From the NCBI GenBank assembly GCA_963813335.1, contig CAWEYL010000001.1, forward strand, positions 480,001 to 544,000: 64,000 nt of DNA, in the 5' to 3' direction. The DNA is from an uncultured Chloroflexia bacterium. Its GTDB lineage: Bacteria > Chloroflexota > Limnocylindria > Limnocylindrales > CSP1-4. The notes beneath the pieces were generated by a model. It was not told the DNA's origin and did not search any database. It saw nothing but the letters and a program-made list of their open reading frames with translations. Below, one piece after another: positions 1 to 64,000 of this stretch; the stretch's first letter is position 1, and each line of letters begins with the position of its first letter. Both the position numbers and the translations under genes were made by a program.

Positions 1-1
1 G

Positions 2-1042
2 ATCGAGTTCAGCGGCTGGCTCATGCCCGTCCAGTACGGCTCGATCCTCGAGGAGCACAAGGCCGTCCGCGAGCGCGCCGGGCTGTTCGACCTGTCGCAC
101 ATGGGCGAGCTGTTCGTCGAAGGCCCGGAGGCGGGCGCCGGGCTCGCCGCAGCCCTCGTCACGGACCCGCCGTCGCTGGCCGTCGGCCGTGCCCACTACT
201 CGATGATCTGCGCGCCCGACGGCGGCGTCATCGATGACCTGATCGTCTACCGCCTCGCCGACGACCGGTTCCTCGTCGTGGCCAACGCCGGCAATGCGGA
301 GGTCGTGTCCGATGCCCTCGCCCAACGCCTCGACGGGTTCAAGGCGCTCCTCGACGACCGCTCCCTCGCGACCGGGCTGGTCGCGGTCCAGGGGCCGCGC
401 TCGCGCGAGATCCTGGCGCCGCTGACCGACGTCGACCTCGCCGGCCTGCGCTACTACGCGATCGCCGAGGGCTCGGTCGCCGGGATCCCGGCGCTGGTCG
501 CCCGGACCGGCTACACCGGCGAGGACGGCTTCGAGGTGTTCGTCGAGACCGCCCGGACCGGGGAGCTGTGGGACGCGCTGCTCGAGGGAGTGCGCGCTGC
601 CGATGGCGTCCCGGTCGGGCTCGGCGCCCGCGATACCCTCCGGCTCGAGGCGGGGATGCCGCTCTACGGCAACGAGCTGGACCTCGAGACCACGCCCTTC
701 GACGCCAACCTCGCGCGGGTCGTCAAGCTCGGCAAGGCGGGCGACTTCGTGGGCCGGGCGGCGCTCGAGCGGATCGCGACCGAGGGGCCGTCCAAGCGAC
801 TCGTCGGCCTGGTCGTCGAGGGCCGCGGGATCGCCCGCCACGGCTACGCGGTCCACGTCGGCGACCGGCGGACCGGGGTCATCACCAGCGGGACGCAGTC
901 GCCGACCCTCGGGGTCCCGATCGCGATGGCCTACGTCGCGCCGGGGGATTCGCAGACGGGTACCATGGTCGACGTGGAGGTCCGCGACGCGCGGATCCCC
1001 GCGAGGGTCGTGGACCTGCCGTTCTACCGCCGCCCGGCCTAG
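2..1042 (+). CDS. gcvT: Glycine cleavage system aminomethyltransferase T (5' end lies outside the window)
   Basis: The frame is open from base 2 (IEFSGWLMPVQY). Motifs FDLSHMGE, RTGYTGEDGFE and GLGARDTLRLEAG are present. First gene of the gcv cluster. Confidence 0.97.
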   Translation: MEFSGWLMPVQYGSILEEHKAVRERAGLFDLSHMGELFVEGPEAGAGLAAALVTDPPSLAVGRAHYSMICAPDGGVIDDLIVYRLADDRFLVVANAGNAEVVSDALAQRLDGFKALLDDRSLATGLVAVQGPRSREILAPLTDVDLAGLRYYAIAEGSVAGIPALVARTGYTGEDGFEVFVETARTGELWDALLEGVRAADGVPVGLGARDTLRLEAGMPLYGNELDLETTPFDANLARVVKLGKAGDFVGRAALERIATEGPSKRLVGLVVEGRGIARHGYAVHVGDRRTGVITSGTQSPTLGVPIAMAYVAPGDSQTGTMVDVEVRDARIPARVVDLPFYRRPA

Positions 1043-1109
1043 GTCCGGGCGCCGATCCGACGCTGGTCGCCTGCGGCATCGCGCCGCGCCAGGAGGAGGT
1101 ACGCCCGCG

Positions 1110-1490
1110 ATGGTCCCCGATGACCGGCGCTACACCCAGGACCATGAGTGGGTCCGCCTCGACGGCGACGAGGCGATCGTCGGCATCACGGCCTACGCGG
1201 CCGAGCAGCTGGGCGACATCGTCTTCGTGGAGCTGCCGGCGGTCGGCCGGAGCCTGGAGGCCGCCGGGACGTTCGGCGTGGTCGAATCCGTCAAGGCCGT
1301 CAGCGACCTCTTCGCCCCGGTCGGTGGTGAGGTGACGGCCATCAACGATGCGCTCGGCGGCAGCCCGGAGCTGGTCAACAGCGACCCGTACGATGGGGGC
1401 TGGATGATCCGCGTCAAGGTCGCCGATGCCGGCGCGCTCGACGACCTGCTCGACGCGGCCGCCTACGACGCGCTCATCGCCGCGGGCTGA
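1110..1490 (+). CDS. gcvH: Glycine cleavage system H protein
   Basis: Shine-Dalgarno (SD) AGGAGGAGG precedes the ATG at 1110. Motifs YTQDHEW, GDIVFVELP and lipoyl-lysine motif VESVKAVSD. Confidence 0.97.
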   Translation: MVPDDRRYTQDHEWVRLDGDEAIVGITAYAAEQLGDIVFVELPAVGRSLEAAGTFGVVESVKAVSDLFAPVGGEVTAINDALGGSPELVNSDPYDGGWMIRVKVADAGALDDLLDAAAYDALIAAG

Positions 1491-1498
1491 CGGCCGAG

Positions 1499-2914
1499 AT
1501 GCCCTACGGTCCCCATACCGGCGCCGATCGGGCGCGGATGCTCGAGGCCATCGGCATCGGATCGGTCGACGAGCTCTTCGCCGACATCCCCGAGGGACTC
1601 CGCGCGTCCCGCCTGGACCTGCCACCGCCCGAGCCGGAGCTCGAGCTGGCGGCGCGCCTGACCGCGCTGGCCGGCCGCAACCGGACCGACCTGGTCTCGT
1701 TCCTGGGCGCCGGCGTCTACCGTCACTGGAGCCCGCCCGCGGTCGACCAACTCCTGCTGCGCGGCGAGTGGTACACGGCGTATACGCCCTACCAGCCCGA
1801 GGTGAGCCAGGGCACGCTGCAGAGCATCTATGAGTACGAATCGCTGATGGCCGAGCTGGTCGACCTCGACGTCGTGTCGGCCTCGCACTACGACGGCGCG
1901 GCGGCCACGGCGGAGGCCGCGCTCATGACCTGCCGGGCGACCCGCCGCGAGCGCGTCCTGGTGAGCCGCGGGGTCCATCCGCACTACCGCGGGACGCTGC
2001 GGACCTACTTCGGCGGCGGCCTCGAGCTCGACGAGATCCCCCTGGTCGCCGACGGCCCGGCGGCCGGGACCACCGACCTCGAGGCCCTGGCGCGGATGCT
2101 CGCCGAGCCGGACCGGCCGGTCGCCGGCGTCGTGGTGGCGCAGCCCGACTTCCTCGGCCTCCTCGAGCCCATGCCCGCGATCGGCGAGCTCGCCCACGCG
2201 GCCGGCGCGCTCTTCGTGGCGGTCATCGAGCCGGTCAGCCTGGCGGTCCTGGCGCCGCCGGGCGCGTACGGCGCCGATATTGCGGCAGGGGAGGGCCAGC
2301 CGCTCGGGATCGCGCCGCAGTACGGCGGCCCGTACCTCGGGATCCTCGCCTCCACCGACGCCCTCGTCCGCCAGATCCCCGGCCGGCTCGTCGGCATGAC
2401 CACGGACCTCGAGGGCCAGCGGGCATTCGTGATGACGATGCGCGCACGCGAGCAGGACATCCGCCGCGACAAGGCGGCCAGCAACATCTGCACGAACCAG
2501 GCCCTGCTGGCGCTGGCCGCCTCGATCTACCTCGCGGTCATCGGCCCGCACGGCCTGCGCGACGTGGCCGCCGGCGGCGCCGCGCGGGCGGCCGAGCTCG
2601 AGGCGGCCCTCGCGGCCGTCGGGGCGAAGCGGCTCCACCCAGGCCCGTACCTCAACGAGTTCGCGGTCCGGGTCCCCGACGCCCCGGCCGTGCACCGGCG
2701 GCTGCTCGACCACGGCATCCTCGCCGGGCTCGTCCTCGCCGAGGCGGTCCCCGACGACCCGTCGCTCGCCGACGGCCTGCTCGTCTGCGCGACCGAGGTG
2801 ACCACGAGCGCCGAGATCACGCGCTTCGCGGATGCGCTCGGCGACGTCCTCCAGGGCCGGCCGCCCATCGGCGTCGAGGCCGGCGCCGGGACCGTGGCCG
2901 GGATCAGCCGATGA
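1499..2914 (+). CDS. gcvPA: Glycine dehydrogenase (decarboxylating) subunit 1
   Basis: Motifs YTAYTPYQPEVSQGTLQ and REQDIRRDKAASNICTNQAL. Confidence 0.97.
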   Translation: MPYGPHTGADRARMLEAIGIGSVDELFADIPEGLRASRLDLPPPEPELELAARLTALAGRNRTDLVSFLGAGVYRHWSPPAVDQLLLRGEWYTAYTPYQPEVSQGTLQSIYEYESLMAELVDLDVVSASHYDGAAATAEAALMTCRATRRERVLVSRGVHPHYRGTLRTYFGGGLELDEIPLVADGPAAGTTDLEALARMLAEPDRPVAGVVVAQPDFLGLLEPMPAIGELAHAAGALFVAVIEPVSLAVLAPPGAYGADIAAGEGQPLGIAPQYGGPYLGILASTDALVRQIPGRLVGMTTDLEGQRAFVMTMRAREQDIRRDKAASNICTNQALLALAASIYLAVIGPHGLRDVAAGGAARAAELEAALAAVGAKRLHPGPYLNEFAVRVPDAPAVHRRLLDHGILAGLVLAEAVPDDPSLADGLLVCATEVTTSAEITRFADALGDVLQGRPPIGVEAGAGTVAGISR

Positions 2915-4410
2915 GCGTCACCGGCCCCCGCCTGCAGCCGACCCTGTTCGAGCGCGGCCGTCCCGGGCGCGGCGGCGGCAAGATCCCGCACCCGCCCAAG
3001 GACGCGCTGGACCGCATCCCGGCGGCCGCGCTGCGGACCGACGCGCCGGCGCTGCCGGAGATGAACGAGCCCGACGTGGTCCGCCACTACGTGAACCTCT
3101 CGCAGCTCAACTTCGCCGTCGATACCGGGTTCTACCCGCTCGGCTCGTGCACGATGAAGTTCAACCCGAAGCTCAACGAGTGGGCCGCGCGCCTGCCCGG
3201 CTTCGCCAACCTCCATCCGCTCACCCCCGACGCCGCATCGCAGGGGACGCTCCAGCTCCTGTGGGAGCTCGAGGGTGCTCTCGCCGAGATCTCCGGCATG
3301 CGGGCCGTCAGCCTCCAGCCGGCGGCGGGGGCGCAGGGCGAGCTGACCGGCATCCTGATGATCCGCGCGTACCACCGCGCGCGCGGCGACACCGATCGCG
3401 ACGAGGTGCTGGTCCCGGACAGCTCGCACGGCACCAACCCGGCGACCGCGTCGATGGCCGGGTTCAAGACCATCACGGTCCCGTCCGCCGCAGACGGCGG
3501 CGTCGACGTCGAGGCGTTCCGCGCCGCGCTCGGCCCGCGGACGGCCGCCGTGATGATCACCAACCCCTCGACCCTCGGCCTGTTCGAGGCGCGCATCGGC
3601 GAGCTGCTCGACGCGGTCCATGCGGCCGGCGCCCTCGCCTACATGGACGGCGCCAACCTCAATGCGATCCTCGGCCGCTTCCGGCCCGGCGAGGCCGGCT
3701 TCGACGTCATGCACTTCAACGTCCACAAGACGTTCAGCACCCCCCACGGCGGCGGCGGCCCGGGGGCCGGGCCCGTCGGCGTCGGCGAGCGCCTGATCCC
3801 ATACCTCCCGACGCCGCGCGTCCTGCGCGAGGACGACGGCACGTACCGCCTCGAGCGCGAGGGCGAGCGGCCCACGTCGATCGGGCGCCTGCGCAGCTTC
3901 GTCGGCAACACCGGAGTCCTCGTGCGCGCGTACGCGTACATCCGGGCGCACGGCGGGACGGGCCTCGCCGAGGTCAGCGACGACGCGGTCCTCGCGGCCA
4001 ACTACCTCAAGCACCGGCTGGCGGCGACCTTCGACATCCCGTACGACCGGCCGTGCAAGCACGAGTTCGTGGCGTCCGCGACGTCCGTGAAGAAGCGCAC
4101 CGGGGTGCGGACCCTGGATATCGCCAAGCGGCTCATCGACCACGGCTTCCATCCGCCGACCATCTACTTCCCGCTCATCGTCGACGAGGGGATGCTGATC
4201 GAGCCGACCGAGACCGAATCGGTGGAGACGCTCGACGCCTTCGCCGACGCGCTGGCCGCGATCGTGGAGGAGGCCGACCGCGATCCGGCGATGGTCACGG
4301 GAGCCCCGCACACCGCGCCGGTCCGCCGCCTCGACGAGGCGACCGCCGCACGGCAGCCGAACCTGCGCTGGCGCCCGATGACCGGTGTCCAGACCCCCTG
4401 CCCGGACTGA
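2911..4410 (+). CDS. gcvPB: Glycine dehydrogenase (decarboxylating) subunit 2
   Basis: Motifs YPLGSCTMKFNP and PLP-lysine motif HFNVHKTFSTPHGGGGPG. ATGA overlap with gcvPA. Confidence 0.97.
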   Translation: MSVTGPRLQPTLFERGRPGRGGGKIPHPPKDALDRIPAAALRTDAPALPEMNEPDVVRHYVNLSQLNFAVDTGFYPLGSCTMKFNPKLNEWAARLPGFANLHPLTPDAASQGTLQLLWELEGALAEISGMRAVSLQPAAGAQGELTGILMIRAYHRARGDTDRDEVLVPDSSHGTNPATASMAGFKTITVPSAADGGVDVEAFRAALGPRTAAVMITNPSTLGLFEARIGELLDAVHAAGALAYMDGANLNAILGRFRPGEAGFDVMHFNVHKTFSTPHGGGGPGAGPVGVGERLIPYLPTPRVLREDDGTYRLEREGERPTSIGRLRSFVGNTGVLVRAYAYIRAHGGTGLAEVSDDAVLAANYLKHRLAATFDIPYDRPCKHEFVASATSVKKRTGVRTLDIAKRLIDHGFHPPTIYFPLIVDEGMLIEPTETESVETLDAFADALAAIVEEADRDPAMVTGAPHTAPVRRLDEATAARQPNLRWRPMTGVQTPCPD

Positions 4411-4435
4411 CGCCGACGTCCGCGCCCGCCGCCAT

Positions 4436-4486
4436 ACGAACGTTCGTTAGGTAGAGGTTGACAGCCCCTCGGGCGCTGTGGATAGT
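4436..4486 (+). promoter_or_regulatory. Sigma70-type promoter of the opp operon with an upstream palindrome
   Basis: TTGACA (4458-4463), 17-nt spacer, GATAGT (4481-4486) preceded by TG. Perfect palindrome ACGAACGTTCGT at 4436-4447. Confidence 0.55.
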
Positions 4487-4662
4487 ACCGGCAGCGCACC
4501 GACCCGAACCGTGCTGCCGCCTCGGCTCGCCCTGAAACCCGATCGAGTGGGAGTCTCGACCCGGTTCAAGAGCGGGACCTACCAGGCGGACTTGCGAAAA
4601 GGCATGGGAACGGTCGTGTCTGCGGGAGACTTTCGGGTATCCACCCGTTCGGAGGACAGTTG

Positions 4663-6387
4663 ATGCACAAACGACTACTCGGCCTGCTCGCGGCCGGCGT
4701 GATGATCGTGACCGCCTGTGGCGGCGCGACCAGCAGCGCCTCGCCAGCGGCCTCGACGCCCGCGGCGTCCGCCCCGGCTTCGGAAACGCCCTCGGCCTCG
4801 CCGAGCGCGGACGCGAACCTGGCGGACGTCCAGTCGCTGCGGGTCACCCTCGGCAACGAGGACCCCGACACGCTCGACCCCAGCAAGGCGTCGACCAGCA
4901 CGGACATCGGTGTCCTGCATGCCCTGAACCGGGGCCTCATCTATTTCGACAAGGACCTCAACCCGGTCCCGTCGCTGGCCACCGAGCTCCCCAAGATCTC
5001 GGCTGACGGCCTGAGCTACACGTTCACCCTTCGCGACGCGAAGTACAGCAATGGCGACCCGATCGTCGCCGGCGACCTCGTCTTCGCCTGGCAGCGCCTC
5101 GCCGACCCGCGCACCGCCTCGACCTACCAGGCCTTCCTGGAGCCGGTCGTCGGCGCCGCGGACCTCATCAAGATGACCGGCGCCAAGCCGGCCCCGACGG
5201 ATGCGGCCATCGATGCGGCCCTCGCCAAGCTCGGCGTCGCCGCTCCCGACGACAAGACCTTCACGATCACGCTGGCCCACCCGGCCGCGTACTTCCTGGA
5301 CATCGTCGCCCTCTGGGGCGCCGCGCCGATCCAGAAGAAGTGGGTCGAGACCCCCAACTTCACCGAGGCTGCGAACTTCGTCAGCTCGGGCCCGTTCATG
5401 ATGAAGTCCTGGACCCACCAGTCCGAGATCGTCGTCGTGCCGAACCCGAACTGGTACGGCCAGAAGCCGACCCTCCAGGAGATCCACTTCTCCATCGGCG
5501 GCGATCCCACGGCGAACCAGGCCTCCTTCGAGGCCGGCGAGCTCGACATGCTGGCGGCCAACCCGCCTGACGTGCCGCGGATCACGGCCGACGCCGAGCT
5601 TGGCCCGCTTGTCACCAAGCAGCCCGTGCTCGTCTTCGACTACTGGGGCTTCGACTGCACCAAGGGCCCGACGGCGAACAAGCACTTCCGTCGCGCGCTC
5701 TCGATGGCGATCGACAAGGACACCATGATGGCCACCGTCTACGGCGGCCAGGGTGTCGTCGCCGGTAGCCCGATCCCGCCCGGCATGCCGGGCCACCAGG
5801 CCGACATCGGACTCAAGTACGACGTCGCCGGCGCGCAGGCCGAACTTGCGACCGCGCTCACCGAGCTCGGCTACAAGGACGTCAGCGAGGTCCCGACCCT
5901 GTCCTTCGGCTTCAACACGGACGCCGGTCACGAGATCACGTCCGCGTACATGCAGGAGCAGTGGAGCAAGAACCTGGGCGTCAAGAGCGAGCTCAAGGGC
6001 GAGACGTTCGACCAGTTCGTCGTCGACCGCCCGAAGAACGTGTTCTCGATCGCCCGGAACGCCTGGGGCGCGGACTACCCGCACCCGGACAACTTCCTCC
6101 GAGCGCTGTTCCAGAGCGAGAGCGGCAACAACGACGAGGGGTACAAGAGCCCCGAGTTCGACGCCCTCGTCGCCCAGGCCGGCGCTGAGCCGGACGCGGC
6201 CAAGTCCATCGCCCTGTACAACCAGGCCCAGGAGCTCCTCGTGGACGACGCCCCGGCGGTCTTCACCCGCTGGCGCATCAGCAACTACGAGATCCGCCCG
6301 TGGGTCCAGGGTGTCATCGGCACCGGACAGGACTCGGTCGTCATCGGCGACCTGTTCTACGAGAACATCTCGATCGCAAAGCACTAA
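4663..6387 (+). CDS. oppA: Oligopeptide ABC transporter substrate-binding lipoprotein (family 5)
   Basis: SD GGAGG, lipobox VTAC, Ala/Ser/Pro linker, motifs DPDTLDP, YTFTLRDAKYSNGDP, SSGPF and WGADYPHPDNFL. Confidence 0.92.
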   Translation: MHKRLLGLLAAGVMIVTACGGATSSASPAASTPAASAPASETPSASPSADANLADVQSLRVTLGNEDPDTLDPSKASTSTDIGVLHALNRGLIYFDKDLNPVPSLATELPKISADGLSYTFTLRDAKYSNGDPIVAGDLVFAWQRLADPRTASTYQAFLEPVVGAADLIKMTGAKPAPTDAAIDAALAKLGVAAPDDKTFTITLAHPAAYFLDIVALWGAAPIQKKWVETPNFTEAANFVSSGPFMMKSWTHQSEIVVVPNPNWYGQKPTLQEIHFSIGGDPTANQASFEAGELDMLAANPPDVPRITADAELGPLVTKQPVLVFDYWGFDCTKGPTANKHFRRALSMAIDKDTMMATVYGGQGVVAGSPIPPGMPGHQADIGLKYDVAGAQAELATALTELGYKDVSEVPTLSFGFNTDAGHEITSAYMQEQWSKNLGVKSELKGETFDQFVVDRPKNVFSIARNAWGADYPHPDNFLRALFQSESGNNDEGYKSPEFDALVAQAGAEPDAAKSIALYNQAQELLVDDAPAVFTRWRISNYEIRPWVQGVIGTGQDSVVIGDLFYENISIAKH

Positions 6388-6414
6388 GAGCTCTCGGCTC
6401 TTGGTACGTCTCGT

Positions 6415-6439
6415 GGGTGGGGCGCCTCGCGTCCCACCC
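6415..6439 (+). terminator. Intercistronic stem-loop after oppA
   Basis: Inverted repeat GGGTGGGGCGC / GCGTCCCACCC with no U-tract. Typical of an mRNA stabiliser or partial terminator after a binding-protein gene. Confidence 0.5.
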
Positions 6440-6540
6440 CGCGACCCGGCCCCTACAGCGCTTCCGGCGTTGCAGGGCCCAGGCCGCGACCGGACCTCAC
6501 CGTCGGCCAAGTCGCGAAACCAGGACGATCGAGGAAGACG

Positions 6541-7458
6541 TTGACCAGGTACCTCATCCGTCGCCTGCTGTGGATCATCCCGGTCCTCTTCGCCGTCTCG
6601 CTCATCACCTTCACGCTGATGCACGCGGTTCCGGGCGGGCCGTGGGCGCGCGAGAAGGCGCTCCCGGCCAACGTGATCGCCGCCCTCAACGCCAAATACG
6701 GCCTGGATGACCCGATTCCCCTCCAGTACGTCCACTGGGTCGGCAATCTGCTCCAGGGCAACCTGGGCCCGTCCTACAAGTTCGTGGACCGCTCCGTCAA
6801 CGACATCGTCGGCGGGGGGCTCATGGTCACGATCCAGCTCGGGCTGATGGCCTTCGCGCTGGCGGTCCTGGTGGGCATCCCGCTGGGCATCTTCGCCGCC
6901 CTCGGCCACAACCGCTGGCCGGACTACCTCTCGACCGGCATCTCGATCATCGGGATCGCGATGCCCAGCTTCGTGCTCGCCATCCTGCTGATCCTCTTCT
7001 TCGGGGTGACCTTGCACGTCCTGCCCACCAAGGGCTGGAAAGGCCCGGAGACCTGGATCCTCCCGACGATCGCCCTCGCCGGGTTCCCGATCGCCGTGAT
7101 CGCGCGATACACCCGGGCGTCGATGCTCGAGGTGACCCGCAAGGACTACATCCGGACCGCGCAGAGCAAGGGCGTCGCCGACGGCAAGGTCGTGACCCGG
7201 CACATGATCCGCAACGCGCTCATCCCGGTCGTGACCATCCTTGGCCCGACGCTCGCGTTCCTTGTCACCGGCTCGTTCATCATCGAGACGATCTTCGCCA
7301 TCCCCGGGGTGGGGCGGTACTACATCACCTCGATCAGCCAGCACGACTACGGCGTGCTGATGGCGATGACGATCCTGTATGCCTTCGCGGTAGCCTTCCT
7401 CAACCTCGTGGTCGATGTGCTCTACGCCTACATCGACCCCCGTATCCGCTACAGCTAG
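6541..7458 (+). CDS. oppB: Oligopeptide ABC permease
   Basis: N-terminus YLIRRLL..IPVL, EAA loop YIRTAQSKG, C-terminus DPRIRY. Confidence 0.93.
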   Translation: MTRYLIRRLLWIIPVLFAVSLITFTLMHAVPGGPWAREKALPANVIAALNAKYGLDDPIPLQYVHWVGNLLQGNLGPSYKFVDRSVNDIVGGGLMVTIQLGLMAFALAVLVGIPLGIFAALGHNRWPDYLSTGISIIGIAMPSFVLAILLILFFGVTLHVLPTKGWKGPETWILPTIALAGFPIAVIARYTRASMLEVTRKDYIRTAQSKGVADGKVVTRHMIRNALIPVVTILGPTLAFLVTGSFIIETIFAIPGVGRYYITSISQHDYGVLMAMTILYAFAVAFLNLVVDVLYAYIDPRIRYS

Positions 7459-7473
7459 GTAGGAGCGACGAGC

Positions 7474-8412
7474 ATGGCGACCCAGGCGGCCCAGGGGACC
7501 ATCGCGCGACCGCGAGCCTCGACGGGCCTGTGGCGGGAGGCCTTCGGCCGGCTCCGCAAGAACAAGCTGGCGATGGTCGGGCTGGTCTCGGTGATCACCC
7601 TGTTCATCGTCGCCATCGTCGGGCCGTACATCGCCCCGTACCCCTACACCGAGCAAGACCTGAAAGCGGTCGTGTCGAACGGCGGCCAGCCGCTGCCGCC
7701 GCTCACCGCCGGCCACATCCTGGGCACCGACCAGATCGGCCGCGACCTGCTGAGCCGGCTGCTCGACGGCGCGCGGATCAGCATGACCGTCGCGATCGTC
7801 GTCCAGATCGTGGTCCTGACCATCGGCGTGCCGCTCGGCGCCGCCGCCGGCTGGTTCGGCGGCCGCACCGACAACCTCCTGATGCGCTTCACCGACGTCA
7901 TCTACGCGTTCCCGGACCTGCTCTTCATCATCCTGCTGTCGGTCGTGTTCAAGGAGACCGCATTCGGCAAGGCGATGGACGGCCTTCTGCTCGTCTTCGT
8001 CGCCATCGGCCTGACCAGCTGGGTCACGGTCGCGCGGCTCGTGCGCGGGCAGATGCTGGCGCTCAAGGAGACCGAGTTCGTCGAAGCGGCCCGGGCGATC
8101 GGCGTCTCGGACAACAAGATCGTGACCCGCCACCTGCTGCCCAACGGGATGGGCCCGATCATCGTGGCGGTGACGCTCGGCATCCCGGCCGCGATCCTCG
8201 CCGAGGCGACCCTGGCCTACATCGGCGTCGGCGTCCAGGCGCCGCGGGCATCCTGGGGCAGCCTCGTGGCCGACGGCCAGAAGGTGATCCTCTCGTCACC
8301 GCACCTGGTGCTCTTCCCGGCCATCTGCATCGCGATCGCCCTGATCAGCTTCACCTTCCTCGGCGACGGCCTGCGCGACGCGCTGGATCCCAAGCTGAAG
8401 GGAAAGCAGTAG
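7474..8412 (+). CDS. oppC: Oligopeptide ABC permease
   Basis: Motifs HILGTDQIGRDLLSRLLDGARIS, EFVEAARAIG and [11 protein letters not shown]. Confidence 0.93.
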   Translation: MATQAAQGTIARPRASTGLWREAFGRLRKNKLAMVGLVSVITLFIVAIVGPYIAPYPYTEQDLKAVVSNGGQPLPPLTAGHILGTDQIGRDLLSRLLDGARISMTVAIVVQIVVLTIGVPLGAAAGWFGGRTDNLLMRFTDVIYAFPDLLFIILLSVVFKETAFGKAMDGLLLVFVAIGLTSWVTVARLVRGQMLALKETEFVEAARAIGVSDNKIVTRHLLPNGMGPIIVAVTLGIPAAILAEATLAYIGVGVQAPRASWGSLVADGQKVILSSPHLVLFPAICIAIALISFTFLGDGLRDALDPKLKGKQ

Positions 8413-9515
<1,103 letters not shown>

Positions 9516-9519
<4 letters not shown>

Positions 9520-10805
9520 CCGCGACGGTGACGGACGGGCCCGAGCCGAGCGCGGCGTCCAAGCACGACCTGATCGAGGTCGAGGACCTCAAGGTCTACT
9601 TCCCGATCCGCTCGGGCATCTTCCAGCAGGCCGTCGGGTCGGTGAAGGCGGTCGACGGCGTCTCGTTCACCATCCGTCGCGGCGAGACGCTCGGGCTGGT
9701 CGGCGAGTCCGGCTGCGGCAAGAGCACGACCGGGCGCGCGCTGATCCGGCTGCGCGAGCCGACGGAGGGCAAGGTCACCTTCGACGGCGTCGACCTGATG
9801 AGCCTCAAGTCCGAGGGGCTGCGCAAGATGCGGCGCCGGATGCAGATCATCTTCCAGGACCCGTACGGCTCGCTCGACCCGCGGATGACGGTCGGCGCGA
9901 CCATCGCCGAGCCCATCGAGACGCACCACCTCGCCGACGGCGATGCCAAGCGGGAGCGGATCGCCGACCTGCTCCGCCTGGTCGGCCTCGACCCCACCTA
10001 CGTGTCGCGCTACCCGCACGAGTTCTCCGGCGGCCAGCGCCAGCGCATCGGCGTCGCGCGGGCCCTCGCCGTGGAGCCGGAGTTCATCGTCTGCGACGAG
10101 CCGATCTCCGCCCTCGACGTCTCGATCCAGGGGCAGGTCCTCAACCTGCTGACGGACCTCCGCCAGCGGCTGGGGCTCACCTACCTGTTCATCGCCCACG
10201 ACCTGTCGGTCGTCAAGCACATCAGCGACCGGGTCGCGGTGATGTACCTCGGCAAGATCGTGGAGATCGGTCCGCCGGACGAGGTCTATTCGGCGCCCGG
10301 CCATCCGTACACCCGGGCGCTGCTGTCCGCCGTCCCGGTGCCGGACCCCGCCGCCGAGCGCCGGCGCCGCCGGGTGATCCTCAAGGGCGACGTGCCCAGT
10401 CCCGTCAACCCGCCGTCGGGCTGCCGCTTCCACACCCGCTGCTGGCTGTACGAGCGGCTCGGGCAGCCCGAGACCTGCCGCACGGACGACCCGCAGCTGC
10501 GCGTGCTCGCGGGCGACCAGTCGGCGGCCTGTCATTTCGCCGAGGAAGCCCTCAAGACCGACGTCGGCATCGCCCACCTCCTGGACGAGCGGGTCCGCCG
10601 CGGGACGCCCGCTTCGGCCCTCGCGTCGCTGGCCGGGACGACCCCGATCGACCCGGGCCTGAGCGCGCCGGCCCTCGATCCGACGGCACTCGAGTCGCCG
10701 GCATCGGTGGGCGAGACCGGGGCGACGGAGATGCCCGAGGGTTTCGGCTACACGACGATGCTGCCCGAGTCGCCCGAGACCCGCGAGGACGACGCCGCCC
10801 GTTAG
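9516..10805 (+). CDS. oppF: Oligopeptide ABC ATPase
   Basis: GTGA overlap with oppD. Motifs [26 protein letters not shown] and [10 protein letters not shown]. Confidence 0.92.
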
Positions 10806-11941
10806 GACGCCGGGCCGGCTCCAGCCGCCGCCCCGCCTGGCGCCACCCCGCCGAAGGCCGTTCCGGGCGCGCTGACGCCCCCAGGAGCCAGCGCGGCGAT
10901 CCCCTGGCCCCGGAAGTGGCAGGCGACGCGGTGATCGCCCGTCTCGGGCAGGAGCGGCGGGACCTCGTCGGCGCAGATCTGCGGTGCCCCGAGCTGCTCG
11001 CGCAGCGGGCAGCGCGGGTGGAACCGGCAGCCGGACGGCGGGTTCACCGGGCTCGGCACGTCACCGCGCAGGATGACCCGCGTGCGACGCATCGTCGGAT
11101 CCGGGATCGGGATCGCCGACATCAGGGCCTCGGTGTAGGGATGGTCCTGCTTCTCGAAGAGGGCCTGGCGGTCGGCGAGCTCGGCGATCCGGCCGAGATA
11201 CATCACGGCGACCCGGTCGCTGATGTGCTCGACGACGCCCATGTTGTGGGCGACGAACAGATAGGTCAGCCCGAGCTCGCGCTGGAGATTCTTGAGCAGG
11301 TTCAGGACCTGCGCCTGGATCGAGACGTCGAGCGCGGAGACCGGCTCGTCGCAGACGACGAGGTCCGGCTCCAGGACCAGCGCCCGAGCGATGCCGATGC
11401 GCTGCCGTTGGCCGCCCGAGAACTCGTGCGGGTAGCGCCTGGCCTGGTACTGCGGCAGGCCGACAAGATCCATCATCCGCCGGACCTTGGCGCGGCGCTC
11501 CTTGTCGGTCCCGAGCTCGTGGATGCGCAGCCCCTCGCCGATGCTGTCGCCGATCGGGGTCCGCGGGTCGAGGCTGGAGAACGGATCCTGGAAGATGATC
11601 TGCATCCGGCGCCGGTACGGCTTGAGCCCCGCCCCGCTGAGCTTGGTGATGTCGACGCCGTCGAACCGGATCGAGCCGCTGGTCGGCTCGATCAGGCGGA
11701 GCAGGAGGCGCCCGACCGTCGTCTTGCCGCAGCCGGACTCGCCGACGAGGCCCAGGGTCTCGCCACGGCGGATATCGAACGAGACGCCGTCGACGGCCTG
11801 GACCGTGCCGATGACCCGTTGCAGGATGCCGCCGCGGATGTCGAAGTGCTTGACGAGCCCGTGGACCTCGACGAGCGGGCGCTCGGCCGCGCCCGCAGCC
11901 GGGGCCATGGTGCTGCCCATGGGGACCGACCCGACCGTCAC
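10802..11941 (-). CDS. dppF: Dipeptide/oligopeptide ABC ATPase (DppF-like)
   Basis: Motifs [17 protein letters not shown] and CDEPVSALD. The GTG start overlaps the stop of the upstream ATPase. Confidence 0.88.
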
Positions 11942-13092
11942 GGCGCGCCCGTCCCGGCGGCCGGCGTGTCCGGGCGGGGCAGGAGGTTGCCCTCGGCGTC
12001 GTGGTAGAGCCAGCAGCGCACCCGATGGTCCGCGCTCAGCGGCCGCAGCTCCGGGTGGAGTTCCGTGGCCAGCTTGACGTCGAACCGCTCGCGGGTCGTG
12101 CAGCGCGGGGCGAACCGGCAGCCCTGCGGCAGGTCGATGAGGTTGGGCACGTTGCCGGGGATGACCGCCAGCTCGTCGGTCACGTGGCCGACGACCGGGA
12201 TGGAGCCGATGAGGCCCTGCGTGTACGGGTGCGAAGGCTGACGGAAGAGCGTCGTGACGTCGGTCTCCTCGACGATCTCGCCCGCGTACATGACCGCGAC
12301 GCGGTCGCACATCTCGGCGACGACGCCCAGGTCGTGGGTGATGAGGATGATCGCGGTCCCCGTCTCGTCGCGCAGCGCCCGCATGAGGTCCAGGATCTGC
12401 GCCTGGATCGTGACGTCGAGCGCGGTCGTGGGCTCGTCCGCGATCAACAGCTCGGGCTCGCAGGCGAGGGCCATCGCGATCATGATCCGCTGGGCCATCC
12501 CGCCGGACATCTCGTGCGGGAACGCCTTCAGCCGGCGTTCGGGGTCCGGGATCCCGACCATCCGCAGGAGCTCGACGGAGCGGGCGTGGGCCGCCTTGCC
12601 CTTCATGCCCCGGTGGATGCGCAGCACCTCGTCGATCTGGCGCCCGACCGACCAGACCGGGTTCAGCGACGACGTCGGCTGCTGGAAGACCATGCTGATG
12701 CGGTCGCCGCGGAGCTTGCGCATCTCCTCGTCCGAGAGGGTCAGCAGGTCGCGCCCGTCGAACTCGATGGTGCCGCTCTCGATCTTGCCGGGTGCCGCCA
12801 CCAGCCGCATGATCGACAGGCTGGTCACGCTCTTGCCGCAGCCGGACTCGCCGACGAGGCCGACGATCTCGCCGCGGTCCACGCGGAAGTCGATGCCGTC
12901 GACCGCGCGGACGAGGCCGTCGCGGGTGTGGAAGCTCGTGTGCAGGCCCTTGATCTCGAGCAGCGGCCGATCGCCCCGCTCGCGCTTGACGCGGCGCTTC
13001 GAGGCGGGGACCAGCTCCTCGATGACGGTCTCGTCGAGGCTGGCGCCCAGGGTCGCGACGGCGGGCTCGTCGGGGCTCGTCGGCGTCGTCAT
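11938..13092 (-). CDS. dppD: Dipeptide/oligopeptide ABC ATPase (DppD-like)
   Basis: Motifs [18 protein letters not shown] and ADEPTTALD. The ATG at 13092 overlaps the permease stop. Confidence 0.88.
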
Positions 13093-14033
13093 CGGTTCAG
13101 GCGCGGGTCGAGGGCGTCGCGCAGCCCGTCGCCGAGGAGGTTGAACCCCAGCACGGTCAGGGTGATGGCCATGCCCGGGAAGAAGATGAGGTGCGGCGCC
13201 GAGAAGAACAGGTTGCGGTCGAAGCCGATCATGGAGCCCCACTCCGCCTGCGGCTGCTGGGCGCCGAGGCCCAGGAACGAGAGAGCGGCGACCTCGAGGA
13301 TGGCGCCGCCGATGCCGAGCGTCCCCTGCACGATGAGCGGCGTCAGCGAGTTGGGCAGGATGCGCCGGCTCAGGATCCCCCGCGACGACTCGCCCAACGC
13401 GCGCGACGCGGTGACGTACTCGCGCTCGCGCGTGCTGATCACCGAGCCGCGCATGACCCGGGCATAGACCGGGATCGACACGATCGCGATCGCGATCATG
13501 GCCTGGTACAGCCCCGGGCCGAGCACGGTCACGATCGCGATGGCCAGGATCAGGGCAGGGAACGCCAGCACGACGTCCAGGGTGCGCATGACGATGTTGT
13601 CGGTGCGGCCGCCGGCGAACCCCGCGATGGCGCCGAGGACGGTCCCGATCAGGATCGCGACCCCGACCGTCAGGATGCCGATCTGGAGCGACGCCTGGGC
13701 TCCGAAGACGACGCGGCTGAACTCGTCCCGCAGGTTCGAATCGAGACCCATGATGTGCTGCGGCTGATCGGCAGGGCAGCCCAGGATGTGGATGCATGGC
13801 GGCTGACCACGCCTCACCCCGGTCTCGCCGGCGTCGAGCATCGACAGGTACGGGTCGAACGGCGCGATGATCGGCGCGAAGACCGCCACGATGACCAGCG
13901 AGATCAGGATGATCAGCCCGATCACGGCCGACCGCTGGCGTAGGACGTTCCGGGCCGTGTCGCGGCGCAGGCTGGCGGCGCGCTCCGGGCGCTCCGGCCC
14001 GGTCGCGTCGATCGGCTGCTCGATGACGGTCAT
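13089..14033 (-). CDS. dppC: Dipeptide ABC permease (DppC-like)
   Basis: Motifs [30 protein letters not shown] and [11 protein letters not shown]. Confidence 0.88.
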
Positions 14034-15106
14034 TCGAGCCGGATCCGCGGGTCGAGGAAGGCGTACGAGACGTCGACCACCAGGTTCACCACAACGTAGA
14101 TCACGGCGACCACGATCGTCGCGCCCTGGATGACGCTGTAGTCGCGTCCCTCGATCGATTCGACCAGGGTCTGGCCCATCCCGGTCAGGCTGAAGATCGT
14201 CTCCGTGAGGATCGCGCCCGACAGGAGCGCGCCGAGCGAGAGGCCGATGACGGTCACGACCGGGAGCATGGCGTTGCGCATGCCGTGGCGGAGCACGACC
14301 GAGCGCTCCTTCACGCCCTTCGCCCGAGCGGTCCGCACGAAGTCGAGCCCGAGGACCTCGAGCAGGCTCGAGCGGGTCATCCGGGCGATGATCGCGAGCG
14401 GGATGGTCCCGACCGCGATGGCCGGCAGGATGAGGTGCCGGAAGGCGTCGGTGAAGAGCTTCCCGTCCAGCGTGAGGATGGCGTGGAGGATGTACATCCT
14501 CGAGATGAAGTCCAGGATCGTCCGCGGTAAGCCGGACCAGTCTTCCAGGCCCCACTGCGTCGCGAGTGGGATCACCGTCACGCCGGGCGTCAGCCGCCCT
14601 GATGGGGGCAAGGCGAACGGCGTGCCCTTCAGAAGCACGGCGAACACGAACGCCAGGATGAGGCCGAGGACGAAGACCGGGATCGAGACGCCGATGTTGG
14701 CGATGATCATGGTGCCGACATCGGCCGGGGAGTTCCGTCGGATGGCCGAGACCAGGCCGAGGAGCAGCCCCAGGATCGACGCGAAGATGAGGGCGGCCAC
14801 GGTCAGCTCGACGGTCGTGGGCAGCCGCTCGAGGAGCACGTCGGCCACGGGGCGGCCGAACTTGAGCGACATCCCGAGGTCGCCGGTCAGCAGCCCGCCG
14901 AGGTAGACGACGAACTGCTGGTAGATCGGGAGGTCGAGCCCCCAGCGGTGGTTGAAGGCATCGCAGACTTCCTGGGTCGCCTTCTCGCCGTAGGTCGCCA
15001 CGCACGGGTCGCCGGGGATGACCCGGGCCAGCGCGAAGACGAGCACGACCACGCCGAACAGCACGGGGATGCTGAGGAGCAGCCGACGGACGACGAAGCG
15101 GGTCAC
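14030..15106 (-). CDS. dppB: Dipeptide ABC permease (DppB-like)
   Basis: Motifs FVVRRLL..IPVL, HLILPAIAVGTIPLAIIARMTRSS and FVRTARAKG. Confidence 0.9.
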   Translation of the reverse strand: MTRFVVRRLLLSIPVLFGVVVLVFALARVIPGDPCVATYGEKATQEVCDAFNHRWGLDLPIYQQFVVYLGGLLTGDLGMSLKFGRPVADVLLERLPTTVELTVAALIFASILGLLLGLVSAIRRNSPADVGTMIIANIGVSIPVFVLGLILAFVFAVLLKGTPFALPPSGRLTPGVTVIPLATQWGLEDWSGLPRTILDFISRMYILHAILTLDGKLFTDAFRHLILPAIAVGTIPLAIIARMTRSSLLEVLGLDFVRTARAKGVKERSVVLRHGMRNAMLPVVTVIGLSLGALLSGAILTETIFSLTGMGQTLVESIEGRDYSVIQGATIVVAVIYVVVNLVVDVSYAFLDPRIRLE

Positions 15107-15145
15107 GGGATCACGGTACCCCTGGACCTGGGCCTGCTAGCAAAG

Positions 15146-15178
15146 GACCGCCCGGAGCACGTGGTGCCCCGGGCGGTC
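15146..15178 (-). terminator. Intercistronic hairpin between the binding-protein gene and dppB
   Basis: 10-bp inverted repeat GACCGCCCGG / CCGGGCGGTC, followed by CTTTG on the minus strand. Confidence 0.55.
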
Positions 15179-15194
15179 GGATTACTGGTCGCGG

Positions 15195-16946
15195 TTACGA
15201 AGCGGGCGGGTTCAGGAACCCACCGAACAGGCTCGAGAAGTAGGTGAAGTCGCCGGTCCGGCCCTTGTGGAGCTTGTTGGCGGCGTCCCACTGCACGGCG
15301 AACGACGTCACGACGTCATCCGCATCGAACGACGACCCGTCATGGAACGTCACGCCGGACTTCAGCGTGCAGGTCCACTGGGTGAAGTCGGCGTTCGCCT
15401 CGCACTTGTCGGCCAGGACCGGGATCGCGGCGGTGCCGCCGATCTCGTAGCCGTACAGCCCTTCCATGGTCTGGTCGCAGGCCCGGAGGGCCTCGCCATC
15501 GGTCTCGTCGGCGCAGTAGAGGCCGCCGGGCTCGCCGTTCTGGCTGAACACGAGCTGCGTGCGGTCGCCCGCCTTCATGACCGAGAACTGCTCGTTCGTC
15601 AGCGGCGACGAGTGCGCCCCCACGACGTCCGCGCGCCAGGCCGTGGCCGAACCGCCGTGGGCGATCGGGATCATCGGCACGTGCTGCTTGATCAGCTCAT
15701 TGGCCTTGGTGTACGCCGGCTCGCGCGCGGCGTCGCTGGTGCCCTTGGCACCCTCGTCGAGAGCGGCCACGAGATCCGGGTACTTGTCGCCGAACTGCTT
15801 CGACGCGCCGGCCCCGAAGTGGTAGCCCACGAAGTTGGTCTGGTCGGGATAGTCCGCGCCCCAGCCCAGCATCTGGATGCCGTCGAGGAGGCCCTTGGCG
15901 GCGCTGTCGAGGTAGGTCGTGTTGTCCTGCGGGTCGAGCTTGACGGTGATGCCGAGATTGTTCTTCAGCTGGGCCTGGATCTCCGTCGCGATGACGGGCG
16001 GATCCGGGAGGTAGCCGCGGACCGCCGGGCGGTAGTGCAGCTTGTAGGTCTTGCTGAAGTCGAAGCCGGCGGCGGTGAGCTCGGCCTTGGCCGCGGTCGC
16101 GTCGAAGTCGTACCACTTCGGACCGACGCACCCGTTCGGGATGGCGCACGGGGTGAAGTAGTCGGCGACTTCCGAGCCGCCCGGGTAGAAGGTGTCGACG
16201 ATGCGCTTGCGGTCGATGCCCTTCGCGATCGCCTGGCGGACCTTCTCGTTGTCCCACGGCTTGAACGTGTTGTTGAAGCCGAGGTAGAAGACGTTGAGGC
16301 CGGTGCGCGGCTTGAGCGCCAGGTTCGAGTCGCCGCTGACGGTCGCGAAGTCGGTCGGGCCGACGTTGTCGATGCCGTCGACGGTCCCGGCCTGCAGCTC
16401 GACGAGCCGCTGGGCCGCTTCCTTGTTCCAGCGCAGGATGGCGGTCGGGGTCAGGGCCTTGGTGCCCCAGTACCCGTCGTACGCCTCATACGTGACGTCC
16501 TGGCCGCGGTTCCACGCCTTGAGCTTGTAGGCGCCGGTCCCGTTGACCTCGGAGACGATCTTCTGGCCCTCGGTGACGGCCGGATCGATGTGGCTGGCCA
16601 GCCAGCCGGCGTCGTTGATCGCGAACGAGCTGAACGCGATCTTCGAGAGGAACGCCACGTCGGAGCCGCAGAGGTCGAAGATGACCGTGCGGGCGTCCGG
16701 GGCGCTGATCTTCTTGAACTCGCCGGCGTACGGAGCCACTCCGCAGGGAGCCTCGCCCGTCTCCGGGTAGTTGATGGCGGTGAACGCCGGCGCGCTGGCG
16801 CTGGCACTCGCCGCGGCGGACGCCGATGGGGCGGCGGCCGATGCGCTCGGCGCGGTGCTGGCGGTCGAACCGCCGCAGGCCGCGAAGACGATCGCCGCTG
16901 TCGCGGCCAAGACCGCGATCGACGACCACCTCGATGATCGAGTCAT
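15195..16946 (-). CDS. Family-5 ABC substrate-binding lipoprotein (DppA-like) with circularly permuted domain order
   Basis: SD GGAGGAG, lipobox FAAC, motifs GTGAYKL..W, KVRQAIAKGIDR and GWGADYPD. The usual N-terminal block (LVFSQNGEP...TLKSGVTFHDG...DDVV) is at the C-terminus. Confidence 0.9.
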   Translation of the reverse strand: MTRSSRWSSIAVLAATAAIVFAACGGSTASTAPSASAAAPSASAAASASASAPAFTAINYPETGEAPCGVAPYAGEFKKISAPDARTVIFDLCGSDVAFLSKIAFSSFAINDAGWLASHIDPAVTEGQKIVSEVNGTGAYKLKAWNRGQDVTYEAYDGYWGTKALTPTAILRWNKEAAQRLVELQAGTVDGIDNVGPTDFATVSGDSNLALKPRTGLNVFYLGFNNTFKPWDNEKVRQAIAKGIDRKRIVDTFYPGGSEVADYFTPCAIPNGCVGPKWYDFDATAAKAELTAAGFDFSKTYKLHYRPAVRGYLPDPPVIATEIQAQLKNNLGITVKLDPQDNTTYLDSAAKGLLDGIQMLGWGADYPDQTNFVGYHFGAGASKQFGDKYPDLVAALDEGAKGTSDAAREPAYTKANELIKQHVPMIPIAHGGSATAWRADVVGAHSSPLTNEQFSVMKAGDRTQLVFSQNGEPGGLYCADETDGEALRACDQTMEGLYGYEIGGTAAIPVLADKCEANADFTQWTCTLKSGVTFHDGSSFDADDVVTSFAVQWDAANKLHKGRTGDFTYFSSLFGGFLNPPAS

Positions 16947-17055
16947 CCTCGCTAACTCCTCCTCTGAGCCCCCTTGCCCGGACGCTGCCTCCCTGTCCGG
17001 GCTCCTGGGGCGGGGCACGCCCACGCTGGCCTCGTACGAGGCCTTGGGTGCGCGC

Positions 17056-17084
17056 AGCCTAGCACTGGCGACGAGCCGCGTCAC
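17056..17084 (-). promoter_or_regulatory. Promoter of the minus-strand peptide ABC operon
   Basis: Minus strand reads GTGACG, 17-nt spacer, TAGGCT with an extended -10 TG. Confidence 0.5.
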
Positions 17085-17114
17085 CCCGTCAGACGCGGCG
17101 CGTATGCTCCAACG

Positions 17115-18113
17115 ATGCAGCCGTCGCTCACGATCGCCCTCGCCCAGATCGCCCCTCGCCTGGGCGACCTCGACGCGAATCTCGACCGCCACCACGCCCT
17201 GCTCGACGAGGCCCGTGCCGGCGGGGCGGCGCTCGTGGTCTTCCCGGAGCTCGGGCTGACCGGCTACCAGTTGCAGGACCTCGCCAGCGAGGTCGCGATG
17301 CGCCTCGACGACCCGCGCCTGGCGACGCTCGCGGGGGCGACCGACGGGCTGTCGGCGATCGTCTCCTTCGTCGAGGAATCGGCGGACCATCGCCTGTTCA
17401 TCGCGGCCGCCCTGCTGGAGGACGGCGAGATCCGGCACGTCCACCGCAAGGTCTACCTGCCCACCTACGGCCTGTTCGACGAACGCCGGTTCTTCGCGGC
17501 CGGCGACATACTGCGGGCCGTGCCGTCCCGCCTGGGGGTCGGGATCGGGATCGGCATCTGCGAGGACTTCTGGCATCTCGGCGTGCCGGAGACGCTGGCG
17601 CTCGATGGCGCCCAGGTCCTCATCAACGTCTCGTCGTCGCCCGGGCGGGACCTCGCGGCCACGAACGAGGTCGGCCTCGGCACGGCGACGTCGTGGCGGA
17701 CCCTCATGCGCGCGTACGCCCAGCTGACGACGTCGTTCGTGGTGTTCTGCAACCGCGTCGGGGTCGACGAGTCCATCTCCTTCTGGGGCGGCTCCGAGGT
17801 GATCGGCCCGAACGGCGCGCCCGTCTTCAGCGCCCCGCTCTACGACGAGGGCCTGTTCACCGTGACGATCGCGGCGGGGGACATCCGACGCGAGCGCATC
17901 GCGCTCCCGCTCCTGCGCGACGAACGCCCCGAGCTCCACGTCCGCGAGCTCTCGAGGATCGTCGCGGAGCGGGCCGGCCTGATGTCCGACCGGACGGCCG
18001 ACCCCGAGGCCGAGCCAGGCCTCGACGTGGCGCCCGAGCTGCCGCCCCCGCACCCGATCGGCTTCGGGTCCGAAGGGGAGCGGACCGCGCGCCCCACCGG
18101 CACGGATCGGTGA
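17115..18113 (+). CDS. Nitrilase-fold glutaminase; probable stand-alone glutaminase subunit of NAD synthetase
   Basis: Motifs IALAQ, FPELGLTGY, HRKVYLPTYGLFDERRFF and ICEDFWH (E-K-C triad). GTGA overlap with nadE. Confidence 0.85.
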   Translation: MQPSLTIALAQIAPRLGDLDANLDRHHALLDEARAGGAALVVFPELGLTGYQLQDLASEVAMRLDDPRLATLAGATDGLSAIVSFVEESADHRLFIAAALLEDGEIRHVHRKVYLPTYGLFDERRFFAAGDILRAVPSRLGVGIGIGICEDFWHLGVPETLALDGAQVLINVSSSPGRDLAATNEVGLGTATSWRTLMRAYAQLTTSFVVFCNRVGVDESISFWGGSEVIGPNGAPVFSAPLYDEGLFTVTIAAGDIRRERIALPLLRDERPELHVRELSRIVAERAGLMSDRTADPEAEPGLDVAPELPPPHPIGFGSEGERTARPTGTDR

Positions 18114-19000
18114 GCGCGTCCCGGCCGGCCAAGGCGCCGGCAGCGCCGGCGCCCCCGTTCGAGATGCCCGACGAGCTGGCCATCGACACGACCGTCGCGC
18201 GGCGGGTCGTCGGCGAGTTCATCCGCAGCCAGCTCCGTCAGGCGGGGTTCGAGCGGGCGGTCCTCGGCCTGTCGGGTGGCATCGACTCCGCCCTCGTCGC
18301 GTACCTCGTCGCCGAGGCCATCGGTCCCGAGCGGCTGCTGTGCGTGCTGCTGCCGTACCGCACGTCGTCGCCGGCGTCGCGGGCCGACGCCGAGGCGGTC
18401 GTCGCCGGCCTGGGCGCGCCATCCGAGCTCGTCGACATCAGCCCGATGGTCGACGGCTACTTCGACGGCGACCCGGACGCGAGCGCCCTCCGACGCGGCA
18501 ACTTCATGGCCCGCCAGCGCATGGCCGTGCTGTACGACCGCTCGGTGACCTGGGGTGGGCTCGTGGTGGGGACCGGCAACAAGACCGAGTCGCTCATCGG
18601 CTACACGACGCTCTTCGGCGATTCGGCCTGTGCGTTCAACCCGATCGGCGATCTGTACAAGACCCAGGTCCGCCAGCTGGCCGCGGCGATCGGCGTCCCC
18701 GACGCGATCCTGCGCAAGGCCCCGTCGGCGGACCTGTGGCCGGGCCAGACCGACGAGATCGAGGGCGGCTTCAGCTACCCGGAGCTCGACCGGCTGCTCT
18801 TCTGGCGCATCGACAAGCGGCGCTCGACCGAGGAGATGACGGGGCTCGGCTTCGACCCCGTCGCGGTCGAGCGGGTCGACCGGATGGTCGCCGGCGCCGA
18901 GTTCAAGCGACAGGTCCCGCCGATCGCCAAGCTCGGGCCGCGGACCGCGGGCGTGGACTACCTCTATCCGCGCCGCCGCCCGGGCTCCGCGCGCGGGTGA
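18110..19000 (+). CDS. nadE: NAD+ synthetase
   Basis: Motifs LGLSGGIDSA, GNFMARQRM, GTGNKTE, PIGDLYKTQV and PSADLWPGQTDE. Confidence 0.95.
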   Translation: MSASRPAKAPAAPAPPFEMPDELAIDTTVARRVVGEFIRSQLRQAGFERAVLGLSGGIDSALVAYLVAEAIGPERLLCVLLPYRTSSPASRADAEAVVAGLGAPSELVDISPMVDGYFDGDPDASALRRGNFMARQRMAVLYDRSVTWGGLVVGTGNKTESLIGYTTLFGDSACAFNPIGDLYKTQVRQLAAAIGVPDAILRKAPSADLWPGQTDEIEGGFSYPELDRLLFWRIDKRRSTEEMTGLGFDPVAVERVDRMVAGAEFKRQVPPIAKLGPRTAGVDYLYPRRRPGSARG

Positions 19001-19875
19001 GCGAACCCGGGGGCACCCTGTACGTGGTCGCCACCCCGATCGGCAACCTCGGCGACATCACCCTTCGGGCGCTGGAGGTCCTGCGGGCCGTGCCGCTGAT
19101 CGCCGCCGAGGACACGCGGCACACGCAGCGCCTGCTGGCCCGCCACGGCATCGAGACCAGGATGACGAGCTATCACGCGCGGAGCGGACCGGCGCGGGCG
19201 GTCGCGCTGCTGGAGCACCTGCGCGGCGGCGCGGACCTCGCGCTGGTCACCGATGCCGGGACCCCGGCCGTCAGCGACCCCGGCGGCGAGCTGGTCGCGG
19301 CGTGGGCGGGCGAGGGCGGGACCGTGGTGCCGCTGCCCGGGGCGTCGGCGGTGCTGGCGGCCGTCGCCGGGTCCGGCGTGGCGGGGCCGCGCTGGACGTT
19401 CGAGGGCTTCCTGCCGCGCTCCGGTCGCGAGCGCCGCGAGCGCCTGGCGCGGATCGCCGGCGATGGCCGCGGGGCGATCGTGTACGAGGCGCCCGGCCGC
19501 GTGGTGTCGACCCTGGTTGACCTCGCCGCGGCCTGCGGCGGGACCCGGGCCGGGGCGGTCTGCCGCGAACTGACCAAGCTCCACGAATCGATCGTCCGCG
19601 GGACGCTGGACGAGCTGGCGGCGGCGGCCGCGGACGGGCGCATCCCGGCCCGCGGCGAGTTCGTGCTCGTGATCGGCCCAGGGGACGGTGCGGCCGCCAC
19701 GGGGGAGTCCGTCCCGGACGGGGTCATGGCCGAGGACGCGCGCCTTGCCGCGGCCCTGGCCGAGGTCGAGCGGCTCGTGGCGGGCGGCGCCGCCCGCGGC
19801 GACGCCGCGCGTCGTGTGGCAGCGGCGAGCGGCATCCCCCGGCGCCGGCTCTACAACGCCGAGCGGCTCGGCTAG
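18997..19875 (+). CDS. rsmI: 16S rRNA C1402 2'-O-methyltransferase
   Basis: Motifs LYVVATPIGNLGDIT, AAEDTR, DAGTPAVSDPG and RELTKLHE. Confidence 0.95.
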   Translation: MSEPGGTLYVVATPIGNLGDITLRALEVLRAVPLIAAEDTRHTQRLLARHGIETRMTSYHARSGPARAVALLEHLRGGADLALVTDAGTPAVSDPGGELVAAWAGEGGTVVPLPGASAVLAAVAGSGVAGPRWTFEGFLPRSGRERRERLARIAGDGRGAIVYEAPGRVVSTLVDLAAACGGTRAGAVCRELTKLHESIVRGTLDELAAAAADGRIPARGEFVLVIGPGDGAAATGESVPDGVMAEDARLAAALAEVERLVAGGAARGDAARRVAAASGIPRRRLYNAERLG

Positions 19876-19884
19876 CATCGCGCC

Positions 19885-21009
19885 ATGACCGCCGCGGCCG
19901 GGACCCCAGCGGGTCGCTCCGGGATCCCGATCCTCGGACAGCTCTCGGTGACGGCCAGGCTGGCCGTCCTCGGGACGGTCGCCGTGAGCGTCGTCGCGAT
20001 CCTCCTCGAGGTCGCCGGTGCCGACAAGACTGTCATCTTCGTGGTGGCCGCGGCCGCGATCCTGGGCCTCGCCTGGGTCGTCGGCCTGTCCACCGAGCGG
20101 CTCGGGTCGCTGACCGGGCCGCAGGTCGGCGGGATCCTCAACGCGACGTTCGGCAACATCGCCGAGCTGATCATCTCGTTCTTCGCCCTGCAGGCCGGCC
20201 TCATCGAGGTCGTGAAGGCCTCGCTGACCGGTTCGATCATCGGCAACCTGCTGCTCGTGCTCGGCGCGAGCGTGCTGCTCGGCGGACTGCGCCACGGGAC
20301 CCAGACGTTCAGCCCGAAGATCGCGGGGTCGAACGCGGCGCTGCTCGTGGTCGCGCTCATCGGGCTGTTCGTCCCGGCGGTCTTCGCCGCGACCTCGAGC
20401 GACGCCGGCGCGGGGACGCTGACCGAGGAATCGGTGCTGGTCGCGATCGCCCTGATCGTGGGCTACGGGCTGTCGCTGGTCTACCAGTTCTCGAACCCGT
20501 CACAGACGCTCGGCGGGCACGGGGAGCCCGCGGGCCATGCCGGCCCGATGTGGACCGGTCGCCAGGCGATCCTCGTACTGCTCCTGACCGCGGCGCTGCT
20601 CGCCGTGCTCTCGGAGATCCTGGTCGACTCGATCACGACCTTCACCGACACGCTCGGGCTCTCGTTCTTCTTCGTCGGCGTCGTGATCATCCCGACGATC
20701 GGCAACCTGGCCGAGCACCTCGTCGCCGTCCAGCTGGCGCTCAAGGACAAGATGGAGTTCGCGATGGCCGTGACCTACGGGTCCAGCCTGCAGGTCGCGC
20801 TCTTCGTCGCGCCGGTGCTGGTGCTCCTCGGTGTCGTCATCGGCCAGCCGATGAACCTGGTCTTCACGCCGCTCGAGGTCGCCGCGGTCGCGGCGGCCGT
20901 CGGGATCAGTGCGCTGATCGCCCTCGACGGCGAGTCGAACTGGCTCGAAGGGGCGCTGCTGATGCTCGTCTACGTGATCCTGGCGGTCTCGTTCTTCGAG
21001 TTCGTCTGA
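19885..21009 (+). CDS. cax: Ca2+/H+ antiporter (CaCA/CAX family)
   Basis: Alpha-repeats LNATFGNIAELII and IGNLAEH, GSSLQVALFVAP, many transmembrane segments. Confidence 0.9.
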   Translation: MTAAAGTPAGRSGIPILGQLSVTARLAVLGTVAVSVVAILLEVAGADKTVIFVVAAAAILGLAWVVGLSTERLGSLTGPQVGGILNATFGNIAELIISFFALQAGLIEVVKASLTGSIIGNLLLVLGASVLLGGLRHGTQTFSPKIAGSNAALLVVALIGLFVPAVFAATSSDAGAGTLTEESVLVAIALIVGYGLSLVYQFSNPSQTLGGHGEPAGHAGPMWTGRQAILVLLLTAALLAVLSEILVDSITTFTDTLGLSFFFVGVVIIPTIGNLAEHLVAVQLALKDKMEFAMAVTYGSSLQVALFVAPVLVLLGVVIGQPMNLVFTPLEVAAVAAAVGISALIALDGESNWLEGALLMLVYVILAVSFFEFV

Positions 21010-21148
21010 CGCCGACGGCAAAACGGGCCGTGCGCCTCTTGGCGGGGCGCGCCCGACGGCGTATCCCGTCATGTGAGCCGGGAGTCCCCCGGCGCAGCCC
21101 AGGCGCCCGACCCGGGCGCCGGTCCCCGACCGGGGACAAGGAGGCACC

Positions 21149-22690
21149 ATGGCCGTTCTCGAGAAGGAGTTCACGTATGCGCCGCCCGGCATGTCCGGGA
21201 GCCCGGTCCCGCTCAAGGAGCGGTACGACAACTTCATCGGCGGGCGCTGGGTCGCACCCAAGCAGGGCGTCTACCAGGTCGACCTGACCCCGGCGACGGG
21301 GAAGCCGATCACCGAGGTGCCGCGATCGACCGGCGAGGACGTCGAGACCGCTCTCGACGCCGCGCACAAGGCCAGGGTCGCATGGGGCGAGACCTCCACG
21401 ACCGAGCGCTCGCGGGTGCTTAACGAGATCGCCGACGTCATCGACGCGAACAAGGAGATGCTCGCCGTCGCCGAGAGCTGGGAGAACGGCAAGCCGGTCC
21501 GCGAGACCCTCGCCGCCGACATCCCGCTGGCGGCCGACCACTTCCGCTACTTCGCGAGCGTCATCCGCGCCGAGGAGGGGTCGATCTCCGAGATCGACAA
21601 GGACACCATCGCGTACCAGTTCCACGAGCCACTCGGCGTCGTCGGCCAGATCATCCCGTTCAACTTCCCGCTCCTGATGGCGGCGTGGAAGATCGCGCCG
21701 GCGATCGCGGCCGGCAACGTCACGGTGGTCAAGCCGGCCAGCCCGACGCCGTGGTCGATCCTGAAGCTGATGGAGCTCATCGGGCCCATCGTGCCAGCCG
21801 GCGTGATCAACATCGTGAACGGCCCCGGCGCGGAGGTCGGGATGGCCCTCGCGTCGAGCAAGCGCATCGCGAAGGTCGCGTTCACCGGCGAGACGGCGAC
21901 GGGTCGGATGATCATGGGGTACGCCGCCCAGAACCTCATCCCCTCGACCACCGAGCTCGGTGGCAAGTCCCCGAACATCTTCTTCGAGGACGTCATGGCC
22001 GCCGACGACGCGTTCTTCGACAAGGCGATCGAAGGGCTCGTCCTGTACGCCTTCAACAAGGGCGAGGTCTGCACGTGTCCGTCGCGGGCGCTGATCCAGG
22101 CCTCGATCTATGAGCCGTTCATCGAGCGCTGCCTGGGACGCATCGAGAAGATCGTCCAGGGCCACCCGCTCGACATCCACACGACGCTCGGGGCGCAGGT
22201 CTCGGCGGCGCAGCTCGAGAAGATCACGCGCTACGTGAAGATCGGGCTCGACGAGGGCGCTGAGCTCCTCATCGGTGGACATCGGAAGGTGCTCCCCGGC
22301 GAGCTCGCCGAGGGCTACTACTTCGAGCCGACGGTCCTCAAGGGCCACAACAAGATGCGCATCTTCCAGGAGGAGATCTTCGGGCCGGTCCTCGCCGTGA
22401 CGACGTTCAAGGACGAGGCCGAGGCGCTCGAGATCGCCAACGACACGATGTACGGCCTCGGCGCCGGCGTCTGGACCCGCGACGGGAGTCGCGCGTTCCG
22501 GGTCGGCCGGGCCATCAAGGCCGGCCGCGTGTGGACCAACTGCTATCACCTGTATCCCGCGGGCGCCCCGTTCGGCGGCTACAAGTCGTCCGGCGTCGGC
22601 CGCGAGACCCACAAGATGATGCTCGACCACTACACCCAGACCAAGAACCTCCTCGTGAGCTATGACCCCAAGCCCCTTGGGTTCTTCTGA
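21149..22690 (+). CDS. NAD-dependent aldehyde dehydrogenase (ExaC/AldB type)
   Basis: SD AAGGAGG. Motifs [22 protein letters not shown], catalytic EVCTCPSR and QEEIFGPV. Confidence 0.93.
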
Positions 22691-22706
22691 GGCAGGACCG
22701 AACCCG

Positions 22707-23027
22707 ATGGAGGAAGGCCGGGTCCAGGTGACGCCTGCGGCGCTCGTGGCGATCGAGCGGCTTGCGGCGGAACACGGACCGCTCGTCTTCCTCCAGTCGG
22801 GAGGTTGCTGCGATGGCAGCTCGCCGATCTGCGTCCGCAGCGGTGACCTGCCGATCGGGCCCGGCGACGTCCGCGTGGGCGACGCCGGGCCCGCAGCCTT
22901 CTTCGTCGATGGCGAGCTGGACGAGCGCTGGGGCAGACCCCGGTATGTCGTCGACGTGTCGCCCGGCGCGGGAGACACCTTCTCGCTCGAGGGGCGCGAC
23001 GACCTGCACTTCGTCCTGGCAGGCTGA
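22707..23027 (+). CDS. DUF779-like small protein
   Basis: QSGGCCDGSSP motif and FSLEG. This family usually follows ExaC-type aldehyde dehydrogenases. Confidence 0.8.
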   Translation: MEEGRVQVTPAALVAIERLAAEHGPLVFLQSGGCCDGSSPICVRSGDLPIGPGDVRVGDAGPAAFFVDGELDERWGRPRYVVDVSPGAGDTFSLEGRDDLHFVLAG

Positions 23028-23135
23028 GCACCGGCCCGCCGGCGAGACCGGCCGGGACGGCGACCGAGCGCTGGACAAGCGGCCACGACGGCGCGGGAGG
23101 GGGACGCACCGTCGTGGCACCGTGATGGGCGATGG

Positions 23136-23597
23136 TCAGGCGGCGGCTTCCTCGGCCTCCTCGTCGTCGGCGGCGGCGACCGGCTCGCCGTCGGGGATCG
23201 GGTCGTCGGCGCCGGGGCTCTCGCCGAGTGCGTCGGCCTGGGCCGCGAGCGAATCGGCGGCCTGCTGGGCCTCGTAGTCCTTCTTCTTGCGACCGGACAG
23301 CATCTCGACGTGCGAGGCGACGATCTCGGTCTTCCAGTGGCGCTTGCCGGCGTCGTCGTCCCACGACCGGGTCTGGAGGCGGCCCTCGATCGCCACCTGC
23401 TGGCCCTTGCCGAGGTACCGCCCGGCGATCTCGGCGAGGCGGTCCCAGGCGACCACGGCGTGGTACTCCGACTTCTCCTTGCCGGCGCCCAGGAACTCGT
23501 TGCTGGCGACGGTGAAGGTCGTGACGACCTTGCCGCTGGCCAGGCTGCGCATCTCCGGGTCGCGCGTGAGGCGCCCCGTGAGCAGGACCTTGTTCAC
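23136..23597 (-). CDS. ssb: Single-stranded DNA-binding protein with an atypical C-terminus
   Basis: SD AAGGAG. OB-fold motifs NKVLLTGRLTRDPEMR and KGQQVAIEGRLQTRSW. Acidic tail lacks the terminal DDIPF. Confidence 0.9.
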   Translation of the reverse strand: MNKVLLTGRLTRDPEMRSLASGKVVTTFTVASNEFLGAGKEKSEYHAVVAWDRLAEIAGRYLGKGQQVAIEGRLQTRSWDDDAGKRHWKTEIVASHVEMLSGRKKKDYEAQQAADSLAAQADALGESPGADDPIPDGEPVAAADDEEAEEAAA

Positions 23598-23845
23598 GGT
23601 CCGTTCTCCTTCCCGGTCGGCCGGTCGCACCGGACACGACCCTGCGTCTGCGGGCGGGCAGTCACGGCGGGGCGGAGGGGAGGTCGCCGGCCCCGGCGGC
23701 CGGGCCCATGGCTGACGGCGGATCGGCAGGGCCGGCGGACGACCTGGCGGGCGATGCCTACCCTAGCGGGCGGCCCTTACCGGGCGCGTATCCAGGGTCG
23801 CACGACGGCTCATCGGCCGCCTGGTCCCGAAACTGGCGTGTGCGC

Positions 23846-25030
23846 TCAGGGCGCGATCCGGTCACGCCAGATCGTGTCGCTGCCGAAGTTCGGGACCCAC
23901 AACGAGCCGAATCCGACCGCCGGCCATCCGCCTCCGCCTGCAGCATCCGCCGGGTAGGTGCCGATGATCTTGCCCGTCTTGGGATCGACCCGCGACACGG
24001 CGTCGTCGGCGAGCCGGACCCAGACGCTGCCAAGCCCAGTCGCGGGCCAGACGTCATAGAGCTGGCTGAGACCCTTGAATCCCGGGAGGTCGAACGACGT
24101 CATGGCCCCAGTATTCGGGTCGATCCGGACAAGACGGCCGTCGACATCGCCCTTCAACCAGATGTAGCCAAGGTCGGCCGTCACGCTCGCGTAGGATCCC
24201 GGGTCCGGCACGGTCAGCCGGCTGATCACCTGTCCGGTGCCTGGGTCGATCTTCGCCACCTGACCACCCCAAACGCCCTCGGCGGTTTCGGCGGCAGCCC
24301 AGATCGACCCGGCCGCGCTCACCACCCAACCGACGAAACCGTCAGGGAAGACATCGAAGGTCGCAAGCGTCCGATAGGACGACGGATCGATCTTCATGAG
24401 CTTGCCTGTCTGGTCCGGGATCCACGCTGCGTCGCTGGTGAAGGCCATCGTGCCGCCGAACGCATCGAAGCTGCCGACGACCTGGTTGGAGGCCGGGTCG
24501 ACGGCGATCGTCTTGGTGCTCGAGTCGCACGGCCCCAGCCACACCCGCCCGAACCCGATCTCGGGCTCGCCGCAGGATTCCTGCCCCACGTCGATCGAGG
24601 CGATCACCGTGTCCGTCGTGGGGTCGATCCGAAAGAGCTGCGTCCCGCGGTGTGTCTCCACCCAGACCGAGCCGAATCCGATCGCCGCCACGGAAGGCGC
24701 AAGGCCCCCGTGGCCTCCGTATGTCAGCGGGATCGAGGCAAGGACGCCGCTCGGGAGGGGCGTCGCGCTCGGCGCGGGAGTCGCGCTCGGCGTCAGCGTC
24801 TGGCTCGCGACTCGAGTCGCCTGCGCGACCGCGGTCGCCTGCGACGGCACGGCCGCTGAGGTTGAGCCGGACGCGCTCCTGGACGCGGCCGTCTCTCCGC
24901 AGCCGGTGCTGAAGAGGGCGAGGAGGACGAAGGGCACGATCCGGCGAAACGCCCGGGCAGGCCCGGACGCACGACCCGATCCTGGAGCCCACCTTCGCCG
25001 TTCTCGCTCGCTCGCGATCGGTGACTGCAT
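23846..25030 (-). CDS. Putative lipoprotein with repeated beta-propeller blades (Vgb/YVTN-like)
   Basis: Hydrophobic segment plus FSTGC, S/T/A/P linker, repeated G(F/L)GSVWV...RIDP.T units. Start codon uncertain. Confidence 0.75.
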   Translation of the reverse strand: MQSPIASERERRRWAPGSGRASGPARAFRRIVPFVLLALFSTGCGETAASRSASGSTSAAVPSQATAVAQATRVASQTLTPSATPAPSATPLPSGVLASIPLTYGGHGGLAPSVAAIGFGSVWVETHRGTQLFRIDPTTDTVIASIDVGQESCGEPEIGFGRVWLGPCDSSTKTIAVDPASNQVVGSFDAFGGTMAFTSDAAWIPDQTGKLMKIDPSSYRTLATFDVFPDGFVGWVVSAAGSIWAAAETAEGVWGGQVAKIDPGTGQVISRLTVPDPGSYASVTADLGYIWLKGDVDGRLVRIDPNTGAMTSFDLPGFKGLSQLYDVWPATGLGSVWVRLADDAVSRVDPKTGKIIGTYPADAAGGGGWPAVGFGSLWVPNFGSDTIWRDRIAP

Positions 25031-25168
25031 CGCGCTGATCCCTCCGCTGGCATCTGTCGAACGCACCGTGCGTCGAATTGATGGGGCGAAGATGGCTCGG
25101 TCCGGTATACGCTCAGGGTACGCGGCGGTATCAACGCCGGGATGTGCCGAGGTCGGACGGTGCGGGAC

Positions 25169-27037
25169 GTGCAGAAGCCTCGCCGCCAACGAGCCGAGCC
25201 GAGCCGTCTCACGATCGGGATCCTCGGGCCGGTAGAAGCGAAGGCCGGCGATCGGTCGATCCCCCTCGGGGGAAGCAAGGCGCGGGCGCTGTTGTCGATC
25301 CTCGTCCTGCACGCCAACGAGGCGGTATCCACCGACCGCCTGATCGAGGATCTCTGGGGCGTCGACACGCCGCCGACGGCGCCCAAGATGCTGCAGGTCC
25401 TGGTGTCGCGCATTCGCCGGGCGCTCGAACCAGACGACGTGCTCGTCACTCGCGCGCCGGGATACGTCCTCCGCGCCGCACCGGACCAGATCGACCTCGG
25501 ACGCTTCGAGGCGCAGGTCGACGCTGCCCGGCGGATGCCGCCGACCGAGCCTGGCCGGGCCGCAGATGCGCTTCGCGAGGCGCTCGGACTCTGGCGTGGG
25601 CCCCCGCTCTCCGACGTGGCTCGGGAGCCGTTCGCGGTCTGGGCCATCCCGCGACTCGAAGAGCTCCGACTGGCGGTGCTCGAGGAGCGTATCGACCTCG
25701 ACCTGCGGGCGGGACGCCACAAGGACCTGGTCGGCGAGCTCCGGGATCTCGTCGCCAGGTTCCCGTTTCGAGAGCGGTTCGCCGGCCAACTGATGGTCGC
25801 GCTCTATCGCACCGGTCGCCAGGCGGAAGCGTTGGACGTCTTCCATCGGATCCGCGCCCAGCTTGCCCACGATCTCGGGATCGAACCCGGTACTGATCTC
25901 CAGCAGTTGCAGATGGCCGTCCTGCGGCAGGATCACATCCTCGACGCGTCCAGTGGGACGGAGCCCGTCACTCCCGATGCAGTGGGTCGTGATCCGGTCG
26001 GCAGCCAGCCTGCCGGGCAGCGATCGACCGTCGTCGATCGATCGGTCCGAGCGAGGACCGCGATCCCTGTCCGCATCGTCGGGCTGGTCGTCCTCGCCGT
26101 GCTGGGCGGCGTGGCACTCGTGGCGGTCCCGGGTCGCCTTGGCATCGCGTCGTCGAAGGTGGGAGCCGGGTCCTCGGTTCCGGTCGCCGTACCCGACTCG
26201 GTTGCCGTCTTCGATCCCGTCAGCCGCGAGCTCGTGGACGACGTTCCCGCCGGTCATGCGCCTGGACCCGTGGCTGCGACCGATAGCGACCTTTGGGTCG
26301 GCAGCGTGGATGACCACACGGTCATGCAGATCGACCTCGCCTCCCGCCGCGTGCTCCACACGAATGGGCTGTCGGCAGCCCCGACGACGCTTGTCGCCGC
26401 CGACGGCAACGTCTGGATCGGCAACGGATTCAGTGGGACCCTCTCGCGCATCCTGACGGCCTACGATCAGCTGTCGGCACCGTTCTTCCCGGACAAGGCG
26501 ATACCGGGGTCGCTCGCGATGGCCGCCGCCCACGGCGATCTGTGGGTCGGGCCAGGCGATCAGACGCTACTCCGGATGGATGCCTCGAGCCTTCAGGTGA
26601 AGTCGACCGTGTCGGTTCCAGATCGCGTCCTGGCGATCGCGACCAGCGATGATGCGGCGTGGACGATCGATTTCCGCGACCGGCTCGTGCGCCGCATCGA
26701 TCGCGCCAGCGGGATGTCGAGCACAGGCCTCCCCGTCGATGGCACGCCGACGGCGATCGCGTTCGGTGCGGGCTCGGTGTGGGTCGCCACGAGCGCTCCG
26801 GACCGGATCTGGCAGATCGACCCGGTCCGCGACGTGGTCCTCGCCTCGTACCCGGTCCAGGTCACACCCGGTGCTCTCGTCGTCGGCCCGGACGACATCC
26901 TGGTGCTCGACAAGGCGCAGGGCGTCGTTGAGCGTCTTGACCCGGCGGGTCGTGCGCTGCCGACGACGGTGACCCTCGGACGGCCCGTTGGCGGAGCCGC
27001 CTTTGCGCAGGGCAAGCTCTGGCTGACGATCCGCTGA
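25169..27037 (+). CDS. SARP/AfsR-type regulator (wHTH + BTAD) with a transmembrane helix and C-terminal beta-propeller
   Basis: Motifs ILGPVEA, LIEDLWG, GYVL, ALGLWRGPPL, PFRERF..QLMVALYRTGRQAEAL and LGIEPG. TM segment [18 protein letters not shown], then WV/RID propeller repeats. Start is 25142 or 25169. Confidence 0.85.
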   Translation: MQKPRRQRAEPSRLTIGILGPVEAKAGDRSIPLGGSKARALLSILVLHANEAVSTDRLIEDLWGVDTPPTAPKMLQVLVSRIRRALEPDDVLVTRAPGYVLRAAPDQIDLGRFEAQVDAARRMPPTEPGRAADALREALGLWRGPPLSDVAREPFAVWAIPRLEELRLAVLEERIDLDLRAGRHKDLVGELRDLVARFPFRERFAGQLMVALYRTGRQAEALDVFHRIRAQLAHDLGIEPGTDLQQLQMAVLRQDHILDASSGTEPVTPDAVGRDPVGSQPAGQRSTVVDRSVRARTAIPVRIVGLVVLAVLGGVALVAVPGRLGIASSKVGAGSSVPVAVPDSVAVFDPVSRELVDDVPAGHAPGPVAATDSDLWVGSVDDHTVMQIDLASRRVLHTNGLSAAPTTLVAADGNVWIGNGFSGTLSRILTAYDQLSAPFFPDKAIPGSLAMAAAHGDLWVGPGDQTLLRMDASSLQVKSTVSVPDRVLAIATSDDAAWTIDFRDRLVRRIDRASGMSSTGLPVDGTPTAIAFGAGSVWVATSAPDRIWQIDPVRDVVLASYPVQVTPGALVVGPDDILVLDKAQGVVERLDPAGRALPTTVTLGRPVGGAAFAQGKLWLTIR

Positions 27038-27059
27038 CGCCCGCCGACTCGTGGATCGG

Positions 27060-28791
27060 TCAGCCCGCGGCGGCCCCGTGCGACGGCGAGTCCTCGTTCG
27101 CGGCCGGCGGGATCGCCGAGGTCGGCGCGCGTGACGGCGTGAGGTCCTCGTCGTCGAGCTCCATCTCGCCGCCGGACCCGGACGCCATGGTGATCGAGTC
27201 CACCGGCGCGGTCGCGATCTTGGGCCGGGCTGTGCGGCGTGCGCCGACTCGGCTGCCGGCGAGCAGGATCGGCGTCAGCTCGGGGCCGGGTGCGCTGGTC
27301 ATCGCGAGGACGGCCGGGTCGGGCTGGGGGGCGTGCTGCGCGTAGAGGTCGCAGAAGAGGCTGACGAGCTCCGGGTCGAACTGGGTCCCGGCGTGCCGCC
27401 GCAGCTCGGCGATCGCCTGGTCGTGGGTCATCGCCCGCTTGTACGGGCGGTCGTGGATCATCGCGTCGTAGGCGTCGGCGATGGCCACGATCCGCGCGCC
27501 CAGCGGGATCTCGTTCGCGCGCAGGCCGTACGGATAGCCGTGGCCGGCGTAGCGCTCGTGGTGGTGGAGGATGATCGGGACGGCATCCTTGAGCGCCGCG
27601 GCCTGCTCGAGGATGACCTGGCCGATGCGCGGATGCTGGACGACCGACCGCCACTCCCCGGTCGAGAGCGCCGACGGCTTCTCGAGGATCTCCTCGGGGA
27701 TGGCGACCTTGCCGACGTCGTGGAGCAGGGCGGCCAGCTGGATCCGGTCGATCTCGCCGTCCGGGAGCTCCAGTTGGCGGCCCATCTCGACCACGATCGA
27801 GGCGATCAGCGCCGACGGCTGGCCGCGGTAGTGGGGCAGCGGGTTGATGTACGACGCGAGCGCCGCGGTCGCGGCCATGCGCGCCTGCCGGCCGATCTCC
27901 ATCGCGCGCAGGCGGCCGGCGTTCGAGATCGGCGCGCGCGGCACGCGGGCGTCGTCGTCGGGCTCGGAGAAGATGTAGGTCTGGTTGCGCCCCAGCGACT
28001 TCGCCGAGTACATGGCGGCATCCGCGTCGCGGACCAGGGTGTCGACGCGGAGCTTCGGCCCGGACCCCCCGGCGATGCCGATCGAGATCGTGACCGACAG
28101 GTCGGCGTTGCCGTCGACCGCGAAGCGCTGGCGCTGCGACGAGCTGGCGCAGCTTCTCGGTGAGGATGGCCCCTTCCTCGACGTCGGTCTCGGTCAGGAT
28201 CAGCATGAATTCCTCGCCGCCATAGCGGCCGATCATGTCGCTCGCCCGCAGGTTGGCCCCGATGGTCTGGGCGACGCCGCGCAGGACGACGTCGCCCGAG
28301 GCGTGGCCGTAGGTGTCGTTGACGGCCTTGAAGTGGTCGATGTCGACGAAGGCGACCGACAGCGGGCGCTCGTAGCGTCCGGCGCGCTCGACCTCGGCGA
28401 AGAGGGCGCCCAGCAGGGCGCTCCGATTGACGACGCCGGTCAGGCGGTCGATCGTCGCCCGGTCGTGGGTCTCCGACAGGGCGGCGGCGACGCCGTTGAC
28501 GGCCCGCCCGAGCCGCCCCTCGAGGCCGTTGCCCCGAGCCGACACGGTGACCGCGTAGTCGCCGGCGGCGATCCGCTCGGCGGCCTTCACGAGACGCCCG
28601 AGCCGGATGCGCATCAAGAGGTACAGCGAGCCCGCCGTGATCGACACGCCGATGGTCGCCGCGGCCACCGCAGCGATCACGGAACGGCTCACGGCATCGA
28701 CCCAGGAGGCCGCGACCTCCGGGACCGCGACGAGGAGGATCCCGAGTGCGACCGGAGCCGCAAGCGCCAGGACCCCAAGCAGGCGCATCAC
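27060..28791 (-). CDS. Membrane HAMP-GGDEF-HD-GYP c-di-GMP turnover protein (apparent +1 frameshift at ~28137-28140)
   Basis: Two TM helices, HAMP, DIDHFKAVNDTYGH, RASD I-site and GGEEF. Continues in another frame with MYSAK, HDVGK and HHERYAGHGYP. Confidence 0.88.
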
Positions 28792-28966
28792 CTGTCAAAG
28801 GCTAGGGCCGAGGCCCGTTTCGGCGGGGTCACCAGCAGTACCGGTCATGGGTCGCCGGTGGTACCGATGCATCCCCGCACCACCCTCGAACGAGGCACCA
28901 TCGGCCCGCCGTCCGCACGGCTGACGGGCGGTCCGTGGACCACCTCGCTTCGGGCGGCATCGCCGC

Positions 28967-28975
28967 TGCTATACT
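28967..28975 (+). promoter_or_regulatory. Extended -10 promoter upstream of the purine-operon leader
   Basis: TG-C-TATACT; predicted start site about 28981-28982. Confidence 0.6.
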
Positions 28976-28980
28976 CGCCC

Positions 28981-29154
28981 GGTCCTTCCCGTCGGCGGGG
29001 ATCGGCCCGCGAACCAGGAGGTCAGCGATCGCGCTTCACTGGCGCATCGGTCGTCCCGTGAGGCGGCCGGGCGACCGCACGATGGCGACTCGTCGAGCGA
29101 TCGGCGGCGCGACGCGGGAGCAGTCTATCCGGGTCCCGACCAGGGGCCTTTTTT
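28981..29154 (+). ncRNA. Candidate structured RNA (~170 nt): purine-operon leader/attenuator or 6S-like RNA
   Basis: Nested pairings GGTCCTT/AGGGGCC, GTCGG/CCGAC, GGAT/ATCC, CCCGCG/CGCGGG, CGATCGC/GCGATCG and GGTCGTCC/GGGCGACC. Bounded by a -10 box and a T6 run. Confidence 0.6.
29132..29154 (+). terminator. Intrinsic terminator 24 nt upstream of purA
   Basis: Hairpin GGTCCC-GACCA-GGGGCC followed by TTTTTT. Confidence 0.6.
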
Positions 29155-29178
29155 CTTGCCCGGCGATGGTGGCCCCTG

Positions 29179-30487
29179 ATGCCGGCCACGGTGATCGTCG
29201 GACTGCAGTGGGGCGACGAGGGGAAGGGCAAGACCACCGACTTCCTCGCGGAGCAGGTCGCCATGGTCGTCCGCTACCAGGGCGGCGACAACGCCGGGCA
29301 CACGGTCGTCAGCGGCGACGAGGTGCTGAAGCTGCGGCTGACGCCGTCGGGGGTGCTGTACCCGCATATCACCTCGGTCATCGGCAACGGCGTCGTGGTC
29401 AACCCGGTCACCCTGATCGGCGAGTTCGACATGCTCGCGTCGCGCGGCATCGACGTCAGCCGGGTCCGGGTCAGCCGCAGCTCGCACGTGATCATGCCGT
29501 ACCACGTCGCCCTGGACCGGGCGAACGAGGCGCGCCTCGACGGCGCGAAGGTCGGCACGACCGGTCGCGGCATCGGGCCGACCTACGCGGATCGGGCGTG
29601 GCGCCTCGGGCTGCGCATGGAGGACCTGCTCGACGAGGCGGTCCTGCGCGAGCGGATCGGCCGGCTGCTGCCGGACAAGAACGTCCTGCTGCATTCGATG
29701 GGCGCCGAGACGTTCGAGGCCGACGCGCTCGTCGCCGAGGCGCTCGGCTGGGGCGAGCGCCTGCGGGCGCATCTCGACGACACGACGTGGCTGGTCCAGG
29801 CGGCGCTCGCCCGCGGCGAGCACGTCCTGCTCGAGGGGGCGCAGGGCACGCTCCTCGACCTCGACCACGGCAGCTACCCGTTCGTGACGTCGTCGAACCC
29901 GGTCGCCGGCGGGCGCCTGCACGGGCGGCGGGATCGGGCCGCTCCAGGTCGACGAGGTCATCGGCGTCATGAAGGCCTACTCGACGCGGGTCGGCTCGGG
30001 CCCGTACCCGACCGAGCTCCACGACGAGATCGGCGCGGGGATCGCCGACCGCGGCCACGAGTTCGGGACGGTGACCGGACGGCCGCGCCGCGTCGGCTGG
30101 TTCGATGCGGTCCCGCTCCGCTACGCGGTCGCCGTCAACAGCGTCAGCTCGATCATGCTCAACAAGCTCGACATCCTCTCGGGCATCGAGACCATCCGCC
30201 TCTGCGTCGCCTACGAGATCGACGGGAAACGCGTCGAGGTCTGGCCGTCGAGCGGTCGGGCGCTCGCCCGCGCGACCCCGATCTACGAGGAGTTCCCGGG
30301 CTGGGTCGAGCCGATCAACGGCGTCCGCTCGCTGGCGGACCTGCCCGAGAACGCGCGGCGCTACGTGAGCGCCATCGAGGCGCACGCGGGCGTGCCGATC
30401 GTGCTGGTGTCGGTCGGGCCGGAGCGGACCCAGACGATCGAGCGTGCCTGGCGCCCGATGCGCAACCGGACGGGGATCCCCGCGTGA
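29179..30487 (+). CDS. purA: Adenylosuccinate synthetase (apparent +1 frameshift at ~29911-29914)
   Basis: Motifs QWGDEGKGK, GGDNAGHT and EGAQGTLLD. After the shift: KAYSTRVGSGP and EFGTVTGRPRRVGW. Confidence 0.95.
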
Positions 30488-31833
30488 GCACGGCCAGCCT
30501 GCTCATGCCGACCCGGATCCTCGTCGTGGGGAGCGGTGGCCGCGAGCACGCGCTGGCCTGGAAGCTCGGGTCCGAGCCGGGCGTCAACGAGGTCGATCGT
30601 GGCGCCCGGGAGCGACGCGCATCGCGCGCGAGCCGCGGGTCCGCCGCGCCGACGTCGACCCGCTCGACGGGGCGGCCGTCGTGGCCCTGGCGCGTCGCGA
30701 GGCGGTCGAGCTGGTCGTCGATCGGCCCCGAGGCCCCGCTGGCGGCCGGTGTCGCCGATGCGCTCGAAGCCGCCGGGATCGCGGTCTTCGGGCCGACCGC
30801 CGCGGCCGCCGCCATCGAGAGCAGCAAGGCGTTCTGCCACGAGGTCGCCGCCGCCGCCGGCGTGCGGATGGCGCGTGCGGCCGCGTTCGGTTCGGTGGAG
30901 CCGGCCATCGCCTTCGCCGGAGCGCTCGACGCCGATGGCGCCGGGATCGTCGTCAAGGCCGACGGCCTGGCTGCCGGCAAGGGCGTGACGGTCTGCGACG
31001 ACCTCGCCGCGGCCGAGGCCGCCATCACGGCCGCCCTGGGCGCGCCCGGTGCCCGGGTCGTCGTCGAGGAGCGGCTCCACGGTCGCGAGGCCAGCCTCAT
31101 CGCGCTGTGCGACGGGCGCGAGGCGCTCGCCCTCCCGCTGTCGCGCGACCACAAGCGGCTGGCCGACGGCGATCGCGGCCCGAACACGGGCGGGATGGGC
31201 GCGTACAGCCCGCTCACCGACCTGCCCGACGACCGGATCCCCGCCCTGGTCGAGGCGTTCCACCGCCCGATCCTCGCCGAGCTGGCCCGCCGCGGCTCCC
31301 CGTTCCGTGGCGCGCTCTACGCCGGCCTGATGCTGACCGCCGACGGGCCGGTCCTGCTCGAGTGCAACGCCCGGTTCGGCGATCCCGAGACCCAGGCGAT
31401 CCTGCCGCGTCTGGCGGTCGCCCTCGGGCCGTTGCTGCTGGCCGCGGCCCGCGGCGATCTCGCCGGGGCGTCGCGGGCGCTCGGGCTCACGGACACGCGG
31501 CTCCCGGTCGTCCCGGGGGCGACGGTCGCGCTCGTGCTGGCCGCCGCCGGCTACCCGGACGCGCCCCGGCGCGGCGACGCGATCGCGGGCCTGGACGCGG
31601 CCGCGGAGACCGGCGCCATCGTCTTCCACGCGGGCACGGCCGTCGACGCGGATGGCACCGTCCGGACGGCCGGTGGCCGGGTCCTCGCGGTCGTCGGGCG
31701 CGGCCCCGACCTGGACGCCGCCCGCGACCAGGCGGAACGCGCCGCGGGCGCCATCACGTGGGACGGCCTCCAGCGCCGCCATGACATCGGCGCGGACGCG
31801 CCCCAGGCGGCCCTCGCCGGAGCCGCCCGATGA
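30484..31833 (+). CDS. purD: Phosphoribosylamine-glycine ligase (three +1 insertions at 30592-30720 that restore the frame)
   Basis: Motifs VGSGGREHALAW, GPEAPL, KADGLAAGKGV, GPNTGGMGAYSP and ECNARFGDPE. Confidence 0.95.
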   Translation: MSTASLLMPTRILVVGSGGREHALAWKLGSEPGVNEVDRGARERRASRASRGSAAPTSTRSTGRPSWPWRVARRSSWSSIGPEAPLAAGVADALEAAGIAVFGPTAAAAAIESSKAFCHEVAAAAGVRMARAAAFGSVEPAIAFAGALDADGAGIVVKADGLAAGKGVTVCDDLAAAEAAITAALGAPGARVVVEERLHGREASLIALCDGREALALPLSRDHKRLADGDRGPNTGGMGAYSPLTDLPDDRIPALVEAFHRPILAELARRGSPFRGALYAGLMLTADGPVLLECNARFGDPETQAILPRLAVALGPLLLAAARGDLAGASRALGLTDTRLPVVPGATVALVLAAAGYPDAPRRGDAIAGLDAAAETGAIVFHAGTAVDADGTVRTAGGRVLAVVGRGPDLDAARDQAERAAGAITWDGLQRRHDIGADAPQAALAGAAR

Positions 31834-33192
31834 TCCGCCGCTACACGCTCGCCGAGATGGGCGCGATCTGGTCCGAGCAGGCGCGCTTCGAGGCGATGCT
31901 CCGGGTCGAGCTCGCGGTCGCGCGCGCGCAGGCCGGTCGCGGCCTGATCCCGGCGGATGCGCTCGCCGCGCTCGAGACGCGCTCGCGAGTCGACGTCGAG
32001 CGGATCGCCGAGATCGAGCGGACGACCGACCACGACGTCATCGCGTTCGTCAGCCAGGTCGCGGAGACGGTCGGGCCGGAGGGGCGCTTCCTCCACCTCG
32101 GGCTGACCAGCAGCGACGTCGTCGACACCGGTCTCGCGCTCCAGCTCCGGGCCGCCGGCGAGCGGCTCCTCGACGATGCGGACCGGCTCACCGCCGCGAT
32201 CATCGTTCGCGCCCGGGCCGAGGCCGAGACGGTGATGATGGGCCGCACCCACTCGGTCCACGCCGAGCCGACGACGCTCGGCTTCAAGCTCGCCGGCTGG
32301 GCCTTCGAGGTGGAGCGCGGGCGCACGCGCCTCGCGGCGGCGGTCGACGAGATCGGGACCGGCAAGATCTCCGGCCCGGTCGGGACGTACAGCCACCTCG
32401 GCCCGGACGTCGAGGCAGAGGTGCTGGCCTCGCTGGGCCTCCATGTCGACCCGGTCAGCACCCAGATCGTCCAGCGCGACCGGCATGCGGCCCTGCTCGC
32501 CGCGATCGCGATCCTCGGCGGCTCGCTCGAGCGCTTCGCGACCGAGATCCGCAACCTCCAGCACACCGAGATCGGCGAGCTCCAGGAGCCGTTCGCGGTC
32601 GGCCAGAAGGGCTCGAGCGCGATGCCGCACAAGCGCAACCCGATCCTGTCCGAGCGGATCGCCGGGCTGGCGCGGCTCCTGCGCGGCTATGCCGGCACCG
32701 CGTTCGAGGACCAGCCGCTCTGGCACGAGCGCGACATCAGCCACTCGAGCGCCGAGCGGGTCGATCCTGCCCGACGCGACGATCGTCCTCGACTACATGC
32801 TCGTGCGGATGACCGGGCTGGTCGACGGGCTGCTCGTCCGCTCCGAGCGGATGCGCGAGAACATCGCCCGCGGGCTCGGGCTGCACGCGTCGTCGAAGGT
32901 GCTGGTCACGCTCGTCGAGAGCGGGGGCCTCGCCCGCGAGGAGGCCTACGCGATCGTCCAGCGGGCCGCGCTACGTGCCGCGGACGAGCGGGCGCCGCTG
33001 CGCGACCTGCTGGCGGTGGACCCGGCCGTGGCGCAGCGCTTGTCGCTCACCCAGCTCGACGCCTGCTTCGATGACGCCTCGTTCCTGCGTCACGTCCCGG
33101 AGGTCATCGCCCGGCTCGACGGCCTCGAGGCGGCCCTGGCGGCGAGACGCAGCGCTGCGCCGCACCCCGCGACGGTGTCCGATGCTGGCTGA
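31830..33192 (+). CDS. purB: Adenylosuccinate lyase (apparent +1 frameshift at ~32760-32763)
   Basis: Motifs [33 protein letters not shown] and [10 protein letters not shown]. Confidence 0.95.
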
Positions 33193-34248
33193 CACGTTCC
33201 TCCGCTCCGGCAAGGTCCGTGACCTGTATCGGCTCGACGATGGCCGCATCCTGCTGGTCGCCTCGGACCGGATCAGCGCCTTCGACGTCGTCCTGCCCTC
33301 GACGATCCCCGACAAGGGCCGCGTGCTGACGGGCCTCTCGCGCTTCTGGTTCGCCGAGACCGAGTCGCATCGTCGCGAACCATCTCCTTGACACCGATCC
33401 GGCGGTGCTCGTCGACACGATCGGTCCACGCGTGGCCGCCGCCGGCGGGATCCGGCCGACCTCGGATCGGTCGAGCGACCTCCGCGGCCGGATCATGATC
33501 TGTCGCCCGGCCGCGGTGGTCCCGGTCGAGGCCGTCGTGCGCGGCTACCTCGCGGGCTCGGGCTGGAAGGAGTACCAGGCGAGCGGGACCGTCTGCGGGA
33601 TCGCGCTGCCGCCCGGGCTCCGCGAGAGCGACCGACTGCCCGGAGCCGATCTTCACGCCGGCGACGAAGGCCGAGGACGGCGAGCACGACCAGAACATCA
33701 GCTTCGACGAGATGATCGACCACATCGCCATCGCGCCCGGCGATCCCGGCGCCGGGGAGCTCGCCGAACGGATCCGCGACGAGGCCATCCGGCTCTATCG
33801 ATACGGTGCGGCCGTGGCCGAACGGCGCGGGATCCTCCTGGCCGACACCAAGTTCGAGTTCGGGTTGGCTCTCAGCGGCGATCCCGACGAACCGGTCGGA
33901 CCGGTGGAGGAGCGGATCGAGCGCCCACGTCCAGCCGGCCGCCGGCCGGACGTCTTCCCGCCCGGGACTCGCGCCAGCCACCTGCTCCTCATCGACGAGG
34001 TCATGACCCCCGATTCGTCGCGGTTCTGGGACGCCGCGACCTACGAGCCCGGCCGCCCGCAGGCCAGCTTCGACAAGCAGTTCGTGCGCGACTGGCTCGA
34101 GGCGCAGCCCTGGGACAAGACCGCGCCCGGGCCGGCCCTGCCCGCCGAGGTCGTGGCCGGCACGCGGGCGCGCTACGTCGAGGCCTACGAACGCATCACC
34201 GGCGCCAGCTTCGAGCGCTACCTCCAGGAGGATGTCATCGCCCCATGA
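33182..34248 (+). CDS. purC: SAICAR synthetase (apparent frameshifts at ~33365 and ~33640)
   Basis: Motifs [46 protein letters not shown] and [10 protein letters not shown], spread over three frames. Confidence 0.93.
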
Positions 34249-34529
34249 CCAGCTTCCGGTTCGCCGTCAACGTCCTGCCGAAGCCCGGCATCCTCGACCC
34301 GCAGGGCCGGGCGGTCGAGGGCAGCCTCGGCCACCTCGGGATCGAGGGCGTCAGCGCCGTGCGCGTCGGCCGGCGCGTCGAGCTGACGGTCGAGGCCGCG
34401 GACGCGGATGCGGCCCGCGCCGTCGTCGAGCGGCTCGCCTCGGAGCTGCTCTCGAACCCGCTCATCGAGGCGTACGCGATCGAAGCCCTCGGGGCGACCT
34501 CGTCGCTCGCCACGGCCGGGCGGGGCTGA
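34245..34529 (+). CDS. purS: FGAM synthase subunit PurS
   Basis: Motifs [12 protein letters not shown] and [14 protein letters not shown] overlap with purC. Confidence 0.93.
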
Positions 34530-34532
34530 GCG

Positions 34533-35273
34533 ATGGGCGTGCGGGTCGGCGTCGTCGTCTTCCCGGGCAGCAACTGCGATCGCGACACCGTCCATGCGCT
34601 CGAGCTGGCCGGCGCCGAGCCGGTCGTGCTGTGGCACGAGCAGGCATCGCTCGACGGCGTCGCCGCGGTCGTCCTGCCGGGCGGCTTCGCCTACGGCGAT
34701 TACCTGCGCGCCGGCGTCATCGCCCGCTTCAGCCCGGTCATGCGGGCCGTGACCGCGTTCGCCGATGCCGGCGGGCTGGTCCTCGGGATCTGCAACGGGT
34801 TCCAGGTGCTCGCCGAGGCCGACCTCGTGCCCGGCGCGCTCCTGCGCAACGCCTCGCTCCGCTTCGCCGGCCAGGAGGTGCGCATCGCGGCGCAGCGCGT
34901 CGACACGCGGTTCACCCACGCGCTCGAGGTCGGCCGGCCGCTGCGGATGCCCGTCGCGCACGGCGAGGGCTGCTACTTCGCCGACGACGCGACGCTCGAC
35001 GCGCTCGAGGCCGCCGACGGCGTGCTCTTCCGCTACGTCGACGCCGCGGGGACCGTCGCCGGCCCCGAGGACCCGGCCAACCCCAACGGCTCGCTGCGGG
35101 CGATCGCCGGGGTCGTCAACGCGGCCGGCAACGTCGCCGGGCTGATGCCCCACCCGGAGCGCGCCGCCGAGGCGATCCTCGGCTCCGACGACGGGGCCGG
35201 GATCATCCGCTCGCTGGTCGAGAGCGCCGCGCTCGCGGCGAACGGCGACCTGGTCGCGGTCGGCGGGCGATGA
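34533..35273 (+). CDS. purQ: FGAM synthase glutaminase subunit
   Basis: Motifs [25 protein letters not shown] and GLMPHPER. Confidence 0.96.
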
Positions 35274-37593
35274 CCGTCACGGAGCGCGCGGTCGAGCCGC
35301 TCCACCGGCGTCTCGGCGTGACCGACGAGGAGCTCGCCGCGATCCGCGACCGCCTCGGCGGGCGCGATCCCAACGACCTCGAGCTCGCGATGTTCAGCGT
35401 CATGTGGAGCGAGCACTGCTCGTACAAGAGCTCGAAGCCGCTCCTGCGGACGCTCCCGACCGCGGGTGAGGGCGTCGTCGCCGGTCCGGGCGAGAACGCC
35501 GGCGTGATCTCGATCGGCGACGGGCTGGCCGTCGCGTTCAAGATCGAGTCGCACAACCATCCCAGCGCGGTCGAGCCGTACCAGGGCGCCGCGACCGGGG
35601 TCGGCGGCATCCTGCGCGACATCTTCACGATGGGCGCCCGGCCGATCGCGGTCCTCGACGCGCTCCGCTTCGGCGATCCGGCCGACGCCCGGACGCGGCA
35701 CCTCGTCGACGGCGTCGTGCGCGGCGTCGGCGGCTACGGCAACTGCGTCGGCGTGCCGACGGTCGGCGGCGAGCTGGTCTTCGACCCGACCTACGCCGGG
35801 AACCCGCTCGTCAACGTCATGGCCATCGGCCTGCTGGAGGAGCGGCTGCTGACGCTCGCGGCCGCGCCCGGCCCGGGCAACCTGGTCGTCCTGTTCGGGT
35901 CGGCGACCGGCCGCGACGGGATCGGCGGCGCGTCGGTCCTCGCCAGCGCCACGTTCACCGACGATGACCCGTCCAAGCGCCCCAGTCGGTCCAGGTCGGC
36001 GACCCGTTCGCCGAGAAGCTGCTGATCGAGGCCAGCCTCGAGCTCATCGAGCGCGGCCTCGTCGAGGGCCTCCAGGACCTCGGCGCCGGCGGCATCACCT
36101 GCGCCACCTCGGAGACCGCCGACCGCGGCGGGACCGGGATGCTCGTCGACCTCGACGCGATCCCGCGCCGGGAGCCCGGCCTCGAGCCGTTCGAGGTGAT
36201 GATCTCGGAGTCGCAGGAGCGGATGTGCGCGGCGGTCCTGCCCGCCAAGTGGGACGAGGTCCGCGAGGTCTGCACCCGCTGGGGCCTGCCGGTCGCGATC
36301 ATCGGGCGGGTGACCGCCGACGGCGACATCGCGATCGTCGAGGGCGGCCTGGACGCGGACGGCCGACCGAACCCGGGCGCCCGCGAGATCGCCCGCATCC
36401 CGGCCAGCGCCCTGACCAGCGACGCGATCGTCCACGAGCGCGTCGCGATGCGGCCGACCCACCAGCGGGCGGCCCCGGCACCCGGCGCGCCGATCGAGCC
36501 GGTCGACCGGCTGCCCGAGCGCGGCATGGACCCCGGCGCCGTGCTGCTGGCGCTGCTCGGGTCGGCCAACCTCGCGTCGCGCCACGCGGTCTTCCACCAG
36601 TACGACTCGACCGTCGGCGCGGACACCGTCGCGGGACCGGGCCGCGGCGCCGCGGTCCTGCGGGTCAAGGGGACGACCAAGGCGCTCGTCGCCACGACCG
36701 ACGGCAACCACGGCGTCGGTGTGGTCGATCCGTGGCTCGGCGCCGCGCTGTCCGTCGCCGAGGCGACCCGCAACGTCTCGATCACGGGCGCCCGCCCGCT
36801 CGGCGTCACGAACTGCCTCAACTACGGCGACCCGACCCGGCCGGAGGCCTTCTGGCAGCTGACCGAGGGCGTCCGCGGCGCTCGGCGACGCCTGCCGCGC
36901 GCTCGGCCTGCCGGTCACCGGCGGCAACGTCTCGCTCTACAACGAATCGCCGACCGGCTCCATCGCGCCGACGCCCGAGATCGGGGTCGTCGGGCTGCTC
37001 GACGACGTCGCCTCGCTCGTCGGGCCGGCCTTCGCGAAGGCGCACGACGCGATCCTCCTCGTCGGCGAGGCGACCCGGGCCTGGCCGGCTCCGCGTACGC
37101 CTCCTCGCGGGCGCCGCCGAGGACGACCCGCCGGCCCTCGACCTCGGCCGCGAGGCGGCGCTCCAGGCGTTCATCCGCGAGGCGATCGCGCGCGGCCTCG
37201 TCGCCTCGGCCCAGGACGTCTCCGGCGGCGGCCTCGCCGTCGCGCTCGCCGAGGGCGCGATCTGGGGCGGCCTCGGCGCGGCGACCCGCGTCGCGGTCGC
37301 GCACTCGCCGGCGGTCGACCTCTTCGGCGAGAGCCCGTCGCGCCTCGTCGTCACCTGCCGCCCCCGGTTCGCGCCGGCGCTCGAGCTGCTCGCCCGCCAG
37401 CACGGCCTCCCGGTCGAGATCGATCGGGACGGTCGGCGGCGACCGGCTCGTCATCGAGCTCGCCGGGACCGGCGCCACCGGCGCGGCCGAGGAGCGCGGC
37501 AGCCGGGTCGCCGATGCGCTGGAGGTCCCGCTCGCCGACCTCCGTCATGCCTGGGAGCACGGCCTCGCCCGCGCCCTCGGCTGGGAGGGCTGA
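35270..37593 (+). CDS. purL: FGAM synthase subunit PurL (several apparent frameshifts)
   Basis: Motifs [48 protein letters not shown] and DVSGGGL. Confidence 0.94.
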
Positions 37594-37597
37594 CCCG

Positions 37598-39069
37598 ATG
37601 TGCGGCGTGTTCGGGGCGGTCGTGCCGCGCGATGCCGAGCCGACCGATGCGGCCGCGATCGCGACGCTCGGGCTGTTCGCGCTCCAGCACCGCGGCCAGG
37701 AGTCGGCCGGCATCGCGGTCAGCGACGGCGACCAGCTGATGCTCTACAAGGACCTCGGGATGATCAGCACGGTGCTCGACGAGCGCCGGCTGCCGAGCCT
37801 GCGCGGCGGCCTCGCGATCGCCCACTGCCGCTACTCGACGACCGGCTCGACGATCTGGGAGAACGCCCAGCCCACCTACCGACGCGGGCCCGCGGCGGGC
37901 GATCGCCATCGGCCACAACGGGAACCTCGTCAACACCCGCGACCTGCTCGACCCAGCTCGAGGGCGGCCGCGCCCGGCTCCCCGCCTCGACCGACACGGA
38001 GCTGCTGACGGCGCTGCTCGCCGACGAGCCCGCCGCGGACACGGTCGAGGCGCTGGTCCAGGTCCTGCCGCGGGTCCGCGGCGCCTTCAGCCTCGTCGTC
38101 CTCGACGAGCGGCGGGTCATCGGCGTGCGCGACCCGCACGGGTTCCGGCCGCTCGTCCTCGGCAAGCTGCCGCGGCCGCCGCGCCCGGGCGGTCCGGACG
38201 ACGGCCTGTGGAGCGACGACGACGCGTCGGCCGGCTGGTGCCTCTCGTCGGAGACGGCCGCACTCGACATCGTCGGTGCCGAGTACGTCCGCGACGTGGA
38301 GCCCGGCGAGATCGTCGATCCTCGAGCCGGGGCACGCCCCGCGCTCGGTCCGCTACGCCGCGGCGACGCCGACGCTGTGCGTGTTCGAGCTCATCTACTT
38401 CGCCCGCCCGGATTCGTACATGGAGGGCCGCAACCTGTACGAGGTCCGCCGGCGGATGGGCGATGCAGCTGGCCATCGAGCACCCGGTCGAGGCGGACCT
38501 GGTCATGCCGGTCCCCGACACCGGCGCCCCGGCCGCCGCCGGGTTCGCGGAGGCGTCCGGGCAGCCGTACCGCGAGGGGATGTACCGGAACCGGTACGCC
38601 GGGCGGACCTTCATCCAGCCGTCGCAGGGGCTGCGCCACCGCGGCGTGACGATCAAGCTCAACCCGCTCCGCGAGGTCGTCAACGGGAAGCGGCTGATCG
38701 TGGTCGACGACTCGATCGTGCGCGGGACGACCACCAAGCGGATCGTCGAGCTGCTGCGCAAGGCGGGCGCGACCGAGGTCCACGTCCGCATCAGCGCGCC
38801 GCCGATCTACCACCCGTGCTTCTACGGCATCGACACCTCCATCGAGACCGAGCTCATCGCGGCGACCCACGACGAGGGCCAGATCCGCGAGTTCATCGGC
38901 GCCGATTCGCTGGGCTACCTCTCGATCCGCGGCGTCCTCGCGGCGCTCGACCTGCCCGTACGAGCGGTTCTGCTTCGCCTGCTTCGACGGCAACTACCCC
39001 GAGCCCGTGCCGTACGACGCCGCGAGCCGCAAGTTCATGCTCGAGGAGCCCGTGATCGCCGGTGGGTAG
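37598..39069 (+). CDS. purF: Amidophosphoribosyltransferase (several apparent frameshifts)
   Basis: Motifs [47 protein letters not shown] and [11 protein letters not shown]. Confidence 0.94.
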
Positions 39070-40219
39070 CGATAAGGGCGGCGCGGGGGCGCGCGCCGCG
39101 TACCGCGCGGCCGGCGTCGACGTCGCCGGCGGCGAGCGGGCGGTCGAGCTCATGCGCGCCCACGTCGAATCGACGCGGCGGCCGGAGGTCGTCGGCGGCC
39201 TCGGCGGGTTCGGCGGCGCCTTCTCGATCCCGCCGGGCTACCGCGAGCCGCTGCTCATCGCCTCGACGGACGGCGTCGGGACCAAGACCGCGATCGCGAC
39301 GGCCGTCGGCCGGTTCGACACCATCGGCATCGACCTCGTGGCGATGTGCGCCGACGACGTCGTGTGCACGGGCGCCGAGCCGCTGGCGTTCCTCGACTAC
39401 GTGGCCGTCGGGCAGCTCGACCCAGTCGCCGTGGCGGAGCTGGTCGGCGGCGTGGCCGCCGGCTGCCGCGACGCCGGCTGCGCGCTGGTCGGCGGCGAGA
39501 CCGCGGAGCACCCGGGGCTGTTGCCGGCAGACGCGTTCGACCTGGCCGCCACCTGCATCGGGGTCGTGGAGCGCTCGCGCGTGATCGACGGCTCGGCGGC
39601 GAGGGTCGGCGACGTCATCCTGGGCCTGGCGGCTTCCGGGCTCCATTCGAACGGCTATTCGCTGGTCCGGGCACTCGTGGCCCAATGGGGCCTCGACCTC
39701 GGCGCGCCCTACCAGGCGCGCCTGCGCCGGACGCTCGGCGATGCCCCGGCGGAGGCGGCGATCGCCGCCGCGCCGCACGAAGCGATGGCGACCCTCGGCG
39801 AAGTGCTGCTGACCCCGACGCGGATCTACGCGCGGGCCGTGCTCGCGGCCCGCGAGGCGCTCGTCGCGGACGGCGCCGACATCCACGGTCTCGCCCACGT
39901 CACCGGCGGCGGCCTGCCCGGGAATGTGCCGCGCGCGCTGGCGATCGGGCTGGCCGCCCGACTGGATCCGTCCCGCTGGGCGACGCCCTCGGTCATGCGG
40001 CTGTTCGCGGCGCTGGGCGGGCTCGACGACGACGAGCTCCGGGCGACCTTCAACGGCGGCCTCGGCATGGTCATGGTCGTGCCGCCGGCGGCGGCGGCCG
40101 CAGCCATCGCCGCCCTGGCGGGACAGGGGATCCCGGCCAGCGTCGTCGGCGAGGTCGTGGACGCGGCGTCGACCGGCGGCGCGCGCTACGTCGAAGGGCC
40201 CCTGGAGGCGCTCGGGTGA
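39062..40219 (+). CDS. purM: Phosphoribosylformylglycinamidine cyclo-ligase (AIR synthetase)
   Basis: Motifs [35 protein letters not shown] and HVTGGG. Confidence 0.96.
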
Positions 40220-42460
40220 GCGGCCGGATCGCCGTCGGCGTGTCGGGTGCCGGCTCGAACCTGCGCGCGCTCCACGCCGCCGCGACCCGCGGCGAGCTCG
40301 GCGGTGACATCGTGCTCGTGTTCGCCGACCGCGCCTGCCCGGCCCTCGACTGGGCGGCGGAGCAGGGGATCGAGACTGCGCTCGTGCCCGGGGGCGACGA
40401 CGCGACGCTCGCCGCGACCCTCGCCGATGCGGCGCCGGACGTCGTGGTCCTCGCCGGGTACATGCGCATCGTCGGCCCCGCCGTGCTGGCGGCCTTCGCG
40501 GGCCGGATCCTCAACACGCACCCGAGCCTGCTGCCGGCGTTCCCCGGCGCCCACGCGGTCCGCGACGCGCTGGCCTACGGCGTGACGATGACGGGCTCCA
40601 CGGTCCACCTCGTCGACGAGACCCTCGACGGCGGCCCGGTGGTCGCCCAGGACGCGGTCGCGGTGCTGCCCGGCGACGACGCCGAGAGCCTCCACGCCCG
40701 GATCCGCGCGGCGGAGCATCGCTTGCTGCCGCGCGCGGTGGCGCTGCTCCTGGCCGACGCGCTCAGCGTCGACGCCGACGGCCGCCATGTCCGCCTCGAC
40801 CTCGAGCGTGCCGACGCCGCCGTCCCGGTGCCGCGCCGCGCGCTCCTGTCGGTCTACGACAAGACCGGCCTCGTCGACCTCGGCCGCGGCCTCGTCGCCC
40901 GCGGATTCGAGCTCGTCTCCACCGGCGGCACGGCACGGACACTCCGCGACGCCGGGCTGCCCGTCTCCGACGTCGGCGCGGTCACCGGCTTCCCCGAGAT
41001 GCTCGACGGCCGGGTCAAGACGCTCCACCCGCGGGTCCACGGCGGGCTGCTCGCCGACCGGCGGCTGGCCGACCACCGCCGGCAGATCCTCGCCGCGGCG
41101 ATCGCCCCGTTCGACCTGGTCGTCTCGAACCTCTATCCGTTCGCCGCCGCGCTCGAGCGGCCGGGGATCACCATCGACGGGCTGATCGAGGAGATCGACA
41201 TCGGCGGGCCGTCGATGGTGCGGGCCGCGGCCAAGAACCACGCCAGCGTCGCGATCGTCACCGATCCCGCGCGCTACGACGCGATCCTCGCCGCCCTCGA
41301 CACGCCCGAGGGCATCGATGCCGCCCTGCGGCGCGCGCTCGCGCTCGAGGCGTTCGCCCACACCGCGGCCTACGACGCCCGCATCGCCGCCGAGTTGCCC
41401 GGTCGCATGGCGGCCGCCGGCCTCGCGCTGCCCGACGAGCCGGGCCTGCCGGGCGCCAGCGACCCGTACCCCGCGCGGCTGACCGTGCCGCTCGAGAAGG
41501 TCGAGACGCTCCGCTACGGCGAGAACCCGCACCAGCCCGCGGCGCGGTACCGGCGTCCCGGCACGACGGCCGCGGACGGCCCGTTCGGCGAGGAGCGCGC
41601 GCCGCTGCAGGGCAAGACCCTCTCGTACAACAACGTGCTGGACGCGGCTGCGGCGGCCGCCCTCGGGCGGGCGCTGCGCGGCCCGGGCGTGGTCATCGTC
41701 AAGCACACCAACCCGTGCGGCGCTGCCGAGCGGGCGACGCTCCTCGAGGCGTGGGAGGCCGCCCTCGAGGCCGACCCGGTCAGCGCGTTCGGTGGGGTCG
41801 TCGCCCTGACCCGCCCGGTCGAGCGGGCCGTCGCCGAGCGGCTCGTCTCGATCTTCCTCGAGATCGTGGTCGCGCCGGCCTTCGACACCGCCGCCCTCGA
41901 GGTGCTGGCCACCAAGCCGAACCTGCGCGTGCTCCTCGACCCGGCCCTCGCCTCGGACGAGCCCGTGCCGGCCGAGGCCGCCACGCCGACCGGCTCGATC
42001 CGGACGGCGGGCGGCGCGGTCCTCGTCACCGCGCCCGACATCGTCAGCGACCTCCCGGGCGTGTGGACCTGCGCGACCCGGCGTGACCCCGACCGATGCC
42101 GAGCAGCTCGACCTCGACCTCGCCTGGCGGCTGGTCCGTGGCGTGACCTCGAACGCGATCGCGCTGGTGAAGGACCGCCGGCTGGTGGGGATGGGGAGCG
42201 GCCAGACCTCGCGCGTCGACGCGGCACGGCAGGCCGTGGCCAAGGCCCAGGCGATGCTCGGCCCGGAGTCGACGGTCGGCGCGGCCTGCGGCTCGGACGC
42301 GTTCTTCCCGTTCCCGGACGCCGTCGAGGCCTGTCTCGCCGCCGGGGTGACGGCCTTCGCCCAGCCCGGCGGCTCGATGCGCGACGCCGAGGCGGTCGCC
42401 GTGGTCGATGCCGCCGGGGGCACGATGCTGCTCACCGGCACGCGCCACTTCCGGCACTGA
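40216..42460 (+). CDS. purH: Fused GAR transformylase (PurN) + IMP cyclohydrolase / AICAR transformylase (PurH); apparent +1 frameshift at ~42088-42091
   Basis: PurN motifs SGAGSNL, LAGYMRI and NTHPSLLPAFPG run in frame into RALLSVYDKTG, GRVKTLHP, IDIGGPSM, LRYGENPHQ and SYNN. Last frame has SNAI, SDAFFPF and GTRHFRH. Confidence 0.9.
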
Positions 42461-42520
42461 CGAAGGGCTTGTGAGGGCGGTCCGGCCGCACTACGATCGG
42501 TCGACCTAGCGGAGGTCACG

Positions 42521-42967
42521 GTGGACCGGTCCAACGAGGAGGTCGTGCGCGAGTACGCCGCGGCGGCGGCCGCCAACGACCTGGCGACCCTGACGCGTCT
42601 CCGCCATCCCGAGTGGATGACCACGTGGCCGCAGTCCGGCGAGCGGGTCGTCGGCAGCGACGCCTTCGCCGCGGTCGTCGCCGGGTATCCGGGCGGCAAG
42701 CCGACGACGGTCGTGGACCGCGTCGTCGGGGCAGAGGACCGCTGGGTCGTCACGCCCGGCAACACCGTCGTGCGCGTCTCGGGCAGCGGCGACCACTGGT
42801 GGGGCGCCTGGGTGATGACCTACCCGGACGGCGTCGTCTACCACTGCATCGACCTGATCGAGCTGCGCGATGGCCTGGTCCGGCGGGAGACCGTCTTCTG
42901 GGCGCCGCCGTTCGAGGCCCCCGACTGGCGGGCACCGTTCGTCGAACGGAGCGATGTGGGCGCCTGA
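42521..42967 (+). CDS. NTF2/SnoaL-like family protein
   Basis: SD GGAGG. Motifs WPQSGERV, YP.G, ELRDGLV.RET and PFEAPDWRA. Confidence 0.7.
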   Translation: MDRSNEEVVREYAAAAAANDLATLTRLRHPEWMTTWPQSGERVVGSDAFAAVVAGYPGGKPTTVVDRVVGAEDRWVVTPGNTVVRVSGSGDHWWGAWVMTYPDGVVYHCIDLIELRDGLVRRETVFWAPPFEAPDWRAPFVERSDVGA

Positions 42968-42984
42968 ACGGTCCCGGTAGACAC

Positions 42985-43036
42985 CAAAGATTATTTTGCA
43001 AAGGTACTTGTGCAAAGAAGTCTTTGCTGTTAGGAT
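42985..43036 (+). promoter_or_regulatory. Three tandem 14-bp palindromic operators overlapping the promoter of the HTH-MFS unit
   Basis: CAAAG-atta-TTTTG, CAAAG-gtac-TTGTG and CAAAG-aagt-CTTTG abut each other. Promoter TTGTGC, 17 nt, TAGGAT. Confidence 0.75.
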
Positions 43037-43042
43037 GCGCCC

Positions 43043-43627
43043 ATGGACGCATGGGATCGCACCAGGGTCACCGAGGTCGAGGCGCTGCGCGCCATCGCCC
43101 ACCCGCTCCGGGCGCGGCTGCTCGGGGCGCTGCGCCACGACGGCCCGGCGACGGCGACCGAGCTCGCCGGGCGCTTCGGCGAATCGAGCGGCTCGACGAG
43201 CTACCACCTGCGCCAGCTCGAGCGCTACGGCTTTATCGTGGAGGACGAGGAGCAGCGCTCGAAGCGCGAGCGCCGCTGGCGGGCCGCGGCCAAGTTCACC
43301 TCCTGGGACGACGCCGACTTCGTGGACCAGCCGGAGGGCCGCGAGGCGTCGGACGCGATGCACGACCTGCAGGTCCACTGGCAGCTCCGCCGCGACCAGC
43401 AGTGGCGCTCGCGCCGTCTCGACTGGGACCGCGCGTGGCTCGGGGCCGCCGGGACCAGTGATGTCGAAGTCCGGCTGACGCCCGAGGCGACCCGCCGCTT
43501 CTTCGAGCGGTTCCTCGAGCTGGCGCGTGAGGCCGAGGCAGAGACCGAGGCGCAGGGCGACGAAGGCGCCGCGATCGTGTCGATCACCTTGCAGGCCGTG
43601 CCCGTCCACCCGGACGACCTCGTCTGA
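43043..43627 (+). CDS. ArsR-like winged-helix transcriptional regulator
   Basis: Motifs LRAIAHPLRARLL, ATATELA, STSYHLRQL..YGFI and RERRWRA. Confidence 0.85.
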   Translation: MDAWDRTRVTEVEALRAIAHPLRARLLGALRHDGPATATELAGRFGESSGSTSYHLRQLERYGFIVEDEEQRSKRERRWRAAAKFTSWDDADFVDQPEGREASDAMHDLQVHWQLRRDQQWRSRRLDWDRAWLGAAGTSDVEVRLTPEATRRFFERFLELAREAEAETEAQGDEGAAIVSITLQAVPVHPDDLV

Positions 43628-44916
43628 TGCCCGCGACCCCGACCGGCCTCGCCCGCCGGTACGCCTTCCTCACCGCGCTCCGCTGGCTCCCGGTCGGGCT
43701 GACGATCCCGGTCAACGTCCTGCTGATGCAGGCGCGCGGCCTGGACCTTGCGGCGATCGGCGGTCTCTACGCCGTCTACGGCATCGTGACGGTCGCCCTC
43801 GAGCTGCCGACCGGCGGTCTCGCCGACGTCATCGGCCGGCGTGTGGTCCTGGTCGCCGCCGCGCTCGCGACCACCGTGTCGATGGCCGTCGCAGCGTTCG
43901 CGCAGGACGTGCCGTGGTTCCTGCTCGTCATGGTCCTCGGCGCGACCGGCCGCGCGCTCGGCTCCGGACCGCTCGACGCCTGGTACGTCGATGCGACCCA
44001 TGCGCTCGATCCCGACGGGCCGGTGCGCCGCGGCATCGCCCGCGCGCAGAGCGCGGAGGCCCTGGCGCTCGGCATCGGCGCCGTGATCGGCGGCCTGCTG
44101 CCGACGCTGGCCAGCACGCTCTGGCCGACGCTCACCTCGGGCGCGCTGATCGCCCTGTCCATCCCCGTGCTGGCGGCCGCCGCCCTGATGTTCGCGAACG
44201 CCGTCGCCATCGTCCTCCTGGTCCGCGAGGAGCGGCCCGCCTGGACGGGCGTCCGGGCGATCGTCGGCGGGGTCCCGAGCACCGTCCGCGACGGCCTCCG
44301 ACTCGGCGCCGGCGACTCCGTGCTGCGCCGGCTCATGGTCCGGGCGGGCCTCCTTGGCGTGGTGCTCGCCGGCATCGAGCTGCTCGCCCCGGGCACCTTC
44401 GCCGCGCTGCTCGGCGGCGAGGCCCAGGCCAGCCGGGCCTACGGGGTCTTCGCCGCCGCGGCGTTCGGGGCCAGTGCCGCCGGTGCCGCCCTCGCACCGG
44501 CCGTGGCGACGCGGCTCGGCGGCGGCGCGCGGGCCGCTGCGGTGGCCTCGTTCGCGGCCGGGTTCTCCGTCCTGCTCGTCGGCGCGCCGTTCCTCGCCGC
44601 GGTCGGGACCGGATACATCGGCGTCTACCTCCTGCTCGGGATCACCGGGCCGCTCACCTCGGAGCTGCTCCACGCCCGCGTCTCCGCGGCGCAGCGGACG
44701 ACGCTCCTGTCGGTCGAATCGCTCGCACTCCAGGTCGGCGGCGTGGTCGCGAACCTGAGCCTCGGCGCGATCGTCGTCGCGACCTCGCTCGGCTGGGGGT
44801 TCGCGCTCATCGCGATCGCGCTGTTCGCCTCCGCGGCGTTGCTCGTCGGTCGGCCGTTCCGCGAACCGGCGGCGGGCGACGTCCCGCGGCCGGCTGCCGC
44901 CCCCGAGGCCGGCTGA
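43627..44916 (+). CDS. MFS transporter (putative exporter)
   Basis: MFS motif A ELPTGGLADVIGRR, about 12 hydrophobic segments, TGATG coupling to the regulator. Confidence 0.88.
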   Translation: MPATPTGLARRYAFLTALRWLPVGLTIPVNVLLMQARGLDLAAIGGLYAVYGIVTVALELPTGGLADVIGRRVVLVAAALATTVSMAVAAFAQDVPWFLLVMVLGATGRALGSGPLDAWYVDATHALDPDGPVRRGIARAQSAEALALGIGAVIGGLLPTLASTLWPTLTSGALIALSIPVLAAAALMFANAVAIVLLVREERPAWTGVRAIVGGVPSTVRDGLRLGAGDSVLRRLMVRAGLLGVVLAGIELLAPGTFAALLGGEAQASRAYGVFAAAAFGASAAGAALAPAVATRLGGGARAAAVASFAAGFSVLLVGAPFLAAVGTGYIGVYLLLGITGPLTSELLHARVSAAQRTTLLSVESLALQVGGVVANLSLGAIVVATSLGWGFALIAIALFASAALLVGRPFREPAAGDVPRPAAAPEAG

Positions 44917-44946
44917 GCCCCGCCTGACTGCTACCATCGCGCTCCC

Positions 44947-46596
44947 ATGAGCGACCGGCCCCGTTTCTACCTGACCACCTCGATCGCGTACGCGAACAAC
45001 AAGCCGGGCATCCACACGCTCTACGAGGTGATCGGCGCCGACGCGATCGCCCGCTGGCACCGGATGCTCGGTCACGACACGCGCTTCCTGACCGGCACCG
45101 ACGAGCACTCGATCAACATCGCGCAGGCCGCCGTGGACGAGGGACGGCCAACCCGCGAGTTCGTCGACGAGAAGGTGGCGCTCTTCCACGCGTCCGAGGC
45201 CGCCCTCGGCATCGCCCCGGACCGCTTCATCCGGACGACGGATCCTGACCACGTCCGAGCGGCACAGGAGATGGTCCGCCGGGCCTACGCCAACGGCGAC
45301 ATCTACCCCGGCACGTACGAGGGCTGGTACTGCCCCAACGAGGGCTTCCGCAACGCCACCGACGTCATCGAGACCGCCCAGGGGACCATCTGCCCGAACC
45401 ACCCCGGCGTCCCGCTCCAGTGGCTGACCGAGCGGAACTGGTTCTTCCGGTTGTCCGCCTACCAGGAGCGCCTCGAGCGGCACTTCGCGGAGCACGACGA
45501 CTTCGTCATGCCGACGTTCCGGCGCAACGAGATGCTCGGGTTCATCCGCAGCGGCCTCGAGGACTTCTCGATCAGCCGCGAGCGGACGCCAGGGGATTGG
45601 GGGATCCCGTTCCCGATCCGCGAAGACGGCTCGCCGTCGCAGCTGCCCGACGGGACGTGGGACCCGGCCGCCGGCAAGATCTACGTCTGGTACGACGCGC
45701 TGATCAACTACATCACGGGCGCCGGCTTCCCCGACGACCCGGCGGCGTTCGCGCGCTGGTGGCCGGCCGACCTGCACGTCATCGGCAAGGACATCGCCCG
45801 GTTCCACTCGATCTTCTGGCCGGCGATGCTGTGGAGCGCCGGCCTCGAGGCGCCTCGCCAGGTGTGGGTGCATGGCTGGCTGCTGGCGGCCGGCGGCGAG
45901 CGGATGAGCAAGAGCCGCGGCAACTTCCTCGACCCCGACGACTTCGTGGCCGCCTTCGGCCAGGACGGCGCGCGCTACGTCGCGCTCCGCGAGGTGCCCT
46001 TCGACCGAGATGCCGAGGTCTCGTGGGACTCGTTCGTGCGCCGCTACAACGCCGACCTCGCCAACGACTTCGGCAACCTCGTCAATCGCACGGTCAGCAT
46101 GGTCAACCGCTACCTCGACGGCGAGCGGCCCGATCCCGTGCCGCCGACCGACGGCCGGCTGTCCTTCGACTGGGTCGCCATCCCTGGGATCTACGGCGCC
46201 GAGATCGAGAGCTGCCTGCTCCACGACGCGCTCAGCCTGCTGATCGAGACCTTCGTGCCCGCGGCGAACCGCATGGTCGACGCCGAGCGGCCGTGGGACC
46301 TGGCCAAGGCCTGGAAGGCGGGCGACGAGGGGGCGGGCGAACGCCTCCGCGGCGTCCTCGGCGACCTCGTGGAGGCCTGTCGGCTCGTCGGCCTGGCAGT
46401 CACGCCGTTCATGCCCGCGACCGGTCCGCGGGTCCTCGCCCAGCTCGGCTACGACTTCCCGTACAGCCCGGACGGTAACGGCGGGCCGCCCATCCTCGAC
46501 GAGCTGGCCTGGGGCCGCCACGCCGGCGAGCCCGGGCGGGTGACCGCCCCCGAGCCGCTCTTCCCGCGGCTCGACGCGGAGCCCGGGCCGGGCTGA
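44947..46596 (+). CDS. metG: Methionyl-tRNA synthetase (short form, non-canonical HIGH motif)
   Basis: Motifs FYLTTSIAY, FLTGTDEH, YEGWYC, YVWYDALINY, IGKDIARFH, RMSKSRGN and YNADLANDFGNL. Confidence 0.95.
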   Translation: MSDRPRFYLTTSIAYANNKPGIHTLYEVIGADAIARWHRMLGHDTRFLTGTDEHSINIAQAAVDEGRPTREFVDEKVALFHASEAALGIAPDRFIRTTDPDHVRAAQEMVRRAYANGDIYPGTYEGWYCPNEGFRNATDVIETAQGTICPNHPGVPLQWLTERNWFFRLSAYQERLERHFAEHDDFVMPTFRRNEMLGFIRSGLEDFSISRERTPGDWGIPFPIREDGSPSQLPDGTWDPAAGKIYVWYDALINYITGAGFPDDPAAFARWWPADLHVIGKDIARFHSIFWPAMLWSAGLEAPRQVWVHGWLLAAGGERMSKSRGNFLDPDDFVAAFGQDGARYVALREVPFDRDAEVSWDSFVRRYNADLANDFGNLVNRTVSMVNRYLDGERPDPVPPTDGRLSFDWVAIPGIYGAEIESCLLHDALSLLIETFVPAANRMVDAERPWDLAKAWKAGDEGAGERLRGVLGDLVEACRLVGLAVTPFMPATGPRVLAQLGYDFPYSPDGNGGPPILDELAWGRHAGEPGRVTAPEPLFPRLDAEPGPG

Positions 46597-46603
46597 CCGC
46601 GGG

Positions 46604-47434
46604 ATGCGCCTGGTCGACAGCCACTGCCACCTCAACGCCGACCGCTTCGAGGGCGATGCCGACCTCGTGATCGGCGGCGCCCGGCTGGCTGGCGTCGAGC
46701 GGATCCTGGTCCCCGGCTGGAACGTCGCCTCGTGCGAGCGCGCCCTCGCGCTCGTCGACCGCTTCCCGTGGCTCGACGCGGCGGTGGGGGTCCATCCCCA
46801 CGATGCCGCGAAGGTCGACGACGCCGCCTGGGCGGGTATCGCTGCCCTCGCCACGGACGACCGCGTGGTCGCGATCGGCGAGACCGGCCTCGACTACGAC
46901 CGGGTCTTCAGCCCCATCGACGACCAGCTCGGCAACCTGCGCCGGAACCTGGCGCTCGCGCTCGAGACGAGCAAGCCGGCCATCCTGCACTGCCGCTCCG
47001 GCGACGGCCGGCGGGACGCCCAGGACGCCCTCCTCGACGAGCTCCGCGCGGCCGGCGTCGGCGACGCCCGCTGGGCCGCGGCCTTCGGCGAGCGACCGCC
47101 GGCGGTCATCCACTCATATTCGGGCCCGCTCGACTACGCCCGGCAGGTGATCGACCTGGGGCTCGCGGTCAGTTTCTCGGGGCTCGTCTTCCGGGCGGGG
47201 GAGGAGGCGTCGGCGGCCGTCGCCGCGCTGGTGCCCCTCGACCGGCTGCTGACCGAGACCGATTCGCCGTTCCTGGCACCACCCGGCGCACCACGGTCGC
47301 GCAACGAACCCGAGTGGGTTCACGTCACATCGTCGTGGCTTGCTGACCAACGGCAGGTCACGATAGAGGAACTCGGCCCGTCACTCGTCGCCGCATATGA
47401 TCGACTCTTCCCGAGTCGTCGGAGGACACCGTGA
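46604..47434 (+). CDS. tatD: TatD-family DNase
   Basis: Motifs DSHCHL, GVHPHD, AIGETGLDY and LLTETDSPFL. Confidence 0.92.
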   Translation: MRLVDSHCHLNADRFEGDADLVIGGARLAGVERILVPGWNVASCERALALVDRFPWLDAAVGVHPHDAAKVDDAAWAGIAALATDDRVVAIGETGLDYDRVFSPIDDQLGNLRRNLALALETSKPAILHCRSGDGRRDAQDALLDELRAAGVGDARWAAAFGERPPAVIHSYSGPLDYARQVIDLGLAVSFSGLVFRAGEEASAAVAALVPLDRLLTETDSPFLAPPGAPRSRNEPEWVHVTSSWLADQRQVTIEELGPSLVAAYDRLFPSRRRTP

Positions 47435-48105
47435 ACCCCACCACGCGCCGCCCCGCCTCTCGGATCGCCGGCGGCCTGCTCACCGCCCTGGTGCTCGTCG
47501 TCAGCGCCTGCACCCAGGTCGCGCCGGCCTCGCCCTCGGCATCGCCGTCGGCGTCCCCGTCGGCATCCCCGTCGGCCTCGACCGCCGTGGTGAGCCCGTC
47601 GCCTGTGGCGACGGCGACGGCGACCGTCATCCCCTCGGCATCCCCGTCCGCCACGCCCGTCCCCACGACCTGCCCGATCGCCGAGCAGCAAGGCAACCTG
47701 CCCTCAGACCGTCTGATCGACATGAAGGTCGCCACGTCCGATAGCGCCGACACGCTCACGTTCGTCTTCGGCAATCTCTCGCTGCCGGGTCCCGGCGGCC
47801 AGCCGGTCGGCGACCTGACGGTCGCGACCAAGCCGTATACCCAGAGTGGGAGCGGCCAGCGGATCGTCATGGACGGCGACCGGGTGATCCAGGTCCGGTT
47901 CATGAACCTGTCCCTGGCGGCCGACACCGGCGAGACCGTGTACCAGGGCCCGGACTCGGTCAAGCCCCGCCTGCCGGCCCTCCGCCAGGCCACCGTGTAC
48001 GACGCGTTCGAAGGGCAGATGGGCTACTACATCGGCTTCGACGGACCGGGCTGCGTCACGCTCGAGCGGGTCGGCCAGAACGTCGTCCTGACCTTCGCCC
48101 ACTAG
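47431..48105 (+). CDS. Putative lipoprotein with an SPSA linker and a small C-terminal beta domain
   Basis: Lipobox VSAC, tandem SPSA repeats, C-terminal DAFEG..YYIG motif. Confidence 0.7.
   Translation: MNPTTRRPASRIAGGLLTALVLVVSACTQVAPASPSASPSASPSASPSASTAVVSPSPVATATATVIPSASPSATPVPTTCPIAEQQGNLPSDRLIDMKVATSDSADTLTFVFGNLSLPGPGGQPVGDLTVATKPYTQSGSGQRIVMDGDRVIQVRFMNLSLAADTGETVYQGPDSVKPRLPALRQATVYDAFEGQMGYYIGFDGPGCVTLERVGQNVVLTFAH
47527..47580 (+). repeat. Degenerate 12-bp coding tandem repeat (Ala-Ser-Pro-Ser)
   Basis: GCN-TCS-CCS-TCG repeated about four times. Confidence 0.6.
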
Positions 48106-48166
48106 CCCGCCGACCATCTCGGCCGCCCACGACCGCCCGGAGCACCGACCCGGGCGGTCGTTCAGG

Positions 48167-48227
48167 TTGACAGCCGGGGCCCGCGTTCGGTAGTCTCCAT
48201 TTGGCACTCTCCATGCGAGAGTGCCAA
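48167..48227 (+). promoter_or_regulatory. groESL promoter with CIRCE element (HrcA operator)
   Basis: TTGACA (48167-48172), 18 nt, TAGTCT, then TTGGCACTC-N9-GAGTGCCAA at 48201-48227. Confidence 0.92.
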
Positions 48228-48423
48228 GCATCGCTGGACCGTCATCGCACGGTCGTCCGCACAGGCCGCCGGCATGGACCGGCGGGAGGAGCGGGACCGA
48301 GCGCGGCAGGATGCCTCAGATGCGTTCACGGGCTGTCCGATCCGACCCCGTTCCCGGCCGGGTCCGCCGCCCGCCAGTCATGCCCGACGGCCGTCCGCCG
48401 GCCGCCACAGGAGGAATTGCACG

Positions 48424-50432
<2,009 letters not shown>

Positions 50433-50457
50433 TCCGGACCGTTCCTCTCGAACACAT

Positions 50458-50486
50458 CGAAGCCCCCGGCGTCGCCGGGGGCTTCG
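50458..50486. terminator. Strong hairpin between convergent groEL and a small secreted gene
   Basis: Perfect 13-bp stem CGAAGCCCCCGGC / GCCGGGGGCTTCG. Confidence 0.75.
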
Positions 50487-50511
50487 GGATTCCGGGCGGC
50501 GATCGAGGCGC

Positions 50512-50856
50512 TCAGTAGGAGGCCTTGCCCTCGACATTGCCCGATGGCGTGATCACGAGCCGGAAGGTCTTCGCGATCGTGCCGTCGAAGTCGGAGTACC
50601 AGTAGATCCCGCTTCCATCGCCCGACGCGATCTCGACGGCCTTGTCGGGCGCCGGGAACGGATACGCGCAGTGGAAAGTCTCCTTGCGCATGTTCTTGTT
50701 GATGACCTGGTTCTCGTCGCAGGTCATCGGGCGGACCGTGTTGGTCGCCGGGTCCCACCAGCCGGACGCCATGTCCTTCGTGCTGGCGGCGGAGGCCGAG
50801 CCGACCGCGGTCAGCATCAGCGCGAGCAGGACGGGGATACCGATCAGTCGTCGCAT
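50512..50856 (-). CDS. Small secreted hypothetical protein
   Basis: SD GGAGGA, signal peptide with ASA cleavage site, GC3-rich codon usage, two Cys. Confidence 0.7.
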   Translation of the reverse strand: MRRLIGIPVLLALMLTAVGSASAASTKDMASGWWDPATNTVRPMTCDENQVINKNMRKETFHCAYPFPAPDKAVEIASGDGSGIYWYSDFDGTIAKTFRLVITPSGNVEGKASY

Positions 50857-50987
50857 GAGGCGTCCTCCGGAGGTCCGGTCGACCGGTCGGTCGACGTCTG
50901 ACGCCGATGGTCGGCGTCACCCTGGAGCCGGTCATCGGTCGAACGACCTAGGGGCCTCCGGAACCACGACCGATGCGCGGACCCCGG

Positions 50988-51737
50988 CTAGCGCCTGACG
51001 TGACGAGGCTTGAACCGCTTGTCCAGCCGCCAGTGGCCCTGGGCGACGCGCGCCCGGGCAAGCTCGAGGTCGTCGGCACCGGGCGTCGGCGCCAGCGCGA
51101 GGACGAACGTCTCGGCGATCCTCGACGGGAGCGCGGCGCCGTCCAGGTCCCCGACGGCCACCGGGCGCGGGTCCTCGCCGATCTCGGCGTAGCGGACGAC
51201 GACCGACAGGCTCGAGCCGCCAGCCGGCAGCGTCAACGTCTGGCGGTCGGGGATGGCGATCTCCTCGCCCCGGGCGTCGAACGCGAGGCCAGGCTCGACA
51301 TGGAGCCGGTCGCCGCCTGCGGCGCCCGAACGGTCGATCGAGACCTCGAGGCCGGTGACGACCCCGGCGCCGTGCAGCGCCCGGTTCCGGCGGCCCAGGC
51401 GCGCCCGGAAGTACGACTGCTCGTCCGCGAGATCGTCGGCGGTGAGGAGCTGTCCCTCGTAGAAGTTCGGTCGGCGGAGGGCGTGCTCCGTTTCGAGCGG
51501 CCCGAACGCGGAGAGCGCACCGGCGGCGCGTGCCAGGCGCTCCGCAGCGGTGATGCCGCGCTCGCCGAGCGGCTCCGGCCGCTGCTGCAGGTCCTCGGTC
51601 AGGAAGGCGAACAGCTGGAGCAGGGCGATCCCCGGATCGGACTCGTTGGTGTCGGTCCACGACGGCGCGTAGACAGCGACCTCGCGCCACAGGGCGGTCG
51701 CGAGTCGCGGCCACTGCTGCTCGTCGATCACGGGCAT
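50988..51737 (-). CDS. Orphan contractile-injection-system-like protein (baseplate N-terminal motif + tail-associated domain)
   Basis: SD GGAGGAG. Motifs YAPSWTDTNESDPGIALLQLFAFLTE and RPNFYEGQLLTADDL..EQSY..LHGAGVVTGLEV..VEPGLAFDARGEEI. Confidence 0.7.
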   Translation of the reverse strand: MPVIDEQQWPRLATALWREVAVYAPSWTDTNESDPGIALLQLFAFLTEDLQQRPEPLGERGITAAERLARAAGALSAFGPLETEHALRRPNFYEGQLLTADDLADEQSYFRARLGRRNRALHGAGVVTGLEVSIDRSGAAGGDRLHVEPGLAFDARGEEIAIPDRQTLTLPAGGSSLSVVVRYAEIGEDPRPVAVGDLDGAALPSRIAETFVLALAPTPGADDLELARARVAQGHWRLDKRFKPRHVRR

Positions 51738-52191
51738 GCTGCTCCTCCCCTGGGTTCGTGCCCGGGCCGGGCTGCCACGCAGTCTCTCACCGAGTGGGCG
51801 GCGGATCACGGGATTTCCGGCTGCTCGCATCGGGACCATCGGCCACTCGGGGCACGGGCGCCGACCCGGCAGGATCCTCGCCGACGGAACGCTATGGCCG
51901 AACCCATGCCCGTCTCGGCTGATTTGGCCCGTCACGACGTTCCGTTCGTGCGTGGATGCGGTCGGAAGATGTCGTCGGCCCATCGATTCGGGCCATCTTC
52001 TGGCCGTTACGTTCCGCTGGTGGTCGTTGTGCCGGGTACGCAGGTTCGGTGGCGATCTTGGCGACTTGGCCGGGCAACCGTTCGAACGTCCGGCAAGCGG
52101 CCGTCGGACCACCGGGACCATCGGGCGTTTGACAGGATCGGCCGCCGCGCCGAGGCTGTCCGCTGTCATCTGTGCTCATCGAAGGAGACCC

Positions 52192-52968
52192 ATGTCCCGC
52201 CGACTCCCCGCCGTGTTCGCGCTCGTCGCGGGCGCCGCGATCGCCCTCACCGCCTGCAGCGGCACGCCCGCCGCCCCGGCCCTGTCCACGCCGGACGAGA
52301 TCATCACCGCCGCCCTCAAGTCCACCGAGACCGCCAAGAGCTTCCACGCCGACGTCACCGTCGACGGCAAGATCTCGGGCGACGTCATGGGGACCGGCGC
52401 CGCCCAGTCGTTCGACCTTGCGGGCACCACCGCCTCGGCCGACGTCGACATCGCCAACAAGGCCGTCCATGCCTCCTTCGCCGTCCCGGCGCTGCTGGGC
52501 CTCTCGGGCGACGTGATCGCCGTGGCCGGGAAGACGTACGTGAAGACCTCCCTGACCGGGCCCCTGTACACGGTCAGCGACACCAAGGACACGGCCGGCG
52601 TCGACCCGTCCGACACGGGCAAGACCATCGACAACGTGGGCGACCTTCTGAAGCAGCCAGGGATCGAACCGACCAAGGGTGACGACGTCGCCTGCGGTTC
52701 CAAGCAGTGCTACACCGTCAACGTCGACCTGACCGCCGACGAGCTGACCAAGATCGCTGGTGCGCAGGCCAGCAGCCTCCCGGTGAAGACCGACGGCACG
52801 CTCAAGGTCCAGATCCGCGTCGAGAAGGACACGAACCACCTGGCCGGGGCGACCGTCGAGGTCGCGTCGCCGTCCCAGGGCAACCTGAAGGTCGACATCG
52901 TCATCTCGAAGTGGGACGAGCCGGTCACGATCTCGGCCCCGCCGGCCGACCAGATCAAGGCCGCCTGA
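52192..52968 (+). CDS. LppX/LprAFG-like (LolA-fold) lipoprotein
   Basis: SD AAGGAG, lipobox LTAC, KSFH, beta-rich body, C-terminal SKWDEPVTISAPP. Confidence 0.75.
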   Translation: MSRRLPAVFALVAGAAIALTACSGTPAAPALSTPDEIITAALKSTETAKSFHADVTVDGKISGDVMGTGAAQSFDLAGTTASADVDIANKAVHASFAVPALLGLSGDVIAVAGKTYVKTSLTGPLYTVSDTKDTAGVDPSDTGKTIDNVGDLLKQPGIEPTKGDDVACGSKQCYTVNVDLTADELTKIAGAQASSLPVKTDGTLKVQIRVEKDTNHLAGATVEVASPSQGNLKVDIVISKWDEPVTISAPPADQIKAA

Positions 52969-53048
52969 CCCGCCGCTGACGCACGACGGCGGGCCGCCGG
53001 GCCTGTCGCCGTGCGGGCGCGCAAAGCCGCGCCACCTACAATGGCCGG

Positions 53049-55737
53049 GTGAGCCCCACCCGTCGCCGACGCCCGGCCGACACCGCCACTGACGAGGCCG
53101 CCGCGGCCACCGCGGAAGCGGTCGGCACGGCCTTCGCCGCGCTCGACGACGCCGCCGCCACGCCCGACGAGCCCGCCTGGCTGCGGGACGCTCCCGGCCC
53201 GGGCGACGACCCGGCGGGCAGGGCGCCGGCCGCCGATCCGGCCGCTATCGCCGCGCGCCGCGCCGCGCGCATCGAGGAGATCGTCCGGGCCCTCAACCCG
53301 GAGCAGGCGCGGGCCGTCACGACGACCGAAGGGCCCCTCCTGATCCTTGCCGGAGCCGGGTCGGGCAAGACGCGCGTGCTCGCCCACCGGATCGCCTACC
53401 TCGTGGGGGTCAACGGGGTGGCGCCCTGGCGGATCCTCGCGGTCACGTTCACCAACCGCGCGGCCGCCGAGCTCCGCGAGCGGATCATCAGCCTCGTCGG
53501 CGAGCCGGGCCGCGACGTCCAGGCCGGCACGTTCCATGCGTTGTGCGCGCGGGTCCTCCGCCAGGACGGCGAGGCCATCGGGGTCGACCGCCGCTTCGTG
53601 ATCTACGACACCGACGACCAGCAGTCGCTGATGAAGCAGATCCTCAAGGAAGAGGACATGCCGCTGACCGGCGAGTTCCGGCCGAGCGCGGTCCTCGGCG
53701 CGATCAGCCGCGCCAAGAACGAGATGCTGGACCCCACGTTCCTGTCCGAGAACGCCGCGAACCACCGGGAGCGGACGATCGCGCGGCTGGCGTCCCGCTA
53801 CCAGGCCCGCCTCCGGCAGTCGAAGGCGCTCGACTTCGACGACCTGTTGCTCGAGGCCGTCCGCCTCTTCGACGAGGCCCCCGACGTGCTCGCCAAGTAC
53901 CAGGAGAAGTGGCGCTACCTCCACGTCGACGAATACCAGGACACCAACCGGCGCGCAGTACCTGTGGGTCAAGTCCCTGGCCGCCGCGCACCGCAACCTG
54001 TGCGTCGTCGGCGACGACGACCAGTCGATCTACAGCTGGCGTGGGGCGGACCTGCGCAACATCCTCGACTTCGAGCGCGACTGGCCGGACGCGACGGTCG
54101 TCAAGCTCGAGCAGAACTACCGCTCGACGCAGCTGATCCTCGACGCCGCCCACGCCGTGGTCTCGCGCAACAGCGCCCGCAAGGACAAGAAGCTCTGGAC
54201 GGAGAACCAGGGCGGCCTCCGGATCCAGCGCTTCGAGGCCTACAACGAGGACGAGGAGGCGGAGTGGATCGCCCGCCAGGTCGAGAGCCTCGTCGGGGGA
54301 CGGGGGAGCGCGCTGACCCGGCGCGCCGACGACGACGAGGCGGACCAGCGCTTCCGGGCGCGCGACATCGCCGTGATGTACCGGATGAACGCCCAGTCCC
54401 GCGCGATCGAGGAATCGTTCCTGCGCTACGGGATCCGCTACCAGCTGGTCGGGGGCACGCGCTTCTACGCCCGGCGCGAGGTCAAGGACGCGCTGGCCTA
54501 CCTGCGGATCCTCCGCTCCGACACCGACAGCGTCAGCTTCGAGCGGATCATCAACGTCCCGGCGCGCGGCATCGGCGACAAGACCATCGAGGTCCTGCGC
54601 GCGGCCGCCGCTCGCGAGGACGGCACGACCTGGGGCGCGATCGAGGCCGCCGCGAACGGCACGCTCGAGGGGCTCGCGCCACGCACCCGCAACGCGCTGG
54701 CCGAGTTCGCCGCGCTGGTCCGCCGGCTCCGGGCGCGGATCGGCGTGCTGGCCCTCCCCGAGCTGCTCGACGAGGCGCTGGAGGCGTCGGGCTATCGGGC
54801 GATGCTCGCGGACGGCTCCGAGGAGGGCGAGGAGCGCTGGGCCAACCTGCTCGAGCTGCGCCTCGTCACCACCCGTTACGACGACCTCGCGCCGGACGAC
54901 GCGCTCGACCGGCTGCTCGAGGAGACCGCCCTCGTGGCCGATCAGGACTCGTACGAGGGCGATGCCGACGCGGTGACGCTGATCACGCTCCACGCCGCCA
55001 AGGGCCTGGAGTTCCCGGTGGTCTTCATCGCCGGCCTCGAGGAGGGGCTCTTCCCGCACAGCCGGGCCCTCGACGACGAGAAGGAGCTCGAGGAGGAGCG
55101 CCGCCTCGCGTACGTGGGCATCACCCGCGCGAAGCGGCGGCTGTACCTGTCGCACGCGTGGCGCCGCGCGACCTGGGGGATGGGCCAGGCCGCGGTCCCG
55201 TCGCGGTTCCTGCTCGAGATCCCGGCCGAGCTGATGGTCGGCCCGCGGCTCGACGGCGACGACGACCGCGAGCTGGACCTCGACCTCGTCTTCGGGGCGC
55301 GGCGGACCAGCCGCTTCAACACGCCGACGCGGGGGAGCGGCGGGCGCGGGGCGTTCCGCGAGGGCAGCGGCCGGCCCGGCGCACCGGTCGCCGGTGAGCC
55401 GTTCCGCCCGAGCCGCGACCTCGCCGCGAAGCGCGAGGCGTTCGCCGCCGGGGCGCAGTCCGGCTCGCTGCGCCGTCCGGTCCGGGCCTGGGACGACGAC
55501 CTCGAGACGCCGGCCGCGGCTCGGCCCGCGGCCCCGGCCGCCCCGCGTCCGGTCATCCCGGGCGAACGCCGGTTCCGCGACGGCGACCGGGTGCGCCACG
55601 GCCGCTGGGGCGATGGCATCGTGGTGACCTCGAAGCTCACGCGCAGCGATGAGGAGGTCACGGTCGCGTTCAAGGACCCCGCGGTCGGGCGCAAGCAGAT
55701 GCTGGCGAGCCTCGCCAACCTCGAGATCGTCGGGTGA
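53049..55737 (+). CDS. pcrA: ATP-dependent DNA helicase PcrA/UvrD (apparent +1 frameshift at ~53949-53952)
   Basis: Motifs LAGAGSGKTRVL, VDEYQDTN, VGDDDQSIY, LEQNYRST, TLHAAKGLEF and EERRLAYVGITRA, plus a C-terminal GDRVRH..WGDG domain. Confidence 0.95.
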
Positions 55738-56825
55738 GCGACGGGAACACGGGCCTCGAGGGGGTGGTGACCCTGCGCGATTTCGAGCCGCTCGCCCGGG
55801 CCGCCATGGACCCGGCCGCCTTCGGCTACGTCGCCGGCGGGTCGTGGGACGAGGTCACCCTCGCCGAGAACGAGGCGGCCTGGCGCCGCCGCCGCTTCCG
55901 GCCGCGCGTGCTCGTCGACGTCTCGGCCATCGACCCGTCGACGACGATGCTGGGCGTCCCGGTCGCCATGCCGGTCGCCGTCGCGCCGATGGCGGTCCAG
56001 GGCCTGGCCCATCCCGACGGAGAGCTGGCGGCCGTGCGCGGCGCCGCGGCGTCCGGCGTGCCGTACATCCTCTCGACGACCTCGTCGCGCTCCATCGAGG
56101 AGGTCGCCGCCGCGGCCCCCGACGCGACGCGCTGGTTCCAGCTCTACGTCCAGTCGGACGTCGCCCGGACACGCCCCTTGGTGGAGCGCGCCGCGGCGTC
56201 CGGCTACGGGGCGATCGTCCTGACGGTCGACCTCCCGGTACTCGGCTATCGCGACCGCGATCGGCGCTCCGGGTTCGCGCTGCCGCCGCTCGGCAACTTC
56301 CGCGAGGTCGGTGCCACGCACGGCGGCCACGCCGACGGCGAGCCGGAGTTGCAGCACGAGACGGCGCTGACGTGGGCGGACCTGGCCGAGATCCGGAGCT
56401 GGTCGAACCTGCCGCTCGTGCTGAAGGGGATCCTCACCGCCGAGGATGCCCGGATCGCCGTCGAGCACGGCGTCGACGCGATCATCGTCAGCAACCACGG
56501 CGCCCGGCAGCTCGATCGTGTCCAGCCGGGGATCGACGCCCTGGCGGAGGTGGTGGCGGCGGCCGGCGGCCGGACGGAGGTCTGGGTCGACGGCGGCGTC
56601 CGCCGCGGCCTCGATATCGCGATCGCCCTCGCCCTCGGCGCTTGCGGCGTCCTCGTCGGCCGGCCGGTCTACTGGGCGCTGGCGGCCGGCGGGCAGGCCG
56701 GCGTCGAGCGCGCGTTCGCGATCTTGCGCGACGAATTCGAGATCGCGCTCGCCCTGCTTGGCGCCCGGACGCCCGCCGAGGTCCGCCCCGAACACCTCGT
56801 CGATCAGGGGACGACGCCCGCCTGA
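55734..56825 (+). CDS. FMN-dependent alpha-hydroxy acid oxidase/dehydrogenase
   Basis: Motifs PRVLVDVS, WFQLY, LTVD, VLKGI, SNHGARQLD and DGGVRRG. Confidence 0.9.
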   Translation: MSDGNTGLEGVVTLRDFEPLARAAMDPAAFGYVAGGSWDEVTLAENEAAWRRRRFRPRVLVDVSAIDPSTTMLGVPVAMPVAVAPMAVQGLAHPDGELAAVRGAAASGVPYILSTTSSRSIEEVAAAAPDATRWFQLYVQSDVARTRPLVERAAASGYGAIVLTVDLPVLGYRDRDRRSGFALPPLGNFREVGATHGGHADGEPELQHETALTWADLAEIRSWSNLPLVLKGILTAEDARIAVEHGVDAIIVSNHGARQLDRVQPGIDALAEVVAAAGGRTEVWVDGGVRRGLDIAIALALGACGVLVGRPVYWALAAGGQAGVERAFAILRDEFEIALALLGARTPAEVRPEHLVDQGTTPA

Positions 56826-56969
56826 GCGATCCCGAAGCGCGACCCCGTCGTCACCGCGCCGGCATCGTCCGCCGGAGCCGTTCCGTGGCAGGGTGGAGGT
56901 CGAGTGGTCCGCTTCGCGGGTCCCGGTGACCGCTCCTTCCTCCCCTTGACGACCCTTCGAGGCTTTCCC

Positions 56970-57197
56970 ATGTCCGAACACGCCCGGATGCTCGACCTGA
57001 TCGAGCGTACCGTCGATCTCGACCCTGCCTGCCCCGCCTGCGGCGCCCCGACCACGGTCGCCGAGCGGGGTGGCCATCTCTTCCTCGTCTGCACGGCGGC
57101 CGAGGCCGCCGACGGCCTGGTCGCCCGGATCGAGGCGGTATTCACGCCACACGTCCGACGCGAGATCGTCGACCTCGCGGAGGCCCTCGCCGCCTGA
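56970..57197 (+). CDS. Small hypothetical protein with a CxxC motif
   Basis: 75-aa ORF filling the gap before ligA, CPACG..LVC..PH, typical codon usage. Confidence 0.55.
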   Translation: MSEHARMLDLIERTVDLDPACPACGAPTTVAERGGHLFLVCTAAEAADGLVARIEAVFTPHVRREIVDLAEALAA

Positions 57198-59827
<2,630 letters not shown>

Positions 59828-59837
59828 GGAGGATCCG

Positions 59838-60359
59838 ATGACCAGCCCCGACCCGATCCGCGACGCGGCTGCCTACCAGCAGAGCCTGCTGGCCGCGCTC
59901 GGCGGCGACGACCCCGCGGAGGTCCAGGCGGCGACGCCCGCGGTGATCCGCGCCCTCGTGGCGGAGGCGGGGCCGGACCTGCGCACGCGGCCCGAGCCGG
60001 GCGAGTGGTCGGTGCTGGGGTGCCTCACCCACATCGCCGACGCCGAGCTGGTCATGGCCGGCCGCTACCGCTGGGTGGTGGCCCACGACGAGCCCGAGAT
60101 CATCGGCTACGACCAGGACCTGTGGGTCGCGCGCCTCCACGAGGGCGACGACCCGGCGGCGATGCTCGCGCTGTTCGAGGCGCTCCGGGCGGCGAACCTG
60201 GCCCTCTGGGCGAGGACGTCTCCCGCCGACCACGAGCGGATCGGCCGGCACCGCGAGCGCGGCGCGGAGAGCTTCGACCTGATGTTCCGGATGATCGGCG
60301 GCCACGACCGGGTCCACCTCGCCCAGGCCCGGCGGGCGCTCGCGCAGGTCCGCGGCTAG
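59838..60359 (+). CDS. DinB/YfiT-family protein
   Basis: SD GAGGAGG. Motifs RPEPGEWS, HIADAE and GHDRVH (His triad). Confidence 0.85.
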   Translation: MTSPDPIRDAAAYQQSLLAALGGDDPAEVQAATPAVIRALVAEAGPDLRTRPEPGEWSVLGCLTHIADAELVMAGRYRWVVAHDEPEIIGYDQDLWVARLHEGDDPAAMLALFEALRAANLALWARTSPADHERIGRHRERGAESFDLMFRMIGGHDRVHLAQARRALAQVRG

Positions 60360-60372
60360 GGCCGCGGCTCGG

Positions 60373-60900
60373 TCAGCGTCGCCGGACGGCGTAGCGCTCC
60401 ATGAGCTCGCTCACCGCGGCGCGGGCCGCCGCCCATTCGGGCTGATCGCCGAAGATCTCGCCGTCCGCCCCCCAGCGCCGGAGCTGGGTCATCGCGGTGA
60501 CGATCGCGTCATGGGCGATCTGGCGCTGCCGGCCCGCCTCGATCTGGCCGGTCACGAGGTAGCGGCGCACGACGTCGAACGGCGCCGTCCAGCGGCCCCA
60601 GCGGAGCCGGTCGCCCTCGCGCAGCGTCTCGAGCCACTCGTCGTCGCCGACGGGATGGCGGTCGTGCTCGGCGCGATGGTGGACGAGGTCCACCCGCAGC
60701 CCGGGGAGTGCCAGGCTCGGCAGGCGCCCGTCCTCGTCGACCGTGACGTAGCAGACGGGACAGACCGGGAGCTCGGCGTCCGCCCGCGGCGCGGCGCCGT
60801 ACGGGAGGCCGCAGCGCCGGCAGAACGTCACGTCCGCCCGGACCGCTGGCGTGCCGCACTGGAGGCAGACCGGGGTCGCGGCGGGGATGGTGGAGGTCAC
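60373..60900 (-). CDS. Hypothetical protein with a double zinc ribbon
   Basis: CLQC..FCRRCG, CPVC, later His residues. Start uncertain (60900 or 60936). Confidence 0.65.
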   Translation of the reverse strand: MTSTIPAATPVCLQCGTPAVRADVTFCRRCGLPYGAAPRADAELPVCPVCYVTVDEDGRLPSLALPGLRVDLVHHRAEHDRHPVGDDEWLETLREGDRLRWGRWTAPFDVVRRYLVTGQIEAGRQRQIAHDAIVTAMTQLRRWGADGEIFGDQPEWAAARAAVSELMERYAVRRR

Positions 60901-60991
60901 CCGGGCAGGATGCGGGCGCGCGCCCGGGTCCTCCAATCACCCCATCGAGGGAGCGACGGTCAGCCAGGAGTCCGGTGCGTCGGCGCCACAC

Positions 60992-61852
60992 CTAGCCGAG
61001 GGCATGGTTGAACTGGCCCCAGATCGCCTCGGGCTGCCAGTCGAGCGGCTCGCCGCGGGCCAGTCGCGGCGCTCGCCAGGCCTCGGTCCAGCCGGCGGTG
61101 ACCAGGCGCTCGAGCCCCGCCGCGTTGTCGGCGAGGACGCCGGCCCGGACGTGGCGGTCCGGCCCGGTGCGGCGGCGCCGCGCTTCGAGGATGGCGAGCG
61201 CGACCTCGGGATCAGGGGCGATGGTGGCGCCGCCGCCCCACGGCGCCCGGACCACGAACCCGGCGAGCCCGTCGGCCGGGTCGTCGAGGACGGTGGCCGA
61301 GTCTGGCGTCGCGAACGCGCGCAGCAGGTGGGCGCGGTCCTCGCCCGTCGCGGCGCGGTCGAGGCGGGCCATCGCCCCGAGGTCGTCGGGGCGGAACGGA
61401 CGGACCCGGGGGTCGGGCGGGCCAGCGGCCATGCGACCGCTTGCGTCGGGGCCGGTCCCGGGCGCCTCCACGACGACGATCGAGGTCTGGAGCTCGAAGC
61501 CCAGCTTCTCGTAGAGGGGCCGGCCGACCTCCGTCGCGACGAGGACCGAGGTCCGGCAGCCGGCGTCGGCCGCCACGTCCATGACCGCGCCGGTGAGGCG
61601 CTCGCCGATGCCTTCGCGCCGCCGGTCGGGGACGACCCAGATCGTGCCGATCCAGGCGACCGGTCCGTTGACCGTGGCGACCGCGCTCCCGAGGCGCCGG
61701 CCATCCGCGTCGACCGCGACCACCGGCCGGCAGGCCGGGTGGGTCACGACGAACTCGAACCACGCCTGGCGGGCGCCCCAGTGGTCCGCGGCGATGGCGT
61801 CGGCGAGCGGGCCGCTGTCGTCCGCGGTCATCGGCCGGATCTCGATCCCCAT
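60992..61852 (-). CDS. GNAT-family acetyltransferase (two-domain)
   Basis: Motifs IRPMT, VVPDRRREGIG and ATEVGRPLYEKLGF. Confidence 0.85.
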   Translation of the reverse strand: MGIEIRPMTADDSGPLADAIAADHWGARQAWFEFVVTHPACRPVVAVDADGRRLGSAVATVNGPVAWIGTIWVVPDRRREGIGERLTGAVMDVAADAGCRTSVLVATEVGRPLYEKLGFELQTSIVVVEAPGTGPDASGRMAAGPPDPRVRPFRPDDLGAMARLDRAATGEDRAHLLRAFATPDSATVLDDPADGLAGFVVRAPWGGGATIAPDPEVALAILEARRRRTGPDRHVRAGVLADNAAGLERLVTAGWTEAWRAPRLARGEPLDWQPEAIWGQFNHALG

Positions 61853-61904
61853 GTCGGCATCGTACCGAGCGCCTGCCCGGCCGGTGGCCCGGTATCATCG
61901 GGGC

Positions 61905-62201
61905 ATGGCCACCCTGACCCGCGCCGACGTCGAGCACGTCGCCCACCTCGCGCGCCTCGGGCTGACGGACGAGGAGCTCGGCCGTCTCGAGGGGCAGCTC
62001 AACCATATCCTCGACCAGTACGCGATCCTCGCCGAGGTCCCGACCGACCACATCGCCCCGACGGCGCAGACCATCGAGCTGGAGAACATCCTGCGCGACG
62101 ACGTCGTCGTGCCGTCGCTGCCGGTCGCGGACGTCGTCGGCAACGCCGCCGAGCACGAGGGCGACCTGATCGTGGTGCCCGCCATCCTGGGCGGCGACTG
62201 A
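61905..62201 (+). CDS. gatC: Asp/Glu-tRNA amidotransferase subunit C
   Basis: Motifs VEHVAHLARL, LRDD and VPAIL. Directly upstream of gatA. Confidence 0.93.
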   Translation: MATLTRADVEHVAHLARLGLTDEELGRLEGQLNHILDQYAILAEVPTDHIAPTAQTIELENILRDDVVVPSLPVADVVGNAAEHEGDLIVVPAILGGD

Positions 62202-62206
62202 GCGCG

Positions 62207-63739
<1,533 letters not shown>

Positions 63740-63818
63740 TCCACCCGGCCGACATCGGGCCGAGCGGCACTTGGCGGGACTGCCGCCACGCGGCGCAGCA
63801 TCCTCGCGGAGGTGACAC

Positions 63819-64000
63819 ATGCGAGCCCGTTTGATGCTGGCCGGCGTGGCCGTCGGGCGTGGCGGCCGGGATGGCCGTCTCGCAAGCCCGCCAGTGGCGG
63901 CGGACCTGGGGGATCGATCCCGATGAGACCACCCGGGCGCTGCCCGGCGACGACGTGGTCACCGATCCCGTCGCGAGCGAGACCCGTGGGATCACCATCG
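63819..64000 (+). CDS. Partial SRPBCC-like protein running off the window end; apparent +1 frameshift at ~63855
   Basis: SD GGAGG. After removing one base it reads WRRTWGIDPDETTRALPGDDVV..ETRGITI. Confidence 0.55.

Follow-up and report, generated by a model that had tools for sequence, protein, structure and literature searches.

The DNA immediately 5′ of the purine operon in this uncultured Chloroflexia bacterium is a real, conserved and uncatalogued cis-regulatory element, and it is a trait of one family within an uncultured order of Chloroflexota. We consider it probable that the leader is a ribosome-dependent transcription attenuator, similar in kind to that of pyrBI, which is joined to translational coupling and gates the purA–purH operon. 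The central new feature is a putatively translated frame that encloses the terminator, the attenuator type itself being already known from pyrBI. In this soil lineage, which is abundant and uncultured, the whole de novo purine pathway seems to hang on one element of ∼200 nt.

The window, that is, the whole 64,000-nt stretch of DNA that was analysed, has a G+C content of ∼72%. As the first-pass annotation had stated, the leader precedes the whole purine operon: Pfam matches identify 11 purine genes downstream, which make up the complete de novo pathway, with the purA ATG at 29179. Control by repressors and riboswitches is the textbook case for operons that hold the whole purine pathway. The neighbour on the 5′ side of the leader is a gene for a GGDEF protein on the opposite strand, and is therefore divergent. 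In this assembly the purA reading frame shifts at about 29912–29925, and the Pfam matches of purC, purL and purF are split over frames. The features of the leader are listed in Table 1.

Table 1. Positions in the window of the leader features, the upstream repeat and the purine operon
Feature	Position	Strand	Basis or remarks
Two CGGWGGTACS-like motifs at a spacing of 23 bp (GTAC at 28838 and at 28861)	28835–28866	+	Outside the RNA, 5′ of the promoter
Extended −10 element TGCTATACT (TGcTATACT)	28967–28975	+	Sequence read; conservation among relatives
5′ segment GGUCCUU (consensus GUCCUCGA)	28981–28987	+	5′ strand of P1 in other genera
Hairpin H1 (GCGGG/CCCGC), variable sequence	28995–29010	+	Compensatory changes
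Shine–Dalgarno-like GGAGG, invariant	29017–29021	+	GGAG invariant in A1/A2
Long hairpin H3	29041–29076	+	Apical loop CCGUGA 29056–29061, in which GUG 29058–29060 overlaps UGA 29059–29061
uORF2 (putative)	29058–29179	+	From the loop GUG through H4, purine tract, terminator and spacer to UGA 29177–29179
Hairpin H4, variable and dispensable	29087–29110	+	Absent in L018, L020 and L083
Purine-rich tract CGGGAG + GUCUAUCC, possible small hairpin H5	29115–29130	+	Purine fraction; H5 pairing
Intrinsic terminator: stem-loop, followed by T6	29131–29149 (stem-loop), 29149–29154 (T6)	+	Terminator scan; compensatory stem changes
Operon purA-purD-purB-purC-purS-purQ-purL-purF-purM-purN-purH	29179–42474	+	Pfam matches

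The extended −10 element that had been read from the window's sequence is present and conserved: the hexamer and an upstream TG or GG are found at 20/20 loci of the window's genus and in nearly all other genera, where the element has the form (T/G)GnTATACT. Transcription would start ∼6 nt beyond TGcTATACT, at about G28981/G28982. A scan for consensus promoters gave no match because a −35 element is absent. Some 150 nt of RNA-like sequence between the −10 element and the terminator are conserved, and the whole leader measures ∼200 nt. The terminator had also been proposed before, and it is indeed the only terminator-like site (hairpin plus T6) in 28500–29500, where 0.1 would be expected; its stem varies among relatives with compensatory changes. 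One genus, however, has a short U tract, GUUUC, which counts against an attenuator. From the U tract to the purA ATG there is a spacer of about 18–307 nt across loci, the sequence of which is not conserved. At many loci only ∼16–20 nt separate the two, and this spacing, together with the divergent upstream gene, leaves no room for a separate promoter of purA.

Upstream of the promoter, the pair of GTAC repeats in Table 1 is a candidate operator. At 15/20 genus loci there are at least two GTAC sites, mostly 22–23 bp apart, within 130 nt 5′ of the −10 element; the distal copy in the window lies just beyond the 130-nt range scanned. This conserved DNA repeat hints at further regulators.

As to conservation in related genomes, which the first-pass annotation had proposed to examine, the leader was found by DNA search in 22/24 other genomes of the genus (E ≤ 3e-13), and its hairpins show compensatory changes. 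The gene directly 3′ on the same strand is purA at 20/20 genus loci, at 42/42 diverse loci and at 17/17 true divergent matches. Searched in 151 genomes of the order, a covariance model of the core (R1) gave a single full-length copy in each of 64 genomes; 63 of the 108 genomes of family f1 are among these, and f2, a family with small genomes, has 0/42. A second covariance model (R2), built on 42 diverse copies, recovered the element in 41/44 sampled f1 genomes and 0/6 f2 genomes; it also matched in 1/50 genomes of f4, a true copy 5′ of purA, and in 1/49 of f3, a false match. The covariance models found one copy per genome. Two weak matches, L235 and L236, were rejected as false because they lack promoter, terminator and purA. 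A pattern scan of named genome records produced 80 loci, of which 48 pass R1, and the passing records are nearly all labelled Candidatus Limnocylindrales, Limnocylindria, Chloroflexia or Chloroflexota.

No Rfam family matches the element. With Rfam 15 there were no matches in the window at the gathering score; at E ≤ 10 the 501 nt of 28800–29300 gave nothing relevant, and at E ≤ 0.01 the loci of seven relatives gave no matches. The models of purine-related riboswitches (purine, ZTP, ykkC/PRPP/ppGpp, THF and others in Rfam 15) matched neither the window nor the seven relatives. This answers the covariance-model search suggested earlier (6S, ZMP/ZTP, ykkC and purine) with no family match, and agrees with the earlier remark that the full consensus of known purine riboswitches is missing. 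The ACTGGCG pointed out in the first-pass annotation sits in a variable segment. That annotation had offered either a new purine leader class or a divergent 6S-like RNA. The first part holds, in that there is a conserved cis leader with a terminator and without an Rfam family; the second does not, for there is no match to RF00013 (6S) in the window or the rest of the 81%-complete genome, no conserved rod, and a strict linkage to purA.

The rod itself was a long fold of six helices proposed from the window's sequence. In 20 genus sequences these helices pair in 70.2% of cells, compared with 69.5% when shuffled (29/500 shuffles reach the observed value), and their covariation is not above the control (56/500 shuffles, the same 20 sequences). 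The helices GTCGG/CCGAC and GGAT/ATCC pair in only 45–54% of cells, and the partners of CGATCGC, GGAT and GTCGG fall in variable loops. The fifth helix, CCCGCG/CGCGGG, is 92.5% paired but almost invariant, and was rejected; the sequence with which CCCGCG covaries is the 5′ arm of H1. The fold energy is unexceptional, with an MFE of −89.2 kcal/mol against −89.6 kcal/mol in shuffles (z = 0.08), and is uninformative at 72% G+C. A three-way switch had also been proposed, in which one segment has mutually exclusive partners. One of these partners, the 8-bp GGCCCCTG (29171–29178), lies in the non-conserved spacer, so that the switch is peculiar to the one sequence of the window.

These results also bear on whether the leader is a free-standing small RNA, 6S-like or otherwise trans-acting, with a leaky terminator that feeds purA. 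An own strong promoter and terminator enclosing ∼170 nt would suit such an RNA, attenuator-derived RNAs can act in trans according to PMC7968998, and no 6S RNA was found elsewhere in the 81%-complete genome. Against it, RF00013 has no match at E ≤ 10 in the window or the rest of that genome, neither a rod nor a central bubble is conserved, and the same-strand linkage to purA is absolute. A small RNA would also leave unexplained the reading frame that is maintained past the terminator (described below), and we regard this explanation as highly improbable.

What is conserved, on the evidence of compensatory changes, is a row of hairpins: H1, H3, H4 and the terminator. Within the genus these hairpins have 90.5% of their cells paired, compared with 33–48% when the partners are slid, and double-sided changes occur in 14 cells, compared with 4.8 in shuffles (0/500 shuffles reach this number). 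A fuller model of P1, H1, H3, H4, H5 and the terminator, applied to 28 sequences of other genera, gave 83.7% paired cells against 38–48% for slid partners, and 54 double-sided cells against 25.9 in shuffles (again 0/500). H3 is paired in 98.8% of cells in the genus, and five of its pairs show double-sided changes in other genera; its base hardly varies and its apical loop, CCGUGAG, is invariant. In H1, double-sided changes are seen in 5/6 pairs, as in CGCGGG/CCCGCG to CACGGG/CCCGUG, although it is poorly aligned and 56% paired. The P1 helix, in which GUCCUCGA pairs with UCGAGGA just 5′ of H3 and beside the start of uORF1 (the short frame before the loop), was found in genera other than the window's. 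It is 92.3% paired in 28 sequences but hardly varies, with one double-sided change only, and P1 is thus plausible but not proven. H5 is 85.7% paired with no double-sided change. The purine fraction of its tract averages 0.76 against 0.55 for all 10-nt windows, only ∼1.2 standard deviations above the mean.

Other pairings and methods contributed less. Hairpin H2 (CGAUCGCGC/GCGCAUCG) is invariant in the genus and cannot be aligned to other genera, and a long-range pairing of GGAGGGUAUGAC with GUCUAUCC was rejected, being contradicted by L067/L074 in the alignment. An antiterminator pairing, for example of CGGGA with the UCCCG of the terminator, and an outer helix around H4 (CCGC/GCGG) were drawn by eye, with no covariation shown for either. 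The consensus that RNAalifold drew from plain MAFFT alignments of the genus was poor, the split into two clades dominated when pairs from all columns were ranked by covariation, and only H3, H4 and the terminator emerged from averaged pair probabilities.

A multi-helix fold that is conserved with covariation, stands before a purine operon, ends in a terminator and has no Rfam family invites the reading that P1, H1, the purine-rich junction and H3 form a purine-related aptamer, which would set the terminator or the access to a uORF start. Such a metabolite-binding riboswitch could coexist with a translated frame, and it would be well placed, as P1 adjoins the start of uORF1 and H3 displays that of uORF2. 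Nonetheless we think it unlikely. P1 and the base of H3 vary so little that covariation gives no support for the junction, no ligand pocket can be inferred, and the element occurs once per genome in a single gene context. Moreover, the invariant nucleotides are largely explicable as translation signals, namely the Shine–Dalgarno (SD) sequence, the start codon in the H3 loop, the stop/start overlaps and the uORF.

The search for an upstream frame was prompted by the CUGAUG that is usual at the start of purA; the first-pass annotation had missed the reading frame that encloses the terminator. The frame was anchored, independently of any start codon, on the AUC at 29127–29129, the invariant AUC of UCUAUCC, and was followed in 78 sequences. 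In all 78 the anchor frame is open to purA, and in 74 its stop lies within −10 to +13 of the purA ATG: at −2 (UGAUG) in 46 sequences, at +13 in 14, at −3 and at −4 in five each, at +1 in two, and at −5 and −10 in one each. In the window the UGA and the purA ATG share an A (UGAUG, 29177–29181). The other two forward frames have a stop in the same interval in only 4/78 and 7/78 sequences. Frame is kept despite large changes in length. The distance from the anchor to the ATG takes 35 distinct lengths of 47–389 nt, and yet is 2 mod 3 in 63/78 sequences, the rest mostly having a stop shifted to match (UAG-AUG, UGA-N-AUG). On the other side, the distance from the loop RUG to the anchor ranges over 45–72 nt and is a multiple of three in 69/72, the length changes of H4 preserving the reading frame.

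From 66 nt before the anchor to the ATG the frame is open in 66/78 sequences, and the other 12 have a stop of their own at −3 to −10; however, the five other frames are open over the same interval in 12–56 of the 78, which counts against an attenuator, and open frames are common at high G+C. We also considered an antisense gene as the cause of the frame maintenance, and rejected it because minus-strand frames are open in 56/78 sequences at most.

The likely start of uORF2 is displayed in the H3 loop. The RUGA motif was found there in 72/78 sequences, as GUGA in 66, AUGA in five (one of them misplaced) and UUGA in one. Two observations count against this start: the loop has no RUG in 6/78 sequences, and the loop RUG is without an SD of its own. 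Given the maintenance of its frame, uORF2 is presumably translated. What it encodes appears to matter little, since the sequence of the peptide is not conserved and even its conserved part changes non-synonymously (SIQV, CNQV, TTRD, YNQL). A functional small protein of 33–130 aa, rich in Arg, would account for a frame that is kept and open in 78/78 sequences, but a ∼4-fold variation in length, a post-terminator sequence that is not conserved and those non-synonymous changes make it very unlikely. Selection seems to act on being translated and not on the product. No run of regulatory codons is present in the uORF translations.

The first-pass annotation had described purA as having no SD. This is true only in part: in the window GGTGG lies 6 nt 5′ of the ATG, and an SD-like motif is lacking at 34/60 relatives' loci with the upstream stop at or before the ATG. 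When the upstream stop is at +13, 13/14 loci have an SD-like motif. Seen from the other side, of the 35 purA starts that lack an SD-like motif, 34 have their upstream stop at or before the ATG, as expected for reinitiation.

The frame is not kept in the window's own copy. Between 29127 and 29177 it is displaced by 1 nt (anchor-to-ATG distance 52 nt, 1 mod 3), so that its uORF2 would reach a stop only 791 nt into purA, which counts against the proposed coupling. It is likely, though unproven, that the break is an assembly indel, as the same assembly breaks purA and splits purC, purL and purF. The anchor frame is broken too in L006, L048 and L076, and this likewise counts against it.

Outside the window's genus a second, shorter frame, uORF1, precedes the loop. 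At 26/42 loci it starts at one aligned site with UUG or GUG (GUG once), and it is always open and in phase with the UGA overlapping the loop RUG. Its length is 10 codons in 25/26, and the 13 codons in L065 are due to a misplaced loop motif. In the divergent set, uORF1 starts with UUG in 16/17 sequences, all with 10 codons, and in the 17th an AUG of its own is in frame; one genus uses an AUG two codons further 5′. An invariant GGAG (SD) stands 2–9 nt 5′ of the UUG in these other genera. Both the 3′ strand of P1 and the 5′ strand of H3 lie within this frame. In the window's genus, UCG stands in the place of the uORF1 UUG, which counts against the attenuator.

The proposed mechanism builds on what the sequences show: a promoter, hairpins and a terminator, two overlaps of stop and start codons, a kept frame and strict linkage to purA. 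The transcript would fold into P1/H1, H3, H4 and the terminator hairpin with its U tract. Translation of uORF1 would unfold H3 and bring a ribosome to the loop RUG, and in most genera the ribosome would be relayed from uORF1 through RUGA to uORF2, and through UGAUG to purA. A ribosome in uORF2 close behind RNA polymerase would block the terminator hairpin and permit read-through into purA, where the same ribosome would reinitiate. If the ribosome is absent or lagging, the terminator would form and an RNA of ∼170 nt would be released. Translation, in short, is expected to oppose termination. Weak support comes from a metatranscriptome contig of a relative (run X3, an RNA library by guess only), which spans 29103–29316, across the terminator into purA; a further contig, also from a relative, covers 29004–29133. 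The metatranscriptome runs contain only 3–5% of the sampled words, and their contigs are mostly conserved purA coding sequence of many organisms, without ends, strand or level.

A protein might operate the terminator in place of the ribosome, in the manner of PyrR or TRAP, with a regulator on the H3 loop or the purine tracts deciding between termination and read-through. The invariance of the loop CCGUGAG and of the purine tracts would fit this, as would the separate conserved DNA repeat upstream, with its hint of further regulators. It would not explain why indels keep the frame over an unconserved spacer, with 47–389 nt between anchor and ATG, nor why GUG, AUG and UUG alternate in the loop, and no candidate protein was identified. 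We consider this explanation improbable, and retain the ribosome as the probable operator of the terminator.

The signal is a matter of conjecture. By analogy with UTP at pyrBI, our guess is that the leader may respond to the supply of purine nucleotides, through an ATP/GTP-sensitive speed of the polymerase at the purine tracts; a ligand or a protein that opens or closes P1/H3 is an equally open alternative. A combined scheme is possible but should be taken as tentative. In it, the purine supply would be read by a race between polymerase and ribosome, with two stop/start overlaps and a second start displayed in a loop; alternatively or additionally, P1/H1/H3 may form a new kind of aptamer, through which the first ribosome would be admitted.

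More generally, the leader serves as a warning that a conserved, covarying 'structured RNA' can also be a translated frame, and that frame arithmetic across relatives exposes both. The element is small enough for coupled in vitro systems. Among the literature matches listed, none describes a ribosome-operated terminator before a whole-pathway purine operon, and we found no paper on riboswitches of purA in Chloroflexi, or on those of Limnocylindria.

Compared with known regulators, the leader resembles 6S RNA in its size of ∼170–180 nt and in having its own promoter. Unlike 6S RNA, it has no RF00013 match and no rod with a central bubble, is linked in cis to purA and is overlapped by a conserved frame. 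With the riboswitches of the purine pathway (guanine/adenine, ZTP, and PRPP/ppGpp of ykkC subtype 2) it shares a structured leader, a terminator and purine genes, but in contrast to them it is not matched by any Rfam model, even at E ≤ 10 in 501 nt. Attenuators of the trpL, hisL and ilvB type likewise combine a short frame, here predicted to be translated, with alternative hairpins and an intrinsic terminator. In those amino-acid-type attenuators, runs of regulatory codons do the sensing. The leader does not qualify as an attenuator of this leader-peptide type, as it has no such codon run and its terminator lies inside the frame, whereas amino-acid-type terminators lie >20 bp 3′ of the leader stop (PMC4824070).

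The closest parallel is the E. coli pyrBI attenuator. According to PMC4824070, the gene for the pyrBI leader peptide, 135 bp long, encloses the terminator, translation and transcription are coupled there by pausing, and a closely following ribosome suppresses termination. As with pyrL in that account (PMC4824070), the leader frame here contains an intrinsic terminator and goes on beyond it in the direction of the first structural gene, in an operon for nucleotide biosynthesis. The pyrBI-type features seen here are a G+C-rich hairpin with a U tract in the leader, and a leader frame that contains and passes the terminator. The candidate start signals of the leader frames are an SD with UUG in other genera (26/42 and 16/17), the loop RUG without an SD (72/78), and UCG in the window's genus. 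The differences from pyrBI are that the operon is a purine operon, that there is no U-rich pause region, that a start codon lies in a hairpin loop, and that the stop overlaps the start of purA. Unlike pyrBI, most genera also have two relayed frames, first through RUGA and then through UGAUG, and there is no sequence relationship between the two systems. If the leader does sense nucleotides, the logic of pyrBI would have evolved independently for purines; and if the relay is true, the leader would be for purines what pyrBI is for pyrimidines, with a relay of a design so far undescribed.

The upstream frame, which runs from the RUG in the loop of the leader hairpin H3 through the terminator and spacer towards purA, could be followed in relatives of the window's organism. 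The sole leader copy found outside the main family, L231, comes from a genome (G259) in another family of the class, and its H3 loop differs from the others and contains AUGA. In this copy the UUG, which outside the window's genus starts the short uORF1, is in frame with the loop AUG, giving one continuous upstream frame that still stops on UGAUG at purA.

Within the window's own genus, six genomes (leader loci L003, L006, L008, L009, L014 and L019) carry an extra ∼130–290 nt between the terminator and purA. The inserts have sequence blocks in common, and that of L003 comprises two copies with a run of N between them. In L008, L009, L014 and L019 the insert leaves the upstream frame open, with its stop on UGAUG; the L003 frame has its stop at -10 and the L006 frame is disrupted. 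The insert may be a repeat that is tolerated only if the frame is kept.

The purA reading frame itself shifts in the window: the Pfam match to profile positions 1–245 and the C-terminal part of the gene lie in different frames. Comparison with the PurA of a relative locates the shift within a G/C-rich run; it may be a genuine frameshift or may stem from an indel in the assembly. Further downstream, the Pfam matches for purC, purL and purF are all partial and scattered across overlapping open frames, which suggests more indels in the assembly. This is relevant to the 1-nt frame break in the window's own leader.

Upstream of the promoter, the window contains two copies of a CGGWGGTACS-like motif. 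The region they occupy is overlapped by a weak match to the Rfam family G2, which at 23.5 bits, with a gathering score of 70 and E = 0.09, was taken as chance. At least two GTAC sites, mostly spaced by 22–23 bp, occur within the 130 nt upstream of the -10 element at 15 of the 20 loci of the genus, and some other genera have a GTAC-type motif as a single copy; the whole 64-kb window has only 146 GTAC sites. The repeat is probably an operator through which a regulator controls either the pur operon or the divergent GGDEF gene.

Features in the window discussed in this part
Feature	Position	Detail
CGGWGGTACS-like motif, two copies	28835–28866	GTAC at 28838 and 28861; 23 bp spacing; ∼110–130 bp upstream of -10
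Rfam G2 (RF01798) match	28853–28909	overlaps GGTACC repeat region
purA frame change	29912–29925	
purC, purL, purF	33405–39055
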